Source: Candidatus Saccharimonadota bacterium (GTDB lineage Bacteria > Patescibacteriota > Saccharimonadia > Saccharimonadales > Saccharimonadaceae). From it: a stretch of DNA of 32,000 bases. Below are positions 1 to 32,000 of this stretch, piece after piece. The DNA is taken from positions 30,001 through 62,000 of the forward strand of contig MKSO01000001.1 in NCBI GenBank assembly GCA_001897305.1, given 5' to 3'. The notes below the pieces were generated by a model that was not told the DNA's origin, did not search any database, and saw nothing but the letters and a program-made list of their open reading frames with translations. Position 1 is the stretch's first letter. Each line of letters starts with the position of its first letter. The position numbers and the translations under genes are program-made.

Positions 1-521
1 GGACAATTATAAGCAACCCATTTGTTCTTGAGTGGATCAAGGGTATCGCCAAATTGAGAGTACAATTCAGTAGCCTCCGCGCTAGCACCAGCTTGTTCAA
101 CGGCATTTTTGCCGCTCCATCCCTTAATATCTATAGTACTAGTTGTGGTTCCATCAACACATCTGGGTCGAGAATCGCTACTTACATTCTGTTTTGTTAA
201 CTTAGCGGTGCCGCCCGATAAAACTATTTTATTTGTTCCATCGTGACAAACGGAAGCGGCGGCTTGTCCACCGCCGGTTTTAATTTGTGGGCCATTGTAC
301 GTAATACCCCCGTCGGTACTGGTGTAGCTGTAGGTTACGCCAGATTTGTCGCAATCTGGACTCACGTACTCAATCTTTGTGGAGTCTATATAGCGATAAC
401 AAGAGCTCGCCGCATTTGCTGGCTTTGTTATAGAGGTAGCTAGAAAAACGGAAGCAATTAGTGCAAGAAAAAGCAAACCTACGAAATGACGAACTTTTAT
501 ATGACGAATAAAATAAGGCAT
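1..521 (-). CDS. Exported Cys-containing protein of unknown function, partial (C-terminal part lies left of the window)
   Basis: Absent from the ORF track because no stop lies inside the window. Hand translation of the minus strand from ATG (519-521) gives MPYFIRHIKVRHFVGLLFLALIASVFLATSITKPANAASSCYRYIDSTKIEYVSPDCDKSG... and stays open for all 173 codons to position 1. Basic N-terminus, hydrophobic stretch and an ANA motif suggest a signal peptide or anchor. Confidence 0.55.
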   Translation of the reverse strand, partial: MPYFIRHIKVRHFVGLLFLALIASVFLATSITKPANAASSCYRYIDSTKIEYVSPDCDKSGVTYSYTSTDGGITYNGPQIKTGGGQAAASVCHDGTNKIVLSGGTAKLTKQNVSSDSRPRCVDGTTTSTIDIKGWSGKNAVEQAGASAEATELYSQFGDTLDPLKNKWVAYNC

Positions 522-546
522 AATCTGATCAAATTATGCCTTATTT
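511..546 (-). terminator. Perfect 14-bp hairpin downstream of the 570..1739 gene; likely intrinsic terminator that also contains the ATG of the next gene
   Basis: AAATAAGGCATAAT-ctgatcaa-ATTATGCCTTATTT. On the minus strand the 3' arm ends in a U-rich run (UAUUUUAUU). Confidence 0.45.
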
Positions 547-569
547 GTGCAGATAAATAAAGGTTATGC

Positions 570-1739
570 TTAACCTAAGTTGTATGGAGCGTCTGCACGA
601 CTAGGGTCTAGAACTTGGGGTGCTTGCCTGCCAAATGCTACGACGTCATCACTGCCCGCTATAAGATTATAGAGGCCAACTATTCTGAAGTCGTTTTGTT
701 TGGTCCATTCGTATGTAATAACTGGATATGACGTGTCGCCGAATATGTCCTTCCCTTGAAACTCAACAGAAGCTTCGTTGTAGGTGCCATTTGACCACAC
801 AGTACCAGAGGTCTCACGTGTGATATGGTCTAGATCTCCAAGTATTGGAATTGATGGCGTAGTCGCTCCATCGAAAAGCTCAGACAAGATAGTGTGTGCA
901 TCGTGTGTAGTATTACCCGATGTATCGAGTCGTTGAGATGTCATACATGTAAGCATATCTTTTGCAATTTGAACGTATTGAGGATTAGACTTGTCGGTAT
1001 ATAGTTTGTATACAAGATTTAACCGATTCATAACAAAGTCATTAATCTTTTGTCCATCCCAAAGTTCCATTACTTCACGACGCTCAATAGGGGCTATACC
1101 GTTTGCAACGAACGTTTGCTCACACGCATATTCTTTAGTATCTGGGTCAGTATATGCGTCATTTGGGTTAACGGGGACTTTCTTGTTCTCCCAGTTGTCA
1201 AATAATGCGGTGTCAACGATAACGTTTGATGTTTGTGCCTCAGGAGTCTTTAATGGTGTACTATCAGGGGTTGGCGCGACGGCTTCAGGAGTTGTGCTTG
1301 GTGCCACAGACGCCTCACTTGTTGCTTTAGGGTCGGTTTTTGGAGGTTCATTATCTTTATTATCAGCTGCAACCTTTACTCCCACTAACGTACCACCTAC
1401 AGCTAATGCAAGTCCTGCAACACCTGCAATGATACCGTTACGTACACGGTTACTTTTTGGTGCACTTTCACCATTGGTTTTTGGTTCTGTAACAGGAGGG
1501 ATAATTGGTGGTTCGGCTACTTTAGAATCTACAACATCGTCGATTGACGGCATGTTCTCGGGAAGGGTCGCTGGACTATGAGGAATGTTATCGAGTTGAA
1601 TATCTTCGAAAGCGCGAAGAGGGGTCTCACTAAATTCTGTAGGCGGAGTTTCGCGCATCGGCTTGTCGACATTACCACTATGGCCTGCTGTTACTTCAGG
1701 TGCTTGAGAATTTTGTGGTGTTGGGTACTCTTTGTCCAT
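570..1739 (-). CDS. Bitopic membrane protein, unknown function (Pro-rich cytoplasmic N-terminus, one TM, Pro/Thr-rich linker, ~210-aa C-terminal domain)
   Basis: 389-aa ORF. TM segment GIIAGVAGLALAVGGTLVGVKVAA. SD-like AAGGAA about 10 nt upstream of ATG 1739. Hairpin follows the stop. Confidence 0.8.
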   Translation of the reverse strand: MDKEYPTPQNSQAPEVTAGHSGNVDKPMRETPPTEFSETPLRAFEDIQLDNIPHSPATLPENMPSIDDVVDSKVAEPPIIPPVTEPKTNGESAPKSNRVRNGIIAGVAGLALAVGGTLVGVKVAADNKDNEPPKTDPKATSEASVAPSTTPEAVAPTPDSTPLKTPEAQTSNVIVDTALFDNWENKKVPVNPNDAYTDPDTKEYACEQTFVANGIAPIERREVMELWDGQKINDFVMNRLNLVYKLYTDKSNPQYVQIAKDMLTCMTSQRLDTSGNTTHDAHTILSELFDGATTPSIPILGDLDHITRETSGTVWSNGTYNEASVEFQGKDIFGDTSYPVITYEWTKQNDFRIVGLYNLIAGSDDVVAFGRQAPQVLDPSRADAPYNLG

Positions 1740-1932
1740 GTGTATAGGTTCCTTGGTGTATGACCTTATATAAATACTTGTACGTGAGCTATTAAATGTC
1801 CGTTTGAACTATATATACCACAAAAGTATTAAAAAGTAAAGAGCTTATGTAATAGACAAGGTTAATTACAAAGCTTCCACCCCTATCAATAACTTATTTA
1901 CTGTTTTATGTAACCTAAAAAGTCTCAACAGA

Positions 1933-2850
1933 CTAATGGTAAGTAAAGTTAACTTCAATGTTATTAAGAACCCTATTAATGTTATAGGTGCTAAAAATAT
2001 TCTTTAGCTCGTCGGGGGTTATGCTTAGACCAAGTTTTGAGACAATCTCCGCTTCACTAGGGTACTCATCACTTCCCTCCTCTGACTGTTGAATTGATTC
2101 AGAGAGCCTGCTACTAAAACCATGTTGTTTGATGGTGGTTAACAGTTTTTCAGCTACCTCGCCTTCATCTGTAATTTCAGTAGATTGGCGTTTATCAATT
2201 CGATATAAGTTTATATCTTTTACTTTCCCTGTTACCTCGTCATATTCAAAAGAGTCTTCGTACGTAAAGCAAAAAGAGGAACGAGTTATATCTTCTTGCA
2301 AATTACTACGAATTGCTTTACTGACTACAAGAAATAGCACAAGAAGATGGGACTTTTTTATGGCATCATCCTCGTTTATCTGAAGTGTAATTGATTGTTG
2401 AATTATACCGAATGCATCCATGTTGGCTGGCTTATATAAAATAGGATGATACTCTCGGTCGGATTGAACTAGCTTTTCAGAAGATGCCTGTTCTTTCCAG
2501 GGGGTAATTTGATATGCGTTAAGCGTTTTTAAAACCTCCGATTCATCAAGCGCGGCGATATCAACACGGTTTTCGGCCATAATTTGTAAAAGGGCACCAT
2601 TGATCGTATTGTTATTGAACTGGGGCCGAAGCTTATTTAGATTTTTAAAAAAGGATACGGCTGGTGAGGTGTAGGTCTCAATCTTAATGTATATGTATCC
2701 CTCGTAATACGAACGCGCATCGAGGTGGTAGTCAACATATGAAAAGAGGTGTTTGGCGCGTGCTTGCTCGGTAATAAAGTCGCAAAAAATATGCTCGTAA
2801 AGGTGGCCTACTTCGATGTTTGGGGCCGCTTTTGTATAAATAAGCTGCAT
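1933..2850 (-). CDS. Hypothetical cytoplasmic protein with N-terminal HxxEH motif
   Basis: 305-aa ORF with no TM segment. Motif VGHLYEHIF at residues 14-22. Extended -10 promoter lies directly upstream of the ATG. Confidence 0.75.
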   Translation of the reverse strand: MQLIYTKAAPNIEVGHLYEHIFCDFITEQARAKHLFSYVDYHLDARSYYEGYIYIKIETYTSPAVSFFKNLNKLRPQFNNNTINGALLQIMAENRVDIAALDESEVLKTLNAYQITPWKEQASSEKLVQSDREYHPILYKPANMDAFGIIQQSITLQINEDDAIKKSHLLVLFLVVSKAIRSNLQEDITRSSFCFTYEDSFEYDEVTGKVKDINLYRIDKRQSTEITDEGEVAEKLLTTIKQHGFSSRLSESIQQSEEGSDEYPSEAEIVSKLGLSITPDELKNIFSTYNINRVLNNIEVNFTYH

Positions 2851-2856
2851 GGTATT

Positions 2857-2865
2857 AGAATAACA
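2857..2865 (-). promoter_or_regulatory. Extended -10 element TGtTATTCT, 6 nt upstream of ATG 2850 (leaderless-type promoter)
   Basis: Minus strand reads TGTTATTCT-aatacc-ATG. Confidence 0.45.
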
Positions 2866-2885
2866 TTCTCTCTAGAAGTGATGTA

Positions 2886-2915
2886 GCCCCCATCGCCGAA
2901 ACCGGCGATGGGGGC
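2886..2915 (-). terminator. GC-only 13-bp perfect hairpin, no U-tract, 12 nt after the stop of the 63-aa gene
   Basis: GCCCCCATCGCCG-aaac-CGGCGATGGGGGC. Confidence 0.55.
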
Positions 2916-2927
2916 CTGTGCCGGGCG

Positions 2928-3119
2928 TTACCAGCCCCGGCGGCCGTGGTTGTTCTTGCCCTTGGTGTCGTGGGTCTTGCGGCTGTTGCCGCCGCTCCCC
3001 GACTGCCTCTTCGACTTCGGTGCGCCGAGGTTGGCCACCGCGTCGGTGAAGCTGTAGGGCTTGGAACCCGACTTCTTGTTCCCGTAGGGAGTGAAGTTCG
3101 GCTTTTTGTTCTGGCCCAT
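2928..3119 (-). CDS. 63-aa hyper-basic, Gly/Asn/Lys/Ser-rich, probably disordered protein encoded in a high-GC islet
   Basis: Internal ATG of track ORF 2928..3191. Hand translation: MGQNKKPNFTPYGNKKSGSKPYSFTDAVANLGAPKSKRQSGSGGNSRKTHDTKGKNNHGRRGW. 59 of 63 codons end in G or C. SD GGAAGGA lies 10 nt upstream and a hairpin lies downstream. The competing overlapping frames lack this GC3 signal. Confidence 0.6.
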   Translation of the reverse strand: MGQNKKPNFTPYGNKKSGSKPYSFTDAVANLGAPKSKRQSGSGGNSRKTHDTKGKNNHGRRGW

Positions 3120-3272
3120 TTTGGCCACATCCTTCCGGAAGGCAACAAATGGTGTTGCAACCACCTCTCGGCAAGAGCCTCGATTAAACAAATAATAGCA
3201 TCTATTGGAAATAAGTCAATATGGGCAGTTTACACACAAGAACATAACCTCATAATTACCTAGAAAACAAAC

Positions 3273-3301
3273 TTGCATTCTCTTTAAAAAGCTTGTACGC
3301 T
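3273..3301 (+). promoter_or_regulatory. Possible promoter of the pilin-like operon (TTGCAT-17 nt-TACGCT), 9 nt before ATG 3311
   Basis: Hexamers and spacing read directly from the sequence. The -10 is weak and alternative -10 choices exist. Confidence 0.3.
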
Positions 3302-3310
3302 ATAGACAAT

Positions 3311-3712
3311 ATGAAGATAAAACAAACAATACAGAACATTGCTGTGGTGGTAGGTATCTTATTGTTGCCGATTGTTACGGTTTTACCGACTACACCAACA
3401 CAGGCTGCGACTTGTGGGGGTGTACAGACGGCTATTATTAGTTGTGGCGGGAGTAAGGATGCGAAGAAGGCTGAAGATACTGGTCTTTGGGGTATTCTTC
3501 TTCTTGTTATAGGTATTCTGACTGCCGGCGTTGGTGTCCTAGCCCTCGCTGGTATCGTATACGGTGCTATCCTCTGGACTTCAGCCGGCGGTAGCCCCGA
3601 GCAAATTAAAAAGGCCCGTACAGTATTTACTAACGTAGTTATTGGGGTGGTAGCCTTTGGTGGTATGTACGTACTGCTTAATTTCCTGGTTCCAGGAGGG
3701 GTATTTAACTAG
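3311..3712 (+). CDS. VirB2/TrbC-like 'T4SS-pilin' family small membrane protein (paralogue 1)
   Basis: Start moved to ATG 3311 (MKIKQTIQNIAVVV...). Signal peptide ending TQAA. Cys pair TCGGVQTAIISCGG. Two TM helices flank the loop WTSAGGSPEQIKKART. Confidence 0.7.
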   Translation: MKIKQTIQNIAVVVGILLLPIVTVLPTTPTQAATCGGVQTAIISCGGSKDAKKAEDTGLWGILLLVIGILTAGVGVLALAGIVYGAILWTSAGGSPEQIKKARTVFTNVVIGVVAFGGMYVLLNFLVPGGVFN

Positions 3713-3713
3713 T

Positions 3714-4154
3714 ATGAAGAAGATCTTTCAGACCCTACTGACAGGCGGTTTGTTTATTTTCGCTATTGCGGCACCTGTTATGGCCCTTACAACACCACAA
3801 ACAGCCAGTGCTGCTGTAACTAACTGTGAAGCACGTTTCATGGGTGTTCCACCGTGGTATCGTGGGCTTACTAAAGAAAATCCTCCGACTTGTGACCTTA
3901 AAACTCCTGACGAAGTGGGTGGTATTGGTAATTACATTTGGAAGATCGTTCTTAATGGCATAGAAATGGCGATCGTTATTTCCGCTTACATTGCAGTCTT
4001 CTTTATAATGTACGGCGGTTTCTTGTTTATAACTGGTGGTGATAAGCCGGCCCAGGTAGAAAAGGCTCGCAAGACAATCCTCGATGCTGTCATTGGGTTG
4101 GTTATTGCCATGGCTGCGGTCGCGATTATTAACTTAATCTTTAGGATTATCTAG
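3714..4154 (+). CDS. VirB2/TrbC-like 'T4SS-pilin' family small membrane protein (paralogue 2, divergent subtype)
   Basis: ATG 3714 preceded by AGGAGG. Signal peptide ...ASAA. Cys pair NCEARFMGVPPWYRGL...TCD. Two TM helices flank FITGGDKPAQVEKARKT. Confidence 0.7.
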   Translation: MKKIFQTLLTGGLFIFAIAAPVMALTTPQTASAAVTNCEARFMGVPPWYRGLTKENPPTCDLKTPDEVGGIGNYIWKIVLNGIEMAIVISAYIAVFFIMYGGFLFITGGDKPAQVEKARKTILDAVIGLVIAMAAVAIINLIFRII

Positions 4155-4157
4155 CAT

Positions 4158-4448
4158 ATGAAACAGTTTTTCATTCAGTTTGCGCAAAAAGTTGATGCTG
4201 GGAGCGTAGGTATTCCAACCGGTTCTGGCGACACACTTCTTCATAATGGGTTGAATCTGGTATATTTTTTAGCAGGTCTGGTGTCTGTTATTGTTATTAT
4301 CGTCGCGGGCATTATGTATACCACTTCAAGTGGCGACGCTAGTAGGGTTACTCGTGCGAAGAACCTGCTCACCTACTCTATTGTTGGGTTAGTGGTGGTA
4401 CTGTCGGCGTTTGTTATTACTAATTTCGTTATAGGGAGTTTTAAGTAA
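4158..4448 (+). CDS. VirB2/TrbC-like pilin-family protein lacking signal peptide and Cys pair (paralogue 3)
   Basis: 96 aa. The core YTTSSGDASRVTRAKNLLTYSIVGL is nearly identical to paralogue 4, but the N-terminus MKQFFIQFAQKVDAGS is not hydrophobic. Confidence 0.65.
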   Translation: MKQFFIQFAQKVDAGSVGIPTGSGDTLLHNGLNLVYFLAGLVSVIVIIVAGIMYTTSSGDASRVTRAKNLLTYSIVGLVVVLSAFVITNFVIGSFK

Positions 4449-4829
4449 ATGAATAAAATAAAAGTAGCTCTTGTAGCCTTTGCGATGATTGTATTTGGTG
4501 GGGCGGCGTTGCTTCCAGTAACTACTGTAGGCGCATTAGACCCTCTCGCGGGTGCCTGTGCTAGTGACCCTAATGCAGAGATATGTAAAGCAAGTGGAAA
4601 GGCCGATAAACCAGATACGCTTATTAAAACACTTGTTAACACCTTACTATTCGTTGTTGGCTTGTTGTCGGTGGTGATGATTATTTTTGCAGGTATTTTA
4701 TATACCACCTCGGCTGGTGATGCCAGTAAGGTGACGCGTGCAAAGAACACCCTTACTTATTCAATTGTAGGACTGTTATTGGCGTTTCTCGCATTTGCAA
4801 TTGTTAACTGGGTGCTTAAATTGTTTTAA
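4449..4829 (+). CDS. VirB2/TrbC-like 'T4SS-pilin' family small membrane protein (paralogue 4)
   Basis: Starts on the nucleotide after the stop of paralogue 3. Signal peptide present. Cys pair ACASDPNAEIC. Core YTTSAGDASKVTRAKNTLTYSIVGL. Confidence 0.7.
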   Translation: MNKIKVALVAFAMIVFGGAALLPVTTVGALDPLAGACASDPNAEICKASGKADKPDTLIKTLVNTLLFVVGLLSVVMIIFAGILYTTSAGDASKVTRAKNTLTYSIVGLLLAFLAFAIVNWVLKLF

Positions 4830-4902
4830 TAAAGTTGTCCCAGGGGTTAACAAAACGTTAAAAATCTGCTATAACTAACCTAGATTTCAAAGAAAGGAAT
4901 AA

Positions 4903-5322
4903 ATGAAAATGAAATTATTAACGAAAAAGAAGCTGACACTATTTGTAGCTGCCTTTGCTTTAGCGGTAACAGCACTATTTGTACCAGTAGTGACAGCTAA
5001 TGCTGCATGTGATCAAAATGACCTTAGCGCACAAAGTGGTATCGACTGTGCTCAAGGTAAAGGCACCCCAACTACCCTATTTGGTGCTGGTTCAATCTTT
5101 ACTACAGTAGTAAACGTACTCCTCTTCATTATTGGTGCGATCTGTGTGATCATGCTTATCTGGGGCGGTATTCGTTACACTACTTCTGCTGGTAACTCGG
5201 CAAACGTTACAGCTGCTAAGAACACCATTATGTACGCAATCATCGGTTTGGTGATCGCCTTCCTAGCCTTCGCGATCGTGAATTGGGTACTTGGTGCAAT
5301 TACACCTTCTGGTACTGCGTAA
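4903..5322 (+). CDS. VirB2/TrbC-like 'T4SS-pilin' family small membrane protein (paralogue 5)
   Basis: Own promoter TGcTATAAC (4867-4875) and SD AAAGGAA. Signal peptide ...TANAA. Cys pair ACDQNDLSAQSGIDC. Core RYTTSAGNSANVTAAKNTIMYAIIGL. Confidence 0.75.
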   Translation: MKMKLLTKKKLTLFVAAFALAVTALFVPVVTANAACDQNDLSAQSGIDCAQGKGTPTTLFGAGSIFTTVVNVLLFIIGAICVIMLIWGGIRYTTSAGNSANVTAAKNTIMYAIIGLVIAFLAFAIVNWVLGAITPSGTA

Positions 5323-5340
5323 GACGAAGCCTTTCTTTAT

Positions 5341-5369
5341 AAAAACCTCGCTTGCTATGCGAGGTTTTT
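5341..5369 (+). terminator. Intrinsic terminator after pilin paralogue 5
   Basis: AAAAACCTCGC-ttgctat-GCGAGGTTTTT followed by ATTTTG. Confidence 0.7.
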
Positions 5370-5388
5370 ATTTTGTCTACTGGTTGTG

Positions 5389-5415
5389 TGCCAATTAAAA
5401 AACACCCCCACGGCG
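5389..5415 (-). terminator. Intrinsic terminator after hsp20
   Basis: AAAACACCC-ccacggcga-GGGTGTTTT. On the minus strand it is followed by TTTTAATT. Confidence 0.6.
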
Positions 5416-5442
5416 AGGGTGTTTTAAAGGTTGCTCAAGATA

Positions 5443-5907
5443 CTATTGAATTTGAATCTTCTTAGCTTGCTCTTGCTTGATCTTATTGAAGCTGATGGTA
5501 AGAACACCGTCCTTTAGTACTGCTTCAACTTCGTCTTCCTTAACGCTTACAGGTAGTGCAAGTGTACGGCTGAATTCACCCCAGTAACATTCTTGGATGT
5601 GCCAGTTGGTTGCAGCACTGTCGTCACCGCTACTTAGCGTACCGCTGATAGTAAGAATACCGTCGCTAATGCTAACGTCGAGATCTTCTTTGTTTACGCC
5701 TGCTGTACGAGCCTTTACGACAAGCTTGTCGTCAGTTTCGTATACGTCAACAGCGAGTTGACCCAAGAATTCTTCTTGGCTGTCGTCCCAGCTGTCGTCG
5801 CTCGCAGGTGCGACTGTGTCGGTTGGTGTCGTTAGGTCGTCGTCGCTCAGGAAAGCTGCTGCCAGCTCGTCTTCAATGAGCAAATCCTCGTTTGGTTTTC
5901 GGGCCAT
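5443..5907 (-). CDS. Small heat-shock protein, Hsp20/alpha-crystallin family
   Basis: Alpha-crystallin-type C-terminal half (LAVDVYETDDKLVVKARTAGV...DGILTISG...FSRTLALP...AVLKDGVLTISFNK). ATG 5907 preceded by GGAGGA. The track start at 5919 is a GTG inside the SD. Confidence 0.85.
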   Translation of the reverse strand: MARKPNEDLLIEDELAAAFLSDDDLTTPTDTVAPASDDSWDDSQEEFLGQLAVDVYETDDKLVVKARTAGVNKEDLDVSISDGILTISGTLSSGDDSAATNWHIQECYWGEFSRTLALPVSVKEDEVEAVLKDGVLTISFNKIKQEQAKKIQIQ

Positions 5908-5954
5908 GATATCCTCCACTTTTCTCTAGGCTCATTTGACAAATAGTCCTTCGT

Positions 5955-5980
5955 ATTATACCGAGCATGTACGGTATAAT
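5955..5980. promoter_or_regulatory. Divergent hsp20/comF promoter core: 9-bp inverted repeat ATTATACCG-N8-CGGTATAAT, each arm supplying a TATAAT -10 box
   Basis: Plus TATAAT (5975-5980) lies 7 nt before ATG 5988. Minus TATAAT (5955-5960) has TTGATT 17 nt upstream. Confidence 0.5.
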
Positions 5981-5987
5981 CAACTAA

Positions 5988-6677
5988 ATGGGTGGTAAAA
6001 ACGTAAAAAATACAATAGTTGAGCGGGTTCTGCAAATAGTGGCCCCACACCTCTGTTTTGGATGCGGTAAAATAGGTGCTGTTTTATGCCATGATTGTAA
6101 ATATAACATCATTGACGAGCCGTTTTGGGGCTGTATTGTGTGCGGAAAGCCCAAAAGAGAGGGTGTTTGCACCGAACATGAAACTTCTATAGAGAAAACC
6201 TTTGTTGTAAGCCAGCGTATAGGCACCTTAGAAACACTTATTAATGGTTTAAAGTTTCACAATAATAAAGCCGCTGCGCAAGCCTGTGCTGAACTACTTC
6301 ATGAGTCACTTCCTATACTCCCCTCTAGTGCAACGATTGTTGTGGTACCGACGGTTCGTTCACACATACGGCAGCGTGGCTATGATCATATAGACTTAAT
6401 TGCCCGCCAATTTGCCGCTATGAGGGGCTTACCTATAAGATACTTGCTTAGGCGCGCTACAACTGACGTGCAGCATCTTGTTGGGCGTGAAGAGCGTCGT
6501 ACGCAAGCAGATAGAGCTTTTGAACTTGTCGAGACTGACGATTTGTCTATGGGTCCTATTCTTTTGATTGACGATATTATCACGACTGCTGCAACAGTAA
6601 CGGCTGCATCTAAACTGCTCTCACAAACGGGGCTACCTGTATGGGTGGCGGCTTTAGCGTACCAACCTCTCGACTGA
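5988..6677 (+). CDS. comFC: ComF-family phosphoribosyltransferase-domain protein
   Basis: N-terminal Cys clusters CFGCG...CHDC and CIVCGKP. C-terminal PRPP-binding loop LLIDDIITTAATV. Confidence 0.75.
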   Translation: MGGKNVKNTIVERVLQIVAPHLCFGCGKIGAVLCHDCKYNIIDEPFWGCIVCGKPKREGVCTEHETSIEKTFVVSQRIGTLETLINGLKFHNNKAAAQACAELLHESLPILPSSATIVVVPTVRSHIRQRGYDHIDLIARQFAAMRGLPIRYLLRRATTDVQHLVGREERRTQADRAFELVETDDLSMGPILLIDDIITTAATVTAASKLLSQTGLPVWVAALAYQPLD

Positions 6678-6715
6678 ATCGTTTCAATCTGTTAAAATAA
6701 CCCAAGTACTTTCCT

Positions 6716-6803
<88 letters not shown>

Positions 6804-6813
6804 AGAAGTTATA

Positions 6814-6839
6814 AAAATAGCCCCTACGAGGGCTATTTT
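6814..6839. terminator. Bidirectional hairpin between tRNA-Ser(TGA) and pilin paralogue 6
   Basis: AAAATAGCCC-ctacga-GGGCTATTTT, with A/T runs on both sides. Confidence 0.65.
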
Positions 6840-6841
6840 AT

Positions 6842-7246
6842 TTAGACGTTTGTAAACCCAGCGCCACCGCCAGGGGTAATAGCACCAAGTACCCAGTTAA
6901 CGATTGCGAATGCCAAGAAGGCAATAATAAGGCCAACAATGGCATAAAGAATGGTATTCTTGGCTGCCGTAACGTTAGAGGCATTACCGCCAGAAGTAGC
7001 ATAACGAATACCCCCGATGATAATCATAATAACCGCAAGCGCACCCGCTACAAAGAGTAGTGTATTGGTGATAGTGGTAATAACACCACTTCCGCCAAAG
7101 AGTGTACTAGGGGTGCCGTTCCCACGTGCCGCTTCAACACCTTGTTGTATGGCGCTTTGGGCCGAGGTGTTAGCGGAAAAACCCACCGTAAGCAGAGTGG
7201 CGAGTGATAGGGCTGAAATAGTGAAATAAGAAATAATTTTTTTCAT
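6842..7246 (-). CDS. VirB2/TrbC-like 'T4SS-pilin' family small membrane protein (paralogue 6, closest to paralogue 5)
   Basis: Signal peptide present. Core RYATSGGNASNVTAAKNTILYAIVGLIIAFLAFAIVNWVLGAITPGG. No Cys pair. Promoter TGcTATAAT on the minus strand at 7272-7280. Confidence 0.75.
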   Translation of the reverse strand: MKKIISYFTISALSLATLLTVGFSANTSAQSAIQQGVEAARGNGTPSTLFGGSGVITTITNTLLFVAGALAVIMIIIGGIRYATSGGNASNVTAAKNTILYAIVGLIIAFLAFAIVNWVLGAITPGGGAGFTNV

Positions 7247-7341
7247 AGCAATTATTATGTACTATATCTTAATTATAGCAAATATTTACTATAAACGCTA
7301 GTCCCCGCCTCTGATTTATGCTACAATCGTTCAAGTTGCAC

Positions 7342-7362
7342 GGAGGAGTACCCAAGTGGCTG
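7342..7362 (+). pseudogene. Orphan copy of the first 21 nt (acceptor 5' strand plus D-arm) of tRNA-Ser(GCT)
   Basis: GGAGGAGTACCCAAGTGGCTG is identical to 7444-7464. No anticodon arm, T-arm or 3' acceptor strand follows. Preceded by TGcTACAAT (7319-7327). Confidence 0.6.
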
Positions 7363-7443
7363 CTGCGTGAAACGCGAATGAATCGACGGAAACCGTCCTG
7401 TCTGTAGAAAGTATGCTACTTTAGGGCGATACCGTACTTTTAT

Positions 7444-7536
7444 GGAGGAGTACCCAAGTGGCTGAAGGGGACGGTTTGCTAAATCGTTAGTCTGGGGAGA
7501 CCCGGAGCCGGAGTTCGAATCTCCGCTCCTCCGCCA
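7444..7536 (+). tRNA. tRNA-Ser (anticodon GCT), CCA encoded
   Basis: Acceptor GGAGGAG/CTCCTCC, anticodon stem ACGGT/ATCGT with loop TTGCTAA, long variable arm, T-loop GTTCGAATC. Confidence 0.9.
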
Positions 7537-7544
7537 TACCAAGT

Positions 7545-7569
7545 AGATGACCTAAAGGGTCATCTTTTT
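7545..7569 (+). terminator. Intrinsic terminator after tRNA-Ser(GCT)
   Basis: AGATGACC-taaag-GGTCATCT followed by TTTT. Confidence 0.7.
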
Positions 7570-7577
7570 GGTATCAT
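7569..7577 (+). promoter_or_regulatory. Extended -10 TGgTATCAT, 6 nt before ATG 7584 (leaderless-type)
   Basis: TGGTATCAT-aaaacc-ATG. No SD. Confidence 0.5.
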
Positions 7578-7583
7578 AAAACC

Positions 7584-8132
7584 ATGACAAATTTCAATGC
7601 GTTTCAAAATGACTACCTCAAGTCAATTATCGAGCCCTTTCTTCCAGGCGCTACGCCCCATATTACCCCTGTTAGATTTGAAGCAATAACACCTGACATC
7701 TTTGCATTTCTATTTCGAACAACAGACAAGAACGGTCAACAACATTTTTTCGTCTCGCTTGAGTACGACTATATTCAGAATATTCAAGAAGCCAGGGATA
7801 TCATCACACGATGGCATGGCTCGTTCTCAGAGTTTTGGGCGCCGGAAAGCAACCCAAAAGCGGTGACCGATCTGGCATCAGTCAGCGTGGACACCGACAA
7901 ATACTACAAAGTTATTTTTGCGAAGGTTGAACCACCTCAAGCACCAAGCTATTGGTCCGACTCTAAAGTATTACTCCCTAACGAATCTACAGATTCCATA
8001 CTTCCACTGTTTCCAGAAAATAAACAAGCTGCAATTAAAAAACAACTCGAAAAAATTCGGCACGAAAAACCGGCCGCGGTTATATCTATTTACTTAGATA
8101 ATTACGGTCTTGAACATTTCTACTATCAATAG
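7584..8132 (+). CDS. Hypothetical cytoplasmic protein
   Basis: 182-aa ORF bounded by a promoter and a terminator. No motif recognised. Confidence 0.7.
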   Translation: MTNFNAFQNDYLKSIIEPFLPGATPHITPVRFEAITPDIFAFLFRTTDKNGQQHFFVSLEYDYIQNIQEARDIITRWHGSFSEFWAPESNPKAVTDLASVSVDTDKYYKVIFAKVEPPQAPSYWSDSKVLLPNESTDSILPLFPENKQAAIKKQLEKIRHEKPAAVISIYLDNYGLEHFYYQ

Positions 8133-8190
8133 AACGGCTCGGTAGCTTACTGCTCACCTCGTTAATACTCCTCCGCCAAATGAATACCAG

Positions 8191-8215
8191 AACGCTTTCT
8201 ATAGAAAGCGTTTTT
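8191..8215 (+). terminator. Intrinsic terminator
   Basis: AACGCTTTC-tata-GAAAGCGTT followed by TTTG. Confidence 0.7.
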
Positions 8216-8235
8216 GTTTATACTAGCGTATAGAT

Positions 8236-8844
8236 ATGGCAGACCAACAACCAAACTACTGGCAACCCGCCCCTGAGGATGAACAGACCCCCACTGGGTC
8301 TGTTGAGGTAGCCGAACCTGTAAAGCCGGTTGCTGTTCCGTCTCACCCAGAAAACGCCCCTGCACCTGAGAATATGCCCGAAGACCCTCCTATTACCTGG
8401 ACGGCTCAAGAGTATATTCACCTGGACCGTAGCCCGGTGTGGTTTATTCTATTTGCCCTAGTGGTACTAGGCCTTATTGCAGTAGATGTATTCTTGCTGA
8501 AGTCATGGACATTCTCGGCACTGGTAATTGTTATGGCTGTTGCCCTTATTATTTACATTCGTCGCCCACCACGCATGCTTACGTACGCGTTAAGCCCTAG
8601 TCAGGGGTTGTATGTTGGCGAGCGCTTATATACCTACGATGAGTTTAAGGCTTTTGGGCTTATTCAAGACGGCCCTCACTACTCTGTTATGCTCATACCG
8701 CGCAAACGGTTTGCTCCCGGGGTATCGGTATACTTCCCTGATGATGCCGGCGAGCGAATTGTTGATATTTTAGGCCAGCGTCTGCCTATGGAAAATCTCA
8801 AACTTGATGTAGTTGATGTTATTGTGCGCAAGTTGCGCCTATAA
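8236..8844 (+). CDS. Membrane protein, unknown function (Pro-rich N-terminus, TM hairpin, ~90-aa C-terminal domain)
   Basis: 202-aa ORF. TM segments VWFILFALVVLGLIAVDVFLL and FSALVIVMAVALIIYI. Confidence 0.7.
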   Translation: MADQQPNYWQPAPEDEQTPTGSVEVAEPVKPVAVPSHPENAPAPENMPEDPPITWTAQEYIHLDRSPVWFILFALVVLGLIAVDVFLLKSWTFSALVIVMAVALIIYIRRPPRMLTYALSPSQGLYVGERLYTYDEFKAFGLIQDGPHYSVMLIPRKRFAPGVSVYFPDDAGERIVDILGQRLPMENLKLDVVDVIVRKLRL

Positions 8845-8867
8845 TCATCTCTAATGAGGTACGAATA

Positions 8868-9494
8868 ATGTCTGACACGGAAACTATTAAAGCACCCGCA
8901 CTCCCCTATACTGTTCACCCCGATTTAAGCGTAAGTTATCGCTGGTTTGGGCTGGTGCGCTATGTATTAGCTGCCCTATTAATGGTTTTTCTATTTATAC
9001 GTTTTGGGTGGGTCATAGGCCTGCTCTCTACTGTAGTTATCGGGGTTATTGTTTTCTTGGTATGGTTTATTTCCACCCACCGAAGTATTGAAGTGACAAA
9101 AAATGGCCTGACATACAAAAATGCTTTTGGAAAAACACGCACGACAAGCTACGGTGACATTGAGGTGGTGAGGATTTTTCAACAATACAGCTATTACGGT
9201 ACGGCTTTGTTGCCCCGAGTAATTATCAGTACAAAGACTAATAAATCATTTCTATCAGTACTGTTGCTGACCTGGGATGCAAAATACGCTGGCTACATGA
9301 CACTTACCCTTGAAGAGAAAAAAGTACCTATAGAGCTGTATGATCAAGTAGCGACAAATGCAACCATTCGAAAGCAATTTCCGGGTATTTTATTGTGGCA
9401 CGAGCGTCATCCCGTACTTTTTAACATGTCATTAACTCTTGGCGTCATCATCCTTGTAGTTGGTATTGCTTTGGGTATTGTATTCCTAGGCTAG
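8868..9494 (+). CDS. Membrane protein, unknown function (N-terminal TM hairpin, soluble middle domain, C-terminal TM)
   Basis: 208-aa ORF. SD GAGG 8 nt upstream. The topology resembles bacterial PH-domain membrane proteins, which is a guess. Confidence 0.7.
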   Translation: MSDTETIKAPALPYTVHPDLSVSYRWFGLVRYVLAALLMVFLFIRFGWVIGLLSTVVIGVIVFLVWFISTHRSIEVTKNGLTYKNAFGKTRTTSYGDIEVVRIFQQYSYYGTALLPRVIISTKTNKSFLSVLLLTWDAKYAGYMTLTLEEKKVPIELYDQVATNATIRKQFPGILLWHERHPVLFNMSLTLGVIILVVGIALGIVFLG

Positions 9495-9611
9495 ATTTTC
9501 ATCTGTAAACATGATAGTATAGTCTCTGTTCGCCTGATTTTTTCGGGCCGAAAGCACCTTCTAGTTACAAAGATACGCCCGTTGTTTTTATGACAGCGGG
9601 TGGTATCATAT

Positions 9612-9688
9612 GCACCCGTAGCTCAGCTGGATAGAGCGTCGGCTTGCGGAGCCGAAGGCCATAGGTTCGAATCCTGTCGGGTGTACCA
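9612..9688 (+). tRNA. tRNA-Arg (anticodon GCG), CCA encoded
   Basis: Hand fold: acceptor GCACCCG/CGGGTGT (G1-U72), D-arm GCTC-AGCTGGATA-GAGC, anticodon stem TCGGC/GCCGA with loop TTGCGGA, T-loop TTCGAAT. Confidence 0.85.
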
Positions 9689-9702
9689 AGTTGTAACTTT
9701 TT

Positions 9703-9731
9703 AAAAGACTCATCGAGAGATGGGTCTTTTT
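9703..9731. terminator. Bidirectional hairpin between tRNA-Arg and the Crp/Fnr gene
   Basis: AAAAGACTCATC-gaga-GATGGGTCTTTT, with one G-U pair. Confidence 0.65.
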
Positions 9732-9733
9732 GT

Positions 9734-10345
9734 TTAGATGTGTATTTGTAGCAAATATCCACCTGTTACGCGCAGTATCAGGCCTTTTGATATAAGATCC
9801 GTAAGTGTGCGGCTCACCGTTTCACGTGCCAAACCGGTACGATTGGCTAAATCCTGTACGCGTATTCGGACGAATGTCCCTCCGGGGTGTGGCCTGCCAA
9901 AACGAGCAGCTTCTATATTCAACTCTGTTATTACCATTTGTGCCGCGCCAGTGCTACTATGAGCCGACAAGCGATTCAACACACCATCAAGCCCATTCGC
10001 TACTCTTGATAGTGTTTCGAAGCTTAATTCGGGTGACTTTTTAAACTCTTGCAGCAATTTTAGGCGAGGAGTGCGCAGAAGGACGCAGTCGCTGATACAT
10101 TGAAAGAAGTGCAGATTTGGGCTCGAGTGAAAGAGCCACGGAAGGGTAAGCACGCTTCCCTCCTTATAGATATTAAGAGTGAGCTCGGTGCCGTTGTCAC
10201 GGATGTCATATTGCCGTATACTTCCCTTTTCAATCACAAAACAGTCTTTCGGCGTTTCGCCGGGTATCACAACAATACTTCCAGCCGGGTACTGCACCAA
10301 CGTTGCCCCTAATGTATGAGCGGTTTCAACCAAGATGTGGGTCAT
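9734..10345 (-). CDS. Crp/Fnr-family transcriptional regulator (cNMP-binding-like domain plus C-terminal HTH)
   Basis: Beta-roll-like N-terminal half. C-terminal RIRVQDLANRTGLARETVSRTLTDLISKGLI is a typical Crp-type HTH. Start set to ATG 10345 (MTHILVE...). Confidence 0.75.
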   Translation of the reverse strand: MTHILVETAHTLGATLVQYPAGSIVVIPGETPKDCFVIEKGSIRQYDIRDNGTELTLNIYKEGSVLTLPWLFHSSPNLHFFQCISDCVLLRTPRLKLLQEFKKSPELSFETLSRVANGLDGVLNRLSAHSSTGAAQMVITELNIEAARFGRPHPGGTFVRIRVQDLANRTGLARETVSRTLTDLISKGLILRVTGGYLLQIHI

Positions 10346-10351
10346 ATACAC

Positions 10352-10357
10352 ATCATA
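10352..10357 (-). promoter_or_regulatory. -10 box TATGAT, 6 nt before ATG 10345 (leaderless-type)
   Basis: Minus strand reads TATGAT-gtgtat-ATG. Confidence 0.4.
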
Positions 10358-10407
10358 GCGCACGTAGCCTGTTAAAACAGAGTGATTTTGCTATAATACA
10401 GTCTGCT

Positions 10408-10495
10408 GGAGAGGTGCAGGAGTGGTTGAACTGGCCGCTCTCGAAAAGCGGTAAGGCGCAAGCCTTCGAGGGTTCGAATCCCTCTCTCTCCGCCA
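10408..10495 (+). tRNA. tRNA-Ser (anticodon CGA), CCA encoded
   Basis: Acceptor GGAGAGG, anticodon stem CCGCT/AGCGG with loop CTCGAAA, long variable arm, T-arm GAGGG-TTCGAAT-CCCTC. TGcTATAAT lies at 10389-10397. Confidence 0.9.
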
Positions 10496-10506
10496 GGAGG
10501 ATATAC

Positions 10507-10899
10507 ATGAAACCTACTATTTTTACAAAAATTATTAACGGTAATATCCCATCACACAAAGTATATGAGGATGAAAAAACCTTCGCCTTCCTTGATATAC
10601 ACCCCGTGACTGAAGGGCACGTACTGGTGGTGCCTAAAAAGCAAGTAGAGTTTATTTGGGACCTTGACCCTTCAGATTACCAGGCCGTTATGACTACGGT
10701 TCAAAAGGTTGGAGCGCATCTGCGTGAAGCACTAGGTGTACCTTATGTCGGGCTGCGCGTAGTTGGGGTTGATGTGCCTCATGCGCACGTACAAATTATT
10801 CCATTTACAGAAGCTTCCGAGCTTGACTACCATCCTGATATGACAGCCGAGCCTGATCATAGTGCCTTGGCTGCCCTGGCCGAGAAAATTCGGCTTTAA
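10507..10899 (+). CDS. HIT (histidine triad) family nucleotide hydrolase/transferase
   Basis: MKPTIFTKIINGNIPSHKVYEDEKTFAFLDIHP...GHVLVVPK. The triad region reads PHAHVQIIP (HxHxQ variant). AGGAGG lies 6 nt upstream of the ATG. Confidence 0.85.
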   Translation: MKPTIFTKIINGNIPSHKVYEDEKTFAFLDIHPVTEGHVLVVPKKQVEFIWDLDPSDYQAVMTTVQKVGAHLREALGVPYVGLRVVGVDVPHAHVQIIPFTEASELDYHPDMTAEPDHSALAALAEKIRL

Positions 10900-10902
10900 A
10901 CT

Positions 10903-11361
10903 ATGGCGATAACCGTTCTTAGCATCGGCAAAAAACACGAGGGCTGGGTCACTGACGGTATCGAAAGGTATCAGAAGCGTCTTAGAGCTCCGTTTAATGT
11001 TGAATGGGTACTTTTACCACATTCAAGCTTTGAGGGCTCTAGGGCTCGCGAGGAAGAGTCTGGGCGTATTATTTCACGGCTCAACCCCGATCATTATGTT
11101 ATTTTGCTGGACGAACGCGGCAAAGAGCTTACGTCACCAGCATTAAGCGAGCATCTAGCCGCTTGCTTTACTGCTTCAAGGCCGGTGGTATTTATTATTG
11201 GTGGTGCGTATGGGGTTGATGATACAGTTCGACAGCGGGCCAACTTTACCCTTTCGTTGTCACCACTCGTGTTTCCGCATCACTTGGTGCGGCTTATCAT
11301 TACCGAACAGATCTATAGAGCCCAGCAAATTAGTGCCGGAAGCTCGTATCACCACGAGTAG
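10903..11361 (+). CDS. rlmH: 23S rRNA (pseudouridine1915-N3)-methyltransferase RlmH (SPOUT family)
   Basis: 152 aa. N-terminus ITVLSIGKK...YQKRL and C-terminal LSLSPLVFPHHLVRLIITEQIYRA are typical of RlmH. Confidence 0.85.
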   Translation: MAITVLSIGKKHEGWVTDGIERYQKRLRAPFNVEWVLLPHSSFEGSRAREEESGRIISRLNPDHYVILLDERGKELTSPALSEHLAACFTASRPVVFIIGGAYGVDDTVRQRANFTLSLSPLVFPHHLVRLIITEQIYRAQQISAGSSYHHE

Positions 11362-11387
11362 AACGATCTTTACCGCAGGATAGATAC

Positions 11388-11416
11388 TTGACAATTTATC
11401 AAGCTTATGCTAGTGT
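11388..11416 (+). promoter_or_regulatory. Near-consensus promoter TTGACA-17 nt-TGcTAGTGT
   Basis: Perfect -35 (11388-11393), 17-nt spacer and an extended -10. Read directly from the sequence. Confidence 0.5.
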
Positions 11417-11444
11417 TGTACTCAGACATAATCAAAAAACAAAC

Positions 11445-11774
11445 ATGTTGCCATTTATTAATCCGACACCAATACTCATCACACTTGTTACCGTCTTCGG
11501 TATCTTGATGCATGATATGCACATCGATAAAGCCACTACGGCTGCTTTAACTATCCCAAGTACCTCTGCCGCCTCTACCGAGACGGTTGAGAAGGTTATT
11601 AGCCCTAGTTACCATACCCACGTTGAACGTACCTCATTGCCACGAGCTGGGGCGTTTCGTACTACCCTTCCGAATGTTCAGCCGCCACGTGACGATGACC
11701 GTCGTTATATACAGAATAAAAAACTCTGTTTTGCGGGTGGCACAGACACTGCCCCTCTGTGGCCTTCAGTATAG
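11445..11774 (+). CDS. Doubtful small membrane-anchored protein (109 aa), or a non-coding transcript
   Basis: ATG 11445 gives MLPFINPTPILITLVTVFGILMH... followed by low-complexity sequence. No SD. Converges on the valS 3' end. Confidence 0.3.
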   Translation: MLPFINPTPILITLVTVFGILMHDMHIDKATTAALTIPSTSAASTETVEKVISPSYHTHVERTSLPRAGAFRTTLPNVQPPRDDDRRYIQNKKLCFAGGTDTAPLWPSV

Positions 11775-11781
11775 TATGATT

Positions 11782-14331
11782 CTATTTTAGAATTTCGAGT
11801 TCAGATAACAAGCGTTCAACGAGCGCTTGTTTTTCTTCTAATTGTTTGCGACTCTCTTCTACTAGATGAGCCGGAGCTTTACTGGTGTAGTTTTTGTTGT
11901 TGAGGCGGCCTTCAAGTGCGGCAATTTCTTGGTGAGTTGTGGCGAGGCGCATTTCAAGGTTTCCCTTGTGCTCTTCAAGGGTCTTCTCGGATACATCCAG
12001 CCAGGCATCGTGATTAGCTAATGCTAAACGCAATCCCTTTGCTTGCTCGGTTTGGGTGACTTCATTGAGTTTTGCGAGCCGTTTAATGAGCTCTTTATTC
12101 TCTTCAATGAGGCTATCTTCAAAGTACAGCAGTCCGTAGCGATCGTTGCCAGGGAGTGAGGTAGCGACGAAACGGGCTTCGCTGACGATTTTTTGAACTT
12201 GGCCAAATTCGGCAGCAGATATGTCGTTATATGGGATGGTTTCGGGCCAGGTTTCATTGATAAGCAGCGTATTGTGCCATGGCAGTGTTTGCCAGATGGT
12301 TTCTGTTACAAACGGCGCAAATGGGTGGGCAAGTTTTAGTGATGTATCGAGCACCCAAGCGAGTAAATCAAGGTTGTCTTGATCCTTTGAGGCTTCGATA
12401 TACCAGTCGGCTACGCTGTCCCAGATGGCATGGTATAGAGCCTCGCCGGCTTCGGCGTATCGGTAGCTATCAAGCGCTCGTTCGATAGTTTGTTTGGCGT
12501 TGTCGAGCTCGGCAATAATCCAATGGTCAGCCAATGAACGGGCCTCAGGAGTTGAAGGTTGGAAATTGTCACCTAGTTTGTGCTCGGCAAAACGGGTAAT
12601 ATTCCATAATTTATTACAGAAGTTACGCCCAGCAATAACGCGGTCAACACTAAAAGCTTGGTTTTGGCCTGGGCTACGGCTAGCAATGAGGCCTAGACGT
12701 AATGCATCGGAGCCGTATTCTGACACCATCTCCATAGGGTTAATGACATTACCCTTACTTTTGCTCATCTTCTGGCTATGTTCGTCCAGTACCATACCGT
12801 GAAGATATACGTCTTTGAAAGGTACTTTACCGGTTTGGTAGAGGCTGAGCATAATCATACGGGCAATCCAACGGTCGAGGAGGTCGGTGCCAGTTTCCAT
12901 AAGGCTGGTTGGGAAGAAGCGGGCTAAGGGGCCATTATCTAGGTAATCGGTTGTAATGTAAGGCCATTGACCACTGCTAAACCATGTATCAAAGGTATCT
13001 TCTTCGCGGCGGTAGGTTTTACCGTCCACTACTATTGTTTTTTCGTCAACGTTTTTGTTGAAGATCCAGTCGGTATCGTCGGCTACGTTTTGGAAAGCCG
13101 GAATAGGAATACCCCATGGGATTTGGCGTGATAGATTCCAGTCGTGGATCCCCTTTAGGTATTGGATAAGGATATTCTTGCGTCCGGCTGGGTAAAAGGT
13201 AATTTCGCCCGCTTCCAATACTTCAATAGCTTTTGCAGCGAGTGGTGTCATGCGTAGGAACCACTGCTCTTTTATGAGCGGTTGAATAGGAAGGCCACTC
13301 TTGTAGTCGTAGCCGACGGTGTGCTCGATGGGCTCTTCTTTGCGTATAAGCTCTTGTGCTTGAAGGGCGGCTAATGTTTGCTTACGGGCATGTTCGACAT
13401 CGAGGCCGGCAAACTGTTGCGGTACGTTAATCATAGTGCCATCAAAGTCGATCACTTGAAGTCGTGGCAAATCGTGCCGCTTCCCTACTTCAAAGTCGTT
13501 AGGGTCATGTGCTGGTGTTATTTTTACAGCACCTGTTCCAAAGGCTGGGTCAACATATTCATCTGCAATGATAGTTATTTCGCGGTTGGTAAGCGGAAGA
13601 ATAACCTTGTTTCCTATGAGGTGCTTATAGCGTTCGTCTTCTGGGTGTACGGCGACAGCTGCGTCACCAAACAGTGTTTCGGGGCGTGTTGTTGCAATTA
13701 CAACTTCACCAATCTTATCAACTAAAGGATAAGCTATGTGCCATAGTGTCCCCTTCTCAACTTTGTGGTCAACTTCAATATCTGCATAGCTGGTTTGGTA
13801 CTTCGTGCTGTAGTTTACAATGCGTTCGCCGCGGTAAATAAGGCCCTCATCCCAAAACTTTTTGAACGTATCGTAGACGGTCTCAACAACTTTGTTATCC
13901 AGGGTGAATACCATGTCATCCCATGAGGCACTGGCGCCGAGTGCTCGTACCTGCAGCTCCATGTTTCCGCGTTGCTGATCTACAAAATCCCATACCTGGC
14001 TGTATAGTTGTTCACGAGTAAAGTCGAAACGGCTTTTACCCTGCTTTTGGAGCTCTTTTTCGTACACTACCCATGTCTCGAAACCGGCGTGGTCAGCACC
14101 TGGAATGTATACTGCATCAAAACCTTTCATACGCTTGTAACGTACGGAGATATCTTTAAGGGCTGTGTCTAGGGCGTGACCAACATGAAGATTACCATTT
14201 GCATTTGGTGGGGGCATCACAGTGCTGAAAGGTTCACCTACACCCTTCGGCTTAAAAGCACCACTCGTTTCCCAGAGGGCATAGATATTTGGCTCGTATT
14301 GATTTGGTTCGTATGCTTTAGCGAGGTTCAC
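11782..14331 (-). CDS. valS: Valine--tRNA ligase
   Basis: Class I HIGH (PNANGNLHVGHAL) and KMSKS (QKMSKSKGN) motifs. C-terminal coiled coil. Start placed at GTG 14331 (VNLAKAYEPNQYE...), with GGAG 10 nt upstream. GTGs at 14352 and 14376 are alternatives. Confidence 0.9.
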   Translation of the reverse strand: MNLAKAYEPNQYEPNIYALWETSGAFKPKGVGEPFSTVMPPPNANGNLHVGHALDTALKDISVRYKRMKGFDAVYIPGADHAGFETWVVYEKELQKQGKSRFDFTREQLYSQVWDFVDQQRGNMELQVRALGASASWDDMVFTLDNKVVETVYDTFKKFWDEGLIYRGERIVNYSTKYQTSYADIEVDHKVEKGTLWHIAYPLVDKIGEVVIATTRPETLFGDAAVAVHPEDERYKHLIGNKVILPLTNREITIIADEYVDPAFGTGAVKITPAHDPNDFEVGKRHDLPRLQVIDFDGTMINVPQQFAGLDVEHARKQTLAALQAQELIRKEEPIEHTVGYDYKSGLPIQPLIKEQWFLRMTPLAAKAIEVLEAGEITFYPAGRKNILIQYLKGIHDWNLSRQIPWGIPIPAFQNVADDTDWIFNKNVDEKTIVVDGKTYRREEDTFDTWFSSGQWPYITTDYLDNGPLARFFPTSLMETGTDLLDRWIARMIMLSLYQTGKVPFKDVYLHGMVLDEHSQKMSKSKGNVINPMEMVSEYGSDALRLGLIASRSPGQNQAFSVDRVIAGRNFCNKLWNITRFAEHKLGDNFQPSTPEARSLADHWIIAELDNAKQTIERALDSYRYAEAGEALYHAIWDSVADWYIEASKDQDNLDLLAWVLDTSLKLAHPFAPFVTETIWQTLPWHNTLLINETWPETIPYNDISAAEFGQVQKIVSEARFVATSLPGNDRYGLLYFEDSLIEENKELIKRLAKLNEVTQTEQAKGLRLALANHDAWLDVSEKTLEEHKGNLEMRLATTHQEIAALEGRLNNKNYTSKAPAHLVEESRKQLEEKQALVERLLSELEILK

Positions 14332-14345
14332 AGACAGTCCGCTCC

Positions 14346-14384
14346 ATTTCACGTGAAAGCTGATTATTAATTTCACGTGAAATT
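14346..14384 (-). promoter_or_regulatory. Two copies of the palindrome TTTCACGTGAAA, 24 bp apart, in the valS 5' region
   Basis: ATTTCACGTGAAA at 14346-14358 and 14370-14382. The second copy extends to a perfect 16-bp palindrome, AATTTCACGTGAAATT. Confidence 0.4.
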
Positions 14385-14415
14385 TTAAGATTTACTACAC
14401 TTTTATTCGACTATT

Positions 14416-14424
14416 AGTATACCA
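14416..14424 (-). promoter_or_regulatory. Extended -10 TGgTATACT, candidate valS promoter
   Basis: Minus strand reads TGGTATACT. It would give a leader of about 78 nt to GTG 14331. Confidence 0.45.
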
Positions 14425-14435
14425 TAGCTCGCCCC

Positions 14436-14444
14436 TGGTATAAT
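14436..14444 (+). promoter_or_regulatory. Extended -10 TGgTATAAT, 6 nt before ATG 14451 (leaderless-type)
   Basis: TGGTATAAT-agagac-ATG. No SD. Confidence 0.55.
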
Positions 14445-14450
14445 AGAGAC

Positions 14451-15434
14451 ATGATTGAACTGCAGCGGTGTACTGATCGAGAGCAATGGGACGACTATAT
14501 TTTGGATAATGGAGGCCATCCACTCCAGTTGTGGGCGTGGGGACAGGTTAAGATGGGCCACGGTTGGAAAGCAGAACGTATTTTTGCGTATGATGACGAG
14601 AAAATTGTCGGAGCTGCGCAGGTACTGATTCGGCATCTTCCCCTGCCCTTTCGGGCATTTGCTTATATTCCTCGAGGGCCGCTTTTTGAGTCTGGGTCAA
14701 AAGATGAATTTCTTGATAAATTAGCTGTATTAGCAAAACGAGATCATCATGCGGTGGCTCTATCGATTGAGCCGGATGTGTTTGAGTTTGAACGCCCTGA
14801 CGGCTGGGTGCGTTCTACTAATAAAATACTATCGGCCGAGACAATTTTACTTGATCTTACAAAGAGCGAAAGTGATTTACTCTCTGTTATGGCAAAGAAA
14901 ACACGGCAATATATTCGCAAATCTGATGCGGAGGTTACTATTCATCGTGTAAAAACGCTCGCCGAGATAGATCGCTGTTTGGCTATTTATCAGCAAACAG
15001 CAAAGCGGGCTGGTTTTAACCTTCACGCGAAAGAATATTATTATGATATTTACCAACAAATGCAGGACTACTCCCCTATTTTTGCCGCTTATGAAGGTGA
15101 TGAAATGGTGGCGTTTTTGTGGCTGGCTATTAGCGAGACGACAGCTTACGAACTGTATGGCGGTGTAACAGAACGCGGGCAAGAGCTACGCGCCAACTAT
15201 GCTTTGAAGTGGCACACGATAAAAAGGACGAAGGAATGGGGTTTATCACGCTATGATTTTGGTGGCTTAGTCGTAGGCGGTGTTACTACCTTTAAACAGG
15301 GGTGGTCGGATGAGGTGACGGTATTTGCTGGTAGTTTTGACAAGCCGCTATCCCCTCTTTACACAGCCTGGGTGCACGGGCTGCCTTTTGCAAAGCGTAC
15401 TTTGCAGCGATTGCGACGAAAGAAAAATTCTTAG
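14451..15434 (+). CDS. FemAB/FemX-family peptidoglycan aminoacyltransferase
   Basis: 327 aa. N-terminal W..F......GHPLQ.W.WG..K pattern and C-terminal YDFGG are typical of FemABX/lipid II aminoacyltransferases. Confidence 0.75.
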   Translation: MIELQRCTDREQWDDYILDNGGHPLQLWAWGQVKMGHGWKAERIFAYDDEKIVGAAQVLIRHLPLPFRAFAYIPRGPLFESGSKDEFLDKLAVLAKRDHHAVALSIEPDVFEFERPDGWVRSTNKILSAETILLDLTKSESDLLSVMAKKTRQYIRKSDAEVTIHRVKTLAEIDRCLAIYQQTAKRAGFNLHAKEYYYDIYQQMQDYSPIFAAYEGDEMVAFLWLAISETTAYELYGGVTERGQELRANYALKWHTIKRTKEWGLSRYDFGGLVVGGVTTFKQGWSDEVTVFAGSFDKPLSPLYTAWVHGLPFAKRTLQRLRRKKNS

Positions 15435-15441
15435 AAAAATC

Positions 15442-16527
15442 TTAAGCTTTTGCCCAAGCGGTTTTTGTCATCGATAAACTTGGTTGTACCTCGAGTTCTA
15501 GTGGGGAGGTTGCTGGCATTTTCTGGGCATAGAAGCAGCCGAGTGTTGCGATCATGGCGCCGTTATCGGTACATAACTGCATCGGTGCATATTCGATGGC
15601 AATAGGGAGGCGATCTTGTAATTGACGACGCAATTCTTGGTTGGCTGCAACACCACCAGCGATAACAACTGAAGCAGGAGAGTAATCTTGGAACGCACGC
15701 TCGGCTTTATCAACTAACGTTTCGATGGCTGTTTTCTGGAAACTTGCTGCAAAATCTGCGCGCTGGACATCGTTTAGGCGGCCTGGGAGCTCGAATGAGG
15801 GAAAAGTAGTGTCGACACCCACTTCACGCTGAACGGCTCTTAAAACGGCTGTTTTAAGGCCTGAGAAGCTAAAATCGTAGCGCCCTTGTAGCTTTGCTTT
15901 AGGAAGTTGGTATTTAAGCGGGTCTCCAGCCTGTGCCGCCTCGGCTATAGATGGACCGCCAGGGTAGGGGAGGCCGATAATTTTTGCTACTTTGTCGAAG
16001 GCTTCACCAACGGCATCGTCTTGGGTCTGACCGAGGAGTTCGTAGTCGCCATGATTTTTAAAAAAAACTAACTGTGAGTGACCACCACTGACGATAAGTG
16101 CCAACATTGGAAAAGACGGTTGTTTACCGGGCAGGGTTAGATCGATACCGTTCGCTTGATTGGTTATAAAGTTGGCGTAGACGTGCGCCTCAACGTGGTG
16201 AATAGGGTAGAGTGGTTTGTTTTTCTGCAGAGCTATGGTGCGGGCGGCAAGAGTCCCTACTAAAAGAGAGCCAAGTAGGCCGGGGGCATAGGTAACCGCA
16301 ATACCGTCAATGTCGTCCCAGGTAAGGTGTGCGTCGGTCAGAGCTTGGTCGATTACAGGGTTGATAACCTCGATATGACTACGGGCTGCCACCTCTGGCA
16401 CGACACCGCCATAGACTTTATGAATATCAATTTGGGTTCGTACAACATTAGACAGCAAAAGGTGGCCGTCTTCAACGATCGCGGCTGCTGTTTCGTCACA
16501 ACTACTTTCAATTCCAAGTATTCTCAT
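15442..16527 (-). CDS. tsaD: tRNA N6-adenosine threonylcarbamoyltransferase TsaD
   Basis: MRILGIESSCDETAAAIV..., HHVEAH metal motif, VSGGHSQL, GGVAAN. Confidence 0.9.
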   Translation of the reverse strand: MRILGIESSCDETAAAIVEDGHLLLSNVVRTQIDIHKVYGGVVPEVAARSHIEVINPVIDQALTDAHLTWDDIDGIAVTYAPGLLGSLLVGTLAARTIALQKNKPLYPIHHVEAHVYANFITNQANGIDLTLPGKQPSFPMLALIVSGGHSQLVFFKNHGDYELLGQTQDDAVGEAFDKVAKIIGLPYPGGPSIAEAAQAGDPLKYQLPKAKLQGRYDFSFSGLKTAVLRAVQREVGVDTTFPSFELPGRLNDVQRADFAASFQKTAIETLVDKAERAFQDYSPASVVIAGGVAANQELRRQLQDRLPIAIEYAPMQLCTDNGAMIATLGCFYAQKMPATSPLELEVQPSLSMTKTAWAKA

Positions 16528-16534
16528 CTGTTAC

Positions 16535-16543
16535 ATTGTACCA
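16535..16543 (-). promoter_or_regulatory. Extended -10 TGgTACAAT, 7 nt before ATG 16527 (leaderless-type)
   Basis: Minus strand reads TGGTACAAT-gtaacag-ATG. Confidence 0.5.
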
Positions 16544-16637
16544 CGTTGTTGTGCTTTGGACATTTAAGCTTGATGTTTGCTGAGAAAATACTTAGAATTA
16601 TCAGTAGATACTAAGCTAGCTTTCAGGTGGAGGGAAT

Positions 16638-19052
16638 ATGCGTTTAGCCGTGTGGTATGTGGGTGTGCTTCTTGTGTTGTGGTTTGGCATGGCGCTTTGT
16701 TCTAAATCGGCTCACGCGAGTACTGGTGGCTGGGCGGATTCGGGGGTGTCTATTACTAAGCTTGGGAGGGGTATTGAGCTGAGTGATACTTCCGCACCTT
16801 GTAATGGCCTGGAGGCAACTATAGAAGTTGAGGGGTATGCGGATAGGTTTGTAGCTTGCATTTTCGGCACAGTTAACTCTGTTAGGGTGGCAAGGTATGT
16901 AGATCAAGGGATATTTCTCTATGCTATCGCTTTTCCTTCGGATGATATCTACAGCGAAATCGAGGGTCTATGCCCTGGAGTATTGGAGTGTAGCTACGCC
17001 TCTGATACTGATGTTTTTGCCGTGCATCGTTCGCTTCCAGGTGGTAAATGGGATGTTGTTCTATACCGTCATTTCTCGCGCTTGGTTGTTTCTCATCGAT
17101 CTGCAGTAGGGGTTACCTATGCATTTATGCCTCAACAGAAGGGTGATGAATTGACGACTGATAATTCCGTCGTTTCATCTGCGTTTTCTGGTAACGGGGA
17201 ATGGTTTATTGTCAAAACAAACCAACTATTATTGCGCGTTAATATTAATACTCTCGAGAGACATACTACAACTCTCTTAGATGATCAATTATCTTCCGAT
17301 CCTAATCCACAGTATGAATTAGCTATTTCGAACGACGGTCGATTTGTAGGTATTGGAGGGTTCGGTCTTGGGTTGGATATTATTGAAATTGAAAGAGAAT
17401 GCAACGTGCCTGGTGTATCTGGTGTGCCTTTATGCAACATCGTGCACATTACTCCCTACGAAGCATTTCCAGGTTTTACTGCCGCAAGAAGATTGCATTT
17501 TAGTTCGGACGGAATGAGTATCTTTGCAATGGTTCTCGATACAAATGGAATGACTCGCATTGTCATAAGGCCGAAAGGTGCTGTTGTTGCCCCAATAGTG
17601 GACTATGTGGCAATTGGTGATTCGTTCACAAGCGGAGAAGGGGAGACTTCTGATAGCTATTACGAACCTGCTACTAACAGTGCCAGTAATCGTTGCCACG
17701 TGAGCACTAGGTCCTATCCGTATCTTGTTGGGCGGTCGTGGCAGGTGTCAACACGCAATATCGCTTGCTCCGGGGCTAAAATATCAGATGTTGTATCTAC
17801 AACAATAAACAATACTCAATTTGTACAAATGGAAACCTTACGACCCAAGATTGTATCGGTGGGCCTAGGCGGTAATGACGCTGGACTAATGGATAAGCTT
17901 AAAAGCTGTGTTTGGGTTACCACTTGTGAGTGGGCGAAAAATTTGAAGTTGCGAGCGAGTGTTTGGCGGGAAATATACTCTGTAGGTAAAAAACTGCAAG
18001 AACTGGTCGATAGAATACGAGTGGAATTACCAGATACTCGAATTATTCTAATGTCGTACCCGAGGCTTATTGCGGGATATGAAATTGCCCACTGTGACGC
18101 CGTAACAGGGCTATTGCTTGACGGTGTTGAGCGAAGATTTATGGATGAGGCGGTGCAACACCTTAATATGGTTATTCGCTCGGTGAGTAATGTAGCCTTT
18201 GGTGACATAGAAGGTGCATTTATGGGCGAAGAGCTGTGTAATGGCAAATCGCTAGCTATGAACGGTGTGCGCCTGGGCGGTGATATAGCGCCTATTAGCC
18301 AACTTCCGATTATTAGGGTGGTTGCCTCTGAGTCGTTTCATCCAACACCCTATGGACATGCGCATATTGCACGGCGACTTCTTAGCCTGTTCTCAACTCC
18401 AGACTCTGTGGCACGGTGCCTGTACTGCGGTTCACTAGACGGCGCCCCGTCGCAATATTGGCAGACAGGAGATGACACCTCTGATCAACCACAATTTGTA
18501 GCTGATACGTTTGCCGAAGAGCCTCTGTATGAAACTGGAGATAAGGTAACTATTAAAACGAAACCTTATTTTTCTCCATCAGCGTTGTTGAAGATTGAGC
18601 TTCATTCCGATACTAGGGTGCTGCTAGATACTGTGGCGAACGAAGACGGAAAGCTCTACGCAGACGTACCTCTACCCCAAGATATAGAAGTCGGATATCA
18701 TACACTACACATTATCGGCGAGGCACGTAGTGGAAGGGTGCTGGATATTTACCAGACTATATGGATTGGGAAACAGGGTGTGCCCTTGAGGTCGCAGGAT
18801 ATTTCTGCGGGTGTGGTGGGTAAAGGAGGTGAAAGTGATTTACGTGTTCAAGACGTCCCTCGTAAAAACGTACTTACCGCTAAGCACTCAACTAACCTGA
18901 CCTATTCTGTCATTGATGATCGAGGAGAGGTAAGACCTAGCAAGAAATGGGATAGCTTTTGGTTTGTTGTGATCATCTTTATTGCTATTGGGTGCGTGGG
19001 GCTTGTAGTACTTGGGATAGTATTCTATCGGAAACGGCACGGAAGGGTATAA
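16638..19052 (+). CDS. Exported, C-terminally membrane-anchored SGNH/GDSL hydrolase with N-terminal PD40/beta-propeller-like region
   Basis: Signal peptide MRLAVWYVGVLLVLWFGMALCSKSAHA. PD40-like SNDGRFVG, FSSDGMSIF and FSGNGEWF. SGNH blocks VAIGDSFTSGEG, GLGGNDAG and ESFHPTPYGH. C-terminal TM FWFVVIIFIAIGCVGLVVLGIVF followed by YRKRHGR. SD GGTGGAGGG. Confidence 0.8.
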   Translation: MRLAVWYVGVLLVLWFGMALCSKSAHASTGGWADSGVSITKLGRGIELSDTSAPCNGLEATIEVEGYADRFVACIFGTVNSVRVARYVDQGIFLYAIAFPSDDIYSEIEGLCPGVLECSYASDTDVFAVHRSLPGGKWDVVLYRHFSRLVVSHRSAVGVTYAFMPQQKGDELTTDNSVVSSAFSGNGEWFIVKTNQLLLRVNINTLERHTTTLLDDQLSSDPNPQYELAISNDGRFVGIGGFGLGLDIIEIERECNVPGVSGVPLCNIVHITPYEAFPGFTAARRLHFSSDGMSIFAMVLDTNGMTRIVIRPKGAVVAPIVDYVAIGDSFTSGEGETSDSYYEPATNSASNRCHVSTRSYPYLVGRSWQVSTRNIACSGAKISDVVSTTINNTQFVQMETLRPKIVSVGLGGNDAGLMDKLKSCVWVTTCEWAKNLKLRASVWREIYSVGKKLQELVDRIRVELPDTRIILMSYPRLIAGYEIAHCDAVTGLLLDGVERRFMDEAVQHLNMVIRSVSNVAFGDIEGAFMGEELCNGKSLAMNGVRLGGDIAPISQLPIIRVVASESFHPTPYGHAHIARRLLSLFSTPDSVARCLYCGSLDGAPSQYWQTGDDTSDQPQFVADTFAEEPLYETGDKVTIKTKPYFSPSALLKIELHSDTRVLLDTVANEDGKLYADVPLPQDIEVGYHTLHIIGEARSGRVLDIYQTIWIGKQGVPLRSQDISAGVVGKGGESDLRVQDVPRKNVLTAKHSTNLTYSVIDDRGEVRPSKKWDSFWFVVIIFIAIGCVGLVVLGIVFYRKRHGRV

Positions 19053-20383
19053 TGGCCTATATGAATATTCGTACAATTGTTAAAAAAGGTATCCCAACAG
19101 GGCTATTTAAAAAAATTGAGCCAACCGGCCACTTAATCGAGGCTGTTATTGAAAATGTAAGATATGGATTCCCTGGCCGTAAGGTTCGGGTTATTGGCGT
19201 GACGGGGACTAACGGCAAAACAACAACCTCATCTATGATTTATCGTATGTTGAGTGAAGCTGGGATTAAAGCCGGGCTGATGAGCACAGTGGCGTACGGC
19301 TCGTTGGGTGAGATAGTGCCTCAAAAAGTCCACATGACAACCACCCAGGCGGGCAAACTGCAGCGACAACTTAAACAATATGCGGCCCAGGGCGTTGAGT
19401 GGGTGGTGCTTGAAACATCTAGTCATGCGCTAGCCCAACATCGCGTATGGGGTGTTCCCTACGAGATCGCCGTATTTACCAATCTTACCCATGACCATTT
19501 AGAGTACCACGGTACATTCGAGAACTACCGCGAAGCCAAACGTCAGCTCTTTAAAATTGCCAATAAACACGGACTTAGGTTTGGCGTCGTGAATGCCGAT
19601 GACCCAAGTGCTAAAGCATTTAAAGATAGTGTAAAAAATGCAACAACCTACGGTATACATAAAGGGGATATTAGGGCAGAAAATATCAAGCTAACTAATC
19701 GTGGGTCAACTTATACGGCTAAGGTAGGTGACGAAACCTATGCTATGCGTGTAGCAATTCCTGGTGAATTTAATATCAGTAATAGCTTAGCGGCGTTAGC
19801 GGTTGGTCGTAAGCTGGGTCTGACCCCCGAGCAAATTGAGAATGGAATTGCCTCACTGGAGTATGTAGAGGGTCGTATGAATACGATAGACGAAGGGCAA
19901 TCATTTCAAGTTATCATTGACTTTGCAAGTACTCCAGACGGATACGAGAAGTTTTTCTCTTCAGTTCGGCCTCTTGTAAAAGGCAAGCTGATCGCGGTCT
20001 TTGGTTCGGCTGGGCGTCGCGACGAAAGCAAGCGTGCTGCACAAGGCGAAATTGCCGGTAAATATGCCGATGTAATTATAGCAACAGAAGAAGATGATCG
20101 TGATGATGACGGGAGCAAGATATTACATCAAATTGCCGAGGGTGCCGAGAAAGCTGGCAAGGTACGCGAAAAGTCGCTGTTCCTTATTCCAGACCGAGAA
20201 GAGGCTATTGGTTTCGCTCTCGCGCAGGCTGCTACTAAAGACGATACGGTTGTTTTACTAGGGAAAGGTCACGAAAAAACCATCGAACGCGCCGATGGTG
20301 AGTATCCTTGGAATGAAGCAGAGGTTACACGAGCCGCTATTCAAGAATTGCTAAAAAGAAAAACCAAGCGAAACAAGGCTTAG
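19052..20383 (+). CDS. murE: Mur ligase, MurE-type (UDP-MurNAc-L-Ala-D-Glu : diamino acid ligase)
   Basis: P-loop GVTGTNGKTTT and Mur ligase middle and C-terminal domains. The start ATG shares 1 nt with the upstream stop (TAATG). The track's N-terminal extension is rejected. Confidence 0.8.
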   Translation: MAYMNIRTIVKKGIPTGLFKKIEPTGHLIEAVIENVRYGFPGRKVRVIGVTGTNGKTTTSSMIYRMLSEAGIKAGLMSTVAYGSLGEIVPQKVHMTTTQAGKLQRQLKQYAAQGVEWVVLETSSHALAQHRVWGVPYEIAVFTNLTHDHLEYHGTFENYREAKRQLFKIANKHGLRFGVVNADDPSAKAFKDSVKNATTYGIHKGDIRAENIKLTNRGSTYTAKVGDETYAMRVAIPGEFNISNSLAALAVGRKLGLTPEQIENGIASLEYVEGRMNTIDEGQSFQVIIDFASTPDGYEKFFSSVRPLVKGKLIAVFGSAGRRDESKRAAQGEIAGKYADVIIATEEDDRDDDGSKILHQIAEGAEKAGKVREKSLFLIPDREEAIGFALAQAATKDDTVVLLGKGHEKTIERADGEYPWNEAEVTRAAIQELLKRKTKRNKA

Positions 20384-21414
20384 TAGTAATAGTCGCCGGT
20401 AGCTTTAAAATAGTAATGACGATAGACACGTTCGCCTATTTTTAACCAGGCTTTGTAGCTTAAAGGTGAAATCACAAAGTCGTAGCACCCAATATAATCT
20501 GTAACTTGTTTACTGAAGGACAATTTGAATAAGCCAACACCGTAATGGGGGTGATCGGGGTTGCTGATTTCATCACTGGGTGGTGATCCGCAGAAATCAT
20601 GAACAAGGGCACCTTTTGATTTTGCCCATTCGATAACATTCCATTGTAAGAGGTGGCTCGCGCCGTACGCTGTTCGTTTGCGTACAGAGGCACCATCCTT
20701 GTAGGTACTTTTTGTGCCAAATACCATAGCGTAGGCCCCAGCTACTATCTGCCCTTCAAATTTAGCAAAGAAGAGCTGTCCGAGGCCTGCTTTTTCAAAT
20801 GTTTGCCAAAAATACTTGTAGTAATTATAACTACGTATGCCAAACTGACCCTCGGCTGTTTCTGATAGCAAGGTGTACATGAGCTGGCAATTCGCTTCTG
20901 TTGCTTTGACGCGTTCAATCGTTACTCCGTCTCGCTCGGCACGTCGGATGGCGTGACGTCCTTTTTGAGGCAGCCCTGTAAGGATATCATCTAAACTATC
21001 TGATATATCTAGGGTGATAGTTGAAGGGTTTGGAATAATGGGAGCGGCTTTTTTAAGACCGTAGCGTTCGAGGGTTGGTTGCACGGCACGCTCTAATTCG
21101 CTTTCGCTACGAATGACAAAAATACCACGTCGCTTCGCAAGTACTTTAAGTGCCTCGAGTACGTCAAATAATTGTTTGGAAGAAGTGACTCCGGGGCCTT
21201 TTGGTAGATACCAAAAACCTCCTAGTGGCGGAGTTTTCTTTTCTAGTACGGTAACGTATACCGTATCTGCTACAACGTAGAGAGGCGTGTAGCCTGTGAG
21301 CCGCTTTATTTCGGAGTATTCAAGACTGGAAAAAACATTGCCGCGATCTGGGTTACTTAAAATAAGATCATCCCAGTGAGTTATTTCCTCGGGTGTAGCA
21401 AAACGAGCCTTCAT
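20380..21414 (-). CDS. FemAB-family peptidoglycan aminoacyltransferase (second copy)
   Basis: 344 aa. Same family signature as 14451..15434 (W....L..NP.......S.EY..IK, HDFCG). Confidence 0.75.
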   Translation of the reverse strand: MKARFATPEEITHWDDLILSNPDRGNVFSSLEYSEIKRLTGYTPLYVVADTVYVTVLEKKTPPLGGFWYLPKGPGVTSSKQLFDVLEALKVLAKRRGIFVIRSESELERAVQPTLERYGLKKAAPIIPNPSTITLDISDSLDDILTGLPQKGRHAIRRAERDGVTIERVKATEANCQLMYTLLSETAEGQFGIRSYNYYKYFWQTFEKAGLGQLFFAKFEGQIVAGAYAMVFGTKSTYKDGASVRKRTAYGASHLLQWNVIEWAKSKGALVHDFCGSPPSDEISNPDHPHYGVGLFKLSFSKQVTDYIGCYDFVISPLSYKAWLKIGERVYRHYYFKATGDYYY

Positions 21415-21467
21415 TGCACCTTATTGTACAGTACCTTGTGTCTAAGCGAAGAACTTCAAGGGTCTAA

Positions 21468-22013
21468 TTACTGCTGGTCTTTGCGTGAAAGGTAGTCAAT
21501 TTCCTTGATGATGTCGAGGAGTGCCTCGGCTTTGCGCTTTTCGTCTGTAATTGCCTGTGCTGCGGCGTGTGCTGGGCCAATAAGGCTACTGTCGTCTGTG
21601 CTGCGAATGAGCATAAGGTAGGTGTCGAACTTTTCTTCAGCTGGTAGATCAACACGATCAATGAGAGGGCGAAGCTCGTTGAGTGCGTCGCTCTTGATGG
21701 CGTCGAGAGGGTTTGATTCCTCGGTAGGTTGAGGAAGCGTGCTAAAGTCAGGGACGGCTTCGGGTGTAGGTGTTACTGTTGGCGCCTCTAGTGGAGTATC
21801 TAAAGAAGCTGGAGTAGCGGGTACTTGCTGAGTCGTATCAACGGCAGGTACAGCTTGTGGTGCTGGAGCTGGCGTTTCTTCAAAGTTAAGCCCTGTTGCA
21901 CTTTGTGCTGGTTGTTCTGGTTCATCTGGTAAAACACCAGCTAATGCTTTAGCGAGTTCTTGGTCGTCGCTAATTGGTTGTGTTGCAGTATTGTCTTGCG
22001 GAGTAATATCCAT
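21468..22013 (-). CDS. Acidic Pro/Thr-rich protein with helical C-terminal domain, unknown function
   Basis: Start set at ATG 22013 (MDITPQDN...), preceded by GAGGTGG. 181 aa. Confidence 0.65.
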   Translation of the reverse strand: MDITPQDNTATQPISDDQELAKALAGVLPDEPEQPAQSATGLNFEETPAPAPQAVPAVDTTQQVPATPASLDTPLEAPTVTPTPEAVPDFSTLPQPTEESNPLDAIKSDALNELRPLIDRVDLPAEEKFDTYLMLIRSTDDSSLIGPAHAAAQAITDEKRKAEALLDIIKEIDYLSRKDQQ

Positions 22014-22087
22014 GGCCCACCTCAAGTTAAAACATTTATGCTTATTTAAAAATACTGTATCATAGATATAGATTGGTGGGAATGGGT

Positions 22088-23155
22088 ATGACAGATATCT
22101 TAGATAATTTACAAGTAATTGCTCAGCGTGACCCCGAGGGGGCATTGGGTATTATTGAAACTCAGTTTGAGCAAGTTGCTTTCGCGGCTCGCGTAGAAGC
22201 AGCCGAGCATGACAATAGAACTATTCAGGCTGTAGTTGTTACTGGCATGGGCGGTTCAGCGCTCGCGGCGTTAATGGTGAAGGTTTTGCTTGCTCAAGAA
22301 TTAACAGTCTCTTTCGAGGTTGTACGCGGGTATCATCTTCCCGCATATGTTAATGAAAACACCTTAGTTGTGGCAAGTAGTTATTCGGGAAACACAGAAG
22401 AAACCCTGTCGGCTCTAGAAGAAGCTAGGAGTAAGGGTGCGCAAATCGGCATCCTTGCCTCGGGTGGGCAGCTTTTAAACATCGCGGAGGAGTCTGATAT
22501 TGCACACATCGTGCTCCCTTCTGGTGCTCAACCTCGTATGGCCATGATCTATAACCTTAAGGCCTTGTTTAAGTTGCTCGTTACATTTGGTGTTACTGGT
22601 GACGAATGGATTGAACGGCTTGATGCGTTGTCGGGTTGGCTTAAAGAACAAACCGCGAAGTGGTTACCGGGCGTTCCTACTGAAAGTAATTACGCCAAAC
22701 AAATTGCTCTCCAGGCGATAGGGAAGACACCTGTCTTTTACGGGAGCCCTTTAACTGCGCCACTTGCCTACAAGTGGAAGATTAGCTGGAATGAAACTGC
22801 TAAGAATACGGCATTTTGGAACGAGTACCCCGAATTTAACCACAATGAGTTTATGGGCTGGGCTTCGCATCCTATCGAAAAGCCGTTTGCTGTATTTGAT
22901 TTAGTAAGCACTTTGGATGCACCACGCATTGCGCAACGGTTTGAACTAAGCGACAGGCTTTTAAGTGGCCAGCGACCACGTGCTACACCTATTACGATTC
23001 CAGGCGAGACGTTACTGGCGCAGTTAGTAGTGGGGTCTATTTTGGCCGACTTTGCGAGTGTGTATGCCGCAATTTTGAACCAAGTTGACCCAACCCCTGT
23101 AGTACTTATTGAGAATCTGAAGAAATCACTGGCCGACGAAAGCCGACCTTTCTAA
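22088..23155 (+). CDS. SIS-domain sugar isomerase, bifunctional phosphoglucose/phosphomannose isomerase type
   Basis: GMGGSALAA and SYSGNTEET SIS motifs, ~355 aa. The start is ambiguous (22073-22088). ATG 22088 follows GGTGGGA. Confidence 0.7.
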   Translation: MTDILDNLQVIAQRDPEGALGIIETQFEQVAFAARVEAAEHDNRTIQAVVVTGMGGSALAALMVKVLLAQELTVSFEVVRGYHLPAYVNENTLVVASSYSGNTEETLSALEEARSKGAQIGILASGGQLLNIAEESDIAHIVLPSGAQPRMAMIYNLKALFKLLVTFGVTGDEWIERLDALSGWLKEQTAKWLPGVPTESNYAKQIALQAIGKTPVFYGSPLTAPLAYKWKISWNETAKNTAFWNEYPEFNHNEFMGWASHPIEKPFAVFDLVSTLDAPRIAQRFELSDRLLSGQRPRATPITIPGETLLAQLVVGSILADFASVYAAILNQVDPTPVVLIENLKKSLADESRPF

Positions 23156-23161
23156 CTAGGT

Positions 23162-24397
23162 CTAATCGTACTGCCTCAAAGACGAAATCGGATCTTTACG
23201 GGCTGCCCGAGCAGCTGGGTATAGGCCAAAGAGTGTCCCAACTACCACGGACACAACAAAAGCTACGAGTGCGATTTGCCATGTGATGGCTGGGTCAAAG
23301 GTGAGGAAAAGGTTGCTTATAATAAACGCAGCAAGGTACCCAAGTAGATACCCTCCAATGCCACCCCCGATGCTAAATGCAAGGGATTCAATTAAGAATT
23401 GGGCAATGATGTCCCTATTTGAGGCACCAAGGGCCTTGCGTATACCTATCTCCCGGGTGCGCTCTGCAACACTCACGAGAAGTATGTTCATTATGCCAAT
23501 ACCACCCACCACAAGTGAGATGGCGGCTATAATAACCGACATTGTAGCGAGTGCAGAGAAAATTTGACTGGCGGGCTGGGCGATCTCTTCCCCTGACATC
23601 ACAGTGAAGTCGGCTTGATTTGCATGCGCCTTTAAGAGAACTTTATTTGCTTCTGCGACGGTTGTCTGTAGGTTTGCTACCGAATTTATTTGCAAGTTAA
23701 TTTGCTGTATATGAGAGACGCCTTGGTTGAGCGCTCGGCCGCTGTCGAGGTTGATAAGCAAAGCCTCATCGAGGTCGACATTATTATAGTTAATAGGGCT
23801 GTTTGTCCGCTTTAAAACACCAATGACGGTAAATGACGAACCTTTAAATTGTACCGATTGGCCGATCGAGTCTTCGGTGCCAAATAAATCGACAGATAAC
23901 TGAGGCCCGATAACTGCCGTTGCGCTACTGAGGTTAGGGTCAAGGAATTGCCCCTCAGTCAATACAAGGCCGCTGACCGATTTAAGCTGAGGAGTTGTCG
24001 CAACGACAGGGGTGTCGGCCGGACCAGCTGAAGTGCCTTTAATTTGTCCGTGTAATACCATCAAGGGGGCGACAGCGCTAATATGTTCGATGTGTTCAAG
24101 CGCGGCGATATCAGCATCTGTGAGCGAACTGGTGGCGAACTGCTGACCCGCAGTTAGTTGCTCGAGAGTATTACGAGAGCTCGCAGCTGGGGCTTCTGGA
24201 CGCACGACGGCAATGGTGCCACCTAGTGCATCGACCTGCGAACGAACGATAGAAGTGAGCCCACTACTGAGCGAAAGGATAGCGGTAATACTTGCAACGC
24301 CGATGGTGATCCCAAGCATGGTTAGTATGCTGCGCATGCGGTTGGCTTTCAGTGATTGCTTGGCGTTTTGAATATGGTTGAGTAGTAGGAATCGCAT
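23162..24397 (-). CDS. ABC transporter permease, MacB/FtsX family
   Basis: N-terminal TM, large extracytoplasmic domain, and three C-terminal TMs with the conserved VAERTREIGIRKALGA motif. Confidence 0.85.
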   Translation of the reverse strand: MRFLLLNHIQNAKQSLKANRMRSILTMLGITIGVASITAILSLSSGLTSIVRSQVDALGGTIAVVRPEAPAASSRNTLEQLTAGQQFATSSLTDADIAALEHIEHISAVAPLMVLHGQIKGTSAGPADTPVVATTPQLKSVSGLVLTEGQFLDPNLSSATAVIGPQLSVDLFGTEDSIGQSVQFKGSSFTVIGVLKRTNSPINYNNVDLDEALLINLDSGRALNQGVSHIQQINLQINSVANLQTTVAEANKVLLKAHANQADFTVMSGEEIAQPASQIFSALATMSVIIAAISLVVGGIGIMNILLVSVAERTREIGIRKALGASNRDIIAQFLIESLAFSIGGGIGGYLLGYLAAFIISNLFLTFDPAITWQIALVAFVVSVVVGTLFGLYPAARAARKDPISSLRQYD

Positions 24398-25182
24398 TAT
24401 TTGGTTCCTTTACTTTTCTTGCTCTTGGTACGCTTCGTAGTTTTACCGAGAGGCTTTTTTTCGGTGACGGGCTTCACGACAGGAAGCTGGAAGGTGTCGG
24501 TATCGATGCGGCCATCAAGCATGGTAATTACCCTGCTGGCGTAGGTAGTCAGGTTAGGGTTGTGGGTGACCATAATAATAGTATTACCCTTTTTATGCAG
24601 GTCGGAGAGTTCTTCCATAATAATGTGACTAGCGTGTGAATCAAGGTTACCTGTGGGTTCGTCGGCCAGAATAATAGAAGGTTCATTTACTAATGCCCGG
24701 GCAATAGCTACGCGCTGCATTTGTCCACCTGACAACTGGTTGGGCATATAAAACTCACGCTCGCCTAAGTGAAAATCGTGTAGTATTTTGCTGGCCATTT
24801 TTATGCGTTTCAATTTTGGAATACCCTTATATATAAGGGGTAGCGCGACGTTATCAATAACAGTCAGCCGCGAGATAAGGTTAAAACTTTGAAATACAAA
24901 GCCAATTTGATCACTACGAATACGGGCCTGCCGACGTTGGCTGAGAGAGCCGATTTCGCGTCCATTTAATTCGTAGTCACCCTCAATGTCGCGATCAAGT
25001 AGGCCGAGAATATTGAGAAGTGTTGTTTTACCGCACCCGCTTGGTCCCATAATGGCAATAAATTCGCCTTGTTCAATAGAAAGATCAACGCCATCGAGGG
25101 CATAATGTTCTGCATCACCTACGCCAAAACGTTTGCGGAGTTCTTTCAATACAATAACGGGTGGAATGTGGGTTTTTGTCAT
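24397..25182 (-). CDS. ABC transporter ATP-binding protein (MacB/LolD-like) with Lys-rich C-terminal tail
   Basis: Start at ATG 25182 (MTKTHIPPV...). Walker [10 protein letters not shown], signature [15 protein letters not shown], Walker B IILADEPT. The stop shares 1 nt with the permease ATG. Confidence 0.9.
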
Positions 25183-25264
25183 TGCATATAGTATGAGAGG
25201 AAATTGACAGATAGGCAACAGGGGATGTGCCGTGGAAATCACAATAGTATACAATAGAAAGCCT

Positions 25265-25356
25265 GGAGGAGTGGCCGAGTGGTTGAAGGCGCACGCTTGG
25301 AAAGCGTGTGTATGCAGCAATGTGTACCGTGAGTTCGAATCTCATCTCCTCCGCCA
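25265..25356 (+). tRNA. tRNA-Ser (anticodon GGA), CCA encoded
   Basis: Acceptor GGAGGAG/CTCCTCC, anticodon stem CACGC/GCGTG with loop TTGGAAA, long variable arm, T-loop TTCGAAT. Confidence 0.9.
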
Positions 25357-25369
25357 AGACAGTATTTTA

Positions 25370-25394
25370 ACAGTCGGAACATCCGACTGTTTTT
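25370..25394 (+). terminator. Intrinsic terminator after tRNA-Ser(GGA)
   Basis: ACAGTCGGA-aca-TCCGACTGT followed by TTTT. Confidence 0.7.
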
Positions 25395-25432
25395 CTATAT
25401 GCACCAAAAGCTTTAAACCAGCTTAAGCGGTA

Positions 25433-25441
25433 TGGTATGCT
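25433..25441 (+). promoter_or_regulatory. Extended -10 TGgTATGCT, 6 nt before ATG 25448 (leaderless-type)
   Basis: TGGTATGCT-tggcct-ATG. No SD. Confidence 0.5.
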
Positions 25442-25447
25442 TGGCCT

Positions 25448-27892
25448 ATGGTTAAGAACTGGAAAAGCGGCTTTACGCTGGTTGAAGTTATTATAGTTAT
25501 TGTCATTATTGGTATCCTTGCTACGATTTCAGCCCTAGGGATTAATAGCTTTCTTGCGCAATCTCGTGATGGAAAGCGTCTTGCAAGTGTTACTACAATT
25601 AGCGAGGGCCTTGAAAAGTACTTTAACCAAAATGGTGAGTACCCAAGTTGTTCAGTTTTATCAACAAACGCCGCGGCTATATTTGGTGATATTAGTAGTG
25701 ATGCCTTAGCTGCGCCACGCGACACTGCAACTAACTCCCTAGACTGCAGCACGCTCACCTTGACTGGGCGCGACTTTTACCAGTACCAGGGTGACGGAAG
25801 TGTTACGTGCCAAGAAGGTTTGGCGTGTCTTACGTACAAGTTGCTATATCGAAGCGAGTCGGAAAAAAAGTTAGTTGAAATTAACAGTCGTCGAAGCGTT
25901 TCTATCTCAACGTCGGGCATTCCTGATATTTCGGCAAGGGGCACGAGCTTTGATAAAATTACGGCTGGTTGGAATGCGGTCCTGAATGCGACGGGGTATA
26001 CGCTTCAGGTTTCAAAAAATGCCTCTTTTACTAACATCGTAGAAACAAAATCTATTCAAGCGTATTCTTGGGTGGCAAGCGGGCTTTCGTATGACACGAC
26101 ATACTATTTCCGAGTTCGGGCAGAATCAGCAACGGGTAGCGGGCAGTGGTCGGCTACTGCAACCGCTGACACAAAAGCACTTACTCAACCAACGGGCTTA
26201 GTGGCGAACGCACAGAGCTTTACGCAAATAAATACCTCGTGGAATGCTGTGTCGGGTGCGACGGGATATCAGCTTCAAGTGGCGAAAAACGCAGCGTTTA
26301 GCGATAGTTTACAAACACTTACCTCTACGGGTACTTCTACAAACGTAACTGCGCTTTCGTACAATACCGCTTACTACTTTAGGGTGAGGGCTACGTGGAT
26401 TAGTAATACTGGCCCATGGTCGAGTGTTATTAGTGAGGTAACAAATTCACTAGCTGCTCCTCAGTCGCTTATGGCAAGCGCCGATAGTAAGACGCAAGCG
26501 ACCGCTACGTGGAAGGCGGTAACTGGCGCTACTAGCTACCAGCTCGATAGGTCAACCACGAATACATTTACTTCAGGGACGACTACTTCTATAACAGACA
26601 TCACTTCTGTTTCTCGTGCTATTACGGGATTGTCCCCTGGTGTCACGTACTATTTACGCGTTAAGGCTGTGTGGAGTGGTAACAGTAGCTCGTGGTCTAA
26701 TGTAGCAAACGTTACAACATATCCGGCTAATCCAACCAACGTTGCTTTGACGGCGTCTATGAGTGGTACAAATGCCGTTGGGCAAGCTAGTGCCGATTGC
26801 TCCGTTGGGCAAGTACGCTATCAATTTAGTACGATGAGCACAAACACCTCTACTGATGGTACTTACGCCACTGGGAGTTGGACGGCCGCTGATACAAGTA
26901 CAAAACCTGCCTCTCAAGGCTATAAATATGGTTTTAAAGTCTCAGCAAAATGTGTGGATGGCTCACGGGAGAGTGACGAAGTAGCGGTAGGCCCTAAGAC
27001 GACGGTACGGCCAATTAATGCGCCTGGGAAGCCAACCATTTCTAAGTCTGCATCTGGAACCCATGGTGCAGCCGATACTGTAACGTGGTCGTGGGCTTCG
27101 AGTTGTCCTAGCGGAACATCTACGAAATATTCTAGTGCATACTACCGCGACGACAGTACTGGATGGAGGGGTTGGACTGATAAGGGCACGGCGACCTCGC
27201 AAGCCCAAACAACAGCACTTCAGGGGTGGCAGTATGCCGTTAAGGCGAAGCTTACGTGTTTCACACCGTACGACACATCCGATAGCCCCGAAAGTGACTC
27301 CGTAAGCTATATACGAGACGTGGACCGACCTGCTAAACCAACTGGCTTTCATGTAGAGCGCAAGGATATGGGTCGCTACGATTCTGGTATGGCTTACTGG
27401 GACGGTGTTCCTACGTGTGGTACTGGGCTTAAGCGAGTGTTCCGGACATATAATCAGAATGCGCATATTATTGACAATGCCGGTGTTGGTCAAGCAAGCG
27501 CGGGCGCCTTCACGATTTGGATATTCATGACCGATGCATCAACCCCAAGAGATGAGAGTTTGTTTATTGGTGCTGATGGCGCGATGCGTCAGTCGTATAT
27601 GTGGAAAACAGCCTGGGAGGACAAGCTTCAATCAGTGTATCGTGGTGGCTATGATAATTTTAATCCATCGAGTTGGGAGCGCTCTAACCCGACTACAGAA
27701 GGCAATACAGCATGGCTTGACTGGGCCCCTTCGGCGAGTTCGCGTGCTTGGATTGTTGATACACCATCCGCGTCATATGGGGAGTCTCACCTTAAACAAC
27801 TTCGTGTCTATATTCGCTATGCCTGCTACAACGATACGACGAAACGCTATGCTGGCGGAGAACCAGGTATGAGTATTTATCAGTACTTCTAA
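25448..27892 (+). CDS. Giant modular type IV pilin: prepilin N-terminus plus pilin head, 3 FN3 repeats, 2 Cys-bridged beta-sandwich-like modules and a Trp-rich C-terminal domain
   Basis: Class III signal MVKNWKSG|FTLVEVIIVIVIIGILATI (Gly-1, Phe+1, Glu+5). Three ~90-aa repeats share W(N/K)AV.GATGYQLQ...(L)S..T.YYFRV(R/K)A...S.WS. Confidence 0.85.
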   Translation: MVKNWKSGFTLVEVIIVIVIIGILATISALGINSFLAQSRDGKRLASVTTISEGLEKYFNQNGEYPSCSVLSTNAAAIFGDISSDALAAPRDTATNSLDCSTLTLTGRDFYQYQGDGSVTCQEGLACLTYKLLYRSESEKKLVEINSRRSVSISTSGIPDISARGTSFDKITAGWNAVLNATGYTLQVSKNASFTNIVETKSIQAYSWVASGLSYDTTYYFRVRAESATGSGQWSATATADTKALTQPTGLVANAQSFTQINTSWNAVSGATGYQLQVAKNAAFSDSLQTLTSTGTSTNVTALSYNTAYYFRVRATWISNTGPWSSVISEVTNSLAAPQSLMASADSKTQATATWKAVTGATSYQLDRSTTNTFTSGTTTSITDITSVSRAITGLSPGVTYYLRVKAVWSGNSSSWSNVANVTTYPANPTNVALTASMSGTNAVGQASADCSVGQVRYQFSTMSTNTSTDGTYATGSWTAADTSTKPASQGYKYGFKVSAKCVDGSRESDEVAVGPKTTVRPINAPGKPTISKSASGTHGAADTVTWSWASSCPSGTSTKYSSAYYRDDSTGWRGWTDKGTATSQAQTTALQGWQYAVKAKLTCFTPYDTSDSPESDSVSYIRDVDRPAKPTGFHVERKDMGRYDSGMAYWDGVPTCGTGLKRVFRTYNQNAHIIDNAGVGQASAGAFTIWIFMTDASTPRDESLFIGADGAMRQSYMWKTAWEDKLQSVYRGGYDNFNPSSWERSNPTTEGNTAWLDWAPSASSRAWIVDTPSASYGESHLKQLRVYIRYACYNDTTKRYAGGEPGMSIYQYF
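25916..26719 (+). repeat. Three tandem FN3-like coding repeats (aa 157-424 of the pilin)
   Basis: Repeat cores: ITAGWNAVLNATGYTLQVSK...YYFRVRAESATGSGQWS; INTSWNAVSGATGYQLQVAK...YYFRVRATWISNTGPWS; ATATWKAVTGATSYQLDRST...YYLRVKAVWSGNSSSWS. The DNA copies are well diverged. Confidence 0.8.
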
Positions 27893-27898
27893 AAAGGA

Positions 27899-28315
27899 AT
27901 GCATATGAGTAAAAAGAAAGTCATATATATCATTGGAAGTATCGTCGGGGTTATCCTGCTTGTTGGTATCGGCTTTATAGCAGTCTCGCTGTATAAAACG
28001 CATAATACCCAGGACGGTAATGGGGCGCAGCAATCTGATAACAAAAAAATCGACAGCTTGGTTCGTGAGTCGGATGACTTAATGGCGAGGGGTGATAAAG
28101 ACGGAGCGATTAACCGTCTTGAGGAGGCCCAGAAGGTAACGAAAGAGTCGGGCGACAAAGATAAGCAGTGGGACATAGAGGTGCGTCTAGACTATGCTAA
28201 GAACACCGATGTGCCTGCCATAGACATGCCAAAAGGTGATTACGCGCCTGTGGCTACAGACCCCTCCCAGCAGGGCGCAAGAACTGATACGGAAACGCAG
28301 ATTCGTAAGGAGTAA
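27899..28315 (+). CDS. Small bitopic membrane protein, charged extracytoplasmic/helical tail
   Basis: 138-aa ORF. TM VIYIIGSIVGVILLVGIGFIAVSLY. SD-like AAAGGAA. Starts 7 nt after the pilin stop. Confidence 0.65.
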   Translation: MHMSKKKVIYIIGSIVGVILLVGIGFIAVSLYKTHNTQDGNGAQQSDNKKIDSLVRESDDLMARGDKDGAINRLEEAQKVTKESGDKDKQWDIEVRLDYAKNTDVPAIDMPKGDYAPVATDPSQQGARTDTETQIRKE

Positions 28316-28349
28316 TTTCTCGTCGGTTTATACTGCTAGCGCGGACATG

Positions 28350-28355
28350 TATAAT
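28350..28355 (+). promoter_or_regulatory. -10 box TATAAT, 7 nt before ATG 28363 (leaderless-type)
   Basis: TATAAT-agggaat-ATG. Confidence 0.4.
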
Positions 28356-28362
28356 AGGGAAT

Positions 28363-28707
28363 ATGAATAGTAAATCACGCGTACTTATAACCATCCTTAG
28401 CATTTTAATAGTAATCGGCGTTGCTGCTGCGGCCTTTTTTGTCTATAAGGGCCTCACTACAGACCCAAAGGGTGTTGAGCAAACCACTCAATCGACAAGC
28501 CCAGAAGGATCAACAAGCACGCCTACTGAAGGTACTTCAGGTGGTGCGGCAACCGAGACGACCACTACTAACTCTGATGGTAGTGTTACAACCAAAAAAT
28601 CTGACGGTAGTTCCGTAACTGTCAAAGATGCAACCAACGGGTACGAAGAGGTTACTACCGTTGATGTATCTGGTAAGTCATCCACGGTCCTTCGTCCAAA
28701 GCAATAG
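28363..28707 (+). CDS. Small bitopic membrane protein with Ser/Thr/Gly-rich ectodomain
   Basis: 114-aa ORF. TM VLITILSILIVIGVAAAAFFVY. Followed by a terminator. Confidence 0.65.
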   Translation: MNSKSRVLITILSILIVIGVAAAAFFVYKGLTTDPKGVEQTTQSTSPEGSTSTPTEGTSGGAATETTTTNSDGSVTTKKSDGSSVTVKDATNGYEEVTTVDVSGKSSTVLRPKQ

Positions 28708-28722
28708 TCGGATACACCACAT

Positions 28723-28757
28723 ATAGCGTTGTAAAAAACAAACACAACGCTATTTTT
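28723..28757 (+). terminator. Intrinsic terminator
   Basis: ATAGCGTTGT-N11-ACAACGCTAT followed by TTTT. Confidence 0.65.
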
Positions 28758-28817
28758 GTGTTTACAGAGGTGAACATAAGCAGTATGGCGATGTGGTCAA
28801 AAAAACCCGCCAAAATG

Positions 28818-28846
28818 CTTGAAAAACCACATGTAGGGGCCTATAG
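28818..28846 (+). promoter_or_regulatory. Candidate nrd promoter TTGAAA-17 nt-TATAGT
   Basis: Hexamers and 17-nt spacing read directly. It predicts a 5' UTR of about 157 nt before ATG 29010. Confidence 0.45.
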
Positions 28847-28868
28847 TCATTCTCAAGCACTACATGTC
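28826..28868 (+). promoter_or_regulatory. Two ACATGT-centred 10-bp near-palindromes (cCACATGTAG, CTACATGTcG), 33 bp centre-to-centre, flanking the -10 box
   Basis: Each is 9/10 to the perfect palindrome CTACATGTAG. Site 2 also lies within the 17-bp palindrome CACTAC-atgtc-GTAGTG (28857-28873). Confidence 0.35.
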
Positions 28869-29009
28869 GTAGTGATAACAAAACAGACATATGCAAGGGG
28901 AATAACTGTTACGCTCCGGCGGTTTTTTTCTTGCACCTCTTACCTAAAGAGAGGGTACACCTGGGGAGGTGTGAAAAACATTCAATAAAGGAGCAGGGGA
29001 AATAGGGGA

Positions 29010-31409
29010 ATGACAAACATTTCAGTGGTCAAGCGCGATGGAACACGCGAACCATTTGACGCCAATAAAATTAACTTGGCGCTTGTAAAGGCAAGTCAGG
29101 GCCTTGATGATCAAATTTCTAAGGTGGTAGAAGTTGCTTCACAGCTACAGCTCACACTATTTGACGGTATTACTTCAGAACAGCTAGACGAAGCGGTTAT
29201 CCAGACAGCTCTACAGAACGTTAAGGACGACCCAGACTACGATAAGATCGCTGCACGTTTGCTGCTGAAGACACTGTATAAGAATATTCTTGGTGACTAC
29301 GACACAGATAAAGACCTAAAGAAGCTACACGAAAAGAACTTCGCGGGCTATTTAAAGGCTGCGGTAAAAGACGGCTTGTTGGACACTCGATTAGTTGATG
29401 GCCGTTTCGACCTTGCAGTGCTCGCAAAGGCACTTGATCCAACCAAAGACGATCTATCAAAATATCTTGGAGTTATTACAAACAAAAACCGTTACGCGCT
29501 CCGCAAGGGTAGTGGTGAGCCAATTGAGGTTCCACAATATACTCACATGCGTATTGCTATGGGCTTGGCGATTAATGCCGAGAACCCAACCGAGGCTGCA
29601 CTCGACTTTTATACGCACATGAGTAACCTCGACTATGTACCTGGTGGTTCAACTCGTGTAAATGCCGGAGGCGCTTTCCCTCAGCTTTCAAACTGTTTCC
29701 TTATTAACGTTGATGACGACATGGAGTCGATTGCCCGTAGTGTCCGTGACACGATGTTTATCGCAAAAGGTACGGGCGGTATTGGTATTGGCTTTACTAA
29801 ACTTCGCGCAGCCGGTAGCCCTGTTAAAACTACCAACACCGAGAGTACAGGCCCAATTCCATTCATGAAAATGATTGACACTGCTTTGTTTGCGGTGAGT
29901 CGTAAAGGTAAAAAAGCTGGTGCAGCTGCTATGTACATGGAAAACTGGCACCTCAACTTCCCACAATTCCTAGATCTTAAAGCGAACTCGGGTGATCCAT
30001 ACCTCCGTACGCGTTTTGCTGACACGGCAACCTTTATTAGTGACGAGTTTATGCGTCGCGTTGAAAAAGATGCCGACTGGTACTTGTTTGACCCAGCCGA
30101 GGTTATGGACCTTACTGAACTATATGGTGACGAGTTTGCGAAGCGCTATAACGAATACGTAAAACTAGCCGAAGCCGGTAAAATTCGTCGCTTTGAAAAA
30201 ACATCGGCTCGTCAACAGTTCCGCCAGATTCTTATTCAGCTTCAGGCTACTAGCCACCCATGGCTTACTTGGAAGGACACCATTAACGTCCGTGCGCTGA
30301 ACAACAATACCGGTACTATCCACTTATCTAACCTTTGTACCGAGATTACGTTACCACAGGACAACGAGAACATCGCTGTCTGTAACCTTGTGAGTATCAA
30401 CCTTTCAGCACACCTAAACGAGGATGGCACTTGGGACTGGAGGCGCCTGGAAGAAAGCTCAAGGAGCGCAATTCGCCAGCTCGACAACTTGGTAGATATT
30501 ACTGAATTACCAGTACCACAGGCGATGAACGCTAATAAGCAAACCCGTGCTTTGGGCCTCGGTTTTATGGGCTTCACTGATGTTATCGAGAAACTTGGCT
30601 ACAGCTACGAATCTGAAGAGGCGTATGCCTTGGTGGACCAACTGGCTGAATACATTAGTTACTATGCAATTGATGAGTCGGCTGAACTAGCAAAGAAGCT
30701 CGGTACCTACCCAGCGTTTAAGGGTAGTGGGTGGAGTAAGGGTATTCTGCCAATTGACACCATTGACCAATTGGCTGAAAATCGTAAGGTAAAAGTGAAA
30801 ATCGACCGCAAGCAGCGCCTCGATTGGGACAAACTTCGCACTAAGGTAAAGAAGGGTATGCGTAACGCGACACTTATGGCAATTGCACCAACCGCAAACA
30901 TTGCCCACATTGCCGGTACTACTCCTGGTCTTGATCCTCAGTTCTCACAGATCTTTAGCCGTTCAACCTTGAATGGTAAGTTCCTTGAAGTGAACACGAA
31001 CCTTGTGAAGGACTTGAAGTCGCTTGGTATCTGGGACGAGGTTAAAGACGAGTTGCTTATTAACCAAGGTGATATCCAGGGTATCGAAGCAATTCCACAA
31101 CACCTAAAAGATGTCTACAAGACAAGTTTCCAGTTGTCGCCATACGCCTTCATTGAAGTTGCTGCCCGGGCGCAAAAGTGGGTTGACCAAGCCATTAGCC
31201 GTAATATGTACCTTGAAACTCGCGACATTGATGAGTACGAGAAAATTTACCTTGAAGCGTGGAAGCGCGGTCTCAAGACGACTTACTATCTGCACGTGAA
31301 GCCGCGTCACCAGTCCGAGCAAACGACCGTGAAGTCTAACAAGGCCGAAAAGATCCAACAACAAGATGGACGCAAGGTTGGCTTCGGTTTTTCAAGGATA
31401 GCTAAGTAA
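29010..31409 (+). CDS. nrdA: Ribonucleoside-diphosphate reductase, class I alpha subunit, with N-terminal ATP-cone
   Basis: ATP-cone VVKRDGTREPFDANKI. Active-site LSNCFLI, SNLCTEITLP (N-x-C-x-E) and AVCNL. Radical-transfer pair TTYYLH. An R2 gene lies downstream. Confidence 0.9.
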   Translation: MTNISVVKRDGTREPFDANKINLALVKASQGLDDQISKVVEVASQLQLTLFDGITSEQLDEAVIQTALQNVKDDPDYDKIAARLLLKTLYKNILGDYDTDKDLKKLHEKNFAGYLKAAVKDGLLDTRLVDGRFDLAVLAKALDPTKDDLSKYLGVITNKNRYALRKGSGEPIEVPQYTHMRIAMGLAINAENPTEAALDFYTHMSNLDYVPGGSTRVNAGGAFPQLSNCFLINVDDDMESIARSVRDTMFIAKGTGGIGIGFTKLRAAGSPVKTTNTESTGPIPFMKMIDTALFAVSRKGKKAGAAAMYMENWHLNFPQFLDLKANSGDPYLRTRFADTATFISDEFMRRVEKDADWYLFDPAEVMDLTELYGDEFAKRYNEYVKLAEAGKIRRFEKTSARQQFRQILIQLQATSHPWLTWKDTINVRALNNNTGTIHLSNLCTEITLPQDNENIAVCNLVSINLSAHLNEDGTWDWRRLEESSRSAIRQLDNLVDITELPVPQAMNANKQTRALGLGFMGFTDVIEKLGYSYESEEAYALVDQLAEYISYYAIDESAELAKKLGTYPAFKGSGWSKGILPIDTIDQLAENRKVKVKIDRKQRLDWDKLRTKVKKGMRNATLMAIAPTANIAHIAGTTPGLDPQFSQIFSRSTLNGKFLEVNTNLVKDLKSLGIWDEVKDELLINQGDIQGIEAIPQHLKDVYKTSFQLSPYAFIEVAARAQKWVDQAISRNMYLETRDIDEYEKIYLEAWKRGLKTTYYLHVKPRHQSEQTTVKSNKAEKIQQQDGRKVGFGFSRIAK

Positions 31410-31430
31410 CGCAACTAAAGGAGGTGTGCG

Positions 31431-31706
31431 ATGGCAATAAAAACAAGCATCATACCGCATCAAACAAAAGAAGAGTTTGATGATAAGGATCGCGAAGAGA
31501 TCCATCGCATCATCTCTGAGTTGCGCCACGACTATTTAGAACGGCATACCGAAGCGCTGGCAGACTATAACAAGATAGCCAGAGAAGCGAACCGGAAGTT
31601 GCACGAAGTCGACCGGCTAGAAAAGCACCTAAAGCGAATCGATGACTTTTGTAAAGAAAATAATATCCCACTCGTAAGTGTGACACAGGAAGGAAATAAG
31701 GAGTAG
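31431..31706 (+). CDS. 91-aa charged helical protein of unknown function between nrdA and nrdB
   Basis: Strong SD AAAGGAGGTG 4 nt upstream of the ATG. The stop lies 3 nt before the nrdB ATG. No CxxC, and no flavodoxin-like length. Confidence 0.65.
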   Translation: MAIKTSIIPHQTKEEFDDKDREEIHRIISELRHDYLERHTEALADYNKIAREANRKLHEVDRLEKHLKRIDDFCKENNIPLVSVTQEGNKE

Positions 31707-31709
31707 ATC

Positions 31710-32000
31710 ATGACAAACACGACCAAACAAGCAGACGACGCAATTGACCACCCAACCGGTATTCTTGGACAAGGCTTACGAGACGGGTTGCAGCTTAAAC
31801 CAATCCGTTACCAGTGGGCATACGACCTGTACAACCAGGCCGTAGCCAACACTTGGTTTCCAAACGAAGTACAGCTCGTGCGCGACTTGGCTGACTTTGA
31901 AAAGCTTACCGACGACGAGAAGCACGCTCTAAAAACGGTTATTAGCTACCTTAACCCTAACGAGCTCCTTATTAATAAGTCACTCGCTTTTGGGATTTAC
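31710..32000 (+). CDS. nrdB: Ribonucleoside-diphosphate reductase, class I beta subunit (R2), partial (continues right of the window)
   Basis: Not in the ORF track because it has no stop in the window. Hand translation gives MTNTTKQADDAIDHPTGILGQGLRDGLQLKPIRYQWAYDLYNQAVANTWFPNEVQLVRDLADFEKLTDDEKHALKTVISYLNPNELL..., a typical R2 N-terminal region. SD AAGGAG. Confidence 0.8.
   Translation, partial: MTNTTKQADDAIDHPTGILGQGLRDGLQLKPIRYQWAYDLYNQAVANTWFPNEVQLVRDLADFEKLTDDEKHALKTVISYLNPNELLINKSLAFGIY

What the first reader, a model, noticed from the sequence alone, without database searches (positions are those of the whole stretch)
2886..3186. 300-bp high-GC islet carrying a self-contained 63-aa polycationic gene with foreign (high-GC-type) codon usage
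Composition: by hand count, 2941-3060 is 81/120 = 67.5 % G+C. The flanks 2821-2880 and 3241-3300 are 38 % and 32 %. Four long overlapping track ORFs pile up here, which is the signature of stop-poor high-GC DNA. Coding frame: only one frame (minus, ATG 3119 to TAA 2928) has G or C at the third position in 59 of 63 codons. In that frame Lys is 9 AAG and 1 AAA, and Asn is 7 of 7 AAC. It has its own SD (GGAAGGA). Twelve nt after the stop comes a perfect 13-bp GC-only hairpin without a U-tract (2886-2915), the terminator style common in high-GC Actinobacteria. Product: 14 K/R against 2 D, with 10 Gly and 7 Asn and no hydrophobic core, so it is probably a disordered nucleic-acid- or envelope-binding polycation. 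Position: the islet is wedged between the extended -10 promoter of 1933..2850 and the promoter region of the pilin-like operon, and disrupts neither. Interpretation: if this genome is a Saccharibacteria-like epibiont, whose cultivated hosts are high-GC Actinobacteria, this is a candidate recent single-gene host-to-epibiont transfer that has not ameliorated. I do not recognise the protein.
Basis: partly seen in the sequence, partly recalled or inferred. Interest (0 to 1): 0.75.

Follow-up and report, generated by a model that had tools for sequence, protein, structure and literature searches.

The report
Conserved GC-rich small basic-protein gene
The GC-rich patch is a real gene for a tiny, highly basic, disordered protein that many Saccharibacteria keep next to a miniature zinc protease, and its odd G/C-ending codon usage looks actively maintained rather than left over from a recent transfer from a high-GC host.

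Summary
Window 2886-3125 is 65% G+C, the highest 240-bp stretch in a 46% window. The minus-strand ORF 3119..2928 (63 aa) has G or C at the third codon position (GC3) in 59 of 63 codons. Other ORFs average 0.43 and never exceed 0.65.

The "recent, un-ameliorated host-to-epibiont transfer" reading is only partly supported.
- The genome is a Saccharibacterium (47-87).
- Homologues do exist in high-GC Actinobacteria: mycobacterial plasmids or mobile elements, plus a 63% and a 71.5% GC contig of unconfirmed taxon.
- The same GC-rich gene, with the same promoter, structured leader and GC hairpin, sits directly upstream of the same roughly 300-aa gene in at least 12 divergent Saccharibacteria.
- Between these copies, 4-fold sites differ by 40-60% while 2-fold sites differ by only 0-10%. 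Third positions have turned over yet stayed G/C.
- The window's nearest relatives are Saccharibacteria (96%, 78% and 76% nt identity), not Actinobacteria (66-70%).

The neighbour (1933..2850) is a compact M16-like zinc peptidase with an invariant HLYEH...E motif. The family has no Pfam, NCBIfam, PDB, PHROG or PADLOC match.

My best guess is an abundant nucleic-acid-binding polycation made from a stabilised mRNA and processed or cleared by its cognate peptidase. Function and the cause of the GC3 bias remain untested.

The parts
3192..3219 (-). Sigma-70-like promoter of the small gene: TTGACT, 16-nt spacer, TG-extended TATTAT. The inferred transcription start is near 3185.
   Evidence: 10 of 12 matches, with TG before the -10. 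Four promoter-like sites were found in the region against 0.9 expected. A TTGACA/TATAAT-like pair at the same distance is visible in L001, L005, L008 and L017. The transcription start is inferred, not mapped.
3120..3185 (-). Structured 5' leader (53% G+C against 30% upstream). It has a hairpin GCAACA/UGUUGC (3158-3153 / 3147-3142). It also has a palindrome CCUUCCGGAAGG (3142-3131) that pairs the Shine-Dalgarno GGAAGGA (3136-3130) with an upstream anti-SD.
   Evidence: An equivalent SD-sequestering mini-hairpin occurs in L001 (UUCCCGAAAGGAA), L002 (CCUUCCGAAAGG) and L005/L006 (UCCUCUCGAGAGGA). The first hairpin shows compensatory changes in L034 (GCAGCG/CGCUGU). A regulatory role is inferred.
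2928..3119 (-). Coding sequence of the 63-aa polycationic protein (pI 10.9, net charge +12). It carries the family's conserved C-terminal core QSGSGGNSRKTHDTKGKNNHGRRGW. GC3 is 0.94.
   Evidence: There are about 120 clusters at 90% identity and 20 representatives at 50%. In low-GC relatives the motif is kept while synonymous codons vary freely (AAA/AAG, CAC/CAT, ACA/ACC/ACG), which shows protein-level selection. AF2 predicts disorder.
2886..2915 (-). Perfect 13-bp GC-only hairpin, 12 nt after the stop. It is a terminator or 3' stabiliser without a U-tract.
   Evidence: A strong hairpin directly after the stop is present in nearly all family loci folded (weak in L039 and L007). Relatives keep GCCCCC...GGGGGC ends with compensatory changes in the middle, and classical U-tracts follow in low-GC relatives.
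2851..2885 (-). Spacer carrying the partner gene's own extended -10 (TGtTATTCT, 2865-2857). It lies 6 nt before ATG 2850 with no Shine-Dalgarno, so the partner mRNA is probably leaderless.
   Evidence: Read directly. TATTCT-N6/7-ATG recurs in L033 and L001. This is inferred; no transcript data exist.
1933..2850 (-). Conserved partner: a 305-aa acidic (pI 5.0, net -15) compact M16-like zinc metallopeptidase. It has invariant H16-L-Y-E19-H20 and E93. Its composition is native (GC3 0.38).
   Evidence: AF2 gives pLDDT 90.9 and pTM 0.88. All 50 listed Foldseek PDB hits are M16-family chains (peptidases or homologous bc1 core subunits), with E as low as 8e-8 and probability 0.96-1.00 but TMq only 0.21-0.33. 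The gene lies immediately downstream of the small gene in W, L001/3, L002, L005, L006, L008, L011, L017, L026/27, L033 and others. There is no Pfam, NCBIfam or PDB sequence hit.

Best explanation
The islet is one complete transcription unit, running from the promoter-proximal start near 3185 to the hairpin at 2886. It carries a long-resident Saccharibacteria gene.

Shown:
- The gene encodes a 63-aa, strongly basic, intrinsically disordered protein. Its conserved part is a C-terminal motif of about 19 residues, (G)QDSRKVHDTKGKNxHGRxxW.
- The gene is paired with a compact M16-like zinc peptidase gene that starts about 75 nt downstream.
- The G/C-ending codon usage has been maintained over long evolutionary time in many, though not all, lineages.

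Inferred:
- The protein is an abundant nucleic-acid-binding polycation. It would coat or plug ribosomal RNA or DNA, in the manner of very small ribosomal, hibernation or SASP-like proteins.
- The neighbouring peptidase is acidic and belongs to a fold class specialised for short unstructured basic peptides. It processes or removes the polycation.
- The GC-rich body is bracketed by 5' hairpins, a strong but partly masked Shine-Dalgarno and a very stable 3' hairpin. Together these make a nuclease-resistant, long-lived, translationally gated mRNA.
- The mycobacterial plasmid copies are secondary acquisitions from Saccharibacteria.
For: Coding and conservation: the family was recovered by three independent searches. 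The motif is invariant, while synonymous sites vary freely in low-GC relatives.

Conserved pair: tblastn and HMM searches find the partner immediately downstream in every partner-type locus.

Partner fold and motif.

Charge complementarity: the small protein has pI 10.9-12.0, and the partner has pI 4.7-6.6 in 8 of 9 loci.

Disorder.

Transcription-unit anatomy: promoter, leader and hairpin. G+C profile is 0.30 upstream, 0.53 leader, 0.62 CDS, 0.72 in the 3' 50 nt, then 0.39.

Maintenance of GC3:
- 4-fold sites differ 40-60% against 2-fold sites 0-10% across copies.
- Between W and L033, synonymous differences are 3/56 in the small gene against 368/777 in seven flanking genes (p = 3e-11).
- The non-coding parts of the islet are more diverged: 18/108 against 3/56 (p = 0.05).

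Not a general expression-linked codon bias: rplL and rplJ have GC3 of 0.39 and 0.58 next to a small gene at 0.84 in L002.

Direction of transfer.
Against: - No expression, binding or cleavage data exist.
- The family is rare and patchy. Only 20 pattern matches were found in 185,579 species genomes, and only 13 partner homologues. It is not a core gene, as a ribosomal protein would be.
- Other subfamilies lack the M16-like partner. Oral and gut Saccharibacteria have a Cys4-knuckle N-terminus and a different roughly 110-aa neighbour, and Actinobacteria have none. The peptidase therefore cannot be essential to the core function.
- Partner-linked copies in genomes of at most 41.5% G+C have ordinary GC3 of 0.33-0.43. 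High GC3 is therefore not required for function.
- Extra mRNA folding of the CDS beyond composition is seen only in W (z = -4.4) and L017 (z = -3.8), not in six other copies.
- Foldseek TM-scores to M16 structures are low (0.21-0.33), and no sequence profile links the partner to M16.
- The near-identity of synonymous sites between W and L033 could also reflect a recent allele exchange between Saccharibacteria.
Confidence: 0.45

Rival explanations
1. One reading: a recent single-gene transfer from a high-GC actinobacterial host into this Saccharibacterium. On this view the donor's codon usage has simply not yet decayed.
For: - The composition is extremely atypical.
- Full-length homologues exist in Mycobacteriales on mobile DNA and in other high-GC contigs.
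- The family is patchy in Saccharibacteria.
Against: - The same GC-rich gene lies at the same position, upstream of a native-composition partner, in about a dozen divergent Saccharibacteria.
- 4-fold sites are near saturation while 2-fold sites stay G/C.
- The best actinobacterial match is only about 57-61% aa (BLASTP) and 66-70% nt, against 96/78/76% nt to Saccharibacteria copies.
- There are no direct repeats, integrase or tRNA at the borders.
- The GC-rich tract coincides with the transcript, not with an insertion scar.
Confidence: 0.05
2. Ancient acquisition or repeated allele exchange. The GC-rich allele entered an ancestor of environmental Saccharibacteria from Actinobacteria. Alternatively it circulates among Saccharibacteria by homologous replacement. 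Its low synonymous divergence (W against L033) would then reflect recombination rather than constraint.
For: - W and L033 differ at 3/56 synonymous sites in the small gene against 47% in the flanks.
- GC3 is bimodal among partner-linked copies.
- The family is shared by the two phyla.
- Some loci look like flexible genome. L001 is flanked by restriction-modification and ImmA-like genes.
Against: - Exchange alone does not explain why 2-fold sites stay G/C while 4-fold sites turn over.
- The leader, the stop-to-hairpin spacer and the hairpin inside the islet are more diverged than the synonymous sites (15-33% against 5%).
- L005 and L006 share a nearly identical native leader.
Confidence: 0.2
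3. RiPP-like or secreted cationic peptide. The small ORF is a precursor, and the M16-like peptidase releases the conserved C-terminal peptide of about 20 residues. That peptide then acts outside the cell, for example on the host bacterium.
For: - A precursor-sized ORF sits next to an M16-type peptidase, as in PQQ and subtilosin clusters (established knowledge).
- The conserved part is confined to one end.
- The window's copy lies beside a type IV secretion pilin cluster.
Against: - No signal peptide, exporter or modifying enzyme accompanies the pair.
- The pilin neighbourhood is not conserved. L002 lies between rplJL and dnaX.
- Many family members have no peptidase.
- The product would be an unmodified, highly hydrophilic peptide.
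Confidence: 0.12
4. The GC3 bias is ordinary translational selection. On this view a very highly expressed gene uses the genome's optimal (C- or G-ending) codons.
For: - All NAY codons are NAC, and Lys is AAG.
- A tRNA-Ser(CGA) that reads only UCG is encoded nearby.
- The promoter and SD are strong.
Against: - rplL (GC3 0.39) and rplJ (0.58), adjacent to the small gene in L002, are not G/C3-rich.
- HSP20 and the pilin genes in the window are at 0.37-0.49.
- The leader and 3' region are also GC-enriched.
- Codons such as TCG, CCG and GGG are rare in the window's other genes.
Confidence: 0.1
5. The region is a structured non-coding RNA gene or an assembly chimera, and the ORF is fortuitous.
For: - High G+C in a lower-GC genome is typical of structural RNAs.
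- The whole transcript folds far better than shuffles (z = -7.9).
Against: - No Rfam family reaches threshold, even at E <= 10, and there is no tRNA or tmRNA.
- The amino-acid motif is conserved across relatives with different codons.
- CDS folding z-scores are near zero in most copies.
- The islet recurs in independent assemblies.
Confidence: 0.03

Closest known systems
M16 (pitrilysin/insulinase/MPP) zinc peptidases and their short basic, unstructured substrates (e.g. mitochondrial presequences; PqqF/PqqL)
   Same: - The partner has the inverted zinc motif HxxEH at the start of the first long helix, and a Glu 73 residues downstream.
- It has a two-lobed alpha/beta fold that Foldseek assigns only to M16-family structures.
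- The adjacent gene product is a basic, disordered peptide of fewer than 70 aa. From established knowledge, M16 chambers accept this substrate class.
   Different: - It has only 305 aa, against about 420 or about 900 for known M16 enzymes.
- No Pfam PF00675/PF05193 or PDB sequence match was found.
- TM-scores are low (0.21-0.33).
- Catalysis and substrate are untested.
Very small lineage-specific ribosomal proteins (mycobacterial bL37 and bS22, Thermus THX) and ribosome- or DNA-coating dormancy proteins with a dedicated protease (Bacillus SASPs and GPR)
   Same: - Size, extreme basicity and disorder.
- A strong monocistronic transcription unit.
- A subfamily with a Cys4 zinc-knuckle alongside Cys-free forms, as in C+/C- ribosomal protein pairs.
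- A superficial motif resemblance between RKxHxxKxxNHG[KR]R and bL37 (MAKRGRKKRDRKHSKANHGKRPNA).
- A dedicated protease next door, echoing SASP and GPR.
   Different: - The profile comparison with bL37, bS22 and THX gives 0-4 bits, so there is no detectable homology, and no PDB chain matches.
- The family is rare and patchy rather than core.
- GPR is not an M16 enzyme.
- No ribosome or DNA association has been shown.
Hydrophilins, LEA group 1 proteins and KGG-repeat stress proteins (GsiB, YciG)
   Same: Gly-rich (16%), highly hydrophilic and disordered. The GGNSRKxxxxxG stretch loosely recalls the GGQTRKEQLG repeat (own knowledge).
   Different: There is no Pfam KGG or LEA_5 hit even at E <= 10. 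The protein has a single motif rather than repeats, and it is basic rather than acidic or neutral.
Compositionally atypical horizontally acquired islets
   Same: A sharp G+C and codon-usage discontinuity confined to about 300 bp. Homologues occur in a different, high-GC phylum on plasmids.
   Different: The locus is orthologous and syntenic across divergent relatives. There are no mobility features. The bias is maintained while 4-fold sites turn over.

Membership tests
Recently acquired, un-ameliorated horizontal-transfer islet | Composition and codon usage atypical for the host genome | tested here: met
   GC3 is 0.94 against 0.43 +/- 0.08 in the other ORFs. The islet is the highest 240-bp G+C stretch in the window.
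Recently acquired, un-ameliorated horizontal-transfer islet | Absent from the orthologous site in related genomes | tested here: not met
   The gene is present immediately upstream of the orthologous partner gene in L033, L002, L001/3, L005, L006, L008, L011, L017, L060, L062, L040 and others.
Recently acquired, un-ameliorated horizontal-transfer islet | Near-identical homologue in the proposed donor clade | tested here: not met
   The best actinobacterial copies are about 57-61% aa (BLASTP) and 66-70% nt identical. Saccharibacteria copies are 76-96% nt identical.
Recently acquired, un-ameliorated horizontal-transfer islet | Synonymous sites not yet substituted (no time to ameliorate) | tested here: not met
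   4-fold sites differ 40-60% between GC-rich copies, while 2-fold sites differ 0-10%.
Recently acquired, un-ameliorated horizontal-transfer islet | Mobility signatures at the borders (direct repeats, integrase, tRNA target) | tested here: not met
   The only repeat is the terminator hairpin. There is no tRNA within 3.5 kb, and the neighbours are a peptidase and pilins.
Peptidase family M16 (partner gene 1933..2850) | Inverted zinc-binding motif HxxEH | tested here: met
   H16-L-Y-E19-H20 is invariant in 13 homologues and in nine loci.
Peptidase family M16 (partner gene 1933..2850) | Third zinc ligand Glu about 70-77 residues downstream, in a helix | tested here: met
   E93 is invariant, lies 73 residues after H20 and sits in helix 80-94 of the model.
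Peptidase family M16 (partner gene 1933..2850) | M16 alpha/beta two-lobe fold | tested here: inconclusive
   All 50 listed Foldseek PDB hits are M16-family chains (peptidases or homologous bc1 core subunits). E-values reach 8e-8 and probability is 0.96-1.00, but TMq is 0.21-0.33 and rmsd 16-19 A.
Peptidase family M16 (partner gene 1933..2850) | Match to curated sequence models (Pfam PF00675/PF05193, NCBIfam) | tested here: not met
   No family was found at E <= 1 (Pfam) or E <= 0.1 (NCBIfam). There is no PDB sequence hit at E <= 10.
Peptidase family M16 (partner gene 1933..2850) | Zinc-dependent peptidase activity on the neighbouring small protein | not testable with these tools
   This needs biochemistry.
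Ribosomal proteins bL37 / bS22 / THX | Detectable sequence homology | tested here: not met
   The family profile against bL37, bS22 and THX, with filters off, scores 0.1-4.4 bits. The profile against all PDB chains gives 0 hits at E <= 10.
Ribosomal proteins bL37 / bS22 / THX | Physical presence in the ribosome | not testable with these tools
   This needs ribosome purification or cryo-EM from a cultivated Saccharibacterium.
RiPP biosynthetic cluster | Precursor peptide adjacent to a maturation protease | tested here: met
   The small ORF lies about 75 nt upstream of the M16-like gene.
RiPP biosynthetic cluster | Modifying enzyme and/or exporter conserved in the neighbourhood | tested here: not met
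   The neighbourhoods differ between loci and contain no such genes.
Known structured RNA families (Rfam 15) | Covariance-model match | tested here: not met
   Nothing reaches the gathering score. The best match at E <= 10 is 17 bits against a 34-bit threshold.
Canonical intrinsic terminator | GC-rich hairpin followed by a U-tract | tested here: inconclusive
   The hairpin is present (13 bp), but there is no U-tract in the window. U-tracts follow the equivalent hairpin in low-GC relatives, and partial ones follow in L002, L005, L006 and L017.

The most novel reading that the evidence does not exclude
A single tiny gene in mid-GC Saccharibacteria is kept as a 'codon island': GC3 of 0.8-0.98 across exactly one transcript. 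Selection at the RNA level would have held it there for far longer than synonymous sites take to saturate.

On this reading the transcript is a storage-stable, translationally gated mRNA for a previously unrecognised polycationic factor. That factor coats ribosomes or DNA during host-free or dormant phases. A dedicated miniature M16 peptidase removes it on reactivation.

The same factor has been exported from epibiont to host lineages, and now rides on mycobacterial plasmids.
Probability: 0.15. Interest if true: 0.75.

Novelty: new variant of a known kind. Interest (0 to 1): 0.55.

Why it matters
Saccharibacteria have tiny genomes, and most of their lineage-specific genes are unexplained. This work defines three things:
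- An unannotated and often mis-called small-protein family. Gene callers pick the antisense ORF or add false N-terminal extensions.
- A conserved partnership of that family with a new, miniature M16-like peptidase.
- A clean natural example of a gene-specific codon and G+C bias that is maintained rather than inherited from a donor.

The last point is a caution for composition-based detection of horizontal transfer. It is also a tractable case for asking what selects on synonymous sites, such as mRNA stability or gated translation.

The family is shared between Saccharibacteria and mycobacterial plasmids. This adds a concrete candidate for gene flow between epibionts and the Actinobacteria they live on, probably in the direction opposite to the one first proposed.

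Tried and rejected
- **Known RNA families and tRNA/tmRNA.** Nothing was found.
- **Curated protein libraries.** Pfam, NCBIfam, PHROGs, PADLOC and PDB sequence searches of the small protein, the partner and the 110-aa partner of type-2 loci gave no credible hit.
- **Homology to bL37, bS22 or THX.** I recalled a motif resemblance to mycobacterial bL37 and verified the bL37 sequence. The profile scores only 0.1-4.4 bits against bL37, bS22 and THX, so I rejected homology.
- **Overlapping or antisense gene as the cause of the open frames.** Stop counts equal those of synonymous shuffles, and the frames are not conserved.
- **Conserved mRNA structure in the CDS as the cause of GC3.** Significant z-scores occur only in W and L017, so I rejected this as a general explanation.
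- **Phage origin.** There is no tblastn hit in 50,697 phage records.
- **Correlation of small-protein and partner divergence.** The partner is saturated at 22-31% identity, so this was uninformative (Spearman -0.04).
- **Taxonomic naming of the short MKPNKQAS-type high-GC members.** The sources carry no names. Only G+C (71.5%) and gene context are available.
- **Literature searches.** Searches for a Saccharibacteria small ribosome-associated protein, or for this transfer, found nothing specific.
Full report

Yes. The hand counts reproduce exactly.
- G+C is 67.5% for 2941-3060, 38% and 32% for the two flanks, and 62.5% for 2886-3186.
- The 240-bp window 2886-3125 is 65% G+C. It is the top of the whole 32-kb window, which has mean 46%, sd 4% and a runner-up of 56.7%.
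- The minus-strand ORF 3119..2928 encodes 63 aa with GC3 = 59/63, Lys AAG 9 : AAA 1 and Asn AAC 7/7.
- GC1 (0.44) and GC2 (0.52) are unremarkable, so the anomaly sits in third positions.
- Against 7,553 sliding 63-codon windows from the 31 other ORFs (mean 0.43, sd 0.078, max 0.65), the gene is about 6.5 sd out.
- The hairpin is a perfect 13-bp inverted repeat with a 4-nt loop, 12 nt after the stop. No U-tract follows it.

The several long ORFs in other frames are a by-product of the composition. Their stop counts equal those of synonymous-codon shuffles, and the frames are not kept open in relatives.

**2. What is there?**

The islet has the anatomy of one transcription unit.
- A sigma-70-like promoter, TTGACT-16-TGcTATTAT, lies at 3219-3192 on the minus strand.
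- A leader of about 66 nt (53% G+C) follows.
- Within the leader, a palindrome CCUUCCGGAAGG pairs the Shine-Dalgarno GGAAGGA with an anti-SD.
- Then come the CDS and the GC-only hairpin.
- G+C rises at the inferred transcription start and falls right after the hairpin: 0.30, then 0.53, 0.62 and 0.72, then 0.39.
- No Rfam family, tRNA or tmRNA matches.

**3. The ORF is a real gene.**

Homologues were found by three searches: 10 proteins, 20 representatives at 50% identity among 1.8 billion proteins, and about 120 clusters at 90% identity with a profile.
- The source genome is Candidatus Saccharibacteria bacterium 47-87.
- All members share a C-terminal core, (G)QDSRKVHDTKGKNxHGRxxW/Y/F. Their N-termini differ.
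- In oral and gut Saccharibacteria the motif is kept while codons vary freely (AAA/AAG, CAC/CAT, ACA/ACC/ACG, GGC/GGT). That is the signature of selection on the protein.
- AlphaFold2 predicts disorder (pLDDT 60, pTM 0.15).
- No Pfam, NCBIfam, PHROG, PADLOC or PDB sequence match exists.

**4. The neighbour is part of the unit.**

In fact it lies immediately downstream of the small gene in every partner-type locus examined. These are L001/3, L002, L005, L006, L008, L011, L017, L026/27, L033, and most low-GC metagenome loci.
- The partner proteins are only 22-31% identical in most pairs (47% for L005-L006, 56% for W-L033).
- The partner has an invariant GHLYEH motif and an invariant Glu 73 residues later.
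- Its model is confident (pLDDT 90.9, pTM 0.88).
- All 50 listed Foldseek PDB hits are M16-family chains, such as FusC, TTHA1265, PqqL, MPP, pitrilysin and IDE. E-values reach 8e-8 and probability is 0.96-1.00. TM-scores are low (0.21-0.33), and no sequence model detects the relationship.
- I therefore call it a compact M16-like zinc peptidase. I do not call it an established M16 member.
- It is acidic (pI 4.7-6.6 in 8 of 9 loci), while the small protein has pI 10.9-12.
- It appears to have its own extended -10 (TGtTATTCT) 6 nt before the ATG and no SD. This suggests a leaderless mRNA.

**5. Is it a recent, un-ameliorated transfer from Actinobacteria?**

Evidence in favour:
- Full-length homologues occur in Mycolicibacterium canariasense, next to an IS3 transposase and a resolvase.
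- They also occur on a 23.7-kb MOBF plasmid of M. aubagnense, where the gene is unannotated.
- They occur in Mycobacteroides abscessus and in a roughly 19-kb plasmid-like contig seen in 23 assemblies.
- More distant members lie on a 63% G+C contig with a DUF2690 protein, which suggests but does not confirm an actinobacterium, and on a 71.5% G+C chromosomal-looking contig of unknown taxon.

Evidence against:
- (a) The gene is GC-rich (GC3 0.70-0.98) at the orthologous site in about a dozen divergent Saccharibacteria whose flanks are 38-52% G+C.
- (b) Among these copies, 4-fold-degenerate sites differ by 40-60%. That is about the saturation level if only C and G are allowed. 2-fold sites differ by only 0-10%. 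Third positions have been substituted many times but are kept G/C. This is the opposite of 'no time to ameliorate'.
- (c) Between the window and its closest relative L033 (same HSP20, five pilins, small gene, peptidase synteny), synonymous sites differ at 3/56 in the small gene against 368/777 in seven flanking genes (p = 3e-11). Against HSP20 alone the count is 37/122 (p = 9e-5). The leader, spacer and hairpin inside the islet are more diverged, at 18/108.
- (d) The window's gene is 96%, 78% and 76% nt-identical to Saccharibacteria copies but 66-70% to the mycobacterial ones.
- (e) The mycobacterial copies are a shallow clade (82-100% identical). They lack the partner, sit on mobile DNA, and have Saccharibacteria sequences as nearest outgroups at about 70%. 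That suggests acquisition from Saccharibacteria.
- (f) No repeats, integrase or tRNA mark the borders.

A remaining alternative is that the 4-fold divergence accumulated in high-GC donors and was followed by many independent, site-specific insertions. It is very unparsimonious given the conserved leader, hairpin and partner. I could not exclude an old inter-phylum transfer, or allele exchange among Saccharibacteria.

**6. Why is GC3 maintained?**

This is unresolved. Five possibilities were tested.
- It is not a general expression-linked bias. rplL and rplJ next to the small gene in L002 have GC3 of 0.39 and 0.58, against 0.84 for the small gene.
- It is not a specific conserved CDS fold. z-scores are -4.4 in W and -3.8 in L017 but near zero in six other copies.
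- It is not an overlapping gene.
- It is not universal. Partner-linked copies in genomes of at most 41.5% G+C (L026, L035, L055, L057, L059) have GC3 of 0.33-0.43. Others in equally AT-rich flanks (L040/58/69, L060) have 0.80-0.92.
- The enrichment covers the whole transcript, and the transcript is bracketed by 5' hairpins and a very stable 3' hairpin. The whole-transcript MFE is -149.6 kcal/mol with z = -7.9.

I therefore favour selection for a nuclease-resistant, long-lived and translationally gated mRNA. This is inference.

**7. Mechanism proposed.**

Shown: a conserved, disordered polycation gene with its own promoter and terminator, and a conserved adjacent M16-like peptidase.

Inferred:
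- The polycation binds nucleic acid, either ribosome/rRNA or DNA.
- The acidic peptidase processes or clears it. From established knowledge, this fold class acts on short unstructured basic peptides.

Caveats:
- The family is rare and patchy. There were 20 pattern matches in 185,579 species genomes.
- Other subfamilies have a Cys4 knuckle and a different roughly 110-aa partner, or no partner at all.
- A motif resemblance to mycobacterial bL37 (sequence verified) has no statistical support.

**8. Verdict.**
The phylum guess and the existence of high-GC homologues hold. 'Recent, un-ameliorated, wedged-in' does not.
- The locus is an uncharacterised small-protein and mini-M16 module with a selection-maintained codon island. 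I rate it a new variant of known kinds, of moderate interest.

Noticed in passing
L033 2653-2925 (-); P0001, P0002, P0037; plasmid NZ_CP122998.1 11110-11298: Gene callers mishandle this family. An antisense 90-aa ORF is called over the small gene in L033. Several database entries carry false N-terminal extensions read from the GC-rich leader. The M. aubagnense plasmid copy is not annotated at all.
   Followed up: partly
window 2851-2865 (-) and ATG 2850: The M16-like gene has TGtTATTCT 6 nt before its ATG and no Shine-Dalgarno. TATTCT-N6/7-ATG recurs in L033 and L001, which suggests a leaderless mRNA.
   Followed up: partly
window 3311-5322 (+), 6842-7246 (-), 5443-5919 (-): Five tandem paralogues of type IV secretion pilin (PF18895) lie here, with a sixth on the other strand and an HSP20 gene between them. 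The same HSP20, pilin, small gene and peptidase order is kept in L033, where a TrbL_3 gene follows.
   Followed up: partly
window 6716-6803, 7444-7536, 9612-9688, 10408-10495, 25265-25356: ARAGORN finds five tRNAs. They include all four tRNA-Ser anticodon types (UGA, GCU, CGA, GGA) and tRNA-Arg(GCG). Rfam at gathering score lists only three of them, missing Ser-GCU and Ser-CGA.
   Followed up: no
L004, L028-L032: An almost identical roughly 19-kb mycobacterial-plasmid-like contig turns up in 23 assemblies. It carries ParA, a RES toxin, a resolvase and the small gene. The assemblies include TARA ocean metagenomes and a MAG labelled Acidimicrobiaceae. This looks like mis-binning or a widespread contaminant.
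   Followed up: no
L009, L010, L013, L016, L020 (about 4125-4460 in each): In oral and gut Saccharibacteria the small protein has an N-terminal Cys4 knuckle (C-x9-C-x-C-x2-C). It is followed by a different conserved protein of about 110 aa with no match in any library.
   Followed up: partly
L034 about 2840-3010: This is a GC-rich small ORF upstream of a partner homologue (P0037). Its C-terminal motif is degenerate (...THHDTIKGNRGQGGGKLR). It may be a decaying or divergent copy, and its leader hairpin shows compensatory changes relative to the window.
   Followed up: no
window 25448-27892 (+): An 814-aa protein with an N-terminal prepilin methylation motif and fibronectin type III domains. It looks like an unusually large pilin-like surface protein.
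   Followed up: no
window 570-1739 (-): A 389-aa Pro/Thr-rich protein lies downstream of the peptidase gene. It is only 25% identical to its positional counterpart in L033, although neighbouring genes are 77-94% identical. It is a very fast-evolving gene.
   Followed up: no

Follow-up and report, generated by a model that had tools for sequence, protein, structure and literature searches.

Modular type IV pilins, surveyed by Raynaud et al. 2021 (PMC8179133) as combinations of IPR012902 with extra domains, are exemplified by S. sanguinis PilB, which carries a vWA domain, and PilC, which carries a lectin domain. They are predicted to be located at the pilus tip, and their proposed role is the display of effector modules by the pilus (PMC8179133). 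FN3 (IPR003961) is among the 15 commonest extra domains of modular pilins, with many examples in CPR bacteria, and none of the FN3 pilins of the survey has been characterised (PMC8179133). An earlier note on the DNA analysed here had regarded modular pilins as known in a few Gram-positives and the domain series described below as one not known; the literature is broader than the first statement allows, and pilin–FN3 architectures had already been catalogued by Raynaud et al. 2021 (PMC8179133). The type IV pilus (T4P) is core to Saccharibacteria, where it mediates host binding (PMC11623550); a study of 55 oral TM7 genomes found the T4P system in every one, together with clade-specific pilins (PMC7739484). 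The large minor pilins of Nanosynbacter lyticus TM7x, PilX1 (jelly-roll) and PilX2 (RCC1 beta-propeller), bear lectin-like modules (Grossman et al. 2024; PMC11623550). [quoted passage not shown] In another Saccharibacterium, filaments first taken for T4P were later recognised as pili of another type (Troman et al. 2026 preprint). The same preprint describes the Pam pili of Ca. Mycosynbacter amalyticus, built from CPR-specific beta-sandwich subunits with paired cysteines, the larger pilin having ~100 extra residues that comprise two strands and two short helices.

The locus described here lies in a 32-kb window, the whole stretch of DNA analysed (32,000 nucleotides), and its features are collected in Table 1. 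The encoded protein belongs to the modular type IV pilins, as a member so far uncharacterised, and plausibly serves as a specificity adhesin. The reading preferred here, to which a probability of roughly 0.6 is assigned, is that of a modular type IV pilin of Saccharimonadia (Saccharibacteria/TM7) with an FN3 spacer and an exchanged, ligand-binding tip, that is, a putative adhesin, and it makes the protein a candidate host- or surface-recognition factor of epibiotic Saccharibacteria. The overall arrangement sketched in the earlier note, a modular pilin with a head, a rigid-looking beta-sandwich stalk and a distinct tip, is borne out. NCBI records already contain an identical protein, labelled there either as hypothetical or as FN3 domain-containing and assigned to Candidatus Saccharibacteria bacterium 47-87.

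Table 1. Features of the tRNA-Ser/pilin locus, with positions counted from the first letter of the window
Feature	Position	Strand	Basis and remarks
tRNA-Ser, anticodon GGA	25265..25356	+	ARAGORN and Rfam; 91 nt upstream of the pilin ORF
Terminator-like hairpin, 10-bp stem followed by a T run	25369..25391	+	consensus scan and sequence reading
Extended -10-like box TGgTATGCT	25433..25441	+	sequence reading; ends 6 nt before the pilin ATG, without a Shine-Dalgarno sequence (SD)
Pilin ORF	25448..27892	+	ATG start, 814 aa
Class III (prepilin) leader MVKNWKSG	25448..25471	+	PF07963 and TIGR02532 above cut-offs; predicted PilD cleavage between G8 and F9
Pilin module, aa 9-156 (alpha-1 helix and alpha/beta head)	25472..25915	+	AF2 and head profile
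Three FN3 domains, aa 157-245, 246-335 and 336-424	25916..26719	+	Pfam fn3, hhalign, AF2, Foldseek
Module A (modA), aa 425-525, C451-C502 pair	26720..27022	+	divergent FN3-like; hhalign, AF2 pLDDT >90
Module B (modB), aa 526-612, C553-C604 pair	27023..27283	+	divergent FN3-like; hhalign; start is a recurrent recombination breakpoint
Tip domain, aa 613-814	27284..27889	+	predicted beta-sandwich with a ~90-aa insertion containing two helices; C657-C793 pair
Partner gene, 136 aa (138 aa from 27899)	27905..28315	+	N-terminal TM helix and ~100-aa soluble domain
Second bitopic protein, 114 aa, Thr/Ser-rich	28363..28707	+	own TATAAT, ending 7 nt before the ATG

The prepilin N-terminus, already recognised in the earlier note, stands: MVKNWKSG followed by FTLVE scores 26.9 bits against PF07963 (N_methyl; cut-off 21.2) and 29.4 bits against TIGR02532 (cut-off 16.3). 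Across 24 family heads no variation occurs at F9 (F+1), T10 and E13 (E+5) and almost none at G8 (G-1); the 814-aa protein displays the short basic leader with a terminal Gly(-1) and the ensuing hydrophobic stretch with Phe(+1) and Glu(+5) by which type IV pilins are defined. Four cysteines (68, 100, 121 and 127) are conserved in the head, and head identity across genera amounts to 40-61%. AF2 predicts, at a pLDDT of 70-90, a helix at residues 11-62 and strands at 111-115, 130-136 and 141-146, a model in which an alpha-1 helix of ~50 residues is packed on a small beta-sheet head. The head profile matches solved type IVa major pilins, namely PilE of Neisseria (E 6e-11 over 103 residues, PilE residues 1-107) and PilA-N of Geobacter (E 4.5e-13), so that the likeness extends beyond alpha-1. 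For the T2SS pseudopilin GspG (33.7 bits against a cut-off of 88.85) and the competence pilin ComGC (18.8 against 75 bits), only the N-terminal 20-60 residues match, and both assignments were rejected. The GAST content of the pilin, 43.9%, is within the range reported for exposed pilins.

The head is followed by the three FN3 repeats and the two related Cys-pair modules that had been read from the sequence before. Pfam fn3 recognises three stretches with 60.9 bits (cut-off 25), the repeats align with each other in hhalign at E 1e-31 and 6e-27, and AF2 predicts beta-sandwiches with a pLDDT of ~90; in Foldseek searches the stalk model retrieves tandem-FN3 chains (E 1e-22 to 1e-13). While modA has no Pfam match and pairwise BLASTP between modA and modB is weak (E 0.011), hhalign relates modA both to the third FN3 domain (probability 98.0%, E 2e-13) and to modB (98.1%, E 7.6e-14). 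By these profile comparisons both Cys-pair modules are divergent FN3 domains, and the stalk comprises five FN3-type beta-sandwich domains in series, three of them canonical and two disulfide-bearing. With three Pfam fn3 and two FN3-like domains C-terminal to the head, the protein is a modular type IV pilin in the sense of Raynaud et al. 2021. It belongs to a Saccharimonadia family with the general architecture head-(FN3)0-4-(modA)0-2-(modB)0-2-variable tail, in which further tip types occur. Canonical FN3 domains number three in 31 head-bearing proteins, two in 17, one in nine and four in seven, and are missing from 11. The taxon distribution of the family is based on protein searches; a scan of a genome collection with the head alignment gave, among the matches listed, only generic pilin N-termini and no family member.

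The tip differs from the stalk in being an orphan. The earlier note had described it as a domain with nine Trp and a composition typical of carbohydrate-binding modules; the last 189 aa contain eight Trp and 13 Tyr besides the third Cys pair. An AF2 model built on a 14-sequence alignment reached a predicted pLDDT of 80.8 and a pTM of 0.78. A search of 1.84 billion cluster representatives gave just 12 matches to the tip at E<=1e-3, ten of which are pilins of the same head family and two N-terminally truncated fragments, and by this search the domain appears restricted to the same pilin family. No match to the tip was obtained in Pfam at E<=10, nor with the 14-sequence profile among PDB sequences at E<=10. 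Foldseek retrieved nothing better than E 0.2 from PDB structures and E 0.23 from the viral structures of BFVD, in both cases with a query-normalised TM-score <=0.33. A carbohydrate-binding module (CBM) or lectin therefore finds no family or fold match in Pfam, PDB sequences, PDB structures or BFVD structures, and this part of the earlier description is not sustained. Its weak structural neighbours belong to the FN3/Ig sandwiches; a derivation of the tip core from FN3 remains unproven at an hhalign probability of only 9.7% against modB. Of the tip Trp, W39 and W147 are invariant and W107 and W144 nearly so; these residues sit in conserved core segments outside the variable region and look structural. 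The terminal strands and the disulfide are likewise conserved in the tip alignment.

Between strains, the order ABC transporter, tRNA-Ser, pilin, small protein and RNR is shared, and the adjacency of tRNA-Ser and pilin is preserved in a more distant contig (L082). Alleles at the same locus are mosaic, with breakpoints at the 3' end of the tRNA, at the modA/modB boundary and at the modB/tip boundary. In L084, nucleotide identity is 98.6% over the 5.2-kb upstream flank and mostly 90-100% over the 5' portion of the gene; from ~aa 505-525 onwards identity falls, to ~50% in the tip, where pS is 0.84. The divergence of L093 is limited to window positions 27260-27790, which approximately delimit a hypervariable tip core. 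A 550-aa allele lacking canonical FN3 domains occupies the same locus in L092, its head being only 40% identical whereas modB and tip are 86% and 77% identical; here a nucleotide identity of 96.8% stops at 25357, at the 3' end of the tRNA, and homology returns at 27021, the start of modB. On its left, the variable segment is bounded by the 3' end of tRNA-Ser. The variability of the C-terminal domain among strains, a check set beforehand, was confirmed: tip protein identity between strains is 47-77%, and in the two strains in which the RNR large subunit was compared, the latter is 99.4-99.9% identical as opposed to 66-77% for the tip. Tip-core pS values of 0.60-0.78 exceed those of RNR (0.18-0.31), and the saturation of synonymous sites in the tip indicates that old alleles were imported by recombination. 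Two within-genome diversification systems were considered and rejected. A diversity-generating retroelement is disfavoured by the lack of direct repeats involving the tip in the 32-kb window, by the lack of a reverse-transcriptase family in the neighbourhood gene tables, and by strain differences that comprise indels and saturated synonymous sites. For a shufflon of the R64 PilV type, neither inverted repeats nor cassette copies are found near the gene in the 32-kb window, and the downstream genes encode small membrane proteins and RNR.

Upstream of the pilin gene, the hairpin closes the tRNA-Ser unit. The -10-like box behind it was found by reading the sequence and was not called by the consensus scan; together with its spacing from the ATG it would provide a putative promoter geometry of the leaderless type. 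Most of 10 family loci, in our own reading, likewise have a -10-like hexamer ~6-7 nt before the ATG (~9 nt in L082) and no SD, their upstream sequences being otherwise unrelated, a comparison that lends support to the leaderless-type promoter proposed earlier. That the pilin is transcribed alone, as had also been stated, is unlikely, because the partner gene starts only 12 nt after the pilin stop, is preceded by an SD-like AAGGA, is separated from the pilin by no terminator and is conserved in this position. The two genes are probably co-transcribed. Partner homologues reside directly downstream of the pilin in L082 (40% identity, E 2e-25) and L091 (39%, E 2e-21) and directly 3' of the pilins of L092 and L093; the partners in L085 and L089 are less closely related (E 1e-4 to 1e-7). 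Its soluble domain has no family match, and a metagenome scan with the partner protein yielded one short contig with the same allele and no new alleles. The second small gene, preceded by a promoter-like TTTATA-17-TATAAT at 28327-28355 in the consensus scan, is present in L087, L088, L092 and L093 of the same species and absent from L082, L085 and L089; its product is not a conserved partner. Both downstream proteins are bitopic, as previously noted, each with one N-terminal hydrophobic helix by sequence reading. The partner tracks the flanks, with identities of 93.5% and 87.7% where those of the tip are 66% and 77%. A polymorphic toxin/immunity pair was rejected since the downstream partner does not co-vary with the tip and the tip retains conserved terminal strands and the disulfide.

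In agreement with the earlier note, no pilus-assembly genes are found near the pilin: none of PilB, PilC, PilD and PilMNO was found in ~52 kb (the 32-kb window and 10 kb on each side), and the region left of the window harbors a type IV secretion locus and not a T4P locus. The related Saccharibacteria contig L010 features a T4P-type gene row consisting of a PilB-type ATPase followed by unannotated ORFs. With the PilB of this locus as query, the best 120 matches have 72-100% identity, and none is on contigs of the organism studied here. According to the preferred reading, PilD would cleave the prepilin and the alpha-1 helix would insert into a type IV pilus. Judged only by its size, the protein would most likely be a low-abundance minor pilin, either at the pilus tip or at scattered positions in the shaft. 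The FN3 chain could act as a spacer of ~20-25 nm, its length being set by how many canonical FN3 domains are present (0-4 across the family), and the tip domain may bind a ligand, be it on the host bacterium or some other surface, a function that we infer solely from its position and variability. Homologous recombination would exchange tip and stalk modules between lineages and thereby alter binding specificity while the assembly module is retained, and the bitopic partner probably helps in the handling or assembly of the bulky pilin at the membrane. This explanation is weakened by the missing PilB, PilC, PilD and PilMNO genes within ~52 kb, by a head that resembles major and not minor pilins, by a tip without a known binding fold and by the finding of Troman et al. 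2026 that presumed T4P filaments represented a different pilus type.

An orphan gene without a T4P locus within ~52 kb might also encode a surface adhesin that is anchored and not polymerised. In such a protein the pilin-like N-terminus would be a membrane anchor, processed by PilD or unprocessed, the FN3 chain would span wall and capsule, the tip would be exposed on the cell body and the partner might act as a co-anchor. A stalk copy number of 0-4, as for a spacer fitted to envelope thickness, the conservation of a dedicated membrane partner and the difficulty of accommodating a 650-aa appendage in a pilus shaft argue in the same direction. This alternative is nevertheless unlikely: the head comprises an entire pilin module in which E+5 and the cysteines are conserved, its conservation across genera exceeds the needs of a mere TM anchor, and it matches polymerising pilins past alpha-1. 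Moreover, orphan modular pilins are common in T4P-bearing Saccharibacteria (PMC11623550), a case in point being the RCC1 pilin of Microsaccharimonas (L035), which stands alone amid housekeeping genes. Far less probable is a thick, decorated filament of a separate kind with this protein as its major subunit, in which the heads would form the T4P core and the FN3 chains a radial sheath or bristles, in spite of a head profile that best matches major type IVa pilins, a high GAST content and a strong-looking putative leaderless-type promoter that seems conserved across the family. We know of no characterised bacterial T4P whose major pilin is this large. A swap to the 550-aa allele at the same locus would drastically change the geometry of the filament. 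Modular pilins are likely tip-exposed according to Raynaud et al. (PMC8179133), and both TM7x filaments are attributed to the small pilins PilA1 and PilA2 (PMC11623550).

As regards the tip, it is doubtful that a CBM or lectin recognising host cell-wall glycans is present. Its richness in aromatic residues is suggestive of such a function, as are the inhibition of TM7x binding by sugars and the lectin-like folds of PilX1 and PilX2 (PMC11623550); against it stand the uniformly negative Pfam, PDB-profile and Foldseek searches, the FN3/Ig character of the weak structural neighbours and the location of the invariant Trp in the conserved core instead of the variable region. The presence of old, saturated alleles within one species would also accord with balancing or negative frequency-dependent selection, of the kind usual for phage receptors and surface antigens, and T4P tips are known phage receptors, a minor pilin having been named as the CTXphi receptor (PMC8179133). 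Tip variability could hence reflect escape from enemies, i.e., phages using the pilus tip as receptor, grazers or antibodies, with the function of the tip kept constant. The odds of this are somewhat poorer still: no phage or CRISPR evidence is tied to the pilin, and swaps of whole modules, including the change in stalk length in L092, exceed what epitope escape would demand. Such escape is in any case compatible with an adhesin role and does not exclude one.

Taken further, the modular-adhesin reading leads to a tentative proposal that is possible, though less than likely. The tRNA-Ser/pilin locus might be a dedicated specificity-switching hotspot of Saccharimonadia, at which co-occurring lineages swap stalk and tip modules by homologous recombination at domain boundaries, possibly via natural competence. 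The orphan tip would then chiefly determine to which bacterial host an epibiont strain can attach, the cellular equivalent of tip swapping in phage tail fibres, and the bitopic partner would be a new assembly factor for oversized pilins. Host recognition and choice by ultrasmall epibiotic CPR bacteria is a process in which T4P are implicated, and the pilin family offers a genetically compact candidate with a constant assembly module, an adjustable stalk and a strain-divergent tip. The breakpoints at domain boundaries define ready chimeras for tip swaps, the orphan tip fold is a worthwhile structure target and from the bitopic partner one may learn about the handling of very large pilins. Should the pilin prove instead to serve phages as a receptor, or to be an anchored adhesin, the locus would still mark strain-level surface diversification in Saccharibacteria.

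Phage tail fibres and receptor-binding proteins provide an analogy, as they combine a conserved assembly part with an exchanged distal specificity module, domain-boundary breakpoints and Ig/FN3-like spacers. The protein described here differs from them in being a cellular pilin whose tip has no match among viral structures in Foldseek searches. As far as R64 is treated in the citing work (PMC7739484), its thin-pilus PilV is a similar case of a minor type IV pilin with alternative C-termini, which set recipient or host specificity, on a constant N-terminal part; there, however, silent cassettes are inverted site-specifically within one genome, whereas allelic replacement occurs between strains here. 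The extra region of the larger Pam pilin loosely resembles the predicted tip model. [quoted passage not shown] Also rejected as a relative was SEML1_0890 of Southlakia (essential; Wang et al. 2023), which has 195 aa and a single Ig/FN3-type domain; nothing in its table entry connects it with the pilin family. Like PilX1 and PilX2 of TM7x, the protein is a Saccharibacterial pilin with a large C-terminal accessory domain and a proposed tip adhesin, and in TM7x, too, the C-terminal regions of pilins diversify while the machinery is conserved (PMC11623550). No homology between the tip and TM7x pilins was detected, and unlike these pilins the protein has an FN3 stalk, the word "fibronectin" being absent from the text of Grossman et al. 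2024 (PMC11623550). With the modular pilins of Raynaud et al. it shares an N-terminal pilin module to which non-pilus domains are fused C-terminally. In contrast to their examples, the appendage does not consist of one recognisable functional module but of six domains (three FN3, two disulfide-bearing FN3-like and the orphan tip), and it is encoded by an orphan gene that has a dedicated bitopic partner and whose modules are exchanged between strains.

For the 814-aa protein, the pilin identity of the N-terminus, the domain series behind it, a tip restricted to one protein family, mosaic alleles and a conserved partner are established. As proposed from the sequence alone, the N-terminus is that of a prepilin: MVKNWKSG|FTLVEVIIVIVIIGILATI clears the curated thresholds of both Pfam N_methyl and TIGR02532. 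Built from 24 family heads, a profile aligns past the alpha-1 helix with type IVa major pilins of solved structure, namely Geobacter PilA-N (E 4.5e-13) and Neisseria PilE (103 residues, E 6e-11). The three FN3 repeats are likewise recovered by Pfam (three fn3 stretches, ~aa 157 to 424) and match one another in hhalign (E 1e-31 and 6e-27); beyond aa 425, isolated segments give no Pfam match even at E≤10. The Cys-pair modules that follow, modA (aa 425-525) and modB (aa 526-612), are related to each other (hhalign probability 98.1%, E 7.6e-14) and to FN3 (98.0%, E 2e-13), so that the stalk comprises five FN3-type domains. Ten cysteines are present, four in the head and one pair each in aa 425-525, 526-625 and 626-814. 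The full-length AlphaFold2 model (33 family sequences, mean pLDDT 87.2) has residues 11-62 in one long helix, then a small alpha/beta head and a string of beta-sandwiches; its pTM of 0.43 is expected for a flexible chain of domains. Searched with Foldseek, the whole model retrieves tandem-FN3 chains including titin/MyBP-C, gp130, LAR and fibronectin, as well as GhpA, the grappling-hook protein of predatory Aureispira (E 1e-22 to 1e-13). The earlier note's overall description thus stands with minor corrections: the last 189 aa contain 8 Trp, not 9, along with 13 Tyr.

The tip (aa 613-814), modelled from 14 sequences (pLDDT 80.8, pTM 0.78), is predicted to form a beta-sandwich broken by a two-helix region and a low-confidence loop. 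Foldseek detects no significant neighbour in the PDB (best E 0.2, query-normalised TM-score≤0.31), nor does BFVD supply one (best E 0.23); what weak similarity there is points to FN3/Ig sandwiches. At the sequence level, the tip profile finds nothing in the PDB at E≤10. Searched exhaustively against 1.84 billion cluster representatives, a profile returned only 12 proteins at E≤1e-3: ten pilins of the same head family and two N-terminally truncated fragments. Invariant tip Trp residues are located in conserved core segments. The suggestion of a carbohydrate-binding module is left with aromatic composition as its sole support, since no relative outside the pilin family was detected and the tip has no Pfam, PDB-profile or Foldseek match.

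Among the 120 homologues listed, ~50 share the specific head at 40-60% identity, and locally built HMMs describe the family as head-(FN3)0-4-(modA)0-2-(modB)0-2-variable tail. Relatives with the same tip but no canonical FN3 (P0122, P0124, P0125, P0127, P0128, P0131 and P0394) measure ~550 aa, another (P0126) has one FN3, and other members carry at least three unrelated tail types at the C-terminal end. Stalk length and tip type are therefore variable parameters on a constant pilin module. On a 580-kb JGI contig (Ga0556680_000001; L090:1293-8771), an RCC1+fn3 protein (577 aa) clusters with two tandem paralogous FN3 pilins (535 and 627 aa). Behind each pilin comes a bitopic protein of its own (286-288 aa); this pair of bitopic proteins shares 56% identity and has no relationship to the ~135-aa partner. 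In a Ca. Microsaccharimonas contig (JBASWP010000001.1; L035:9989-11704), an orphan 571-aa pilin combines the N_methyl motif with a seven-repeat RCC1 beta-propeller, PilX2-like, and is flanked by genes for MetRS and a G5-domain protein; 20 kb of this contig contain no T4P machinery.

Three other alleles share the order FtsX/MacB, ABC ATPase, pilin, 138-aa protein, 114-aa protein, 67-aa ORF and ribonucleotide reductase (RNR), seen from one side in two loci (L084 stops 42 nt past the pilin stop; L093 starts just upstream of the pilin), and tRNA-Ser lies directly upstream of the pilin in the upstream sequences inspected. In L084 (allele P0002), nucleotide identity is 98.6% over 5.2 kb of upstream flank and mostly 90-100% over the first ~1.5 kb of the pilin gene; it drops at ~aa 505-525 to ~70% and then to ~50% in the tip (pS, synonymous divergence, 0.84). 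L093 (P0381) diverges only within window 27260-27790 (~aa 605-780), its flanks being 95-100% identical and its RNR protein 99.9%. L092 (P0394) encodes a 550-aa allele without canonical FN3, in which the head is only 40% identical, modB 86% and the tip 77%; upstream homology (96.8%) breaks off at window 25357, the first base after tRNA-Ser (3′ end at 25356), and is back from window 27021, the modA/modB boundary. Strain-level variation of the C-terminal domain is thus borne out, the tip proteins of these loci being 47-77% identical against near-identical flanks or RNR. Since pS reaches 0.60-0.78 in the tip core versus 0.18-0.31 in RNR, the sequences indicate that the tip alleles are old and brought in by recombination rather than recently diverged through point mutations. 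The window shows neither a template/variable repeat pair nor a silent cassette, and no inverted repeat lies near the gene, which argues against a DGR or shufflon mechanism. The L084 contig with its divergent-tip allele ends at 7702, and several fragmentary cluster members (P0390, P0391, P0382-P0389) stop in the tip or close to it, as would be expected if tip alleles co-existing within a sample had broken the assemblies.

The pilin ORF begins 91 nt past tRNA-Ser(GGA). The partner gene, encoding a ~135-aa bitopic protein, starts 12 nt past the pilin stop and has an AAGGA motif; together with the conserved adjacency, this makes it unlikely that the pilin is transcribed alone. Homologues directly follow family pilins in L082 (40% identity, E 2e-25), the marine contig L091 (39%, E 2e-21), L092 and L093, and more distant ones in L085 and L089, in another context (CAP-domain protein, pilin, partner, L21). 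As the partner sequence does not co-vary with the tip, a toxin/immunity reading of the pair is rejected. The 114-aa gene further downstream is not conserved outside the species; the 67-aa ORF is kept in L087, L092 and L093. At most family loci inspected, a -10-like hexamer lies ~6-7 nt upstream of the ATG (~9 nt in L082) without an SD, in upstream sequences that are otherwise unrelated; these hexamers were read by eye, and the window's own site was not called by the consensus scan. The comparison supports the leaderless-type promoter proposed previously. The 114-aa gene has the same geometry, with TATAAT ending 7 nt upstream of its ATG and no SD, so leaderless-type starts may be common in this organism rather than special to the pilin.

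Coordinates of features in the window
Feature	Position	Strand	Remark
Type IV secretion locus, part within the window	2855-7246		several paralogous T4SS_pilin (PF18895) genes
ORF	4903-5322	+	probably T4SS_pilin paralogue
Inverted repeat I1	5118-5307 / 6872-7061		190 nt, 72%; overlaps ORFs 4903-5322 and 6842-7246
tRNA-Ser	6716-6803		
ORF	6842-7246	-	probably T4SS_pilin paralogue
tRNA-Ser	7444-7536		
tRNA-Ser	10408-10495		
tRNA-Ser(GGA)	25265-25356		left edge of variable pilin segment
Terminator-like hairpin	25369-25391		between tRNA-Ser(GGA) and pilin ORF; consensus scan
Pilin ORF	25448-27892	+	814 aa
Partner gene	27905-28315	+	
Start region of 114-aa gene	28327-28365		
T-rich hairpin-like stretch	~28735-28765		upstream of 67-aa ORF
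Small ORF	28758-28988		between 114-aa gene and RNR operon; 67 aa as called in related contigs

A Patescibacteria-type type IV secretion locus occupies the left end of the window and runs on through the next 10 kb to the left (L094), which encode TrbL, PrgI, TraC-like and VirB4-like ATPase proteins and a phage-lysozyme-domain protein. Inside the window, a span of 19 kb contains every tRNA-Ser isoacceptor found (UGA, GCU, CGA, GGA) as well as tRNA-Arg(GCG). For the ValRS encoded in the window, identity to proteins under the names Candidatus Microsaccharimonas or Saccharimonadota is 80-85%. The same strain is present in other samples, with two independent assemblies (contigs KANT15-1 scaffold_8 of 915 kb and ERZ27263092 k141_97404 of 1.05 Mb) 100% identical to the window at the nucleotide level over 12.8 kb, and its proteins appear in ~93-101 indexed blocks of a public collection, in many cases on contigs 0.2-1.3 Mb long. 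Either this organism is exceptionally clonal and has been sampled widely, or a reactor or laboratory population keeps recurring.

The domain series had been presented as unfamiliar, but a survey of modular pilins (>1,200 proteins, 264 architectures) already lists FN3 (IPR003961) among the 15 commonest appended domains, with many cases from CPR bacteria (PMC8179133). This makes the class a known one. The identical protein (P0380), too, has been deposited at NCBI, uncharacterised, under two accessions: OJU96621.1 ([quoted passage not shown]) and MBN9398436.1 ("fibronectin type III domain-containing protein"). No account came up in literature searches of the orphan domain at the tip, of FN3-like modules with disulfides, of a copy-number series in the stalk, of the bitopic partner and its conservation, or of mosaic alleles that break at domain boundaries beside a tRNA within a single species.

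Most likely, the protein is a minor, tip-located pilus subunit, a role suggested by the tip location that Raynaud et al. (PMC8179133) argue for bulky modular pilins, and by a parallel in TM7x. PilD would cleave the prepilin, which would then join a type IV pilus; its FN3 chain, estimated at about 20-25 nm from ~4 nm per domain, would serve as the spacer, with ligands bound by the hypervariable tip. The main weakness of this reading is that no T4P machinery genes lie within ~52 kb around the pilin gene, and the best 120 matches to PilB of the Saccharibacteria locus L010 include no contig of this organism; T4P are nonetheless reported to be near-universal in Saccharibacteria and CPR (PMC7739484; Troman et al. 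2026 preprint). That the protein is instead an anchored, non-polymerised adhesin appears unlikely. The head resembles major pilins, and the protein might accordingly be read as the major subunit of a decorated filament, which is very improbable given its bulk. Phage or antigen escape as the driver of tip variability would fit the old, saturated tip alleles; we regard it as rather improbable.

The features described here make the protein a good experimental handle on host recognition in Saccharibacteria. Its proposed role parallels that of PilX1 and PilX2 of the TM7x model, in which T4P mediate host binding and these large minor pilins are the proposed adhesins (PMC11623550).
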